A stretch of DNA of 62,316 nucleotides, counting the filler, from Porpidia crustulata (lineage: Eukaryota): NCBI GenBank assembly GCA_964255105.1. It is 16 parts of 16 records of this genome, joined end to end, with 100 filler letters (N's around TTAATTAATTAA, not from the genome) between each part and the next. Parts side by side here need not be neighbours in the genome. Positions count along the whole stretch, not along the records: positions 11,774 to 15,597 come from CAXUWE010002222.1; 15 more parts are not named here. One strand, 5' to 3'. Shown piece by piece: positions 1-62,316 of the stretch (within the stretch, counting starts at the first letter, position 1; each line of letters opens with the position of its first letter). The notes below the pieces were generated by a model. It saw only the letters and a program-made list of their open reading frames with translations. It made no database searches and was not told where the DNA came from. Position numbers and translations under genes: made by a program.

Positions 1-864
1 TTGTGTGTGCGTGGATAGTGTGGGTTGGATGAGAAGCGATGAGGCTCTTGATAGCTGGACAGGCGTGTCTTGATTTCTTGGAGTAAATAGTTTTATGAAT
101 GGTGTATGCATAACGTCTGTGCAGCAAAGGCAATTTTTTGGGGATATTTTCAGGGATGCTCGATAGACACGACCGATGATTTTAATGACAAGTGCATGTT
201 CATAAATGACCGGTGTTTGAGATTCAAGAGAAGATTGTATTTACCGTTTCCGACGAATGGGGTTGAGCTCGAAGAGAGAGAGAGTGTGTGTATGTGGGTC
301 GCAATATGCTTCATAATATATTTATTATTCAAATGATAACTTGATGGAACGAGGGGATGTATGAAAAAAGAACATGTTAGGAAATGGAGGACTTGGTGAA
401 AGAGAAAGGGCCGCTATGGGCGAAGGAAGAGCATAATGTCTTATTCGATCGAGAGCAAAGAAGACGAATGGAGCTATAGTCTTGAAACAGATGCTCATAT
501 ATCTCCTATGCAATGATTTGTTTATATGTAGCTCTTGGTATATTCAGATACTAGGGAATAATTGTCGATGTATGTTTCATACGTTTCTTTTGGGATAAAA
601 TACAACAAAGCATACGCTGCAATATTGAGGATACGCCGTTAAGTCCGACGTTTCAGCCTTGTGATGACAGCGCTTAGCGTGCGTCATTCATTCCGCGTGT
701 CAGCTCAGGCTTCAAGGTCTGTGTGTCAATACATGTCAGCTTCATACCTACTTCATCTTACTCATAAGCTGTTCAGTGCTGGGCAACACACCCCAGCTAT
801 CACCTAGCCTCAACGCGAGATGAATTCTTGACGACCGACTCATCCCTATTGTACCTCCTTCGCC

Positions 865-2080
865 ATGCCCGCTAACTACGATGCCACCGCTCGATCCCTC
901 GCCTTACCCATCTCCCCTCCCCGATCCCCCAAAGGCACAAATCATCAAGCCCGGGCATCATGGTCCCGACAACGCTCGAGCCAATCTCTCCCTCGGAATC
1001 AATCCTCGCGAGGGCGACTACGAGATAGAGCCGTTGATAGCATCGAACGGTTCCATCGGCATTCCCTTCAACTGGCGAAAAAATTGTCTGTGGTGCAAAG
1101 AATAGCTCTTGGATTGGCGGCCCTGATAACATTGATCTTGACGATACTGTTTTTCGTATTCAATCAACAGATCTTTACATGGCTGTTACCTCCCGCGGAA
1201 AAGTGGAAGAATCTAAGAGGCGGCTGGTTGATTCTTTTCGCAATGAACTTCGTGACCGCGTTTCCGCCTGTGATAGGATATTCGACTACAGTGACTATCG
1301 CCGGCTTTGTTTATGGGTTTCCTGTAGGGTGAGGATATTCCGGCAGGCCTACCAATAGCAAAGAAGAGCACTCGCTGATTCTACCCTTTTAGATGGTTCA
1401 TCGTCGCGGCCGGCACCATCGTAGGTTCCTTCTGCTCGTTCGTCGTCTCCCGTACCATTCTCTCGGGTTTCGTAAATCGCCTCATAGCAAATGACGCCCG
1501 CTTTGCAGCCCTCTCTCTGGTCCTCAAACACGACGGTCTCAAACTCCTCTGCATGATTCGCCTCTGTCCGCTTCCGTATTCCCTCACAAACGGCGCCATG
1601 TCAACAATCCCCACGGTGACGCCCCTAAATTATGCGCTTGCAACAGCAATTGCAACGCCAAAACTCCTGATTCACGTGTTCATCGGCTCCAGACTTGCCG
1701 TGATAGCTAAAAGCGGAGAGAAAATGGATGCAACAACCAAAGCGATCAACTGGGCCAGCATAGTCGGCGGCATGATCCTCGGTGCTCTGACTGGGTGGCT
1801 GATCTATCGGAGAACGCTTGCTCGCTCCCGGGAACTCGAAGCCGAAGAAAGGCAGAATGGCCGACAATCCACATCACATCCCGGAGAATTCACCGACGAC
1901 CCAGAGTCGCAAGCGGCAGCCGCGTTGTTGCCCGAAGACGACCAGATAGATTTCTTGGATTTCACATACGGAGCTTCTGATAGGTACCAAGACGATGCCG
2001 AAGAGAATGATGTCTTCAATTTCGGTGATGAAGAGGGGGCGATTGGGCTGGACAGGCAGCCCCCGCAACGACAGTCATGA
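865..2080 (+). CDS. TVP38: Golgi membrane protein Tvp38 (DedA/VTT, SNARE-associated); 2 exons
   Basis: ORFs 865..1332 and 1553..2080 join through a GT-AG intron at 1329..1392, giving [35 protein letters not shown]...GLKLLCMIRLCPLPYSLTNGAMS...PKLLIHVFIG, with an acidic tail. Confidence 0.92.
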
Positions 2081-2613
2081 TGGGATCTCCGGTTGAGGGG
2101 TAAATTCTGGGAGTCATGGGTAAAGGTTTTGGGCATAGTAGAGAGCATGGGGGACAACATAGATTAGATCCGTCCTGAGCGTTAGATATTGACCGCCTCA
2201 TTAGCGACTTTCAGGAGAAGGGTCATTCACTGGCCAATGCTGCCGTATTCAATACCCAATGGAAGAAGCTTGAGGACTTACGGCGAAGGGACAGCTTGTC
2301 CACCATTTGCTCGGTCGTGAACGATATCATTGAACTCAATGTGAGGTCGTTTGTAGTACACAATCTATCAACCGTTACTAGCGTGCTTGCTCCGTTGAAT
2401 ATTTAGCTCACAGCTGAAGTCCTACACTTATGACATCGCCCATCACCAACGGTTCAACAAGGTTCTTTTGCTTGAGGAAAAAATCCTGCAGATAAGTTGG
2501 AACTGAAACAACTTGGGTTCTTATCGTTGAACTCTAAGCATCGAGTGATTCCAATAGGGACCCGCTATCGAAATTATTGGTGCCTCAGGTCTTCCTCCCC
2601 AATCCTAACGGTG

Positions 2614-3825
2614 ATGGACAACGACTTTGATAGCATCTCGTGGAGGAACGAGCCAGAGGATGAGAGCTCGGGGCCCAACACCTCAGGGCGTCATGACAGC
2701 GCCGACCGAGTCTTCTCTAGCTCTAATGGTAAAAGAAGAATGAAAACACCCCCACCACAGGCGGGGCGGAATGCCGATGCAGTGGATCTCGCTGGAATTG
2801 GGGATGGAAGACTTGACTGTACTATTGGTGATCCACACAAGGAGAGCAATGGTACCAAAGATGCCTACGTATCATATCGTGTCACCACACACGTATGTCT
2901 GTGTCAAACGCAGTCCGCCGATGTCTAGCTAATCCTCGACTCTGTAGACGGACTTCAAATCCTTCCAAAAGCCCACCTCCAATGTCCGCCGACGCTTCAC
3001 CGACTTCGTCTTCCTCTATAAATCGCTCTTCAGAGACTATCCTCAATGTGCCGTCCCCCCTTTGCCCGACAAACACACCCTCGAATACGTCCGCGGTGAC
3101 CGCTTCGGCCCCGATTTCATGTCCCGCCGAGCCCATTCCCTCCACCGTTTCCTCAAACGCATCTCTCTTCACCCTGTTCTCCGCCGCGCCGCTATCATAA
3201 CCATCTTCCTCGAGACCGAGGACTGGAATGCGTACATGCGGATACGTCCTTCGAGAGGCAGCATCTCGGAAAGCAATACGCTCTTCGACAGTGTCGCCGA
3301 CACCTTTGTCAACGCCTTCAGCAAAGTCCACAAACCCGACAAACGCTTCATTGAGGTGCGCGAAAAAGCCGATAAACTCGACGAAGACCTCTCGAACGTC
3401 GAAAAGATTGTCTCCCGCATCGCCCTCGAACCAGGCGTCGAAGCGCCACTCCACGCCTTCGCCCAAGGCGTCGACCAAACCGCCAAAGGCCTCACCACCC
3501 TCAAAGAACACACCGACCAAAACTACCTCGGCTCCCTGCGCGACATGGAAGCCTACATCGTCTCGATCAAAGCCCTGCTGAAGACGCGCGAGCAGCGCCA
3601 ACTCGACTTCGAAGCCCTGACCGAAGGCCTCGCCCGCTCCGCCGCGGACCGCGACGCCCTCGCCTCCAGCCCGCCGCGACCGCGTGCGCCGCCTCGAGGT
3701 CAACATCGAGAAGCTGACCCGCGACGTCGAGGCCGCCAAGCGCACCGCCGACCTCTTCGACGAGGAAGTCGTCCGTGAGGTCGAGGATTTCGAGCGCATC
3801 AAGGCGCTCGAGTGGCGTGCGTCTC
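2614..3825 (+). CDS. SNX4: Sorting nexin-4 / Atg24 (PX-BAR), 3' truncated; two internal deletions, one frameshifting
   Basis: ATG 2614, intron 2893..2947. PX motifs KDAYVSYRVTTH-TDFKSFQK..VRRRFTDF..PPLPDKH..RGDRFGPDF..HPVLRR; BAR segment KTREQRQLDFEAL. The C-terminal RRDRVRRLE..EVVREVEDFERIK lies in another frame. Confidence 0.9.
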
Positions 3826-3925
3826 NNNNNNNNNNNNNNNNNNNNNNNNNNNNNNNNNNNNNNNNNNNNTTAATTAATTAANNNNNNNNNNNNNNNNNNN
3901 NNNNNNNNNNNNNNNNNNNNNNNNN
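3826..3925. other. Artificial contig linker N44-TTAATTAATTAA-N44 (first of 15)
   Basis: Identical 100-nt spacers with stops in all six frames at 3826, 7750, 11674, 15598, 19520, 23437, 27352, 31255, 35150, 39039, 42923, 46806, 50686, 54564 and 58442. Intervening contig lengths never increase, falling from 3825 to 3775 nt, as expected for length-sorted unplaced contigs. Confidence 0.99.
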
Positions 3926-5745
3926 GGGTAGGCATATAGGTGGGATTGCGGGGTTGGCTGTTGGGGCTGTAAGTTCGCCGGATGTTGGAGATTCCGGTAC
4001 ATCGCTCCTGCTTGCTGTGGGAGCGGAGACGGGTAGTGAGTCGGTTTGTAAGCTTCTTCTCTTGACGTACGGTGTACTGGACCGGCAGGGTAGCCCATAG
4101 AGTTGTTTGCCGGACGACGGCCGATGGATTTTCGTGGAAAGGGTGGGGGCTGGTAGTCGGATGATGATGGTGATAGTGATGATGCTGATACTCTCAATCT
4201 CGCTTCATAGGCAGCTCGGACCTCTGGATCGAAGTAATCCAGATCTATCTCAGAAAGCTGACGAGGTTGTGCAGGCGGCGGAGGAGGCGCCCACTGGGCC
4301 GCTACTTGACGTCCACGAGGGCGCTTTTGTCTCCGATCACGCTCAGAAGGAATCTCGTCCGCAGGGTATCTGGGTTGCATCGATTCGCTAATCTTGCGAG
4401 CCACCTGCAAATTCGATAGTCCCGTAAAATCTTGTGCTGGCAACCTTGGCTGGTTCGCTCGGGTGCCTCGGCTCGGTTGTTGTGGCATCAACATGGACGA
4501 TAGAGGAACCATGGTTTTGGATGGCGGTGGAACCCTAATCGGAGGGATAGGAACGCTATAGTCGGCCGTAGGATCTGGTTGTGAAGCCTCATCAATGCAA
4601 GGCAGTTCACCATGCAAATCGTAAGGTCCACCTAGGTTCTTCTGTAAGTCAGGTGTGATAGGAGGCGGTAGCTGGGCTTGCACTGCCGGGGTCTTAGGCA
4701 GCTGGTTGTGACGAGGCACTGCGGGGGCTGGCAGGGTTTTGGTTGAAGTCTGGTTTGCGTTATTGGTTGTAGATCGGGAAGGCTCGCGGTGGTATCTGGA
4801 GAGAGGACTTGGACCAGGTCCGGGGAACTGGAGGTAATCATCCTCATCATCATCATCGTCGTCGTCCTCGTTGAAGTCATCAAGGTTGATGGGCGTGGCC
4901 GCTGTACTACCTGGAACAGCCAGGATCACGGCTGGATTGGCCGGCGCTCGAATTTGGTTTGGACGTGCAACTGATGCTTGCATCCGTGGCTCTCGGTTCT
5001 GAGCATCAATTGTGCGAGTTAATGCTAAATTCCTGATTGTCCCCTGAGGCGGAGGCTGCACCGAAGACGCATTGTTGTTGGGCTGCGGTTCTTGTCGAGA
5101 GCTGGGATCGCTGGAGGAGGCCACGGTGGTGGGATCTGTAAGATCTTGAACGGTGAAATTGGCTGAAAAGTCCTCAAAAGCTTCCAGTACCGAATCATTC
5201 GCATTATTCCTAGTCAATTCCCGCCACTCCTTCCGCTTCTTGCGGTTCCTCGCCCACGCCTCCCCTTGCTTACTTAATCTCGCCTCCGTCAATGATTGTT
5301 TCTTCGTCGGAGGTACCCACCACTCGTGCGAACGGGCTATGTGAATCAGCTTTTTCAGTAGTTCCGGATTGTGTATCTGCCGCGTCAAATGGCCTTTCAT
5401 GAGCGTGTAGTTGAATGTCCGATTAAATTGCTTTTGGAGTTTTTGGACGATGAGAGCGCAATACAGACCGCGGCTTTTCCACATGGCCATGAAGCTCAAT
5501 TCTTCGGTGCTGAAATTACGGTTAAAGTGGAACTGGGGTAAGACTTGGAAACGCGGTCGACGGGGGTTCCGTGCGGGGCCGGCGGCGATGTCTTGGACCA
5601 GCTTATTATGTGCGTTTCGATCATCATGTCCTTCTGTATTCATTAGGTCCTGGTCTGGGGAATTAGCTATTGTCATCGGGGCCTTCGGATTGCGGTCGAC
5701 ATTCGTGGGATAGGCTTCACCATTTTTCGCTGTGCTAGGGGCCAT
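3926..5745 (-). CDS. Hypothetical Pro/Gln-rich disordered protein with a possible N-terminal Myb/Clr5-like helical domain; 3' truncated
   Basis: Open frame of about 600 codons from ATG 5745 (MAPSTAKNG) to the contig edge. Contains FSTEELSFMAMWKSRGL..IVQKLQKQFNRTF, a basic RNRKKRKE stretch and a poly-Asp tract. Confidence 0.65.
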
Positions 5746-8700
5746 AGTATACAGAACTTGACGGCTGTGCAGATAAATTAATAAGTATGAAATAAAGAAC
5801 TTTTGAAGAAACCAAAAGGGTTTAAAAGGCACGAATGGACGTGTCGATAAGAGACTTGTAGTAGCAACATTCACATTCAACAAAACCAACTCGACACAAC
5901 TTCAGAGTGTTTGGCATTCCACGAGCATAGACCTCTTTGTATGATTTTGCTAGGAAACCCTATTCAAGTTAATTCACTTACCTCATCACCTTGTCCATAA
6001 CACTAGGTAGTATCCCTTTTTCAGTCATAGCGTTGAAGTCTGCGCCTCCATCTTCGCCCCCCATCCATGAGTTCTCGGGTAGGCTCTGAATCTTTCGTTC
6101 TCGTTGGAAAGATTATCCCCTTTGATATCTAGGGTAGGAAGATATGTTGCAAAAATTCCGGCTTTGCCACAGACAGTAGCCATGATGCAGGTCCAGCGAC
6201 TTCCAGTAAGATCCTGGATCAGGGTAAAGACTTCAATGCCAAACGCGGGTTGAGGGTTTTCCACAGCGGTATAAGTGCTATGGGAAGTGCCTTAGACAGC
6301 GGTTGCGTAGCTCTTTCAAGAGAGACTGCCCAATATATCGCCCGGGCCCACATTTCCCGAACACCACATGAATTCGTAGAAATCCAGGAAGAGTGGAATG
6401 ATGATCGTAATCTGTTTGTAAGTGTAATCCATTATTAATTTGACGACTACTTCAAACGTCAGTCATGAGGTCTCTCTCGAAGAATGATTACCTACAACAC
6501 CCACTGAAGCCGAGCATCATGACCAAGCCTGCTATAGAGGTAGGTACCGAGAAAGATATCGGGCAGAGCAATATCTCCAGTATTAGCTGATGCTAGCCTG
6601 TCCTGTGGGTATCACCTTTCGGGACCACGCTGAAGATTGGCCGGGGTAGAAGATGTTGCATATCCTCCTGGAATAGACTTAATGAGGACTTTTGATATCG
6701 TCATCATCGAGAACACTCCCTTGATCGTGATGCTATGAGAAGCGGTGGCTCGCCTACCTTCAACAACATTAAGAGCGACTACTGCAATCTTTCGCTCTGG
6801 ACAGTCGAAAGCCAAGTCAATGACAACTTGGTCCAGAATCTTGCCACAAGTAGACGTTAGGAACTCGGGTACTAACAGCAGGGATTTTCTGTTCTAGATA
6901 TTCTCTCTCGCGTGAGACGTTAGTCATTTTCCTATCGCGTTCAGCTTTGTATCTATCCGTGTGGACTATACAAGAAGGCTTACATCAGATTATTTTGATC
7001 TATAGAAATCTCACATGTGGTCTGTATGACAAGGATATAGCCAAAGAGTGACAAATACTGCTTGCAGAACGTCTGCTCTCAGATATTCTGCAACACTCTA
7101 GATCGCGCCATGCTGGGAAATGCTTAAGTCTGATGACATAAGTCCATCACAGCTGAAAGTAGAGCCGGAGCAGAACTGCAGGTAACAGGCTGCCAGCGCA
7201 AGACCATCAGTACAATCTAGGCAAGCGGTTGCCAGGCACACATACTAGTAAAAATTTCCGAGAGCGACCGAAGAAACTTCGTTCAGAGGGGCGGTCGGAT
7301 ATGAGGGCACTGTTACCGTATTTCGTTCACCAGGATATTCTTTGCAGAGCCTTGAACTTGAACGCCACAGCTGTCATTTTAGATCACCAAAAAAACCAAA
7401 TCATAAAGTTCTCCAAGAAGAAATCAATTAATCATCAAGACAACACAGAAACAAAACTTCAGAATCCTCAAAAAGCCCACATACTATCCGCCTATTCAAA
7501 ACGGAACACAACGACTTCATACGACTGCAGAGAAAAGATGCAGGAGAAATACAAAGAGACCTCAGCAACGCAGGATGTTGGGAACCTAAGTGATCGACAT
7601 GACACATGTGAGTGTGATTTTGATAGGGAATCACCATTGGCCTGCAATGTGAATACAGTACCATGATCCACTGGGCCAATTGAAGCAGCGCGGTCAGCGA
7701 TGAAACCCACCTGTACGCGGTGCTGGCTACGAACCTTCTGTTTATCAGANNNNNNNNNNNNNNNNNNNNNNNNNNNNNNNNNNNNNNNNNNNNTTAATTA
7801 ATTAANNNNNNNNNNNNNNNNNNNNNNNNNNNNNNNNNNNNNNNNNNNNACAAATCATAGAAATCCAAAATGAATCGATCCCCAATGCAAAAATCTCCCT
7901 TGGAAGAATCTCGCGTAGTTCAGGCAAGTACCTATCATTGAATTAGTATACATTTATGAGACCGTGGCGAGGTGGAGAAGCTGGGGTGGTTGCGTTGGGA
8001 TTGTTTGATGCTGCGGGGGCCGGGACGAGGGCGGGGTTGAGATGACCTGAATGGGGCGGAGCTGTATTGCGTTGGCGCTATAAGAATGACAGTGGATTCG
8101 ATGAATTCATGGAGGTGTAGGTGGATGGAGCGAGCAATAACTCATCAATTCATCCATTCATCTTCTCATCAGGGGATATGGGAGGATATAAAAAACGAAA
8201 TATAACCAAAACCTCAAAAAAACAACACCGAACATCCAAACCCTTCTCCCCAAAAAACCAATTCATCAACACCTCCACGTCAAAACCCAAACAAACTCCA
8301 AACCCGAAATCGCAGCCAGCCAGCCAACCGCCCCATCTAAACCCAAAGCCCCCGATGCAAAGAAATTAGAAAAAACGCTCAATTGTTGTATAGAACAGGG
8401 GAACGTAAAGATCCGTTCATCTATGTGTACGATAGTTCTCGAAGAAGGGGGTTGGAAGATGCATGGTGGCGGGATGGATAGTGTGGCTGCACGACGGACT
8501 CGAAGATTCGTTTTTACGGTAGAACATGGCATCGTTTGCGTCAGCTTCATCGTGCTTTCTTTCCATCATCGTACGGGTTTCTGATTAGCAGTTCTGCTTT
8601 GCGGAAGAGTTTGGTAAGACTAGATTCATGTCATTAATGTTAATTGGGTCGTTCATCTATCTACTGAGGCGTTGACAAGATTACTTTTTAACTTTAAATA

Positions 8701-9205
8701 CAACTGCAGTTCATCGTATCGAGGTTGCGGATGATATTGGAATGTTGTGAACCGAGGGTTCGTGCTGTGTATTAATTTCAGGAATGCTTATTCTGTCGAA
8801 CGGGGTTCGATTCTGTGTGTATGTGTTTGTAATTACTCATCAGCAAATCTTCAAACGTAAGACGATAAACACAATAATATTTATACAAACCACAAGGATG
8901 GACAACGGATATAAATCAAGAAGCTGACATCGATTGAAACGACTATAGGTTAAGGCAGCTGCAGGAATAGCCATTTACTCTTAAGCGCCTGTGAGTTATT
9001 TCATGACGTCTTCTTTACACGGAGGTTAGTCGGGGTGGTGTTGTGCATAAAAATCGTCTCTCTTTTGTCTTCGCGCTTTTTTTTATTTCTTTCTTTTTTC
9101 CTACCAACTCCATCAAAGCATTCTTTCCCTCCTTTTTTCCTTTTCCTCCCACCCCCAAAAAACCACCGGCATCTACTCCATTCCTAGGATTCACCGATCC
9201 CCACA

Positions 9206-9715
9206 ATGCAAATCCCCTCCCTCCTTACGAGATCCTTTCTCCTCCACGACCTCATCCCAGCTGCCCTAGCAGTAGCACCTGTCCCGCATATAGGAGAGCT
9301 AGCCGTCCCAAAACGCGAGGAGAGTGATCCATGCAGTCAGCTTGGCCGCCTCACTGACGGTGCCCTAGGCCCGATCTTTGGGAGAAAGAAGTGTCAGCAG
9401 TCATTTCAACTAGCAAGCCTGCCGTCCTGAAGGATCTGTCCGGCGGCGGTGACGGTCTTGATTGTGCTTTAAATAGTGCTCTCTGACAGAAGACTGCAGG
9501 CTCTGATTAAGCCTGTCGTTTCCCAGCGGCTATTGGGTCTTTTAAGTGGTTCGCTCGGCGCCATCGACGGTATTGTCTTTTGTCCGGGTGATGCTGCCAA
9601 AGGCGCTTCGTGCAACACTGGCAATTCGAAACGCCAGCTACTTTGCGGTGGGCTCGGCGGTGGGCTGAGTGGTCTTCTTGGTGATGGAGGAGGCTACAGA
9701 CTCTGCCATTTGAGG
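9206..9715 (+). pseudogene. Possible frameshifted secreted Gly/Leu-rich protein with KR dibasic sites
   Basis: Signal-like start MQIPSLLTRSFLL..AALAVAPVP..PKREE. Similar composition continues in two other frames (KDLSGGGDGLDCALN; NSKRQLLCGGLGGGLSGLLG). Confidence 0.3.
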
Positions 9716-11161
9716 TGTTTTTCCGATGGAGGAAGTGGAAGTGTTGTTAAGCTTTGTGTGATGGTGATAACGAGCGGTGTGAAAATACCAAAGTCATCGC
9801 ACACATTGACCTTTTGTTGTATTAGACCTCTTTGTTCAAGATATCTCCCCCGAGAATTGTTTTTTCGATTTACGAAGCATAACCGATCCTGCAAATCCCA
9901 CTCTTCATCTCCTACTTCTTCATCCTTGTGAAAATTTCTACTACTCCCACTCGTCAGGGACGTTGTGCAGTGCGTGCTAACTTCGAGATCTTTCTCCCTC
10001 CGTCCCTTCATTATTCTCCACAAGTAGCTGAAAATGACCGCAATAAGAACCTGGACCACAACAGCGACTCCTCCCCATTGACCCACAGCTGAGAAACTCT
10101 CTGCTTGAAGCCTGGCCGGTTGCAGTTGGTCTTTACTAGCCTCAGTGTAGATGATATTACCTACGAATGCGGTTAGGCTGAGCAATTGCGTCAGAAATTC
10201 CACAAGTTTGATCGCATTGATCTGCAATACTTCCTGCTGCAACACATAATCCTCGCTGCTGCCGAAGCATCTGTTCAACCATGTGCGTACTAATGGCCAG
10301 GGACGAAGTGTGAAAAAAGGTCTACGTACAACCTGCGGCAGCAGCTTTGGCTTTTCGAACGTAAAGAATGTGAGCAGGCCGAGAGCAAGGTAGGCCCACC
10401 ATGTGGTTATGCTACCCCATCGGGAATCTCCGTAATTTGGAGTGATCGTTTGATAGACATCGATCTCGCTTGGCGTACGGCCGATGTATGCTCGACTTGC
10501 GAAGCAGGAGTAGAGACACGAACTGTCAAGAGTCTCATTGACATTTCCGATTGAGCTCTGTGGCCGCTGTCCAGATACTAAGGCATGAAGTGATGTTTTC
10601 CAGGTAGGATTAAGAGGGACTGATTGATAATTACTTTGTGGGAGCGACTCAACGTGGAAACGTGGACAGATCTGAAAATGATGATTGACGTCGGTGTAAG
10701 TAATATTGTGAAAGACGTGGCCAACAGACAGTAAGATGATCCACAGAAGAAAGATCGGTTTACAGTTTGAAGCTCGAAATGTGTTGGACCAAGCTGCCAG
10801 TGGGAGTGCACCAGTGAGCGCTGCATTCAATATGTGGAAAGCCGCACCGAAGTCTGGCTCAAGGACGCCATTGCACGCCAAAAACAGGTGTTCCTGATCC
10901 CGGAAGCGCGATAGACTCACACAGGCTCTTAGTCTTAGGTATATCATATCTATCATTAGATATAAAGAGAACAGTCATATGGATAGCTGCGACGCCGGAG
11001 TAGGTCATTACAGAGGCTGCCGCGCCTGCTGTAAGCCACTCATGACCGCGAAACACTATAGCGAACACGAAGAGAAGATTGAAGATGTACTGTGGCGTAT
11101 ATGAATACTGACTGCTGAAGCGAAATTCACAGACCACCTCAGTTACTGTGACATTGTCGAT
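9694..11161 (-). pseudogene. Fungal multi-pass membrane protein, frameshifted (pseudogene or homopolymer error)
   Basis: ORF 10859..11215 (VCEFRFSSQYSYTPQYIF..WLTAGAAASVMTYSGVAAIH) joins ORF 9694..10956 (LACNGVLEPD..ESFSAVGQWGG) if one base of the A5 run at 10880..10884 is removed. No nearby in-frame ATG; ATC-GAC-AAT at 11161 sits where ATG might be expected. Confidence 0.6.
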
Positions 11162-11773
11162 CTCATAATGCAATGGTTGTTGCGCCGTTGAGGGATAAGG
11201 TTTGTGTGTACACACTGTTGAGGACGCTGTATATTAACAACCACAAAAAGACAAGAATATATATACCGTAGGTGATACTTTCTCTGAAGCCTCTCATCTT
11301 GAAGTGCAGGCGAAATTGAATCTTTGATCAACACGTCGTTCGTCCTCAAGTCTTTCTATAATGTAGCATCCGAGTCAAGATACAATGTCATCTGGTACCG
11401 TGTTCTCATCAAGGCTCTGTGCTTCGCGGACAGAGTCTTCGAGGCTTAAGCATTGTCCAAACTCTGCTCGAAAGGTGAAAACGCCTGCATTGCGCAGAAT
11501 GATGATCTGCCTGACTCTAGGGCGGATGCAACTGATCGATGATGTATAGCCTTCCTGGATCATGTTCTTCTGTACCCGTTCTCGATGTGCCTTGCAGCAA
11601 GGCTGGTCAGCTTTTCCCTAGAAGTATTCCCGGGCTCGTGCACGTTCCGGTCCCCTGCACACCCCACTTTACTNNNNNNNNNNNNNNNNNNNNNNNNNNN
11701 NNNNNNNNNNNNNNNNNTTAATTAATTAANNNNNNNNNNNNNNNNNNNNNNNNNNNNNNNNNNNNNNNNNNNN

Positions 11774-12268
11774 CCCTTGTGCTCCTCCCCTGCTCCTCCT
11801 GTGCTCCCCTCTGCTCCCTTAGTGCTCCCTCAAAGCGGCTCTACTCCCTTTCTCAAACAAAAACAGTAATTATCAATCCTAAGTTCAGGGTATATATAAT
11901 ATATATACATACAGCATCCTAATGTGTAATCGATCAATAATTACAGTGACGCTAATTTGCTCCTCCGCGAATGATCGTTCTTCTGCTTCCTCTTCACTCT
12001 TTCGTGATTCCTCTTTGCTCTTCATTTCTGTTATACTGCCTTTCCTTCACTCTCTCAGTGCTCTCCTCTGCTCCTTCCATATTCCCTCCATAATCCCTTT
12101 GGAGCGGTCCAGCTCCATTCTGAACACTCAAATAGTAACCACTAATTTCAAATTTGCAGCGTATACAGTTCTTATATTCACTGTGAGTTTAGGGTCGTTA
12201 ATCATCATTTTGCTCCTCGGAAGGGACGCTGCTATATTAAGTAGGAGCACAAGAAATTTGCGACAGTA
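11774..12268. repeat. Two related pyrimidine-rich repeat units with a degenerate TA-flanked inverted end (possible second MITE family)
   Basis: 11800-11877 resembles 12058-12146 (GTGCTC.CCTCTGCTCC..AGCGG..A.AGTAA..A..AAT). TACAGTGACGCTAATTTGCTCCT at 11942 imperfectly matches the reverse complement of 12243-12268 (TACTGTCGCAAATTTCTTGTGCTCCT), and the contig starts with CCCTTGTGCTCCT. Confidence 0.4.
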
Positions 12269-12311
12269 AACAAAGGGTGAAGCAGACATGGAGTATGGCC
12301 TGAGCAGCAGT

Positions 12312-12424
12312 GCAAACTAGAATCGCGGATGAACGAGCTGCGATCATCGACTCAGGAACCGCGAATTCGTTTTTGGTATCGCCTGCTCTCGTGGTGGATC
12401 TACGCTTCTCATAAAAATCTTCGC
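12312..12424 (+). pseudogene. Decayed duplicate of the 5' end of the sulfotransferase-HAD gene
   Basis: Aligns by eye to 13808..13919 (GCAAACTAGA.TCGC.GATG.ACGAGC..CGATCATCGACT..GGAACCGCGAAT..GGATCTACGCTTCTCAT), with mostly transitions and small indels. Confidence 0.9.
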
Positions 12425-12460
12425 ATTCAGGTTGGTCGTCACACTCACAGGCGTGTCGCT

Positions 12461-12593
12461 TACTCGTTCCCACCCCCAAACGGTCCGCACCCCCAAACGG
12501 TCCGCGCTAGTTAAGATTAGTCAATATAACCCTAACCCTACGCTTTAGCCCTAACCCCAGGTAGGGCGGACCGTTTGGGGGTAGGAACGAGTA
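12461..12593. mobile_element. MITE, pogo/Fot1-like, with telomeric-repeat core (copy 1)
   Basis: TA + 26-bp TIR CTCGTTCC(C/T)ACCCCCAAACGGTCCGC (1 mismatch between ends) + TA. A 17-bp subterminal direct repeat ACCCCCAAACGGTCCGC occurs twice at the left end. Internal TAACCCTAACCCTA..GCCCTAACCC. Confidence 0.85.
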
Positions 12594-13824
12594 CTAATAA
12601 GAATGCAAGGTCATTCTCCATAGAAATGAGCTGGCTGCGATAACGCGTAAGATCCCTCGAAAATCTCTGAGCTTCGTGCAGTATCGTTACCGGATTCCTC
12701 GGCTTGCCCCAAAGGTCATGTTCCAGCTGGTCCTCCAGCGCTGAAATTTGAACATCTGCATAAAATGTGACGTCGTTCCTGTTGGCGTTGATATATATCT
12801 AGTGGATTAGCAAAGAACAGGTGCCGTCGCATTTTATTCCAACAGTTCCACAGTGCTATTATCTCTCTAATGAGTCCGCGCAAAGCTTGGACGATCGTCT
12901 GGTTGAATATCTGGGTTGAAGATGACATTTGGATGGATGCTTCAACACACCTGAGCATAGCATCGCTAGTATTCACAGCATCCGTACCATTCTCTGCGTT
13001 CAACTCAATCCAGCTCGAAACTCACCTACCCAGATCACCTGTTGCAGGATCACAAAGCACAATTAGCGCACTTACGCGCCAACATCAGTGTGTCTGCAAC
13101 AGTCTGCGTTTGAACCACAACATCCCCCAAAATCGCTTGTTCCTTGTTTGGGTCCAAGCTATTGTGCATCTCTCATGCTCGAACAGAGCATCTACGCTTC
13201 TGGCAGAATGGTGGCTTCGCAGAATCTACATCTCTCTTTTCGGGAGGAGTCAAATGCAGCAAAGCTTACATAGTAGCTGCCAAACGTCTTCTGTAATCAT
13301 GAGAGACGAAGTGGGCTGAGTCATCGCGCTCTGACTGAGACAACTATATTTCTTCATGCGCTGAGCCCTATCGCGCTAGTGCTCTATAAGGAGGTTTGGG
13401 AGGTTTGGTCGTAACAATAACTTTCTAATAACAACATTGAATATCAATGCAATCAATTTCATATCTGATCCGTCAACAACGATTGTGTTTCTTGTTTCTG
13501 CAGAAGGCTACCTTATTTGTTCCACCATCGTTTTTTTCAGGAAGCCCTTTCCGCGCCAATTCCTAGGAGTGAACAACATCCATCCAGCTCGGTGTGAAGC
13601 ATCTTACTAGAGTTCCGTAGTCACTTGTTTGCCACGGCTAGCTACCTGCTGTCATGGCCTCGTTATGTATTAGGCAAAAACCTAAGCACCTTGAGGTCTT
13701 CTGGGCGAATTGTCCCACTCATATACTTTACACCGTGCCCTCTTTAAGCTCTCTCCAATTTCAAGTTGTCCAGCAAGACCGATGTGTTACGTCTATTCCA
13801 GACACACGCAAACTAGAGTCGCAG

Positions 13825-15357
13825 ATGGACGAGCCACGATCATCGACTGGGGAACCGCGAATCCGATTTTTGGTCGCCTGCCCTCGTAGCGGATCTACGC
13901 TTCTCATGAGAATCTTTGCTGAGTCCGCTTTCTGCGCAGTTACCAGCCGACCGTTGTTGATGGGCAAAGCGGACTCGACAGAAGGTTTCAGTCCTGACTA
14001 TTCAATCCTCGAGGATCCTTCCCATCATAGCGCCTTCATCAGTGCGTTTAAATCAGGGAAGCAGTTTCTCATATGCAAAGAGGAGCTCGGGAACGACAGT
14101 CGAAAGGGCGAATGTCTATACAATGTGTGCCCTAATCCCTCTACGTATACGATGACTCGACCGATCTTCCTGTTCCGCGACCCTATTCGGGTCTTCGACA
14201 GCTGGAAAAATGTTGGATGGACAGATGCACAGAGCCTGATTGATTGTTACATCAACATGTTTCACATGCTCGCTCAAGCTCCTTCCCCTGCCGTGTCGTG
14301 CCTTGTCTATGAGCGGCTCATTCGAAAACCCGAGACAGAAATCGAATGCATTTGTGCACGATGGGGAATCCCATTCTCCGAGAGCATACTCAAATTTGAC
14401 CATCCGTTTGCATCTGCATTCACTTTTTCGAGTGACCGCGAGAGAGACATCTACTGCGAGAAGAAACCTCTCGGCCTTTTCAAAAATGTGGAAACAGGTT
14501 CTAGTTTTGAACCAGACGTGCCATATCACAATCTGCTGTCCAATGCTGGGAAGGACCATATTGAGGAACACGTTGGCTTTCTATATGTTCGTTGTTGGGA
14601 GGATGATATCCTGCGATTACGGGCTATCCTTACTGAGAGAACCTGGATTGGCTTTGATCTCGACGACACATTACACGAATTTCGTCGCAGCTCTGGGATA
14701 CCCACTAATAGAGTTCTCGCAGAGATCTCTAAACGACATGGTATCCCTATACCTGCATTAAAAGACGAGTACTCTAAGGTTCTTAAGCTGAAGACGGCGA
14801 ATGCTTTTTCAGATGGAAAGACGTCATTTGATTATCGGAGAGAAAGGTTCGCTTCAGTTCTAACTCACTTGTCCTTGCCACAGGACGATCATTTCATATC
14901 TAAACTTCTTGAGCTAAATGGAGCCAATCTTACAGCGTCACTCGAGCTTAAGTGTGGAGCATTAGACTTATTATCACTAATCAAGGATATGGACAAAAAA
15001 ATTGTCGTCATCACAGAAGGCCCACAAGACGCACAAGAGAGAGCAGTTCGTGGCCTTGGCATTGATGGATTCATCGACTTCCTCGCCACTACCGCCAATT
15101 TTGGGGTAGCCAAGACCGATGGCCTATCTCCTCGAGTCTTGGACCATTTAGGCGTTACTGCAGACGACATGGCATACATCGGTGATAACGAGGAGCGAGA
15201 TATGAAACCTGCTCTTATGGAAGGTATCTTTTCAATCCATCTTGCCGAGATGAAGCATGTTTCTTTCAATACCATCCCACCTAAGATCAACACGTTGAGG
15301 AAACTACAGTATATCCTTTCCAACGACCGCTGTCCATCACCCGTCACGAAATCTTGA
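13825..15357 (+). CDS. Sulfotransferase-family domain fused to a HAD-superfamily hydrolase; intronless
   Basis: 5'-PSB loop FLVACPRSGSTLL, 3'-PB motif IFLFRDPIRVFDSW, and LVYERLIRKPETEIECIC..GIPF. HAD motifs I (FDLDDTL), II (ITEG), III (K in GVAKTDG) and IV (YIGDNEERDM). The frame is open from 13654; Met 13825 is the likelier start. Confidence 0.88.
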   Translation: MDEPRSSTGEPRIRFLVACPRSGSTLLMRIFAESAFCAVTSRPLLMGKADSTEGFSPDYSILEDPSHHSAFISAFKSGKQFLICKEELGNDSRKGECLYNVCPNPSTYTMTRPIFLFRDPIRVFDSWKNVGWTDAQSLIDCYINMFHMLAQAPSPAVSCLVYERLIRKPETEIECICARWGIPFSESILKFDHPFASAFTFSSDRERDIYCEKKPLGLFKNVETGSSFEPDVPYHNLLSNAGKDHIEEHVGFLYVRCWEDDILRLRAILTERTWIGFDLDDTLHEFRRSSGIPTNRVLAEISKRHGIPIPALKDEYSKVLKLKTANAFSDGKTSFDYRRERFASVLTHLSLPQDDHFISKLLELNGANLTASLELKCGALDLLSLIKDMDKKIVVITEGPQDAQERAVRGLGIDGFIDFLATTANFGVAKTDGLSPRVLDHLGVTADDMAYIGDNEERDMKPALMEGIFSIHLAEMKHVSFNTIPPKINTLRKLQYILSNDRCPSPVTKS

Positions 15358-16196
15358 AGTAGCACACTTTCGGAGGGATAATCTCGGTCAACTTCAATTT
15401 CAGACGTTTGGTTCAGTGTCTTGCAGGTCGAATTTCAACGGAAATTTCACGAGGCCTGGAATTTAGGCAAGGACTGAGCCTGAAGCAATTGGAAAAGCAC
15501 AGTTGGGCAGCTTTATGCAGAATGTCAACAATCTCAAAGCAAGAGGTTTTAGCCGGTAGGCTCTCTCATACTGCTCCTCTCTTTTGCCTCTCTGCTCNNN
15601 NNNNNNNNNNNNNNNNNNNNNNNNNNNNNNNNNNNNNNNNNTTAATTAATTAANNNNNNNNNNNNNNNNNNNNNNNNNNNNNNNNNNNNNNNNNNNNGTA
15701 TATGGGAATGTGATGAAGGAGGGGTGTGGAGGGGACTATGAGATGAGCAGGGGATTGAGCAATTGGGTTTTAAGTTTGAAGAGGGAGGATTTGGATGACG
15801 TTGTGAGGAGGACTTTGGGGCAGGATTAATTTGAAGGAGCGAAGTAGACGCGGATATTTTGTGTGTGGGTGAGAACGCGTTTGATTTGAGATGGTTATGA
15901 TGCTGTGCTGGTTGGCATCCTCACTTTTAAATTTTAACATTTGAATTACAGATTCAACCTGATCGTATTGACCGGTACTTGTCTTGACCATGTAATATGG
16001 CTGCTTCAAGACTTCTACTTGGGAGAGTGCTGCCTAACGTCATATACGTTCGCTTGCACGGCTGAGTTAGAGTTAGGCATCTAAGTTGGCTTACAAAGGG
16101 GAAGAGGCCTCATCTTGTATCCACGCCCACTACAGATCGAACTGTACCGAGCTTTCAGCTTTTCTACAAGTAAATTATATACAATTCAATGTCCAG

Positions 16197-17949
16197 ATGT
16201 TTCAATCCTACTGTGAAAGATCTATCGACTCAATAATCTTCTATCCAGCCAAGAATGATACCAACGGGCTCAAAGGTATCGAGATCGCGTTGAAAGGCGC
16301 GGCTAAGAAGTCATGTGTTGAAGAGTGCCAACTTGACGATACGACCATATTAGATTGGCTTCACAAGGTCTGCCGTCATCGAAGATTACACGCGGTAACT
16401 GCTAAATCGTAAAGGATGTCGGACGTGATGACGGTCCAGATAATACGGGTGGCCTCCGACTGATGTATTTCAAAATTCCCATCTACTATGAGTCCAGCCC
16501 TGAGCAATTGATGAACTGAGATAGAACACAGCGTGGCTGGTCGAACAAAGCAATCTAATCTGTTTGACCAAATCCCTTTCTCCGAGGCAACGTTCAAGGC
16601 TATCGCGGACGAGTTCGATCTTCCTTCTGTCTACCCAGCTACTTTATCCACCAAATTACCTCATTACGCTCATATCGAGTCCAGGAACCAACACGGGGCC
16701 GTTCTATCTTGTGGGTCTGCTTATTTGTCTCTCTGTGTACCTATTAATTTACAGCACGTAGCATTCATATCCCGCACTTTCTCATTCCGACGAGCAGGCC
16801 ATGCGCTAGCATTGACTTACAATGCACAAACAAAGATTACTTCTGCAATCATCCAAGGTCCAAGAGACCCTCAGTACTACGGCCAGTTGAGTGGGTATCT
16901 CAAAGAGCGGGCGGATCTGGCGACTCATCCAGCATTTCTACTTCTCTGTGCTGCCCAGCTTGAATACGAGACGACGGATGAAAATTATCTACCTCTCAGG
17001 GATGACATGATCGTTATCGAGAAGTGGACGGGACACGGATCGCTGATTAGCAGGAGCAATAGCAAGAATCTCGACTTGTTTCAGGACCTGCCCGCCCTCA
17101 CGAGAGATTTGAATTTGTTCTCTTCGAAGGTGATTGGAGAGACGGAGAGGGTGAAGTCATGTTTGCTTCGCCACGATTGCATAATCGAATTTATTGACAA
17201 TGTCGATAAGCCGATCTCATCTCAAGGCCAGCAGAGTAACTATTCCGGGGAAAGCACCAACGAAGTGATGTCTCTTCCACACCAGAAGGGTGATCGGGCT
17301 AGGCAGAGCGCAGAATTAAGACAGCATGCCGAATTTCTTGCCAACGGATGGAAGTGTATACTCCACAGATATGAGGCCTTTGAGAAGAACATACAAGTGC
17401 AATTGGCCGTAGTAAGTGACACTACTCGCGTAGAACGGCCGCAGTGCTAACGCGCACTTCAGCTTTACAATACTAGCATTCAGCGAGACAGCAAGCTGAA
17501 CTTGGATATTGCAAGGTCGTCCGCGAGTATCGCCGCAGCGACCAAGCGCGACGGCTCTGTCATGAAAAGCATATCGCTATTGACGATGCTTTTCCTCCCC
17601 GCGACCTTTGTTTCTGTATGCAGTTCATGTCTCCTTGACCAATGAGCTGTACAGAGTTTCTCAGAGAAACAGAGTTGCATGCTTCTTGATTTAGGAAGTG
17701 TGGCTAACAGATCGTTAATAGACATTGTTCGCCATGCCTTTATTCAATTGGGACGCCGATCGAATCTCTGCCATCGGAACGCCCCACGCGTGGATGTATC
17801 TCGCGGTTACTCTTCCGCTAACCATTACCATCGTCGCTCTGTGGCTCGCCTGGCTGCGGTGGAACCGCCCACAACGACAAAGAGACGATCGTGGGAAGGC
17901 GCGAGAGAGTACGCTCTACGCTGAACAAGACGGGAAGAAGACGGCTTGA
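16197..17949 (+). CDS. Fungal CorA-like (2 C-terminal TM) protein; multi-exon
   Basis: C-terminus SIAAATKRDGSVMKSISLLTMLFLPATFVS/TLFAMPLFNW..WMYLAVTLPLT. GT-AG introns begin near 16368, 16464, 16711, 17412 and 17617 (boundaries approximate). Confidence 0.8.
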
Positions 17950-19622
17950 AAGGCCTATTGCCGGATCCTAAAGACGAAGATCTGCCCATTCCTCCAAGAG
18001 AAGTTTACAGCGCGGGTATGGAGGAGTTGACGGTAATCTTAGCTAGTTGCCGAAGTTTTCACGAAACGATCTCCTACGTCTTGTGAGAATTCGGCTGTGA
18101 CAATACCCTAGAAATCTTGGAACAGACGACTTCATCTATAAGACAGAACCTACCTAATTTTACAGCTCGTGTTTACACTCTCGTATCGTTGTTTGCGAAG
18201 GCTTGTGCAAGGCTCTTGAATTAAGGATTGAGTCGGGTGGAAATGGATCATCAACACGTTGAACGATACAACGGCCCGTGGTGTGGATCATTTTTATATT
18301 TGGTATACACCGCGGCTAGTAGTATATATCATAATACTTTTGCTCGGTATATCATTTTAGGTGTCCACTACTCGAGTACGGCTCAAGCGGACGATGTCTC
18401 GTTAAGGGGGTGAATCGTTTCAGGTGTGTCAATGTGATCGTTATTAACGACCAATTTGCGTCTATTCTTTATTTTATTTACCCTACCCATTGCAAATAGC
18501 TGATATCGACAGGTTCTCTCAGTATCTCCCTACATCCGTCACAGACTAAACTAGACCATGTTGTAGGTTCATCCTCTGTAAACTAAAATAGGACCTCTCA
18601 TCCGCCGGTTGCGCGGAAAGGGCTAGCTTGTTCTCAACAAACTACGCGGGGGATAGATCGCTAGCAATCAGGTCATCCAGGAGGGCAAGCCTAAGCCCGC
18701 TCAGATACTGCATGCTCGCCAAGTCCCATGTCCCACGATTGATCGGGTCTCCAAGAACACATGGGGGTATCAAAATTGGACGTGGAGCATCCCGCTTCTG
18801 GCTCCTTACAGGCCTGCCCCCTTCAAGGAATAGGCATTGGGCATGGCAGGACCGAAAGCGCTAAGCTGTACCCAGATGGATGCTTCCGGCATGCCTACTT
18901 CCTTCCATCAATCTAGCTTAGTCGTGCATCCCCCAGTATGCTTCATCCTGGCTGATCCCTTCACTTCCGCTCTCCGTGGTGGTTGATACCTACACAATAC
19001 CGAGCCCCCGCCGAGCCATTCGATAGACCCAGCCTGGCGTGGATGAGGCGAAAGGTGTTCTCGATCCCCAAGGCGGAAGGAATTGATAATACCCCTTCGA
19101 AAGAAGAAAATGGTAATGTTCGACTTGGTTGATCGAGTGTTTGGAAACCATTTCGTCACCTCCAAAGAGCTCGATTGTCGATCGGTGGAGATCGGTGATA
19201 CATCAGACAGTGAGTTCTGTGAGTTTTATCCAGACAGCGAATGCAAATTACTTTATCCGGTATAAAGCGTGCCTCATCCGGCTAGCTCCGACCTCGAAAC
19301 ATCATAAACCACCAAACCTCGAACGCAAGCGACCCCGGAGCGTATAATCTCCAAAATCGCAATCCTGTTTCCGAGATATCACAAAGTCCATAATCTGCTC
19401 CGACATTCAAATAATATAGCTAAATAAATAATACTCGAATCAAATCCTCCCCCCGTACATTAAAAACCTTCTCATTTCTATGAGTACGTACTCTATCCCC
19501 GTTCCATCCACCCCGACACNNNNNNNNNNNNNNNNNNNNNNNNNNNNNNNNNNNNNNNNNNNNTTAATTAATTAANNNNNNNNNNNNNNNNNNNNNNNNN
19601 NNNNNNNNNNNNNNNNNNNACC

Positions 19623-22468
19623 CTAGGCCGTGCTCAAACTCGGCGGCAAATCCTCCACCCCCGTCCCCCACTTGCTCTCCTCCGGCCCCAATACCAGCGT
19701 CAAAATCCCCCCGTTCAAAAAAAACTCATGCCCGATCCAATTCCTCGTGTATTTTCTGCCGTTCAAGATCGCGCCCTGAATATAGATATTCTTATACGCA
19801 GCATCGAAGTTCTGATTCCGCACAATCGCCGTCTTCCCCGTCTGCGCGTTGCGGATGCTGATCTCGGGAAAAAAGGGCGGCGTGATGAGATAGACGTCCT
19901 GACCCGGGTTGGGGAAGAGGCCGAGCATGGCGAGCGCGACGAAGGAGCCCATGGCGCCGCTGTCGTCGTTACCGGCGATGCCGGCCAGGGTCGCGTTGAA
20001 CTGCGCGGGGATGTAGGCGTGCGCGCGCCGGGCGGACAGCGCGGGGCGGCCGCCGTAATGGTACTGGTACACGGGCAGGAAGGCCTGTTCGTCACCGATG
20101 TAGAGCAGGCCGGAATCGTGCAGGTAGTCGAGGCGGGCGGTGAAGTTGGCGGGGCCGCCGAGGGTGGCGATCAGGGCGGCGGTGTCGCCGGGGACGAAGA
20201 AGGTGTAGAGCCAGCAGCTGCCCTCGTAGGTTTCGTGGCCGTTGGGGTTGAGGTAGCAGCCGGTGAAGTCGAGGAGGGGGGAGCAGAGGATGGGGTCTTG
20301 GAGGGCCCAGGTGCCGTTGGGGTATTTGGGTTGGGGGAAGCCGGTGAAGCCGGTGTCGATGCCGTTGATGGAGGATGTTTGGTCGGCTTTGAAGACGTTG
20401 CGCCAGTATTCGGAGCGGTTGGAGTATTTCTGATAATCGGCGGCTTTGCCCAGTCGTTGCGCCATTTCTGCGATGCAGAAATCATTGTAGGCGTACTCCG
20501 TGGTACGAGACACGCTTCTGGTGTGGGTTCCAAATCCGATGTTGTCTATGTCGTCAATTGGGATGTAATACAAGTTGTGCCAACTTGTAAGACCTCCACG
20601 ACCTTCGACGTCCCAATTGCCAGGTTCGATCTCTGCATCAGAGACAATTGCCTCATAGGCGGTGTTCCAGTCCACGCCTCCGCTGATGCCTTTTACGTAG
20701 CTATCGACGATTACTACGTCGGCGTTTGATCCACCTTGAGTCCAGCCTTTGCACAGGGACATCCTGCAATCTGGTAATTTACCCTCGTGCCGGTAGATAT
20801 CGATGAGACTTCGTACCATCAGGCTCTGAGAGTAAGGGTCGGTAAGCGTGATAAAAGGATGAATGCTACGGAACGAGTCCCAGATGCTACAAATTGTGTC
20901 AGCGGAGGGTTCTAGGATCCAAAATTGTTGCGGGCATACCAGTAATAAGAATCGTAGTATGGTTCGCTACTCTGCCATAGCGGATTTTCCCCAGTGTAAT
21001 CCTGAGGGCTAATATTTGCACGGTAGACACCACTCCAAAAACCCGTTTGCAGCTCATCACTCACACCTTGAGCTTTGATTGAAATGACTCCCAATTTCTT
21101 CTCCCAGGCACTCTGGGCGGACTTCAGCGTACCATCGAAGTCAAACGTAGGGATCTAAGTTGAAGGCGGATCAACATTGTAGTAACTTCTTCCAGCTCTA
21201 GACTCAATTACCTCTTTCTGGGCATTTTGACATGCTTGGCCCGTGCTGATAAAGCTGACACCCACACGTGCGAGAATTTGACTGTTATTTGTAGGAGCAT
21301 TAAATTGAGTGTATGCCCCAGCAGGCCAATCTCTACCCACTGAAATGCTCTTAGGCTGGCTGCTCGCCTGAGTATCGGTCCAAGTCCCTGTATCTCGGAT
21401 CGATGCGCCTTGGAAGTCTGCACAGAAAAACACATTGTATTGGCCCTCTCCGAAACTGGGGTTAAAAGTGCCTTGACCAGAATTAGTTCCATTCTTGTCC
21501 CACATCAGTCTGCTTCCAGGTGCATACCATTTCCTGTAATTTGACCAGTCTTCGGATCCACAGAAGCAGTTCCCTTCTGACGTGATTCTGGAAGATCTGT
21601 CAAATCAATGATGAGGAGGGGGCTTTCGGTCGAATTAGATCCTGAGGCAGGTGTCTTGGGAAAGGTAAAACGATAAAGCGCTGTGTGGTTCGAAACGGTC
21701 ATCTCTGAGTGGATCCCATTGTCCAATGTAACGGCGAAGAAGCCAGGACGTGCTTCCGCAGTGTTGGGCATCCGCGGTATAGCTCGGGCTGTCTTGGAGA
21801 ATTTGCATTGGTTGAGGTCGTCATTTCGGCATCCTGCTTGGGGAAAGAGAGGAAAATTGCCAAGTGAGGGCGACTAATCACCACCAGTCAGTCAAGTCGC
21901 GAAGAAGATGGCCGATGCCATATAATGTTGGCAATTCATATTCTAATAAAACGTTTCTTGTCAGGAAGCTCAACTGCCAAGTAAATGACTTGAAAAACTG
22001 CGGAAGGTGAAATTGAGAGAATGATGTAGGACACTATCAATAGTCTAAATGACAGAATGGTCGAGCCAGGAGTCACATGAAATTCGTAACAGAATTTAGA
22101 GAACCGAATCAAGAACGGAACAGGGCTTCATTGCAATACAGTAGAAATCCACGGAAATGCCCACCCCTCCAGTACCGCTGTCGTGCAGATGACTGAAGCC
22201 TGGTTCGGCTCTCGATTAGTGAGTTACAGTCGATGTTCACATTCTCTCACTGACCTGTAATATACGAATCATCAGAGGCAAAGCCACCTTGGTTCTCCCC
22301 ATTTACATCTGCCACCGCCTTTGCCATACCAAAGGGCAAGGTAGCTCCGGGAAAGACATGGCCTCCGTTGACGGTGCCAATAAGTGGATTTACATAATCA
22401 TATGGAGTCTTCTGGGCATCTGTTGTAGCCACCAGGGCCAGGAGTAGCACCGTAGATAACTTGGACAT
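19623..22468 (-). CDS. Secreted glycoside hydrolase family 92 alpha-1,2-mannosidase; multi-exon
   Basis: Signal peptide, then YVNPLIGTVNGGHVFPGATLPFGMAKAVAD; HLHDSGTGG; TQGGSNAD; SRTTEYAYNDF; YEGSCWLY; IGDEQAF; GNDDSGAMGSF. Confidence 0.95.
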
Positions 22469-23317
22469 GCTGGGATGGCCCATGAATTACATACCAGCTC
22501 ATCGATCCAGCAGCAGTATAGAGAAAGAAGTAACAACAAGAAGAGGTCAGTGGTCTTATCAAAAACATAACAGGCCATAGAGAAAGGTCATTTCCAGCCC
22601 CGCACATGAGGAATGCTACGTAAAGACGATGTATCACTTTCTCTTACTTTGCAAGTCAGCGAACACAGCGTACAGCAGACTGCACTACACAGCAAGACGA
22701 CAATTTGAGAGTCGCAAGACAATCAAACTAGAATAATTTGGGATAGATTCGACCTCACTACGGCCCCAACCACGAGTGCACGTCGCCAGTCCAGAGTTCG
22801 CGCGCTTGAGGGATGCATGGTCACGTTGTTCATCTCATGACAAGTGTCACGATGATCATAATCCTCCGAAGATTATGCCATGGTCTGTGATAACCTGTCA
22901 GGACGGGCTACCCTTGTGGCTTCTTATATTCGTCCAAGGTCATCCTAATATGCGAAGGATGAAGGTGATCCAATAAAACCCTGAAAGCCTCCAAAGCCCT
23001 GGCGGACGAAGGTTGCTTTGAACGATTACGGAAAACATGAGAACAAGTACGTAGACGCAAAAATCAAAGATGGACGAAATCATACGATCACACCTACGGT
23101 GCCTCACAAGAATTAGAAGGAGAGAAAAGCAGGCGGAAGGTCTCTGGCACCCCGTGGCTGGGACGGGGACAACTCGGTGTCCAGTTAACTCTCGGCTTCT
23201 CATCGATCGACATTGCAATCTATCGATGAATGATGGCAAACGAACAGAACAAGGGGATCTTCTGGATTGTGATACTGATTGCTTATTGACGAGGCGGAGA
23301 TCCTGCTACTCTACTAG

Positions 23318-23376
23318 TACTCGTTCTCACCCGAAACAACGAGACTCAGACTAGTGGGGATAACCCTAACCCTATG
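23318..23376. mobile_element. Truncated third copy of the telomeric-core MITE
   Basis: TA-CTCGTTCTCACCC (left TIR start) followed by ACTAGTGGGGATAACCCTAACCCTA, matching the core of copies 1 and 2. No right TIR is seen before the contig end. Confidence 0.6.
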
Positions 23377-24162
23377 TATGCTATTCCATTGAAAGGTGCG
23401 GCTTAGCGCACCTCAAATGACTTAGCGGCCGGGAAGNNNNNNNNNNNNNNNNNNNNNNNNNNNNNNNNNNNNNNNNNNNNTTAATTAATTAANNNNNNNN
23501 NNNNNNNNNNNNNNNNNNNNNNNNNNNNNNNNNNNNGGGAAATGTGGATGGGCAAGGGTTATGTGGCGGGAATTGGGGAGTTGGAGAACCGGTGGCTTTG
23601 TACTCGGGTGGCAAGGTTCGAGACGTCGCCGTCAGTTCGACGTGACATGATCGAGAGCTCCCGCGCGAAATCTCGACACAGCTGAATCTCTATCCCCTCG
23701 TAGACGCCGCAAACGCCCGCCGATCTCACAGGCTTTCAACCTTTCAATCCCTCGAAAACACATCTCCAGGTACCCATCTTCCTCTCTCGTTTTAAGAACA
23801 ACTATGATCGAGAATGTATAAGATTTTCATCATGAATTGACAAATGACTAATCGACTACCAATCCCACTCGCTCTCGTGTGGATATCTAAAGCCCTCCAA
23901 AACGAGCTGCAAACCAATCCAACGCCTCCGGTTCCTTCCGTATATGCAACCTGGATCCCCAACGCCTGAGTGGATGCTCCTTCCCCCCTTAAACATATGC
24001 ACCACAAGGCACCACCTTAGCCCCTGACCGCGATCTGGACCCTAGCCTGAGTGCGCGATACCCTGAAATTTGCCTCCTTTCCGCGTCCTCGTGTAATGCC
24101 TGCCTGAAATGGGTAAAGTATGGTGTGAAGAACGCCTTACCGTCACGGGAATCTTATCAATG

Positions 24163-26457
24163 CTATGCAGGCATATTCAAAGATCCGCCGGGTTGGAAGA
24201 ACGCATCGGCCTTCAACTGGTCCTGTTATGATAGTCAGCACCTGGCCCGATCGATATGTAGAGAATAAAAGTCTTATCAGACGTACCTTTACGGCCTCGA
24301 ACGTCGCCGCCGCCGCCTCGAGACTCCAATTACACTCCATCAAACACGAATACGAGGACTCTAACGTCATCTGCGTCTGCACGCTCAAATCGATAGTCAT
24401 ACACTCCTTCAGCCGGTCCTCTTCGGATTTCCCCGGCATCGCGCATCCGAACCCTTGCGGCACCAGCGTCTGCAACCGCAGTTCCGGCGGAGGCGGGTGC
24501 GCGACCAAGAAGTCGCCGACCTGTGGCTTCCACGCCTCGGACCCACCGTAGGAGCGGAGGATGAGGGTGTCGCACGCTACTCGCACGCCGTTGGTGCCGC
24601 CGCCGGGTCCCAGGACGAAGGTGCGGTCGAAGCTGCGGGTGATGGTCGGTTGGTCCGTCTGGATGTCGATTTCGGCGAATTCGCCGTGGACCACAATGAC
24701 CAAGCCGCTGACGCCGGTGGGAGACTGCCCGACCGGGTCCGGAAGGCTGGGGATCAAGCAGCATTCGATGCACCATTTTGGCTGGGCGTGTGAGAGGCTA
24801 GGATGGCGGGTTGCAGGGAATTTCACCCACGCGTCGCGGATGCTCTCTGCACCGGTGTAAAGGCGCGAAATTTTGGCGGGTAATTGAGTGACTTTGATGA
24901 GGTTCCTGCTTCTCTTAATGTATGCGTCCCATCCCGCAGCTTTGGTAGATTGGCTATTGGAATCTCGCGGAGCAGAAGTGTTGATGCTGAGTGAGAAAGT
25001 AGACTTTGCATCGTAGTAGGCGTTGATGCAAGCGATTCGGTCGAGGTCGTAGGTTGGGAAGAAATGCTTGATGAAATTTTCGCCGACGAAACCTTCATCT
25101 TGGAAGCTAGATACAAGGATAGATAGGGGAAGTGTGGAATGGGTTTCGGGTTCCACGGCTGCAGCAGCAGATCGAACTTGAATGCCGTTGATCTTTTGCA
25201 GCCTTGCAAACCATTTCGTGATAGTTTCCATGAAATTGGCCTCTTGCTCCAGAGGGTTACCGGTCAACACAATCTCTTCAAGCAAATTGAACCTGGGGCG
25301 CCAAATTTCGAGTCCTTTCATCGAAAGTCTGTTTTCTGAGAGGTCGAGAGCCTTGGCTTTGGGAAAGGTGGTCGCTAACGTGCTCACAAGATTGAGATCT
25401 TCAAGATCGTTACGTCTCATAGAGATATTCAGAACCGTTTCCTGCTTTTCAAAGGCCTCCCCGAAAAAGGTATCGCATATTCTCATGAGAGCAGGGAAGA
25501 ATTTGTGCCTTCGAGCCTCCGAGTCGAATATTCCGATGTTACTCAGTAACGGGTCGTTTCCAAGATTCGATAAGTCAAGCAGCTTCAGGTCAATATTGTA
25601 TCGACGATTAATGACTTCATGAAGGACAGCAACGGTATTGGGCGTGTCAAGTTCTGCGTTCTTTTCCAATGCAGCCGTTTTTTCAGCTATAATCCTCAAA
25701 TTGCTGTCAATAAAGCTGATATTGTCCATCTTCGTGAACTCGTCTGCATCTTCTGGTGCCACGAATATGACCAAAGAATCACCCTCCAAATAATACTGCA
25801 CAACGTCAGCAAGGTTTATGGCGTTGAATCCGCAAGACACCTATGTGTGGTAATAGCAACATTCGGATATGCTCGTCTTCGTTCAAAGTGATTGACATGA
25901 GACCAAAGCGACTCAGAGGAACTGAAGGTACAGAGTCGCTAGTGCCTGGAGAACCGTAGTGTCCAACGTACCTTTGAAATGTTCCCTCCGGTTTTCTTCA
26001 TCAAAAAATTGCTGACAGACCCAGCTCCGCCATCATCATTTGAAGCTGCTTTAGTTCCCTTGAACCCGGTCACAGCTAAGCGTACCGAGGGTACTTTGTG
26101 ATTTCCTCCGTATTTAGCAAATCCTCCTCCACGTCGTAGTGGAGCTGGACGTTTGGAGTTCAATCTGTGATCGCCTTGTTCCTGCCTGGCTAGCACTCCC
26201 TCAAGATAGCCCCTCGGCCCTCTGCCTACTGCAAGATCGGTGTTCTGATTGACTCTTCTTGAAACTTGGTGTTTATCTATGCCCCTTCCTCTTAGTAACC
26301 CATAGCCTCGCCCGACACCCCGTCCACCGCCACGTCCCCCACCTCGTGCATCGTCCTGCCTTCCATGCCGCCCTGGGCCACTCATTTCAAAGTCGCCATC
26401 CCCATCGACTCGTCGGCTACCTCGAGTCCGCCTGGGTGGTCTGCCTCCGAGAGCCAT
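24163..26457 (-). CDS. MEX67: mRNA export factor Mex67/NXF1 (RGG, LRR, NTF2-like, TAP-C); 3 exons
   Basis: N-terminus RVDGDGDFEM plus RGG repeats; LRR LLDLSNLGNDP..LDLSENRL..LTGNPL; NTF2-like YYDAKSTFSLSIN..YIKRSRNL..HGEF..RSFDRTFVLGP; TAP-C TQMTLESSYSCLMECNWSL. Intron 25796..25971 and a short last intron; stop at 24163. Confidence 0.93.
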
Positions 26458-27451
26458 TCGGGTGCTGTATGGTAGTAAAATTCTCGGATGATGTGGAAGT
26501 GGTGAATGGTAAGTACAGATGCAGACCGCACCTAGAAAAAAGGCAGTCTGACTTTAGATGGCAGGGACGATATTCGAGTAAATTGCTTCGTGACCGTTCG
26601 CAGTAGGGTGAGCATCCTTGATTGAGAGAACAAAAAGAGAACAATGGGAGACCTCGTGGACCATCGGATCTGGAATGTGGCCGCAAATGGCTGGATGTAT
26701 GGAACGATCAAAGCTACATAATCTATGACGCATCCCCATAACCTTCGCAGAGGTGGGAGAAGAGGAGATCTGAAGTGGGAGGGAGTGAAGTTGTAGGAGT
26801 CATGTATGATTTAAGTAAGAATCTTTCGGTGTCATAATGAATTATATCCTTAGTAGTGTTAGTGCCAGGCTGCCAGGGTAGCTGAGGCACCCATACACTA
26901 AGCCTTGCAGGGCTGCAAACTGCGCACTTGAGTCACGTGAAGATAAGATTGCGTCAATTCGTATCATCAGTCCCAAAACGTGCTCACTCCAAGCACAATA
27001 CAAGATGTAATAACATACATATATTCTCGCAGCAGTTCATCACATAAGAACGAACGATGCGACTATCAAAAAAGAGATCCTCACGCGCGACAGTAAACAA
27101 ATAATCCAGACGGCTGCATCTGGCCTTCAGCTGGTCATGCCGTCTCCAGGGCTCATCCGCTTTGCCCAAGCCATCTCACGGTACCGCAATCACCTTTCAT
27201 TTCCTGGTTCTCACCCCCACGACATGATTGCCCCCAGTTCGACCGGTTCAAGCCTCGAAAAATCCATCTATGAGAAATCTCCATGCAAAACCAACTGACA
27301 TCTCCACAGCCTCTTCGGCTGGATCTAGTACCCCCTCCCCCTCTACTGCCCNNNNNNNNNNNNNNNNNNNNNNNNNNNNNNNNNNNNNNNNNNNNTTAAT
27401 TAATTAANNNNNNNNNNNNNNNNNNNNNNNNNNNNNNNNNNNNNNNNNNNN

Positions 27452-29964
27452 GGGGAGAAGGAGTTGGCGGTGGAGTGGCCGATGGGACTGGCGACGCTTG
27501 CGGCGTCGAGAGGACGGGGGGTTGCGTGCGCGGTGGGGGAGTTGTTGTTTTGCGCCACGGGGGAGTTGTTGTTCTTGATGACGAAGGTGAGCAGGAGCAT
27601 CCGTTCTGGACTCGGGTCTTCGATCGTGCAATACTCGAGCAGCTGGATAAAGTCGGGTTTCTTGCTCATGCCTACTTCGAGAGGCACCAAGTACGTGTCT
27701 TTGACGGATGCGTTGGGGCTCTTGCGGATGACGCCGTAGCGGCTACGGTCGGTGAAGTAGCGGAAGAGGCGGTTAAATTGGGCTACGGAGTCAGGGTCGT
27801 CGGTTGGGGTTACGGCAACGACAGATAATTCGGTAGTATGACTCCATTTGAGGCCACAAAGGTAGTCGCTGGCGCGATCAATGGCGATGCGGCCTTCGAT
27901 CAAAAGCGAGCTTGGGATCAATTGAGACCACGGGTAAGTAGAACTGAGGTTGGCACCTGCGACGTGCTTCGCTATTCCGTGGAATTCGGCTATGCTGGGC
28001 ATTGCCACTTTACCACGCCAGACAGCAGATCCGGGGTCCGCTGCATAGTCGATTGGGGAGTACGGCTCTTCTTCCTCGGCTTCTTCGTCTTTTAGGAGGC
28101 GGTCGATATCTGCGTCAGCTTCCCCTGCACGTTGCAGCCCTTGGATCGGCGTGGCGTTTGGCGATGCTTGCTGTGGATTAGAAGAGACACGTTGTCCTTC
28201 GGTTCCTACTGCGGGCCCACTGACGCTTGACCAAACGTTTTGGATATTGAACGTAGACGCCGATTTTCTGTCTGCTGTTGAACTGGATTTTGGTGGAGCG
28301 CTTGTGTCTAAGACTAGAGGCTGTTTGGTGGTCGGGGAGCGTGCATCATTCGAGTATGAAGTTTCTTCGATAGCGGCGGGACTTGGTGGACTCGTTGCTG
28401 GAGGACTTGCTTGTTTCGGTGCATTTGTGTCCATCTCCGATTCCCTCCTCCTAACAGGAACAGGAGCAAAAACCGTCTCTGAAGTAAGAGACTCATTGTC
28501 CACTAGCTCTTCTCCCTTATGAGTCCTACGAATCCTGGGTCCATCTTCCTGGATAATGATGTGCTGTTTCTCGGCCTCTTTCATCATCTCTTCTGTCTTT
28601 TCTTGCAGTTCCTTGCTTGCCATGTCGAATGATGACATCTTGGAGAACTCATTTGGTGATAGGCCTCCACTGAGGAGACGGTCTCTCAAGGCTGGGTTTG
28701 CCTTGACATTATGGAGAATCATCCTGAACTTTTCGCTATACTGGGGATTTTGCTGTGCAGAATGGCCCCAGAAGTTCAGATACACCGCATACTCTACGGC
28801 GAGTCCCAGCTTGAGGCCGAAAGCATCATGGCTTTGGCCTTGCGGAAGCTTGAATTTACCTTGCTTCTGGGCTTGCTGGGTTTGGTCTACGAACAATTTG
28901 ACTAAAGCAGTGGCGGCTCTCCTTCGTCCATCATTCTGCAGATCCGAGATATTCTCTACCAGTTCTGTCTGTAAAACTAACCCCTTCGAATCACGTTTAG
29001 ATGGCGCTTTAGCAGGATTTACTGCAGCACCAGATTTGCGCCGCTCATGAGCAGGTAGCGGAGCCTTAGCCTCGATTGGACTTGAGATCTTGCGGACTTT
29101 ATTTGGTTGTTCCTGCGTGACGCGATTAGCGATTAGCTTAAAATGTCGGAGGAACATCGTATACATACTTGGTATTCTAAATCCTGCGCCTCGTGTGTGA
29201 CTTCCTCCGGTAATTTCCTTTTCTGACCATTCTCCGTCTTACCCCCAGCTTCCATCCCATTGCTAGAATCTGCGAGAATAGGCGTGGCAACTGCCTGATG
29301 GGCAGGTTGAGGATCTGCCTCACCGGACGGTGTACCGTTACTCGTCGCTACAGCTTTGCTCTCTGGCTTCACGTCAGGCTTGGCCTGCGGTTTGACATCG
29401 CTAGCTCTCCCTTTCTTGCCCCTTTTACCTCCCTTGCGCCGACGCGACTTTCGATTCTGCTCGTCTTGTTCTCGCTGCTTCGCCCGTTCTTCCCACGGTC
29501 TCTCTCCTCGAGAAATCTTAGCCAGGAGGTCTTTGTGGTCTTCAGGCTTGCATTGTTCACAGAAGTATTGGTCGGGTAGATCATCGGGGTTCTCGGAGAT
29601 TTCCATACATTCATTGTGTTGCCATGCTTCGCAATTATCGCATACGATCATTACTCTGTCGTCGTCTTCATCCTCTTCGACGTAGCCGCAGATGCACCGT
29701 ATAATAGCATCGGCATCTTCATCAGCGGGTGGAGTCGGTTCTGCTGAGGCTTTGGCCTTATTTCCTTTACCCCCACGCTTGGTTGGTGTAGGCTCATCAA
29801 CCGCCTCAAGCTTTGTGTGCTGGCCTTTTGTGGCTCTGCCGGATCTTCGTACCTCATCTATACGCAAATGTTAGCTGAAGGATTACTTAGAAACATAGGC
29901 TCGATACGATCAAGGGCCGAACATCGAAAAATGATGATGCAAACATCTAATGCTTACCTGCCAT
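27452..29964 (-). CDS. BYE1: Transcription factor Bye1 (PHD, TFIIS-M, SPOC); 3' truncated
   Basis: 7-nt first exon ATGGCAG, then DEVRRSGRATKGQH. PHD IRCICG..CDNCEAWQHNECM..YFCEQC; TFIIS-M KFRMILHNVKAN..MASKEL..RRTHKGEE; SPOC VWRGKV..IEGRI..YF..RSRYGV..KDTYLVP. Confidence 0.93.
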
Positions 29965-30595
29965 GTTCAATGATACACTATGTGGACTACTAAGGCTTCG
30001 GGCTCAATATCGCTCAGGTGCTTCACTCGGACGCGTAGCACATCAAGTCTTGCAGATAAGGTTCTAAGTTACTCCAGACCTTGGAATACAAGATGACCAC
30101 CAGCCGTAGATACCCCAGATTGTGTCTAGACTTGTGCTGCAAGAACACCCCAACGCGCTCTCGAAAATGTAGGAAAAGCCTCCTAAAGCACTGATGCAAA
30201 TACACCACTGTAATCAACAAAGATCGATCTCCACAAGCTTGAAGATACTTCACTTTGACGCTGTAATTGTGTAATATGCTTGTGCCGTCAGCTCTGGCGA
30301 CCCATTGACGGGAGTAGAGCGTGCGTGGAGTGTGTGGTGGTTGTGGTAAAAGTTGATGTTGAGACCTTTGGAGGTGGAGACGGTCGGTGAATGCGACATC
30401 AGATTTATGGCGCTAACCTGCAGTCCACGCTTACCAATACAGTACTCACGTGATCAAAGGTCTTGACTCCACATCGCGAAGCTTCAGGTCTCCAACGGTA
30501 CCTTCGTTACGCAAAACAACACAACATACGCTTGAGCATACTGTTTCTATTCAACGCTCATTGTACGCGTCTTAATTATCATCATTTCCACCACC

Positions 30596-31254
30596 ATGAC
30601 CGATGTTCGCTCAATGCTCCGCAATGAGCGTGCCTCTCGCCGGATTAACCATCCTCAAGCAGCATACTCAACTACGGGCACTCTTGTCTGCGCGGTTTGC
30701 CATATACAACTCAAAGCTGAATCGTTATGGGGTAAACATCTACGATCAAGTCAGCATGCTGTGCGCTTGCAAAGATTAAGGGACGGTCCGCTTGGTAGAC
30801 CACCTGGCGCACCACCACCACAGCCTGCGGGAAGTGATTCTGAAGACGATGGGCTGGGTAACGATAACAACCCAACAAACACCAGCAGTCTCACCGTGGA
30901 CGATGTATCAGCCACAATAATCACTAGCAATGGCAGTAAAAAACGTAAGGCAGACGACGATGGTGAGGATTTGAGGGAACGAGCCAAAGCCGGCGATGAT
31001 AGACCAGATGGGTCCTTGAATGGAAATGCCACCAATACAAATGGTGCACCTCGAGTATTTGCTCGCCCCAAAAAAGTACGCATCGCAGAACACTCCACAA
31101 CCATAGTCTCGCGACTGCCCGCCGAACCCACCGAAGAAGAGTCCGAAGCCCTCCACCCCTCAAACCCAGACAACACCACCCAAGTCGACGAAGACGAATG
31201 GGCCGCCTTCGAACGCGACGTCGCCACCCCTCCTCCCGACTCCCCCTCCAGCAG
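30596..31254 (+). CDS. ZNF830/CCDC16-like C2H2 zinc-finger protein; 3' truncated; divergent from BYE1
   Basis: MTDVRSMLRNERASRRINHPQAAY..CAVCHIQLKAESLWGKHLRSSQH..VDEDEWAAFERDV. Confidence 0.8.
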
Positions 31255-32331
31255 NNNNNNNNNNNNNNNNNNNNNNNNNNNNNNNNNNNNNNNNNNNNTT
31301 AATTAATTAANNNNNNNNNNNNNNNNNNNNNNNNNNNNNNNNNNNNNNNNNNNNATAGTGAAGTCTATTACTCTCTCTGTTTATATCTTGTGTTGTTAAA
31401 GGGACAACTGTTACACGAGATTCTGGCTGTCTCTACCGGGTGAGTAAATGTTCATTTCTTCGAGTCAGTGGGATTTCACGTGAGAACTGGATTGCTGTCC
31501 TCCTGTATGGCAATCGCTGATAGACCTTACCCGCCAGCTACTGCACTGTCTTAGTCGTATTTCTCAGTAACGTGACTATCAAACCAGCTAATTGAGCCGT
31601 ATGATTGAGTCTGAACAAAATTAACGCATCGCTCGAACGATAACGACTGAAATGAAGAATTTGATGAGGTACAATCTAAATGGGGCTTTTAAGATTTATC
31701 AGTGTTATAAGACAAAGAACTTGGTAGATGACGTTCAAGAATGAGAAGAATACTCAATGATAGACTCCAAATTGACGACTTGTGTTGCGTCTTGATAGTA
31801 TTGTCTCAGTCCTAACCCGGTCTATCCAGATTACATATGATTATCCTCAGCATACTAGAAGTACGTCTAGTTCTATTTCTCTTCTAAAATCTTTTTACTA
31901 GTCCCGAGGTCTCTTGGTAGAGGTAAATTGACAGTACTCGCCGTCAAATACTCTTCGTGCAGACATCTACTGACAGATCAGTACTTTTTCTCATGAGGTT
32001 GAGAATATCCATACTCTACCTTTTAAAATATGTTTCCAATTGAGGCGAAGCCACCGCACTGCTATCATTGTTGCATTAAATGTCAATTATCGCTTATAAT
32101 TAATGTAGACTGCAAGCTGTGACGGACGCGTAATCTATGACATGAATTGAAAGATGCTATAGAAAGCCACTGACAAGGTCATTTTATAGTTGACGAATAT
32201 CTTGTGATTGAGGAAGAGTCAGATCAGCTATGACAATAACCATTCTAGGAAGGTTGGGAAGATTTACTTGTCACAAAGAGCAACCGCAAATACTTCTTAC
32301 ATCTCTCGACAATCTCTAGTCAGACCAAGGT

Positions 32332-32443
32332 TACTCATTCCATCCCCTTAACGATCCGCCCCAATCAAACTAGTCGGTATAACCCTAACCCTAGGTGCGA
32401 CGGATCGTTGAGGGGAGTGGACCGCTGGGGGTAGGAACGAGTA
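32332..32443. mobile_element. MITE, telomeric-core family (copy 2, diverged)
   Basis: TA-CTCATTCCATCCCCTTAACGATCCGC ... ACTAGTCGGTATAACCCTAACCCTAGG ... CGGATCGTTGAGGGGA-GTGGACCGCTGGGGGTAGGAACGAG-TA. The right terminus TGGGGGTAGGAACGAGTA is identical to copy 1. Confidence 0.82.
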
Positions 32444-33051
32444 TTCAGATTCTCTTTCCGCCCCTACTTTCTCTTTTTTGCCTTTGTGTCTGCTGGTATC
32501 TCTGTTTCGCTTGCTCATGCTCCGTCTCTTGTGCTTTCGTTCGCGCTGAAGCATTTCCAATTGAGAAGCGATTAGATGAGAAAAAGGTTGATAACTCTAA
32601 CACTAACCCTTATTTGGGAGGGTGTATGAGTAGGCAAGAAAAGTTGTACGACTAGGCAAAGGGGGTGTACGGTTAGTGATTCCCTAAAAGTACTGTGGAC
32701 TGACGACGAGATCAATGAATACACCTCTAACTTTGAATCAACATGAAAGATTAACATAATCTTTCTGACAAATTTCGATGAAGAGGCACAAATAAGAAAG
32801 ATTGAATTAATGAATAAGTTAGAGTTCAGCTTCGATTGAATCGTGAGATCAGCTTTGGATTCAAAGCAGCCTCAGTGGACAGAAGTTGGAAAGTTCGCTT
32901 GGTCCGTTTGACCATAACCACAACATTTTTATAGTCCTAAAAATCTAGGTCAAAATGATATCCCAGCACATTTAAGCACTATCAGTAGATCTTCAAGTAC
33001 TAGGAGAATTTGATCGGTATGCCTTGAAAACCGCCATATATTCATTGCCGG

Positions 33052-34943
33052 TTAGCCATTGATCCTTTGCTGAGCAGGTCTTGCGGCAAAATTTCCGAGA
33101 TTGCCAAACAGGCCAGATTCCTTTGGAGAGCTTGGGCTGCCATGTGGCTTAGAGGAAGGCCCAACCTCGCAATCTGCGGAACCCCAAGGCGAAGGAATTA
33201 CAGCTTTCTCAACAGACGAGTTCCCAAGACTTCTACCGTCAATGTCGACTGCTTCTGCGAAAATCCATGGCCTGTATCCTGCAGAAACATAGATGGTTTC
33301 GAAGCCTGCCCGTGAAGCGTTCCCGATGAGCAAAAACCTTCTTGATGGCTCTGTCGATGAATAGATGTTCCAAGAGACCACCTCCGTAGCCCCGTTCCAG
33401 CTGACGTAGGCGACGGTGGTGATGCTGTCACACGACGTCCCGAACCCAAAGGCTTTCAATGCAGGTTTGCTGTCGGGTAAACCCGTAAAGTTGGATTTGT
33501 AGGCACGATAGCTTGCGAAACCACGGGCTGTAAGTTTTGCTTCTAGAATGCATTGACCATCCGGAGTGAACTCGCTCAGATACGCGTCCTTACTCCAGCA
33601 CACAAAGGCATTATCATTTGGTAGGATCTGGACGTTGCCTCGAATGTATGTCAATCCCTGATCAGGTCTATCCCATTGTTTCAGGACGGTGGCAACCATA
33701 GCTGAAGGTGAGGTGTCGAGAGCTACCACCAGCGCAGAGGAGTACGCTGCCGTTGGGTTGTGGGTTCCATTAGCAGCGTTATTGAATAATGAGATGACTG
33801 TCATCGTGTTATTTCCATCTATAAACCTTGCATCGTGCTGGGACGAGAAGTTAAAATTATTGAGATGGAAAGTGGACATTTTCCCTCCCAATCGCCAGAT
33901 GATACTACCATCGGAACCAGAGACTTTGTAAATAGTATGAGTATCTCTTCCGGAGACAAGATAATCTCCATTGGCATCTTTGTCCACAGAGTTCATGTGA
34001 CTGAGCGTTTAGTGCAAGTCTTGTTAACGTTGGGACAGACTTACATGTAATCCCATTTTACATCTGGAGCGCCCCATCCATTCGGCGGTTCTTCGTAGCT
34101 TTCAGAGAGAGGTATGTGATCTTCCGTACTCCAATGGAATCTCACTTCATTTGACGAGACATCTATATCCCGAAAACTGTTGTAGACGACCCATCCGTTG
34201 TAAGCCTTATCCACGTCAATTGAGTAGAATTTGGCCTGACGTGCAATGATCAAGGCGGAATTTCCGTCTTGAAGAATATTAAATTCGTGCATGTCGAACG
34301 TCTCTGGTTCTTTGAACACGGGAACCGTCTGCTGTACAGCGTATGAGCTTTTTAGAACCACGCCTACGCCCTCTGGAAATTCATTGCTGATATATTCGTA
34401 TTCGGGAAGGTCCGGCCAGATTTGGAAATTATGGGGCGCCCGACAGAGAATAAAAGACAATTGTGATGTAGCCTCAGAAGATACAACTCGAAAGTCGCTG
34501 ATGATTCGTCTAGGAAACAAAGAAGTTCCGCTCCAGACTAGGTTCTAGATAAGTGATAAGTCCAAGGCCTACAATGGAGAGGTTCTGATAGTACTCCAGA
34601 ATTGTCATAGATGTGCGGGCCGACCTGCGGGGTTTGCAGCATCCTCCTTATGTCGAAGGTAGGATCTAATATGTCGTTGTAAAAAGCGATGAACCAATAT
34701 CCAGGACTTATGAGAGAAGCGTTGTAGCTGTTGACCTCAAACTGAGGAGGTCGAATATCGGGTCGCTGAACTACACCGTTAGTTTATTGTATCAGAAGAG
34801 CAAAATTTTCAACCGAGCTTTCCATAACATAGTAACAGACTCACGGACACAAAAGTCTCAAGTCCTTGAGAAAACTCCCTAGCAGAAACAAAGTGCTGGA
34901 TGAGGAGAGCTCCGCACAGTACTCCTAGCAGTCGATTCATCAT
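33052..34943 (-). CDS. Secreted arylsulfotransferase (ASST-like, PAPS-independent); multi-exon
   Basis: Signal peptide MMNRLLGVLCG; FVS/RPDIRPP; PGYWF; GPHIYDNSG; ELVWSG; DMHEF; WDY/HMNSVDKDANGDYLVSGR..IIWRLGG; SQHDARF; GNVQILPN; SYRAYK; YVSWNGATEV. Confidence 0.9.
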
Positions 34944-35638
34944 TTCATATGCAGTTGAAACTCTTGCGGGAGGCGCCTCAGTGCTTGTCAATGATGCTAC
35001 ACAGTTATATCTAAATGAAGTAGATGTACGAAGATGCGGTGTAGTATGGGTAGCACCCTTAAACAACCAGCGCAGGCCGTTGTCTCACCTGTGGACGTGA
35101 CTGAATATAATACAGGGTCTTCGTAGGACACCTCCGCACAGGACTTAACNNNNNNNNNNNNNNNNNNNNNNNNNNNNNNNNNNNNNNNNNNNNTTAATTA
35201 ATTAANNNNNNNNNNNNNNNNNNNNNNNNNNNNNNNNNNNNNNNNNNNNTCGCGTCTCACCAAAATCAATTTCATCTCATCTCATCTACCCATCTACTCA
35301 TCTACCACTACCACAAAACATCCAAAATAAGCCGTCCAAACCCCATTGCTAAACCCCAAAAAGCAAACACCAACCAACCAACAAAACACTCATTATTCAT
35401 TCTTCTTGAAAGAATCGTGGTGGATCCTTCCATGCCGAACGCCGTTTCCCCTGCTGAGTAAGAAAGAGCGATAGTCGTTTGAAATGGGAAATATAGTAAA
35501 TGGTTTTGAGAGCCGGGACGCCGTCGCTAAGGTATCGCGCGCGCCAGACGTTGAAAAGATCAAAAATAGAAAGTAAAAACAGCGCTGGAAAGTCAGGTTC
35601 GTGATAAGTCCCCCGTTGCTGCCCTCCCCCCTACACAC

Positions 35639-38025
35639 TCACCAACTCGCGCTCCCCTGAATCTCCCTGACCTTATCCAAAAACACGCGCTTCTCGACCT
35701 CGCTCTCAAACTCAATCTTAACCGCGCTAATTTTCTTCTGCTTCACGGCGCCCGGGCTCCTGCCCCCCGCGGCGGCGCTCTCGCGGCGCTCAAACACGTT
35801 GCGCGTGACGACGGGGGCGACGGCGAGGCCCTTGATACGGACGCAGCGGTCACCGTCGTCGCGCACGCGGACGGTGTTGCGCGGGGGACAGTTGAGGCGA
35901 AAGGCAAGGTAGCCATCGCGGAAGTGGGCGGTGTAGTGGATCATGGCGAGGACGCCAGCCATGTCATCGTCCTGCCAGATGCGGAGGTTTTCGAGGCCGC
36001 AGAGTTGTTCCTGCAGCGCGAAGGTGTTGCCGATGAGGGTGTCGTGGATGCGCATGGTGCGTTTGGTTTGGACGGAGAGGAGGAGGGTTTTGCCCATTAG
36101 GGCGTTTTGGAAGAGGGTGGAGCCTGGGCGGGCGAGGTTGTTAGTGTGGACTTGAGGGGATAGGACGGGGCGGTGCGGTATTACCTCTTTCGTTATCAAA
36201 CACGTAATTGATCCAAGACGTTTTGATGACTTCTTTGGGTTTAGTATTATATTCGACGTCGTGGAATCTAAGCTCGGCCGAGACGCGGAGGACGACTTTA
36301 CACTTATTACCCCAGACGGTATACGGAATTACTTCCTCACCATCCGCGACTAAAGATATTAGCCCTTGTTTGTAAGATTCGCCCGTCTGTACATACGCTT
36401 CTGTTGCATCCGAACCCTTCGATCATCGCTAATGGCCCATATGCTTGTGATATATCGAGTACTTCCACCAGAAAGCTGCTGCTTCTTGGTGATGATACTG
36501 ATCCGACACGATCCAGCCGCCTCAACCATCTTGAATTCTCCAGGTAAGGCAGGATCGGATGCAGTATACTCAACCAAAATGCCTCGTCTAAACTTCGTGT
36601 CAGCTGCTGATTCACACTTCAGAACGTATCACCTACGCATCACAAAGTGTCGCGGCATCTCCAAAGAGCCTCCGCTCAAACATGTGTTGTTGACTAATTG
36701 TACTGATAGCTCTCGAAGGATCTGCAGGATCTACCACTTGTTTGTCGGCCAGACTAGCGTTTCTGGGCCGCATGTCTTGATTATTGTGTTCAGGCGAAAG
36801 AATTGGCGGTGGAAGCGTGACCGGCGACAAGGACGAAATCCTCAATGATCCTAGGGACGATGATCTAGCACTATCCGCGGTAAGACTTGGGGTATTGTTT
36901 GTTTTTGATCTGACATTCAAATTTAAAGTCACACTCCGCCTGTCTAGCTTGTACTCCGGAGGAGGCTCGTTGTAGTAGGAAGGGAGCCGGTACTGATCTT
37001 GTACGGGTATAATGTCCGACGCTCGTCTAGTATCAAAACCATTGACAGATAAATTGCCGGGAGACAAAGCTTGAGGGGATTGTGATGAGAATTCCGATCC
37101 TACCATTTCTGGCGTCATTTCTGGGGTAAAGGGATGCTGGTAGGTATGTGTATCACTACTCCGTGTTTGGGTCATTGGAGAAACAGCCGAGCTCGCCACA
37201 CCCGATTCAGTCCTGGGCACCGTGGGCGCGAGAGTCGAGTCGATTGGGTCCAACCTAGGGGACCGATCCATGTTGGTTGCCATGGACAGCATCAACTGAT
37301 GAATTTCGGCTACCTTGACATCCAAGTCACCATTTAATTTATCGTGGATGCCTTCGACTTTGTCCGCCATGGGCTCGATCGTCTTTTCAAGCCGCGATAG
37401 AGATTTGCTGCAACCGCATCAGCACATCAGTCCCCACCTAAACCTTGTTTACCCTCTCCCAAAAGTATCATCTTGAAGTAGCGATCGGACTCACCTTTGA
37501 AGAGCTTGCACCGTCAACGCGATAGAACTGACATGCATGTGCAGCATATCTCGCAGTGCCTGTATATTCCCACCTTCGGTCGTCCACCATATTTTCTTGT
37601 AGTTCCGAAGAAGTATAGGCTTCCATGATCGGGCAGCAACAGCGCCTTCTTCGGGTCTGCGGAGATCCTGATATTGGTCCACGAATGAATCCAGATTCTG
37701 TAGGGTCTGCTGATAGTCAGATGCAGGTCAATCTAAATGTCGGGACTATCCCCGCGAAGCTTCCAGGGGGGCCGACCTGGCGACAGCACTCCAGTATCTT
37801 GTCCAACCCTTCCTTCGTTTTGTCGTCTGCGCGGACAAGGATACTGTCGTCGTTGTCGAGAGCTTCAGCGAGCATGTCAATGGATTTGGTCAGGCTGTTG
37901 AGTTCATTCTTGACCTCCTGGAATTCAGCGGGTGCGCTTGACTTTCCCGACGTGAACGCACAACCTATTTTCCATGCGAGCTGCGATAGCATCATAATGT
38001 CTCCAATCGATGGACTCAACGACAT
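35639..38025 (-). CDS. Fungal protein with a HeLo-like/STAND-type N-terminal helical domain and a structured (possibly PH-like) C-terminal region; multi-exon
   Basis: MSLSPSIGDIMMLSQLAWKIGCAF..APAEFQEVKNEL..KKIWWTTEGGNIQALRDML. ORF pieces 37717..38025, 37491..37682, 36633..37370, 36359..36577 and 35639..36199 link through GT-AG introns. Confidence 0.75.
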
Positions 38026-38810
38026 CTTGATAAGGTTGGTGAGTTAGATCCGGCTCGTTTGGTTGGCCCTGTAGATAGGAGATAAGAGGTGTCGATAGGT
38101 GATCTAATGGATGAAGCCTGTATGCGAGCTACTCTTTACTCTCGCGTGGTACAGTAAGCAGTTATAATGAGACTCTGATATTGGTTAACTCCAGTCGTCA
38201 CGTATAGAGAGTTTGACTAGTTGTCAAGAGACATACGGCAGGCATCAGCTGGAAGCTATTCGCTCTACTGAATTCACCAGCCCCAACTCCAAAGTCACGC
38301 GAGCGGCTCAACTCGGGCCCGTCGGTCAACAGTGCGTGGTATTTCCAACGGGAGTCAAGGTTGCATCAATATCTCCAGCTGAGAACGCACGTGGGGCAGG
38401 ATGCCGCAATTGATTGGCTGATGCATCCTATCCATCACACGGACGCAGATAGCCGTTGAGACTGGAAGTTGATGATGGCAGGAGTCGACGAGGAAGTTCG
38501 TCAATGCTGAGCAACAGCACGGGGAAAGTAGGTGGTACTGGATTGGTGGGTGATTAATAGTTGGGGCGGTTGAGTATCAAATGTCCTAAACGTGTCAAGC
38601 TTGGGAACTAAAAATACCAAATTCCCCACATATCACTAGGCCCGATCAGGATAATCTGAAACATGACCCTTTTCGGCTTCCTAGGACGCCCAAAAAATCT
38701 AACTAGGGCATCATGAGAGTTTGAGCCGGGAATGTCTGTTTCATTCGACAAAGACCAACCTGCGTACCTGGGCATGCTGTAGATCGACAGGAAAATGAAA
38801 AAGAATAACT

Positions 38811-38862
38811 TAACGTCCGTCCCTGGGTCGCGAGACGCACCCCGTCGCGAGACAAACCACCA
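38811..38862 (+). mobile_element. Solo pogo/Fot1-type terminal inverted repeat remnant
   Basis: TA + ACGT terminus, then CCGTCCCTGG-GTCGCGAGAC-GCACCCC-GTCGCGAGAC-AAACCACC. A TA target, ACGT end and internal direct repeat resemble Pot2/Vader-type ends. Confidence 0.55.
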
Positions 38863-38876
38863 ATTTAGGCCTTTGA

Positions 38877-39038
38877 AGCGTAGAGGGATGCTCCTGGCCC
38901 AGCACCCTCTTCCTTGTCTCCATCACTTGCACCTCCAGCTCTTCGGCCTCCTTCCAGCGTCCTTGATTCCTATATGTCGAAGCCAGGTTGGCTATGCTGG
39001 TCAGCGTAGAGGGATGCTCCTGGCCCAGCACCCTCTTC
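38877..39038 (-). CDS. Fragment of kinesin-light-chain-type TPR repeats (fungal NLR sensor domain)
   Basis: LGQEHPSTLTSIANLASTYRNQGRWKEAEELEVQVMETRKRVLGQEHPSTL. The same nucleotide block recurs at 38877 and 39003 (126-nt period, 42 aa). The contig breaks inside the repeat. Confidence 0.88.
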
Positions 39039-39307
39039 NNNNNNNNNNNNNNNNNNNNNNNNNNNNNNNNNNNNNNNNNNNNTTAATTAATTAANNNNNN
39101 NNNNNNNNNNNNNNNNNNNNNNNNNNNNNNNNNNNNNNGTCAAAGTTTTCCATCATCCGTCACCCATCATCTATCATCCTGGTCGGCGTTGAGGCGGAAC
39201 TCTGAACTCCTGTCTTTGAATCCGGCTGATGTAGTAACGAGGGTATAGTTTGTGCATCGTAAAACTCATGAGGGTTGTTCAACTTCCTCCACACCTCAAT
39301 CACACGC

Positions 39308-41255
39308 TTAATAACCATCGCCGACTTTCCGCTCCCGAACCCCAGCGCCCATCCCATCCTCTCCACCCTTCACGTGATCCGAGCCAGTCGCGCTTTCCTC
39401 GTCAAACCCATCGCTGCCCGCATACGCAACGCTGACCTCCGTAATCTCATCTCCGACCTCCATCCACTTGGTGCTTGTCGCTGGGATCGGAGAGAATCGA
39501 CACAGCAGCCAATAAGTTCCGCTGGCGACGATAAACCCACAGAAGAAGTTGAGGTCATACAAATATTTGGCACCCTGGGGCACCGGTCTGCCAATCGCAC
39601 CCACGAAACCGACGATGTTGATGAGGATACCACAGATGTATGCGGTGTAGCCGCGCCAGTGGAAGCCAAAGGTGAAGTAGTACGGGGATGATTTGCGCGC
39701 CGAATAGAGGTCTTTGATTTGGAAGTAGCCGCGGCGGACGAGGTAGTAGTCGCAGATGATGACACCGGCGATGGAGGAGAGGAAGACGGAATATGCGCTT
39801 AGATAGGTGGTGAAGTTATTGGAGGTGGAGAGGAGGTTCCTGAGATCGTTAGCAAAAGGCGTTCGGGTGCAAGTGACATGAAGTGAGCTCACCAAGGACA
39901 CATGGCGAGACCAACGGCGGCACAGATGTATCCACCACGACGAATGTTCAGGTAGCGGGGCAAGAGGGCAGTCATGTCCGTGCCGGCGGAGACCGAGTTT
40001 GCGGCAATGTTCGTACCAAGCTGGGCCAAAGCAAAGGCGAATGCGATGATGAAAACACCAAATCGTTCACCCGAGTTGGCTCCGTCGAGGAAAAGGCTTA
40101 GCAGTTCCAGAGGATTCCAGATCGCCTTACCGTAAATCACAGTTGATGAAGAAGATACTATAATTCCGATGAACGAGGTGACGGCAAAACCAACTGGAAT
40201 AGTGATGAATTGAGACCACAAGGCATCCTTCGGCTTGATGGCAAAGCGAGCAAAGTCGGGGTCATTGACCTGTCGGGTAGTGTGAGTTTTCATTCAATGT
40301 GATTTTTGAATATCTACTTACAATCAGGGTAGCAAAGTTGGCGATCGAAGACATGATGCCAGAAACCATGGCCCAACCTAGGGCGCTCCCGCGAGCCTCG
40401 GATGGCTGATGTACAATAGGTCCAATGCCGTGAGCTCTCACAATGGCCCAGATGAAGTAAGCTACACCAGCTACAGGCACAAAGAATGCCTTTACTGTGA
40501 AGAGATGGCGGATCTTGTGGACTGGAAACCAAATCGCTGGAAGACTGCATGCCCAGAACAAGAAGAAGCTTACGAAATCCCGGGTGTTCGTCCCAGAACT
40601 GGCCGGCATGCTATTTGGCACATCCTTATAGCGGGTCCAGATGGCGCGGATCATGAGGGTAACGCATTCTCCTTGAAAAATTTTAGCATATAATTGCCGG
40701 TTCTATGACAGGGAAACTTACCGCCAATCCAAGACTGAACTCCATACCATATGCAAGCCATAGCTGCCCTATTAAAGACAGGCCACAACGAACCCCATAT
40801 ACCAAAAGAGGCTCTGGTGACGACGGGGAAGCTGATATGGTACGTAGCACCAATCCGACCGGTCATGCAGATGAAGGTCGCCGATATAGTGTATCCGATC
40901 CAAACACATAGCCATGACTGCCACCACGAAAGACCGTTGACGATCATGGAGGACGAAATCATCCAGGTGTTCTGAAACGGTGAGGACTCTGTGAATGCAT
41001 GCGAATGTTCAACATACGATGTTAAAGGAGTCGGCAATCCAAAATCCCACAAAGTTCCACGGTCCCCATTGCCTTCGTTCAGGCTCAACTGCAGCAACGT
41101 CAATTGATCATTTCTGTACACGGAGGGTATGGAGCTCATCTACCTGGCTTTAAGTCATAGTTGGTCAACATCAATTGGGCATTGGTAAGGCCTGGCTCAC
41201 TGGATACGGCCAATTTCCGCACCAGATTCTTCGCCTTTGACGTTGTTTTCTCCAT
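39308..41255 (-). CDS. NCS1 family (Fur4/Dal4/FurA-like) uracil/uridine/allantoin permease; multi-exon
   Basis: [116 protein letters not shown]. Confidence 0.95.
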
Positions 41256-41533
41256 TGTGATTGTAATGATTCAAAGGCTGCGGTCTGATTCTAGGAGTCA
41301 ACCAGAGACGCACTGATGTAGCGTCTGGCTCGTGCGTATTCGGGAGACTTGAAAACTCCAAGTTCCGATCAAGACGTATAGTATATAACAATTGATTGTC
41401 TCAATGGTAAAACGACTCCCGCACCACGTAGGTGTTTTCCTGGATTGCAATTTTTACAAAGTCAAGATACAATGCAGGCCCCCGCTCGATTATATGCATG
41501 CCCGATATCTAATGCCAGACTCCCCGCGATCGT

Positions 41534-41780
41534 TCGGTTCCGTCCGATAAGGAAAAAAAGGTGCAAGCTGGATGAGCAGCAACAAAAGATCGACGGACTC
41601 GCTACTGCAAGTTCATGCCTGCAAGTGTCTGATAATCGTACATTATTGATACGCAGTGGTTTGGATTATCTAGGTGGCGTGGATTCCTCACGGGTTCTGT
41701 GAGAACGCTGTGTTGGTGGCGGCACCGATTTCCCCACCTCATCCTCATCCTTATCTTTATCTTTATCTTGACCTTTATCG
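41534..41780. promoter_or_regulatory. Candidate UaY/Ppr1-type Zn2Cys6 site and GATA (AreA-type) cluster upstream of the NCS1 permease
   Basis: TCGG-TTCCGT-CCGA at 41534..41547 overlaps GATAAG. Further GATA sites lie near 41631 and 41665, three tandem TTATCT at 41751..41768, and TTATCG at 41775. Confidence 0.6.
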
Positions 41781-42600
41781 CTCGTGACAAGTTACCTTAT
41801 TCCATCGAGTCAACTACGGCCTAAAGCTCAGTATTGTCATAGGGTCGTATTTGCTTAGAGACTTGCTTGCCTCGATAGGATCTAGTGATAAATAGAGTAC
41901 TTGACGAGGTGACATGCACAATTTCGTCGTATGTTTGTTGGTACTGAGAGAGCACTCTAGGGCCATTGCCCTGCGCTACTTGGCTACAAGTGATCAACAG
42001 GATAAAAGCAACATCGATTCGTTCCGCCGGACGACTCTTGGCTATCACCGAACAGTACTCTCACTGACGGCTCGGCTCAGTGAGAATTGGAAAGTAGATA
42101 AATAACGGCGATAGCTTCATAAATTGACACTATATCAGGTAAAGAAAGTATCGTTATCTACTATCTTACCTTCAGTTTGGACCCTTCCGTACTATAACCT
42201 GGAGTTTCGAGCTGAGCCTCGAAGAATGGATGATCGTATCTTCACCTGCAAATATATCTGTATCTCCTATACTATTTCGTATTACAAAATCCTCAGCTCT
42301 GAATGTCAGATCCATGCTGATCGTATTTTATCGATTCTTCGTTTCCGTCATGCTCGATGGCCTATCATTCTATATCTTATTTTGAGCATCTCCTCTGCAC
42401 TTTTGGGCCAGTAGAAGCATTGTGCTTTGCGGCAAAAGCTGACTGCTCCATCAAAGCATAATTTGATATTTCGTTTGGCCTTGACGGAGTGTACGCATGG
42501 CCGAATGGATCAGGATATGACCTTGCTCTGCACAGCGGGAACGAGAGACTGCAACTAAGTACGGCGGGCCATTATGGACTTACCGACAAAACAAAAATTT

Positions 42601-42641
42601 TTATAATTCAAAATTCAATAATTCAATAATCCATAATTCAA
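42601..42641. repeat. Short imperfect AT-rich tandem repeat (ATAATTCA-like)
   Basis: ttataattcaaaattcaataattcaataatccataattca. Confidence 0.6.
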
Positions 42642-43022
42642 GCTTTTTGTTGAACAAAAGGCTTTGGTGGAACCGATAGATTGATTTTCTAAAGGATGAA
42701 GAAGGTAGAAAGGGAGCGGCAGAGCTTCTTAAGGAAAACTCTGCTAGCGCATCCGCTATCCTTCATCAGTCTAAATCATCCGTCACAAGTTCACTGCAGT
42801 CAACCCCTAGTCATACGGACATATAGACATGAGCAGATATCGCATATTTCCAACACTTTTATTCTTTTTGTTGAAATATATGATGGGCTGACTTAGGGTG
42901 AAAAGGGTTGTGGATTGAGTCGNNNNNNNNNNNNNNNNNNNNNNNNNNNNNNNNNNNNNNNNNNNNTTAATTAATTAANNNNNNNNNNNNNNNNNNNNNN
43001 NNNNNNNNNNNNNNNNNNNNNN

Positions 43023-43761
43023 GGTGTGTTGAGGTTGGGCGTGGAGCGGAGCGGGGCTTTGGTTGCCAGGTTAGTATGGATGGTAGGTCGCAGGTTGGTG
43101 GTACAAAATCGGATACGGGTGGCGGAGTCCGTCGGTGGCGTTTTGGAGATGGTGGAATGTGGTTGTGAGTTGGCGATGGAGAGCTACTGCTGAAGCCGCG
43201 TTTCGGTGGCCTATGCGACGGTTGAGAGTCCGGGACGACGGAGGGCGGAGGTTCCCAGGAATCTGACTGTGTACGCCGGAGGGAGGGAGTCTCTTGGGAG
43301 GTGGTGGAGTTTGTCGGTGCTGTTTGCGGTCGTTCGACTGCGGGCGTGCGCTCGATGTGGATGAATGGTGACTTGGAAAGCTCCGGGCGTGGTAGGAGCG
43401 GAATTGGCGTCACGTCTTGGAGGGAATGATGTGCACGAGGCCTTGAGATTCCTGGGGTAGTGAATGTAGCATTGGTCCTGAACCAAGCTTTCCCATGAGC
43501 GCCCAGAGCTGCCTGTCCAGAGGTGTGCGAGATAGTCTGCTTGAATCCCTCCTCAAAAGGCTGTCTGGCGAGATTGCCGACGGGTGCTATATCCGACCTT
43601 TCCAGGTCATGATCTCCCTCCTTTATTTCGGACGCACATAATGTGTGTCTGGTAACAGCCTCAAAATCTAAGAACCCTCTTGCCTGTCTCCTGTATATAG
43701 CATCATCGACTACTCGACTAGGAGCTGAGATGTGAACGAGGATCTCCGACCGTTGGACCAT
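43023..43761 (-). CDS. Fungal hypothetical protein, Ser/Pro-rich; 3' truncated
   Basis: Open frame from MVQRSEILVHISAPSRVVDDAIYRRQARGFLDFE..PPSVVPDSQP to the contig edge. Confidence 0.7.
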
Positions 43762-44320
43762 GATCAAAAGTCATGGCGGAGGAGGGCTTAAGGTCCTTCC
43801 AAAGGTCCATCTGGCTATGAGAAGCCTGTGAGAAAGTAAAGAAAATCGAAGGTAACGTTGGTTTGGTCGAGGGCTTCGAGGCCTTCACGTAGTGACGACC
43901 AGACAGCTCTGGAGAAGGGAGCGGATTCAATAGACAGGGATAAGACGTTAGCGGGGTTGCCGGTGTCTTATTGTTCCTTTCCGGTCGTGCTGCTCTCTCG
44001 ATGCGACACTGCTCTCCAACCTTGCGCTAGCAACGATTGTAAAGAAAGCAACTTCTAAAACCAGAGAAAACGACAGCGTCCTCCAAAGGCCGTCAAGTTG
44101 CCCTATTTCTGGATTTGGCCACGGCTAACTAAGGTATCTTCATTACGAATATCGAACCAGCTCAATGTTTGTGGATAAGGCTTCACTTTTGCTGGAGGTC
44201 TGAAGATGTTATCGCGCTGAAGAGATCGGATCTCATCCGGCCGACTAGGTGCCCAGCAAACGGGAATTATATTGTCGAATGAAGAAGAAGAGCTCTCAGT
44301 GTTTCCATGTTTGGACTTCC

Positions 44321-44901
44321 TCACCCTCCTCCAACTCCGCTGCTGCCACTCCCGCTACCAGCGCCCACGAAGGCCTTTCCTTCGCCAATTGCTCCCTGCA
44401 CATCGACACCTCTATCACTCCCCTCTCCACTTGTGCTTCCCTGTTTTAGCTTTCTTTGTTCTTCCTTTTTTCTATCCAACCCTGCCGTCAGGCTTTGTTG
44501 TTCGCCAAAGCCATGCTTCTTATCTTGCGCGCTTGCAATGTCTCCGTCGCCAGCTGCACGCATTTGTTCACCCTCAAGATCGCTTACCGGACGTCCCATC
44601 TAAAAGTAATTTAGTCTGACCCTAAGGCTCTCAATACCGCGAGAACCTCCACCTTGTCACCTGCATCCCCGCTTGAGTCTCTGGCTCCATAGCCCAGGGA
44701 ACTCGGCATTCCACTACCGCTGTGCTTCGACGGTACCGGGATATCATTTGGTATTCGCTCTTCAGCCGTCGGGTCTGAACGTTGCAGAGACGCTGAAGTG
44801 GAATTTGAGGATTGCTTTTCATAATCTGTCTGAGAGGCGGGGTTCGAGGGTTGGTCATAAGCAGTGTTTAGAGTAGGTTGCGCTGGGCCTGATGGGTCCA
44901 T
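44321..44901 (-). CDS. Small hydrophilic Gly/Ser-rich fungal protein; 2 exons
   Basis: MDPSGPAQPTLNTAYDQP..PSSLGYGARD..DK / short GT-AG intron / MGRPVSDLEGEQMRAAGDGDIA..GFGEQQSLTAGLDRKKEEQ. Confidence 0.7.
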
Positions 44902-45397
44902 TGTGGTAGAGCGGTCCGTAGTTGATTTCGACAGTTTCCCAGGCGGGCAAACTAATCTTTCAATGAGACGTTGGAGTAGTTGATACACAATTGAACAAGG
45001 ATAAGCTAGCCTAACATTGTGTATCAAATGACGTCACAGATCAGGTCGTCCTCGATTTGGCGAATTAGTTCAGAATGAAATTCAACCAGCTCATTCATAT
45101 TCTGTGAGTCTCAGTATATCGACTACGTCCTAGCCTGGCATGGAGGAATAGTATGATCAACTCTTATATGATCACGAAAAATGGTCGCCCATACTGATAC
45201 TGGGTCGGCCGGAGACGATTGACAAACATAAAGGGTAGGCAACGCACATGCTTAAGTAGCGTAACCTTAAGTATCGATCTGTCGGCGATAGATACTGGAA
45301 ATCTTAGACCGATATATCATGGATCTAACAGTGGACCAGACAAGACACGCTAGCACCCTCAAGCGCATCGCGAGTGCTCGATTCTAGGAGCTGCAAC

Positions 45398-46551
45398 ATG
45401 GATTGGAGCATAATATGTTTCCACGCTGCTACCTTTATAGCAGCAGTTGTACTGCTCGACATTGGCGCTGACAAGTTTGTGGATCACACCGCCATCATAG
45501 CTCGACGTCTTGGTGTTTCTGCGACCCTGATCGCATTGCTCACTGCCGGCGCAGAATGGGAGGAGGTGAGTCGAAGTCCTGCACAGAATAGCGATATTAG
45601 ATCTTCTCTGATCGTGGATTGTTGTAGCTTGCCGTGATCATAGCTTCCCTGTCCAAAGGCCATTCTTCGTTGGCGTTGGGCAATGCCGTCGGCTCCAGTA
45701 TTTCAAATATCCTGGGAGCCTTCTCTCTAGGATTGCTTTTCCAGACTAGCATACCTACTTTCGATACGAGCTCGAAGATATATACCACAACATTGCTACT
45801 CTTCACGTCTGCAATCACCGCCTTGGCCTTGGCTGGTCTTCTTGGGAAGGCCGTGGGTGGAGTGCTGATTGCGAGCTTTGGAATATATCTCGTTTCGATT
45901 GGCTGGGGCATCTACAGAGGTGCATTGACGCCTGCTGAACTTTCCGATTCCGATGACAGCGAGAGTGACGACGAGAGCGATGCATCGTCTACAGATGTTG
46001 AGAGTTCCCCCACTGGCGGAGAGCAGAGCCGACCTACGGAGGTCGCGCCTCTTCTCTCGAACTCGGGCAAGAGACCCAGGATATCAAACCACAAACCTCA
46101 AAGTCTAGCCTTCCACCTGGTCCAAGTGCTTATGGGTTTCTTCGCGCTCTGTATCTCCGGTTACATCCTATCGGTCTCGGCTTCTGCCCTCGCAGACGCG
46201 TTACACCTGTCCGGCACTATAATAGGCTTGACCATCCTCTCCTTCGCCACGACCTTGCCCGAAAAGTTCGTCGCCGTCTTCAGTGGATCGCGAGGTCACG
46301 CGGGCATCCTCGTGGCCAACACGGTCGGAAGCAATATATTTCTCCTGACGCTGTGCCTGGGCATTATCCTTGTGAGCACCGGCGGAGTCTTTGATTCGGA
46401 TATCAACAAGTTCGAGCTCCTGTCGATGTGGGTTTCGTCGGCGATGTTGTTTATCGTCGTGTTCTTGGGGTCGAGACGCTGGATGGGCGCTTTGCTGCTG
46501 CTGATGTATCTTGCCTTTCTGGTCTTCGAGTTCACTCTTTACAGGCGATGA
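45398..46551 (+). CDS. Cation/Ca2+ antiporter (CaCA, YrbG-like Na+/Ca2+ exchanger); 2 exons
   Basis: Intron 45566..45627. Two homologous halves GADKFV..LGNAVGSSISNI and IIGLTILSFATTLPEKFVAV..ANTVGSNIF, separated by an acidic loop. Confidence 0.9.
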
Positions 46552-47487
46552 GGCGCCAGCGGCTGGTTCGATCCCCAAACGTGGTATGTCATGTCATGCC
46601 ATGCCGACATATATTCCGCATCGCCAGACGTGAAAAAGACCGATGTCCGTATATCTGCATATATGCTCCTTCCCAATCCTCAGCCACTCCAACCCCGAAG
46701 AACAATACAATCATCAGATGCGATTCTTCCTCCACCATCACAGCACAAGCTCTACTACGGTATCCGGGCGAAATGTTGTTAGTACATGGCGTTTGGCCAT
46801 ACCATNNNNNNNNNNNNNNNNNNNNNNNNNNNNNNNNNNNNNNNNNNNNTTAATTAATTAANNNNNNNNNNNNNNNNNNNNNNNNNNNNNNNNNNNNNNN
46901 NNNNNCTGCTCGTATGGGCATTTACAATTTGATAGTTTCACTCGACTGCGGCATGTGGTACTTATCTGTAGAGTGTAGGAATTGTGAAAATCGTGTGAAA
47001 AAGAAAAAATCCCCTCAACGGCGCGGCGCTGCGCTAGTGCAGGTACCCATACGTAACATTTCACTAGCAAGGTAAGCGGTCATAATTGGACCGTTTACCT
47101 GAACGCATGGTTTTCTTAACCGAAATGAGACAATTTCCCCCCTACCTAACATTCCATTCTCGTCACTTTGGTAAATAAACATAAAAGTATAGGAAACGTG
47201 GATAACCATGTTCAATTTTGAAGACTAATTAATCTATCCAGTCATAGGTAGGGTGAAGAAATTATGACGGGTATAGACCGTTGAACATGACTACCCACAA
47301 TAACCACCGCACACATGCATGCCACCATCCCTTGTAGTTCAAGTCCATCATGATGAAAAGTCGAGTTTCGCCCGGCGGATGAGGGTATCGCGACAAGCGC
47401 ATGAATGCACCCATGTCCCACGATCCATCTTGTTTTGCCAAGGGGAAGCGAATCTAGTCCTGCGAAAAACTTAAAGCCACGACACGC

Positions 47488-48195
47488 TTACAAAAGGTAA
47501 GCGGCCAGACCGAGGAGACCGGCAAGGCTGGCGCCGGACGCGGCGAGCTGGTTGGCAGCGCCGGTGAAGACGGGGAGCTTGCTCTTGGTTGGCGTAGGCG
47601 CACCGGTGCCGCTCGCTGCGGGAACAGTGGAGTTGCTGGCGACGGGGAAGCTGGCCGATGGGATCGGAGCGACGGGAGCCGCGGTGGAGACGGGAGCAGC
47701 AGTGGAAACTGGGGCAGCTGTTGAGACTGGTGCGGCAGATGATGCTGGCACTGGCGCGGCAGAGCTGACTGGAGCGGACTTGGCTGGGGCGCTTGACACT
47801 GGGGCAGCAGAGCTAGCTGGCACGGGGGCAGCGGAGGTGGAGCTATTGAAATGATCAGTTTGGTTTCCTGTTGAGTGCACCGAGAATGAGTGAAGCCTTA
47901 CACTGCGGGAGCTGAGCTGATGGGCTTGGTCACAGTGCATGGGCAGTTGGTGATGGTCAAGGTGGTGGCCTAGTGATGAATGTTAGTTTGGAATCCGATC
48001 AACACCTTGTAATTGCGCGTGTTTTCTTACCTCAGTGACTGTGTAGGTGCTGGCTCCGTGGGTGATTTCAGTTGCGGACGGACAGTAGGTGGTGTAGGCA
48101 GTGAGAACCTCGGTGGTATAAATGACGGAGCCGTTGTAGTTGGCAAAAGCACCGGCCACGAGGGCAGCGGACGCAGTGATGGTTGAGGCACGCAT
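47488..48195 (-). CDS. GPI-anchored cell wall protein, CCG-6/Sed1-like; 3 exons
   Basis: Signal peptide; YTTEVLTAYTTYCPSATEITHG..YTVTE/ATTLTITNCPCTVTKP; (S/T)AAPV tandem repeats; GPI signal FTGAANQLAASGASLAGLLGLAAYLL. Confidence 0.9.
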
Positions 48196-51063
48196 TTTGA
48201 AGAATTATTAAGTTATTGATTTGGTTTTGGGTTTTGGAAGTGGTGGATGGAGGTAAAGAGGACGAAGAGTTGCTTGCGAGGGTTGATTATTAAAGAACGT
48301 ATTAGAATACTAAACGAATGTGATCGGTGATAACCGTTGCGTGTAGTTGGAACTGAAGGATGGATGAGGAGGAAAGGAAGCATCGAGGGCAATGTTGATA
48401 CTTAAGCGACGCGAAATGAAACCCCTGAGGTAAGCGATCGAAAAGGCATTAGCGCCCTTTTACGGTTGAAGTTTTGGGCTGGATTAGCCCGCCGCTAGAA
48501 AGGAACTGACTAGACCAGGGACAGCCGAGGCGTGACCGCTGGACTTAGCCCCCCCTTAGATCCTCAAGACCCTTTTAAACGCCATGATTCGCTGCTTATC
48601 ACAATTAAAAAGTGTCGAGCAATATAGGTACCTAGCAGTAGCGTCGCAGTGTGCAGCTGATAGTGTGTAACCAATTGTAGGTTGACTAAAGCAGCAAGCA
48701 CTGTGGAAATTGAATTGGCCACTGAAGGAATACGAAATTAGCCCGAAAGGAACTACTGAATAAAATGCAGAAGCTTCTTCCTTAAAGGCTGAAAGGAATT
48801 AGATGAGCGGCAAGAATATACGAGGTCGCAGTCATAACGATGATCGAAATTGATTAGTGATTGAGTCAACCGTGCGCTACTCCATCCCATTGGCTTCGTA
48901 AGTATACGACCAAAGCGCCATACAAGAGTCCGTATCGCGTTGAGCGCGTAGTTCACGAAATTGTAGCTGTTTATTGCGAACATTGACCGGCCATGGTCGA
49001 CAGTCAGCTCCGTTATTCCATGGGCGTGTGACTGACCATCCTAAGGATTCATGCGCAGGATTTGGTAAGATTCCAGATTGCAGGCTTGAGTGGTGTGATC
49101 GGCAACACCTCTTCCCCATCAAAATCCAATAAATAGTGGACTCATGAAAGGAGTCGAGAAAAGCATGGATGCTGCTTATGCGATATGAACGTCTTGGCAA
49201 TAGAAGCCGCCGCAGACTATAATTAATCTCCAACCAATCACTCTATAATTGACTTACGTAGTAATTGCTTCTATTTTTGTCTGTTACTCAATGATCAAGT
49301 CGGCAGGTCATCCTATCGATTTCAATCGATAATTTCCTTGCTAGGCTTCCAGGCTGCATGTTGGCCTCCTGGAAAAGGGTCGGTCTCCCAATTGCGTGTC
49401 GGTGTCTGTTATAACCTAGGTGGAGCACACTTCCGCGATGCAAGTCAGATGTGAGGGGTGAAGGCGAACTGCGCGTTTCATCTTGGGACGTAATGCGCAA
49501 GAGATATCAAAAATAAGACATTGTCCTTACGAGAACCCCCTCTCAAAAGCCGTGTGACCGCGATGGTAGACATGTTGATCCATACTGGCTCATCTGCCGG
49601 TATAGCTCATATCCGACTCCCAGGTTTTGTTTCCATCAAGACGCGAGAGAAGAGAGAACAGACTCTCGCCGCAAACGAGGTAGTATGTTCGAACTCTCAT
49701 GCTTCGTATTCATCACTCTGTCGGTATCCAATAAGCAGTCTTGGGATTGATTAATCTGTTTCATCGTTGATGCGATTTCCGTATCCTGTCTTTGATTGCC
49801 ATACATTCGCATTTGGTCACGCAGAATAATTTTCAGGCATCGTTGAGGTCATACGACTGACGACCAGCAACGAACTGAGAATGAGAATCATGGGTGACGG
49901 CTCTAGGCTCCCAGAGTACCTCGATTTTGAGTGACTCTTGCTGCACCGTCTTGACGGGTTGCCCTGCTGTAGCATTGCAACGAGGACCCTGAAGCAATTG
50001 TTCACCAGTGACAGGCAGACATTGTTCATAAGGCGGACTGCGTCAACAATCTCCAGCGAACCTTCACCATCACGCACTGGCGACCGTCCTCCATAATATT
50101 GCTTTTGTTCACAATCCCTCAATGGGGCCAGTCTCACCATTGAGCCTGGCGCATATGTCATTACTAGCTATTTCCACTACGCATGACTCGTCCGCGTCCA
50201 TGGTTCGAATTCTGCTTTCAAGGCAGAGTCCATGTTTCGTTCAGTTTATACTGCGTGCTGAGGACATTGTTGTTATGCCTCTCGTGGGTGTTTGGTTGAC
50301 CCGTAGTCCGTGACGCTGGGACGTGATTCGATTTTTCGTTACCGAGTGACGATTCTCCAGGGAACTATCATCCGAAGAACCTCCATGCTTCCAACGCTTG
50401 CTTGCGACTGGTGCAAACAGTGCACCATTTCCCAAACCACTTGTTGCCTTAGAACTTCTCCTTGATCTTCCTCACGCAGATATCCAACACCCTTGAAAGC
50501 CGTTGATGTGTTGTGGAGAGCGGTATCCAATATTGCATCTCTCGTACCGGCATTCCACTCCTTGTGGCGACATAGCTGAGGCACCAGACTCCCTGAATCC
50601 GCTCCCATGCCTGTGTTTGGAAGAATTATACATCTCGCTGCTCTCTCCCCTCGCAGCCCTGTGCACCTGCTACTCCCCACACTACNNNNNNNNNNNNNNN
50701 NNNNNNNNNNNNNNNNNNNNNNNNNNNNNTTAATTAATTAANNNNNNNNNNNNNNNNNNNNNNNNNNNNNNNNNNNNNNNNNNNNGAAGGAAGTTGAAGG
50801 AGGTGGATGGTTTTGTGGAGGTGGGGGAGACGGAGGAGATGTGGGCGTTGGGTGTGAGGAGTTTTGAAAACTGATGGCGCATTTGATTTCGAAGCTGAAT
50901 TTTTCCCTTTAAGTTAGAGAGGCACAAGAGGCTAGTTGAAGAGTTTGCTGCAGAAGTGAGAATCGTTCTGGGTTAATGAAGATGAAAGAGGTCGACGATA
51001 TAGATGACGGGATAAACATCTACGCAAATTCGACGATTTCCTGATGAAAGTGTAAAGAAATGT

Positions 51064-51204
51064 TTAATGATGAGATGTTTGCTTCCGAAGCGGAGAATTT
51101 GCCGGAAACTTGATCAGAGGGAAAAGAGCTTGCCGAGAGCGATGAAGCGCCTTGCCAGTCGTTCTTGACACAAGTCGGACTTCAATCCCATCGAGGATCG
51201 CCAT
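51064..51204 (-). pseudogene. Truncated 5' relic of a paralog of the adjacent DUF7918-like gene
   Basis: CAAA-ATG start gives MAILDGIEVRLVSRTTGKALH, matching MAILEDFEVKITT..PFHEY at 53595. It then runs into unrelated sequence and stops after 46 aa. Confidence 0.5.
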
Positions 51205-52287
51205 TTTGAGTTGAATGTTAATGCAATTGATTCGAGTAAATAAGAGGTGGACTTGGTCGAAGTAGGGTTATGCGTAATTCGGCAGGATACTATGGACCTG
51301 AGCGACCTACTATTCAAGAGGATTGATCTTGGTTGTAAGTGAGAGTTGGAAAGAGTGTTCAGTGAAGCTAGAATCTAGCTTGAGAGGAGGACGAAATCAA
51401 TGTTTTCCAAAGTGATCAGCTTCTCTAACCGAGGACTGCATGTGAAGCGACATACCTACAAGCTGAAAATTCAAGTGAGCAGTGTCTGCACCGTCGAAGA
51501 TGTATCCGTAATACGTTTGAAGTCTGTACGTATTGCTATTGACCTGTGGATCAAGCTCATCAGGTTGAGGTGAAAGATATAGACTTACGAGTGATGAGAT
51601 TGAAACAAACTATTAACCATGTGGAAATTCGGCCTAGTGGTGATGTGTTGAACCGATTATCAAGTAGGAATATTAGAAATATGCCTACAGTAATGGATTC
51701 AATAGTCAAGTAAACTTACATTGTGGTAGAATCGTATTTTAGATGTACCTGAACGAATCGGGGTTTTCGGACGAAAACAACTGACCCCAGAGTTTGGGAG
51801 TGATCTGGAAGTCATAGAAGCTGTATGAATCGATCAAGATTCAAGGAAGAAGTGGCAGAGAAACAGCTACACGTTTTTAGAAATAGAGTGACTAAGGTTA
51901 GCAACATCATTTAACATTATAAAAATCCACCACTGTCTAGATTAAGTGTAATTGAGAGAAATCGTGATGATGTTTCATCATCTCATATGAAGGTTAAAGT
52001 ATAATTGAGAAAAATACTACCCTAGCTGCAGAATATTGAAAAAGTCATAAATAAGTTTTCCGGAAAATAGGGAGTCTTAATATAAACCATGAACTGATTA
52101 TCGACAGAATCCTTTCTCATCTTCTAAGCCCGGGTAATAAGTGACTAGAATTCTTTAAGATTGCCAGAGACCGTAAATCTTAAATGATAGATTTCAACGA
52201 GTCAAAGACTGCTCTCAGAACTACGCGAAGAAGAAAGGAGCAGTCTTAGAAACGGAAAGATTCCCTGTACGAGATCAAAGGAAAGAT

Positions 52288-53595
52288 TCAGTCATCCGTC
52301 AGGTCAACTATCTTTGTGCGTTTCGCTAGACGGTTTCTCGAAGTCGAATGCTGAATCAAAATTTCGGTGTCGTCCTCGTCCTTGATGCGTTCGCGCTTGA
52401 CACTCACTGCTGGCGCTGCAAGGGCTGGCATTTCTAGCGTTGCACCTCCCATAAAAGTCCTAAAAGCAGCTATTCGATCCTTGAGCTCTTTCATGCCAGC
52501 GTTCTCGGCACTTAGGCGCTCGATCTCTTCTTCCAGCCGAAGGTTCTTCTCCTCCAATGTTTTCATCGCCTGTAATTCTGCCTGTAGAATATCAATTTCA
52601 TCAAGCGGTAGGTGGCCGTAGTACGTACCCGAAGCTTTATCAGTTCTTGAAGTTTTTCCACTTCAGTCAAATCCCAGGGTGCTCTCTGTGAGACTGCAAT
52701 GGGTGTAGGGCTCCTTGGGATGCAATTGAGTAATTGCAAACACACTTTGGTTAATTGTCAGCCTATCAGATCACATAGCTGTGGTGATGCTTACTGCGAG
52801 AGCGATATCGGAAAACGAACTCCAACAGATTGCACTTAGTTCCCTCGTGTTGATTATAATCAAACTTATTCATGCCTGGATCATCAACTAGCTCGGGGTT
52901 GATTGGTCTAAATTTGGCATGAGTTCCGAGGCTTCCGACAATGAAGTGCTGACTTGCGATCTAACCTCATAATATGGCTTACATGTCTTTTTTTCACTAG
53001 TTCTTCGGAGGCTTCGCTTTGGCCGGGCAAATCGTGAACATTGGTGGAGTAAGGTACTGGCTTCTTCTTTCTGACACGGTAGCCTCTGTCAATCCCAACA
53101 ACGATGCAGCCAAGAGAATTCGCCTGCTCGTCAATGACATCTCTGTCTTGGTCGTGGTCTTCGTCTAGTCAGGCTTTAGTCACGAAGGCGTGTCAGGTCA
53201 AGAAGCGGCTTACCAAATTCAAGAGCTCCAAATGAGAAATTAATACGAGAGTATTGTGTTCCTTCGAGTTTCAATGCATCGCAATCAATAAGTGGCGTTT
53301 TGTTCTTCTGAGCTGCAAGCACACGATCCTTATGGATATATTTAAACTGGCCCACCACTCCCTCGTCTATATCAAGGTGTATCCTGATACCCGTGGCACC
53401 GAATAGTCGAAATGTAGGCTTCACAAATACCTCAATTTGAAAACCCATCCCAGTCTCAGCTTCAATGTACCTCTCCAGTGAAACTATACCTTTTTCTAAC
53501 TTGTCAGGTTCTTTTGTAGGGTTCTCGTACTCATGAAATGGATTTCTATGAGGAAACGTTGTAATTTTCACCTCAAAATCTTCTAGGATGGCCAT
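52288..53595 (-). CDS. Fungal DUF7918-like protein with a C-terminal coiled coil; about 5 exons
   Basis: MAILEDFEVKI..HEY..RYIEAETG..F.I; LGCIVVGIDR; VPFRYRSR..LQLLNCIPRSPTP; ends VKRERIKDE..KIVDLTDD. GTAAGC/GTACGT donor sites. Confidence 0.75.
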
Positions 53596-54896
53596 AGTGT
53601 GCCCAAAGGAGGGTAAGGAAGCCGTGAGATTGAATGGAACACTGAGAAGTAGCCGGCCGACTAGGATCGAAGAAGTGTCTCGTATTCCGAAGAAAACTTT
53701 TCAGCGGGTAGACCGCAGAGTCATTGGAGTCTCGAATGAATCTTAAATGAGAGCAGAAATTGTTTTAGTTTGACCATTAAGTTCGCCTTGTTGTGCAAGG
53801 GGTATAGAAGAGAAGAGATTGGAAGTCAATGAGACGAAGTTTTCGGCGACTAAACTGCAAAGTCAGAGTCCCAAAGAAGACCAAAGTGAGTATGAAGGAT
53901 TGTTTTTGGCATGTCCAATCTGCTCATCACAAGGGAGGAGAGCCGAACTCAGATATTTAAGAGAAAATACACTCACAATGAGTGGACCGCATGCTCCTTG
54001 AGAATCATGAAGGAGACTGAAGTGTCATCTAGATCGCGAAACTAATGTCAGCCTCAAATAATATCAAAGTGACTTGTAAAAGCAAAGAGTCAACTTAACC
54101 CCGTTAGTCAATGCTGAAAATTGATTTCGTGAAAAAGGATGTGAGCTGTAAATCGGATGTGTGACTTACAACTTCTGCAGTGGCATCACCAAACCCAAAC
54201 CGAATTTTCCCCATGCAAGTCTCCTACACCAGAGATCCCAACTTCCTCGAAGCAAACCTATACCGCTCCACCCGCCTTTGCCGGGAAAGAAGCGGGAAAG
54301 GTCAGATATATCGCTATCGCCAGCTCTGACGTTTCAAAATTGTGAGAAAAGCACACTCCAAAGCAGATATCAATGTTGCCTTGATTGGGAATCTTCGAGC
54401 TGGAGAACTCTCACCGTTCCCGCACGTCAGCAGTATCGCAGCTCACATCACTCATGCAGACACGGAAAGAACAATCACATCCACAGTATTGCGTCGATTC
54501 AAGCCCTCCTCTCCGCGCTCCCTCGTAGTAGTAGCGGCGTTACAAGTAGACTCTTCACTACCCNNNNNNNNNNNNNNNNNNNNNNNNNNNNNNNNNNNNN
54601 NNNNNNNTTAATTAATTAANNNNNNNNNNNNNNNNNNNNNNNNNNNNNNNNNNNNNNNNNNNNGTCATGTGGCGTACGTGATATCTCGCTGTTAAGGGAA
54701 GGGGTGCCAAAGATGGGAATTAGACTGAGAAACCATCTCAGATGACGCTGCCTGGAAATCGGGAGATTGATTTTTTGGTCAAGACGATCGATTTCGCCAC
54801 ATCTATCGGTGTTTGCCGTGTGCCTTGCATTGATCCAAGCCATTCAGCGTAACCTCTACACATCAAGGAGGCCCAGATGACAATCCAAATTCCGCA

Positions 54897-55560
54897 TCAA
54901 CCCAAACCTGGATACCTATCGTGGTACACCATGAACTCAGCGCGATACTTGTCAAAGCTCTTCGTGTAGCCGTCCAATGCCTGTTTCATCATGATTTCCA
55001 ACTCAAATGGTATAAGAATCCAGCCCGGTTGGGAGAAGCCCAAGGTGTTTACGTCCCCGATGGGGAGATGTCTGAGGACCTTGATATTGTGGATGATGGC
55101 GTCGCAGATCTGGAGTTTCCAAGACGACTTTTGCGGCTCGGGTCCGTCGAAACCAAGTTTGGCGTATTCAGGTTGCAAGAAAATGAGGCGCAAGCCCTTG
55201 ATGCGGAGGAAGTCAGTCTTGATTGAAAAACCCGGCCTGCCGCCTTCGAGGTACGTGCACCATCTCTGGTGTTAGGACCTTTGATGGCAAAGATGAAGGA
55301 ACGCGTATGCTCTACACTCCGGAGCTTGATGAAATCGTGGATACCTGCAGGAGATCAGAATCGGAAGGTATTTTCGCCATAGAGGACTTTGTGCTCTGTA
55401 CGATATAACATTGGGAAATCTTCATGAATGCAGTGTCGATGCTGCTAACTTGCGTCAGCCAGGGCAGGATCATCTTTGGTTTGGAGGGAACCGACTCGCT
55501 GAATACTTTGAATGTCAGGAAAAGCTTGAAGAACTTGTGTTTCATTTGCATTTATGTGGG
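54897..55560 (-). pseudogene. Frameshifted relic of a fungal F-box-like/DUF7730-type gene
   Basis: Segments ..SIDTAFMKI.., KVLYGENTFRF and KGLRLIF fall in different frames with in-frame stops. Confidence 0.35.
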
Positions 55561-56890
55561 TGGAGGTTTTTCTACTTTGAAGGCCCCCTTCTCTATACCA
55601 ATCTGATTGTCCGCCACCAGCAAAAGCCCTAAATGTCCTGCTTTGGTTTCGTTGGGAGGAGCAAGAGAATGGACTACACCACGCATTCATCTGGCGATGA
55701 CTCAGATGGACTGATCAACGGAACTTGATCATCCATGCTGGAAACGGTAGAATTTGAGGCGTGATGGAATGGTAATTATAAAAACATAAAAGTTCAACAG
55801 ATGGTCAGGCTCAGTAAGGTCGCCTTGTAATCATATATCGATATTTGTAACGCGTAAACAGCGGCGGACTTAAAATGAGAGGAGAATCGGTAATGAAAAG
55901 GACATTGCGGTCCCCAATCAAGACAACGCAGCGCAAAGATAGTACGAGAATTGTTGAACGCCAAGGTCAAAAGCCTATCTCCTACATCACAGGACTATAT
56001 CGGCGACGGCTTCGCGGTAACAGCTAGCACCTACTCATTCTCAAATTTATGAACCTCAGAACTTTTCTTGTTCACAGCCGACAAACAATCAAACCATTGG
56101 AATCGCGTTTGCCCCTGAGACACGCAAAGCGTGTCGAAGGCGTGCGTAGCTCATAGAGCCCGAAGCATAACCATTTGGACATCAAGTCGCTTTGACTAAC
56201 AGGATGAGTGCGACTAGGCCAAGAGTGTCACTTATGGATGGCAGGGCCTTTCTCAAGGTATGAGTGGGAACAGCCTAGGCACCAAGGAGGTTCCAAGCCA
56301 ACATTATGAGCGTCAGGGTGGGGCTGAGGGAGAGGGAGAGGGAAAAGGAGGATATGGAGGCGTTGGTCGGATTCGGCAACCATCCACCCATCTACATGTG
56401 GAATCATTTCCGCTCTATGGTAAATATTGGGATCATCGTGGAGCAGGGTAATGCGGAATGAGTACTCTACTGCCTTACCGCTCGCTTGAAGGAAAAAAAG
56501 ATACATTCAATCCTCAAGACACCCCTGGAAGCCCCGCTACATTAGGCTTTCCTACCGCCTAAATCCAACGTTGCACGTAGCTTTAGGTAGCAAAGCCCCC
56601 TAAACAAGCGAGATTTCTGGGCAAGGGCCAAGGGTGGGGTGTACCGTTTATTTCCATTTACCTGCTTACTTACCTCACCAACTCACCCCGGTCGCTGACA
56701 ACCCACCAGGCCGCTTACCGCACCTATGGGCTATCGTCACAGTCTGTCTCACAATCAGCCCTGAAGGGGGGAAACACAAATCGATCCTTGGTGCAGTAAT
56801 AATCAACACAGACTACTCAAGGGCAGCTTTCACTTGGACGCTGACCATGCAACTTGTCACATAATCTGCAGTAAGCCACTGCCGCCCGTC

Positions 56891-58381
56891 ATGGCTGTCG
56901 CTACCAAGAAGCGCTCTCTGTCCGACATGCAAGATCTTGGACTTTCTTCAAATGAAGCAAACCAACAATTCGGCCTAGAGGACAATTACAGAATGATGGT
57001 CTTACAATTTGAGAACGGCCTGTCCGAGGAGGATGTCGACAAACATTTCCTCCGAATGGCTCTGAACCTTGGCATTCATGTTCCACAAGACCCAAAGACT
57101 ACTCTGGATATTGTGACCAGCAACGTCGGCAAACTCACCTTGGCCTCGACGTCTATAGAATCTCAACCGGCTCTTTCTCAGTCCTCCCAGTCATTCCATC
57201 CTCCGTCAGATAGTTCTAGCGAGCAGCAATATCCTACAAAAACGTCATCGATCACCACCGCCTCTATCGCCTCCGTCACATCCTCGTTCGATGTTGCAAG
57301 TTCGCGCAAACCCTCTTACCAGCTTATTAAACAAGGGATTCGACGACTTTCGACATTGCGGAGACGGAGGACAATCGACGCACCGATTCACCATCTACCT
57401 CCGTATATATCGTCCTCTTCGTTCTCAATCCCATCTTCCCATACCCGTTCGATAAGCACAGACCCAATTCAGATCCCTATAATTCTCAGAAAGCCTGTTG
57501 CGCTTCCGTCGTACCGTGCGCCTCCAAAGAGAGATATTCCAAGTCTACCAGATCGGGCAAAGGAGGATCGAGAAGCCCTTGCTGCATCTCAGCGAAGCCT
57601 GCACAATATCCGATTACAAAGACTTAGGACCACCCAGCTGGCAGAGCAATCCCGATTTACTCGATTCGAAATAGACCAATATCGTTTGATGCGGTTGAAA
57701 CAGACGGAGATAAAGGAGGGCGCCATGAAACGGTACAGGATCCGAGAACATACCGCTCAAGAAAAACACATCGAAGCCCTAACCTCCCTCGAGAACCGTC
57801 ACCTCTCCGCCGAAGTCGACCTCTGCCGAACCCTCCAGCTGGAGAAACAAGCCTGCGAAACCCGCCTGCGGCACATGGAAGCCTACTGCAACCCGAAATC
57901 CAAAGTGGACGGCATGCCCAACCGCGTCGTCACCCGCAGGGACTACCACCAGCTAACGCAGCAATACCACGCCCACAACGGCATGGACAACCTCCACGCC
58001 GCCCGCATCAACGTCCTCCGCGAGAAGCAAGCGAAACAACTCGAACGCATCTCCGCCAAGCAAGACCTCGAACTCGACGCCCTCGCCGCCGACCTCGAGG
58101 CCGAAAACGCAGCGCTCGACGCAAAACTCCAATCCGACGCCGAAAGCCTACAGACCGAATTCTCGGACCGTAAACGCCGCCTCGTGGCGCGCTGGTTCCT
58201 CGCCGAAGCCATCGAGCGGCGCAAACTCGAAAACGAAACCGGACAGATATACGGCCCGTTGCCCGCGCTGGAATGGCCGGACGGTACGAGGGAGAGGGGG
58301 AAGGTCGAGGATGAGACGTTGGAGGGTTTTGCGCGGGACGCACTCATGGCGTACGATGCCGCGACGTTAGGCATGATATGA
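56891..58381 (+). CDS. Fungal hypothetical protein with a coiled-coil C-terminus; intronless
   Basis: 496-codon frame from MAVATKKRS, containing LENRHLSAEVDL..RLRHMEAYC..HAARINVLREKQAKQLE..RLVARW.LAEAIERRKLE. Confidence 0.8.
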   Translation: MAVATKKRSLSDMQDLGLSSNEANQQFGLEDNYRMMVLQFENGLSEEDVDKHFLRMALNLGIHVPQDPKTTLDIVTSNVGKLTLASTSIESQPALSQSSQSFHPPSDSSSEQQYPTKTSSITTASIASVTSSFDVASSRKPSYQLIKQGIRRLSTLRRRRTIDAPIHHLPPYISSSSFSIPSSHTRSISTDPIQIPIILRKPVALPSYRAPPKRDIPSLPDRAKEDREALAASQRSLHNIRLQRLRTTQLAEQSRFTRFEIDQYRLMRLKQTEIKEGAMKRYRIREHTAQEKHIEALTSLENRHLSAEVDLCRTLQLEKQACETRLRHMEAYCNPKSKVDGMPNRVVTRRDYHQLTQQYHAHNGMDNLHAARINVLREKQAKQLERISAKQDLELDALAADLEAENAALDAKLQSDAESLQTEFSDRKRRLVARWFLAEAIERRKLENETGQIYGPLPALEWPDGTRERGKVEDETLEGFARDALMAYDAATLGMI

Positions 58382-58627
58382 GAGGATTCGGTGTGCTCGT
58401 CATTGATCTCGGAGTTTTGATTAGCATTATGGGGCGTATGTNNNNNNNNNNNNNNNNNNNNNNNNNNNNNNNNNNNNNNNNNNNNTTAATTAATTAANNN
58501 NNNNNNNNNNNNNNNNNNNNNNNNNNNNNNNNNNNNNNNNNGTTGTAAAGGCTAAAGTACCGCTGGGTTGGAGGATGCGGTAGCCTTCTTTGCGGGCGGG
58601 GAAAGGGGTAAGTTGAGTAAGGGTGGA

Positions 58628-59169
58628 TTAGTGATTGGTGATTTCTGGGGACTGGACCGCGGAGAACTCTGCCGTGGTTGAGGATAGAGGTGGCAAAGTC
58701 CATGAGGACATGTGTGAAGTAAATACTTGGTAGACCGGTATTCTGCCGCTGCTGTCAGAGTTCCTCATATTTCTTGCCCGAGTTCGAGTAAGCCATATGT
58801 TGGTCAAATATGTGTGAGCGTCAATGACGGTTGCCAAGGTATTTGTCCAGTGTTGGGAATATATTGCAATTATTGCTTCATCGACGTATCCGTAAATAAG
58901 CTGCATATCTTGTACGTCGTTGGGTTCAATTAGCTTGTAAAGCACTGTAGTAACGGCATCACTTCCACAAGCATTGTCAAGGATGACAAGGGGCTTGGTG
59001 TCTGGTAGACATATCATCCTGATAATCGTGATGAAATGACTTTTCCAGGTGTATGACTGGCTCGGTGGTCTTGATGAGGTGTCCGGTCATGTTCAGAGGC
59101 AACGTCCATGGCACCTGAGACCGCTTGATGAAATGCATCGTTGCTCTGCACTTCATTGTCGGTTTTCAT
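58628..59169 (-). pseudogene. Degraded class I SAM-dependent methyltransferase
   Basis: Motif I-like LVILDNACGSD (second Gly lost), TVIDA and FTHVL lie in broken frames. The upstream frame from ATG 59169 stops before motif I. Confidence 0.6.
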
Positions 59170-59851
59170 CTGGGATCCCGTTGCGATCTTGGTCGTTTTT
59201 GATCAATGAAGAGTCAAGAAATTGGAGGTGAGGCTTCAATGTTGCGGGCTGCCAAATTCTCAAAGCAGTCGATCTAGTCTTATAAAGCTGCTGGGTAACA
59301 TTGAGTGCGGCTTCGAAAACCTTCGAGATGCTGAGACAAAATAGGCAAGACTGAGGTGAGAGTCACAGTCAAATAAAAAGTCATGCAAGGAGTAGCGCGT
59401 ACCATTACCCATAGTTACAATAGGAAACTTCTGGCTTCCATTATCGGTCTTCCAGTATGAAACTTGTATTGGACGTAAAGCTCGTTCGAATTTACAGAGA
59501 GCGGATAAACCGAAGTCTGGAATTTCTATTCTAAGACCGACAATGACGATATAGCGACGGCCATGTCTGACGCATTGGCTGGCCGTCTCACCATTGGAAG
59601 TACTACTTGGGAGCTAATACACCGCCCGCTTTTCCGGAAAGCCATGAGCAAGGTCGCCAAGTCCGAATCCCACAAGGACACAAGTATAATCTACTCCTCT
59701 GGCTAGACCAATTTGCCAATGAGTTAGGATTGGACGACACGCCACGAGCTCGAAGGAGGCTCAGAGTGAACAAAAGCATTAGAGACTCGATTGACTGCTT
59801 GTATATTTGTTGATCTCATACTATTAGTACTGAGACGAGGCCCGGACATTT

Positions 59852-61510
59852 TCAATCAACTGCCCACACCGACCAAGGCCAGAGATCAAAGAGATCGAAA
59901 CTCCATCCTCTATTCCTATTAGGTCTAATGGATTGCATCCAGTGCTCGGACGACCATTCTCCATCTGTTCCGTAGCCTAGATTTATGAGATAAACGACGA
60001 GAAAGACAATAGCCACTGATGGTATGGCTACAGAAATGTAGACCCAGAAGTGGCCCGGACCTGGCAGGAACCTCTCACTCATGCTTAGGATTTGTGAGGT
60101 AAGAGATAAGGGTAAAAACATCATCCCAAGCAAAGTCAGGATTTTGACGCTTTTTGCTTCATGCAGCGAACGATTAGCCTCCTTCAGGGCTTGTCTATTA
60201 CCCAAGATCCCAGCCAGTCCCGTCAACGAAGAGGTTAGGGTGTCGGACCTACTCTTCAAGCCTTTTAATTTTTTATTGATCAAACGAAAGTCTTTCTCAC
60301 AGCTACTCCAGTCCTTGGAAGCGAGGCTCTCGGATAATGGAATATCTAGGCTGTCGAGTATTGACTCAGCATTTTCACAATATTCAGAGCATCGCCGGCT
60401 CCAAGACTGTAACTCGCTCCACCTTTGCTCTGCCCATGCAATCTTGATCTCACTTATGTCCTGCTCTTGAGACGACCATGCGATTTCGAGATTACTAAGC
60501 ATTCCCCTAATGTACTCAATTAAAATTAGATAATTAGATGCAACAATTTTCTTCAAGAATATCGTAGAGACTAGTGGTTCCTCCATATTGTCGACACAGG
60601 TTGAATGGTTTGTCCAGTAATGGCAAATGTCTTCGAGTATCGATTCTCTGCGAGGTCCTGGGGTTTGACACGCATCGTCGAGATCTTTGTAGTTCATGAA
60701 GTCAGAATACCCCCCCTGGTAGGGCTCATTGGGCAGTGATGTTCGCTCCGGACTTCCAAATTTCACGCCAAGAAGTACATCGCAAACTGGAGGATCGATG
60801 AAAAGGATGGCTAGAAGAGATTCAACAAAGAGTTGGAGGTCGCAGTGGTCGTCAAACTACTCACCGTCCCAGCCGCCACGTCCGTCTTTCCTCGACCAAT
60901 ACGATGCCTTCCGATCAACTATACCGACGCGATCGAATGTGCCAGGAATTCGAGAAAAGTGTATCTGCCGGCATCCGTCGGCGGATCTCCGAAACAGAGA
61001 ATCGGGTGGCCCTTGAGGATAGTGAAGCAATTCATAGTATGGTATATGGAACGACTGAGAGGGGTTCAGAAGGGAGGGAAGTGGAGGCGTATTTCCAGAT
61101 TTATGATATGATTCCCAGTGCGCTGTTCGCTGCTGGTGTACAAAGAGGTTTGGATCAATGCGAAAATGTTCACCAAGCGTGCTTGTGGTTGTGGGGTCCA
61201 AGCCTTCCACAAGCAGAAGGCGACGACAAGGTTCTGCTGTCCTGTCTACGCTGCTTTTTTCGAGATATCTTTGTAATTTGTTGGGATGAAAGAAATTTGA
61301 CCGCGCTGGAGCTTTGCCGTCCGAGAATTGCAGCACAACCACTCTCCCAGGGCCGTTTGCGCCCCAAGGAATTTCTGGATCATTGTAGCGAAGGTTTGGA
61401 TATTTGAAAGACAGCGACTCAATCTTTTTTTTATATTCCCCAGTCGCGAGATGCGCTGCATCATTTGGAGAACTAGAAGAATGTGATGAAAACGAGAGGA
61501 CATGAGCCAT
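59852..61510 (-). CDS. Fungal CorA-like (2 C-terminal TM) protein; 2 exons
   Basis: RRLLLVEGLDP..LGEHFRIDPNLFVHQQR..GGWD/AILFIDPP (intron 60811..60864); EAKSVKILTLLGMMFLPLSLTSQILSMSERFLPG..FWVYISVAIP. Confidence 0.85.
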
Positions 61511-61955
61511 AGAGAGCTTGACAGACAGGATATGATGAATATTGAGCAAATAGGAAAGAAGCCGAGAGACCTGCTGAAGCCTAAAAATCCTTCATCCCCA
61601 GCCTTGCCCCAGACGCCGATCAGGGACGCCTAGTAAGTTATGGAGGACTAACTGGCGCACCTTCTCTCACGCTCAAGTGAAGAATACAGACATAGGCAGA
61701 AGCTACGTCTTGAAACAAAATGTTAATACTCTATACTTGCGTACCAACCTACTACATTTAGAAGCAATTAGGGTTTCTCCCGTCATTCCTCGCTCAGTTG
61801 CCCGGCGTGTGCGGGTACTGACCCGATATGGCCCACTAGCTTAATTTCGATGTATCGATAAAGTACTACCCAGAAAGGCACGTGAGAGGGCATTCGAATT
61901 CGGAATCCTCAATCATCCAGCTCTTCTGATTTGCTTACATCCCTCCTCAGTCTCC

Positions 61956-62316
61956 ATGGCCGTACCCCCCACTGTCCAACCCTCCCTAAAACAACCGCTC
62001 TACCTCACCCACCCCGCCTCCTACACCCTCCAACCCACCCTCCTGACCCGCACCTCCCAGCTCCGCACCTGGTCCCTCATCATCCAAAAATACTGCCGCA
62101 CGCACCGCGTCTACAAGCTCGTGCTCCAGACCGCGCTTTCCACGCCGTTGTTCCACAACCCCAACATCAAGAAACGGCTGAGCCTGCGGGATGCGCGGGA
62201 GGTGGTGGATTGGATGTGCGGCAAAGAGGGGGAGGAGAGGGCGGAGTGGATCGCCGGGGATGGCAAGGGTGAAGCTGGGAAAGGGGTGTGTTGGGTGTGG
62301 TGGAGGAGGCCGGAGG
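61956..62316 (+). CDS. VPS25: ESCRT-II subunit Vps25; 3' truncated (absent from the ORF track)
   Basis: Frame from ATG 61956 is open to the window end: ..YTLQPTLLTRTSQLRTWSLIIQKYCRTHRVYKL..PLFHNPNIKKRLSL..RAEWI..CWVWWRRPE. Confidence 0.9.
   Translation, partial: MAVPPTVQPSLKQPLYLTHPASYTLQPTLLTRTSQLRTWSLIIQKYCRTHRVYKLVLQTALSTPLFHNPNIKKRLSLRDAREVVDWMCGKEGEERAEWIAGDGKGEAGKGVCWVWWRRPE

Follow-up and report, generated by a model that had tools for sequence, protein, structure and literature searches.

The gene at positions 13825 to 15357 of the window, by which is meant the whole analysed stretch of 62,316 nucleotides from Porpidia crustulata (GenBank assembly GCA_964255105.1), belongs to a family that, judged from sequence, is a real two-enzyme fusion in ascomycetes, in which a PAPS-type sulfotransferase (ST) domain is followed by a HAD phosphatase domain, and for which no earlier description was found. 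A pair of bacterial genes is the probable ancestor of the fusion, and the reading that covers most of its features, to which roughly one chance in three (about 0.35) can be given, is that the ST would act first on a phosphorylated acceptor and the HAD would remove the phosphate second. New here is the observation that at four distinct prokaryote-type loci the ST and HAD subfamilies are encoded by two neighbouring genes, ST before HAD. The gene and its surroundings are the following:

Positions 11774 to 15597, unstranded: the real contig (C2222 of genome G000), 3824 bp, with flanking pieces attached via artificial linkers.
Positions 12312 to 12453, plus strand: decayed, incomplete second copy of the 5' end of the gene, frameshifted and about 86% identical.
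Positions 12461 to 12593, unstranded: MITE of 133 bp, with TA at both ends and 28-nt inverted arms that are 96% complementary, multicopy.
Positions 13654 to 13824, plus strand: in-frame upstream extension that begins at an earlier ATG and adds 57 codons, probably untranslated.
Positions 13825 to 15357, plus strand: sulfotransferase-HAD fusion ORF, 510 aa, intronless, single-copy in this genome.

The ORF reads as a single open frame without introns, which is colinear with 61 homologues, and single 528-aa ORFs are found at seven of the eight related DNA loci L085-L092, so that the intronless state proposed by the sequence-only reading is borne out. One copy of the fusion gene was found by a search of the genome contigs, and the contig of a public run, which may be the source of the assembly, spans the gene with zero differences. 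No stop interrupts the frame upstream as far as an ATG at 13654, from which a protein of 567 aa would result. Since the alignment of the homologues begins near residue 10 of the 510-aa form, and the longer N-termini of P0011, P0018 and P0043 are unlike the 57-residue extension, 13825 is the likely translation start; the dN/dS of the extension against the homologue at locus L093 is 0.57, compared with 0.39 and 0.23 for the two domains. The window is made of pieces of about 3.8 kb strung together by N44-TTAATTAATTAA-N44 linkers and, because the fusion gene is alone on its own contig, the other genes of the window are not its neighbours. Of the setting among MITEs and decayed sequence described earlier, one MITE (93 match rows over dozens of this genome's contigs) and the decayed 5' copy stand, while the window's other genes, located on separate contigs, say nothing on linkage; linkage to an arylsulfotransferase (ASST) gene at 33055-34008 was rejected for the same reason. 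Within the contig, the decayed copy, which corresponds to the first ~140 bases of the gene, directly precedes the MITE. The base composition of the fusion gene (GC 0.47, GC3 0.48) carries no foreign-gene signature when compared with four other genes (GC3 0.50-0.77).

All the PAPS-binding motifs and the four catalytic HAD motifs that had been claimed for the polypeptide are present in the 510-aa sequence, where the domains and the residues discussed below are arranged as follows (all on the plus strand):

Positions 13858 to 14598: PAPS-type sulfotransferase domain with TPST/CurM-like fold (residues ~12-258), from Pfam and fold comparison.
Positions 13879 to 13905: 5'-phosphosulfate-binding (PSB) loop CPRSGSTLL (residues 19-27, with R21), a sequence motif.
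Positions 13942 to 13950: T40-S41-R42, located where TPST-type enzymes carry the catalytic Glu, by ungapped count to PSB-Arg+21.
Positions 14077 to 14085: K85-E86-E87, candidate catalytic Lys and putative relocated base, from conservation.
Positions 14176 to 14202: 3'-phosphate-binding (3'PB) motif RDPIRVFDS (R118 to S126), a sequence motif found in 56 of 62 rows.
Positions 14638 to 15318: HAD phosphatase with helical C1 cap, YjjG/YfnB/NANP-like, from Pfam, profiles, fold and motifs.

The N-terminal half scores 34.1 bits with Sulfotransfer_3 (PF13469; cut-off 27) and just 14.9 bits with Sulfotransfer_1 (PF00685), below the cut-off of 22. The loop P-[KR]-S-G-[ST]-[TS] and the R..8..S motif of the PAPS superfamily are both present, on a sulfotransferase fold and not that of an NMP kinase; the form xPRSG[ST]x occurs in 47 of the 62 rows of alignment A1, or in 47 of 58 when ungapped rows are counted. 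The AlphaFold modelling that had been suggested for this protein gave a confident two-domain model (pLDDT 90.2, pTM 0.89), which suggests a fixed arrangement of the ST and HAD domains, and the ST domain folded separately reached a pLDDT of 93.1. In fold comparison the ST domain matches TPST1/2 and the olefin-synthase ST with Z 16.7-17.3 (rmsd 3.2-3.7 over 213-215 residues), the top 21 matches are without exception sulfotransferase-fold entries, and no kinase exceeds a Z of 9.6, while in Foldseek the CurM ST 4gbm ranks first (E 6e-8) and the top rows are all STs. Among the language-model neighbours of the N-domain, six of the seven displayed are named sulfotransferases. Instead of the Walker A sequence GxxGxGK[ST] the protein has CPRSGST, without a lysine at that position. 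The possibility that the N-domain would prove to be a nucleotide kinase was thus answered in favour of a sulfotransferase (Z ~17 for the TPST/CurM fold vs 9.6 or less for kinases), and the models support a sulfotransferase-fold protein that is predicted, from motifs and fold, to bind PAPS. It is not of the PF00685/FgSULT1 type, considering its score with that family, the presence of K85-E-E87 at what would be the place of K-x-H and the lack of GxxGxxK; by inspection, no GxxG motif was found within the ST domain.

The acceptor side of the active site departs from known enzymes. TPST1 relies for catalysis on R79, E100, K159 and S286 (PMC5562738), which places the TPST base 21 residues after the loop Arg. 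The corresponding position could be scored in 22 of 23 prokaryote-type rows and in 46 of 62 fungal rows; it is occupied by Arg in all 22 of the former and in 43 of the latter, and by Glu in four of five scorable outgroup STs. In the hhalign profile alignment with P0291 the register is shifted by one and S41, not R42, faces the Glu, but no acid is found at the TPST Glu position under either register (Arg or Ser), so that the catalytic Glu typical of TPST and CurM is lacking; sequence searches returned no useful TPST alignment across the base position. The SULT-type His is also missing from the N-domain. The residues K85, E86, E87, G89, E96 and C97 are conserved across bacteria and fungi, with K85 kept in 26/26 and 53/62 rows and E87 in 25/26 and 58/62, and the conserved Lys-Glu-Glu may be the source of the catalytic base. 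Catalysis by FgSULT1 uses K99 and H101, in a K99-x-H101 motif (PMC7690957), and from its spacing E87 could stand in for that His.

The C-terminal half matches the Pfam families HAD_2 (41.1 bits, cut-off 23.8) and Hydrolase (40.0 bits, cut-off 26.4). It has the features of a C1-cap, phosphatase-type HAD, with a helical cap between motifs I and II and all four motifs, DLDDT (D278-x-D280), T397, K430 and GDNEERD (D454, D459), conserved in 59 to 62 of the 62 alignment rows. The best profile scores are with YjjG/CTE7 nucleotidase-like models, as is also the case for the other HAD to which the ST family is fused (P0239), although the YjjG model TIGR02254 gives 58.8 bits vs a cut-off of 159.9; in the profile search, the known PAP phosphatase models did not match the 510-aa protein. 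The HAD forms a separate subfamily, with signature LDDTLH..F.DG...YR.ER..TEGP.DAQ, that is present in fungi, bacteria and Micrarchaeota. Its members are stand-alone in bacteria and Micrarchaeota (31-39% identity), and those of prokaryotes often adjoin mobile genes or are fused to GNAT or GrpB domains. In the HAD tree, 27/27 fused rows fall in one clade (support 94) together with nine HAD-only proteins, and this clade lies inside the subfamily containing the HADs of the prokaryote-type loci L082 and L083. VmHAD was considered as a relative and set aside, being an unrelated dehalogenase-type HAD (PMC12733955).

The ST-HAD fusion is a patchy family across filamentous ascomycetes and is not unique to this genome. 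In a word-seeded protein search, 253 of the 8000 candidates scored matched at E 0.001 or better; a species is given for 41 of the 120 matches listed, and each of these comes from a filamentous ascomycete, among them Sclerotinia, Oculimacula, Monosporascus, Xylaria, Colletotrichum, Beauveria, Chaetomium, Gaeumannomyces, Xanthomendoza, Letrouitia and Aulographum. Full-length fusions are 46-85% identical to the Porpidia protein, and in their source annotations they are described as HAD-like or hypothetical, with nothing further. The architecture, widespread if patchy in this group of fungi, is no rarity, and no paper describing it was found. In a gene tree of 35 fungal proteins the query clusters with Letrouitia and other rows (SH-aLRT 99). 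Monophyly was rejected for the seven Xylariales rows (p-AU 5e-9) and not rejected for Leotiomycetes (p 0.17), Hypocreales (p 0.09) and Lecanoromycetes (p 0.44); the Xylariales result would reflect either hidden paralogy or fungus-to-fungus transfer, which the tree cannot separate.

Decay is frequent in the family. Close relatives are frameshifted by 2-base deletions in L093 and L091 (the latter being one of the eight loci L085-L092) and by a 1-base deletion in the homologue on a contig of run X5. Ninety-two proteins spanning both domains were considered for motif scoring, 23 without the first motif were set aside and 69 were scored at 13 residues. All 13 residues of both domains are intact in 46 of the 69, whereas an altered ST with an intact HAD is found in 17/69, the reverse in 3/69 and alteration of both in 3/69. 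The more frequent decay of ST motifs with respect to HAD motifs and the frameshifted close relatives point to a gene that often decays in fungi and that is accessory, as had been proposed; the asymmetry of 17 vs 3, together with the HAD-only proteins inside the fungal clade, implies that the HAD would be useful without the ST. The earlier notion of a "self-contained module" is too strong, given that HAD motifs are often retained where ST motifs have decayed. At 164 sites that are highly conserved in the family, the Porpidia copy differs from the consensus ten times (e.g., A293P, Y365N and E242G), eight of these changes being in the HAD and none in the catalytic motifs. Measured against L093, both domains are under purifying selection (dN/dS 0.39 for the ST and 0.23 for the HAD), and within L085-L091 the dN/dS of the ST ranges from 0.15 to 0.46. 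In L093 an ASST gene lies ~1.7 kb upstream of the homologue, with a cytidylyltransferase-like frame in between; a conserved ASST cluster was nevertheless rejected, since in L085 the homologue adjoins RTG2 and not ASST.

Relatives of the ST domain were collected by a profile search of 1.84 billion representatives and by a second search, giving ~25 that are stand-alone or differently fused, one of them from an alphaproteobacterial MAG. At all four distinct prokaryote-type loci of the close ST family that were fetched, the ST gene has directly after it, in the same orientation, a gene for a HAD belonging to the subfamily of the fusion:

L082 (genome G152): ST then HAD, 16 bases apart, same strand.
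L116 (G301): ST then HAD, of the same family as L082 (62% and 54% identical), with wholly different flanks.
L083: ST then HAD, 21 bases apart, same strand.
L084: ST then HAD, same strand, frameshifted.

L094 and L095, which encode distant Glu-type STs with no adjoining HAD, were left out of this count. The gene pair is rare among prokaryotes: surveys based on the ST profile gave two positives among the 401 genomes of a class sample (a near-identical resample returned the same two), 2 of 3 genomes in the family and order of these two positives and 0 of 401 in a phylum sample. In prokaryotes the HAD subfamily is for the most part found apart from this ST, which counts against the sulfate-first reading; a search of five incomplete genomes, run with no positive control, gave no match in any of the five. 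No relatives were found in viral contigs, plasmids and phages, and no pathway gene recurs beside the pair in the flanks of the fetched loci. A complex prediction with the separate ST and HAD of L082 scored 0.33 vs a mark of 0.34, one control reaching 0.43. A role of the bacterial proteins as secreted effectors, considered in view of basic C-terminal tails and of a weak BID-domain match upstream in L082, was dropped because the second locus gave no support.

In a quick tree of the ST, 43 fungal-type sequences form one clade (SH-aLRT 99), whose long stem meets the prokaryote-type rows at an open fork, and P0143 groups with the latter. The horizontal acquisition envisaged by the sequence-only reading would be in keeping with the gene pairs at 4/4 loci, with the position of the fungal clade beside prokaryote-type STs and with the filamentous ascomycete origin of all named fungal matches among those listed, a bacterial origin being probable. 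The simplest account would be a single fusion of the bacterial two-gene pair. This is not the only association of the kind, as other members of the ST family are fused to a HAD from a different subfamily (P0239) and to a MutT-like Nudix domain with its Nudix box (P0311 and P0312, partially P0310), the last being counted as one event because P0310-P0312 form one clade of three sequences. Furthermore, a different, Glu-type ST is joined in P0291 to an FGE-like domain and to a HAD of the same subfamily, and L007, from a Micrarchaeia genome, links a HAD of the subfamily with a truncated part of a P0291-type ST. By our count, ST and phosphohydrolase appear to have been united at least four times, which argues for a functional link via a phosphorylated compound.

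With slightly better than even odds, then, both domains would act on one phosphorylated metabolite, in either order. In the sulfate-first reading, the ancestral ST-then-HAD gene pair would have entered filamentous ascomycetes once and then fused, giving a cytosolic two-step enzyme whose ST would transfer sulfate from PAPS to a hydroxyl of the still-phosphorylated acceptor, most likely a nucleoside monophosphate or a similar small phospho-metabolite. Arg42 would hold the anionic acceptor (alternatively, its ligand could be the sulfuryl group or else a carboxylate) and Glu87, or else Glu86 or Glu96, would serve as base; the HAD would then strip the phosphate, releasing the sulfated product and making the step one-way. 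The Nudix domain fused in prokaryotes would yield the monophosphate from a di- or triphosphate. The same logic of synthesis followed by dephosphorylation operates in the trehalose- and sucrose-phosphate synthase/phosphatase pairs, and PAPS can be supplied in the host, whose genome encodes an APS kinase. More speculatively, and unlikely when taken as a whole, this could be a new catalytic class of STs that sulfate nucleotides, at the ribose or even at the phosphate to give a phospho-sulfate, fed by Nudix and finished by HAD enzymes, making sulfated nucleosides as a hitherto unrecognised metabolite, signal or detoxification product, with the bacterial pair captured by fungi as one fused accessory gene; if true, fungi would have three lineages of PAPS sulfotransferases, this one being structurally distinct from the other two.

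Against the sulfate-first reading stand the retention of the HAD where the ST is altered or missing and the lack of pathway genes that recur beside the pair; in addition, the pairing of the same HAD subfamily with a Glu-type ST (P0291 and L007) would better fit a generic removal of PAP. In this rival explanation the HAD would clear the inhibitory by-product PAP, in cis as first suggested for this gene, and the ST would sulfate an unrelated acceptor. In favour of this explanation, PAPS/PAP is the common factor between the two ST families with which the HAD subfamily pairs, and the ST family has acquired two different HADs. Nevertheless, destruction of PAP in cis is not needed in the host, since its genome carries Met22/Hal2 (TIGR01330, 405.7 bits vs a cut-off of 267), the known PAP phosphatases among those listed in the literature searched are of other families, neither the Nudix partner nor the Arg at the acceptor site is explained, and the HAD is kept where the ST is damaged; we consider it unlikely. 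To our knowledge, PAP has no anhydride bond that a Nudix enzyme could cleave. The opposite order of events, dephosphorylation and then sulfation, as the second early suggestion had it, is possible, but sulfate-first accounts for more of the anatomy. In such a swap, Nudix and HAD would strip a nucleotide-like compound to the free alcohol, which the ST would cap with sulfate, blocking re-phosphorylation; the substrate could be, for example, a toxic analogue of a nucleoside or a phosphorylated pterin. YjjG-like HADs and MutT-like Nudix enzymes function in house-cleaning, and if the HAD acts first it has a use of its own, in line with the 17 vs 3 asymmetry and the HAD-only relatives; the invariant Arg at the acceptor side would remain without explanation and the loci have no recurring transporter or resistance context, so that the odds of a swap appear low.

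It is also conceivable that the two activities have become uncoupled in fungi, with the HAD working as a house-cleaning nucleotidase of broad range and the ST, a passenger that came with the transferred pair, in the course of being lost in many lineages and perhaps in this one. The decay of the ST in 17/69 fusions, the frameshifts in L093, L091 and the run X5 contig and the 10 departures from the consensus in Porpidia speak for it, but the constraint on the ST, both against L093 and within L085-L091, the acceptor-site residues common to bacteria and fungi and the location of eight of the ten departures in the HAD, with none in a catalytic motif, make it quite improbable. Very improbable is, finally, that the N-domain, in spite of its ST fold, transfers phosphate or merely binds 3',5'-bisphosphate nucleotides, forming a kinase/phosphatase or a sensor/phosphatase pair. 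The absence of both the TPST-type Glu and the SULT-type His, the extra Arg and several acids that could serve phosphoryl chemistry, and partners that are nucleotide hydrolases would be in keeping with such a role; the intact 5'PSB and 3'PB motifs, the missing Walker A lysine, the 21 ST-fold entries that precede the first kinase and the sulfotransferase names of most neighbours are all against it.

According to PMC7690957 and PMC11677658, the characterised PAPS sulfotransferases of fungi number three, each of them a PF00685 aryl SULT, and most sulfated metabolites of fungi have yet to be assigned to an enzyme. A survey of 174 fungal proteins covered PF00685 only and recovered two clusters, one of them nested among bacteria (PMC11677658); the ST-HAD family falls outside it because the fusion protein is below the PF00685 cut-off. 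In the literature searched, which left most subscription journals outside its scope, no paper describing an ST-HAD fusion in fungi was found, nor any sulfotransferase version of the transferase-HAD phosphatase pair. The family combines an acceptor site unlike that of known fungal SULTs, a built-in phosphatase and a partnership traceable to bacterial gene pairs, and, as the protein is small and soluble and has two clean residues to knock out (R21 and D278), the question of its function is directly testable; sulfation of phosphorylated acceptors would be a new kind of chemistry, and an enzyme that performs it might find use as a biocatalyst.

Among known systems, TPST1/2 (5wri, 3ap3 and 8w5z) and the CurM/olefin-synthase STs (4gbm and 4gox), the best fold matches, share with the fusion ST the PRSG[ST]T loop with its Arg, the RDP..S motif and a Lys after strand 3, but the identity is 12-19%, Thr-Ser-Arg replaces the catalytic Glu, membrane anchor and polyketide context are absent and a HAD is attached. 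FgSULT1, HwSULT and AsSULT (PF00685; PMC7690957 and PMC11677658) are likewise fungal and soluble with PAPS motifs, the fusion ST differing in its PF00685 score, in the lack of the catalytic His and of GxxGxxK and in its phosphatase. The C1-cap HADs YjjG, YfnB, NANP and PH1655, to which the best profile and fold matches point, have the same four motifs and helical cap, and the fusion HAD differs from them by its low score with the YjjG model and by its separate subfamily. PAP phosphatases such as Met22/Hal2 and CysQ resemble the HAD in the role proposed for it in PAP removal, while their fold is unrelated. T4-type polynucleotide kinase-phosphatase also has a P-loop-fold domain followed by a HAD, from which the fusion is distinguished by the lack of the Walker A lysine, by ST motifs and fold and by a capped C1 HAD. 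A likeness in logic exists with the trehalose-6-P and sucrose-6-P synthase/phosphatases and with the drimenol cyclase-phosphatase, which have the same domain order and the scheme proposed here of acting on a phosphorylated substrate and then dephosphorylating it; in these known pairs the transferase partner is a glycosyltransferase or a cyclase, whereas in the fusion described here it is a sulfotransferase.

Both halves of the intronless sulfotransferase-HAD phosphatase fusion (ST-HAD) have relatives joined to other partners. In P0291, a sulfotransferase differing from that of the ST-HAD family, an FGE-like domain and a HAD domain of the same subfamily (the YjjG/YfnB/NANP-like C1-cap group) are combined in that order, and in a Micrarchaeia genome (L007:7986-8870) a HAD of this subfamily is followed by a 43-residue stump of the P0291-type sulfotransferase. 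In Solirubrobacterales the subfamily is joined to a GNAT acetyltransferase (L002:7425-9221) and to GrpB (L003:7950-9188), and a MutT-like Nudix domain is found N-terminal to a sulfotransferase of the ST-HAD family in P0310 (partial), P0311 and P0312.

In three alphaproteobacterial loci (L004, L005 and L006, 3300-8800) the HAD subfamily gene lies directly after Prim-Pol and VapE-like genes, with transposases close by, in the manner of integrative-element cargo. Separately, a distant sulfotransferase keeping the TPST-style catalytic Glu (L094 and L095, 5660-9990) has carbamoyltransferase, superoxide dismutase and ribose isomerase genes nearby, within AT-rich, phage-like gene strings.

The window itself consists of small contigs of successively decreasing length, strung together by artificial linkers, and gene order across these linkers is not biological. 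Its further features, and the fungal locus L093, are:

3826-3925, 7750-7849, 11674-11773, 15598-15697, ...: linker N44-TTAATTAATTAA-N44, recurring every ~3.9 kb
3877-5901 (-): long open frame, 675 aa
11786-11911 and 15554-15597: CTGCTCC-rich short repeats of a second family, located at either end of the ST-HAD contig
16515-17450 (+): long open frame, 311 aa
33055-34008 (-): PAPS-independent arylsulfotransferase (Arylsulfotran_2, 113.9 bits)
56765-58381 (+): long open frame, 538 aa
L093:2313-11474: ASST, cytidylyltransferase-like frame (opposite strand), frameshifted ST-HAD, membrane-protein-like frame

None of the three long frames had a Pfam match at E 0.1. The CTGCTCC-rich repeat is common to L093 and many contigs of related runs. 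The window arylsulfotransferase is on a contig other than that of ST-HAD. In L093 the ST-HAD homologue has the ASST gene on its upstream side, ~1.7 kb away, and this locus, whose arrangement was observed once only, is possibly a sulfation cluster; its ASST and the window product share 30% identity.
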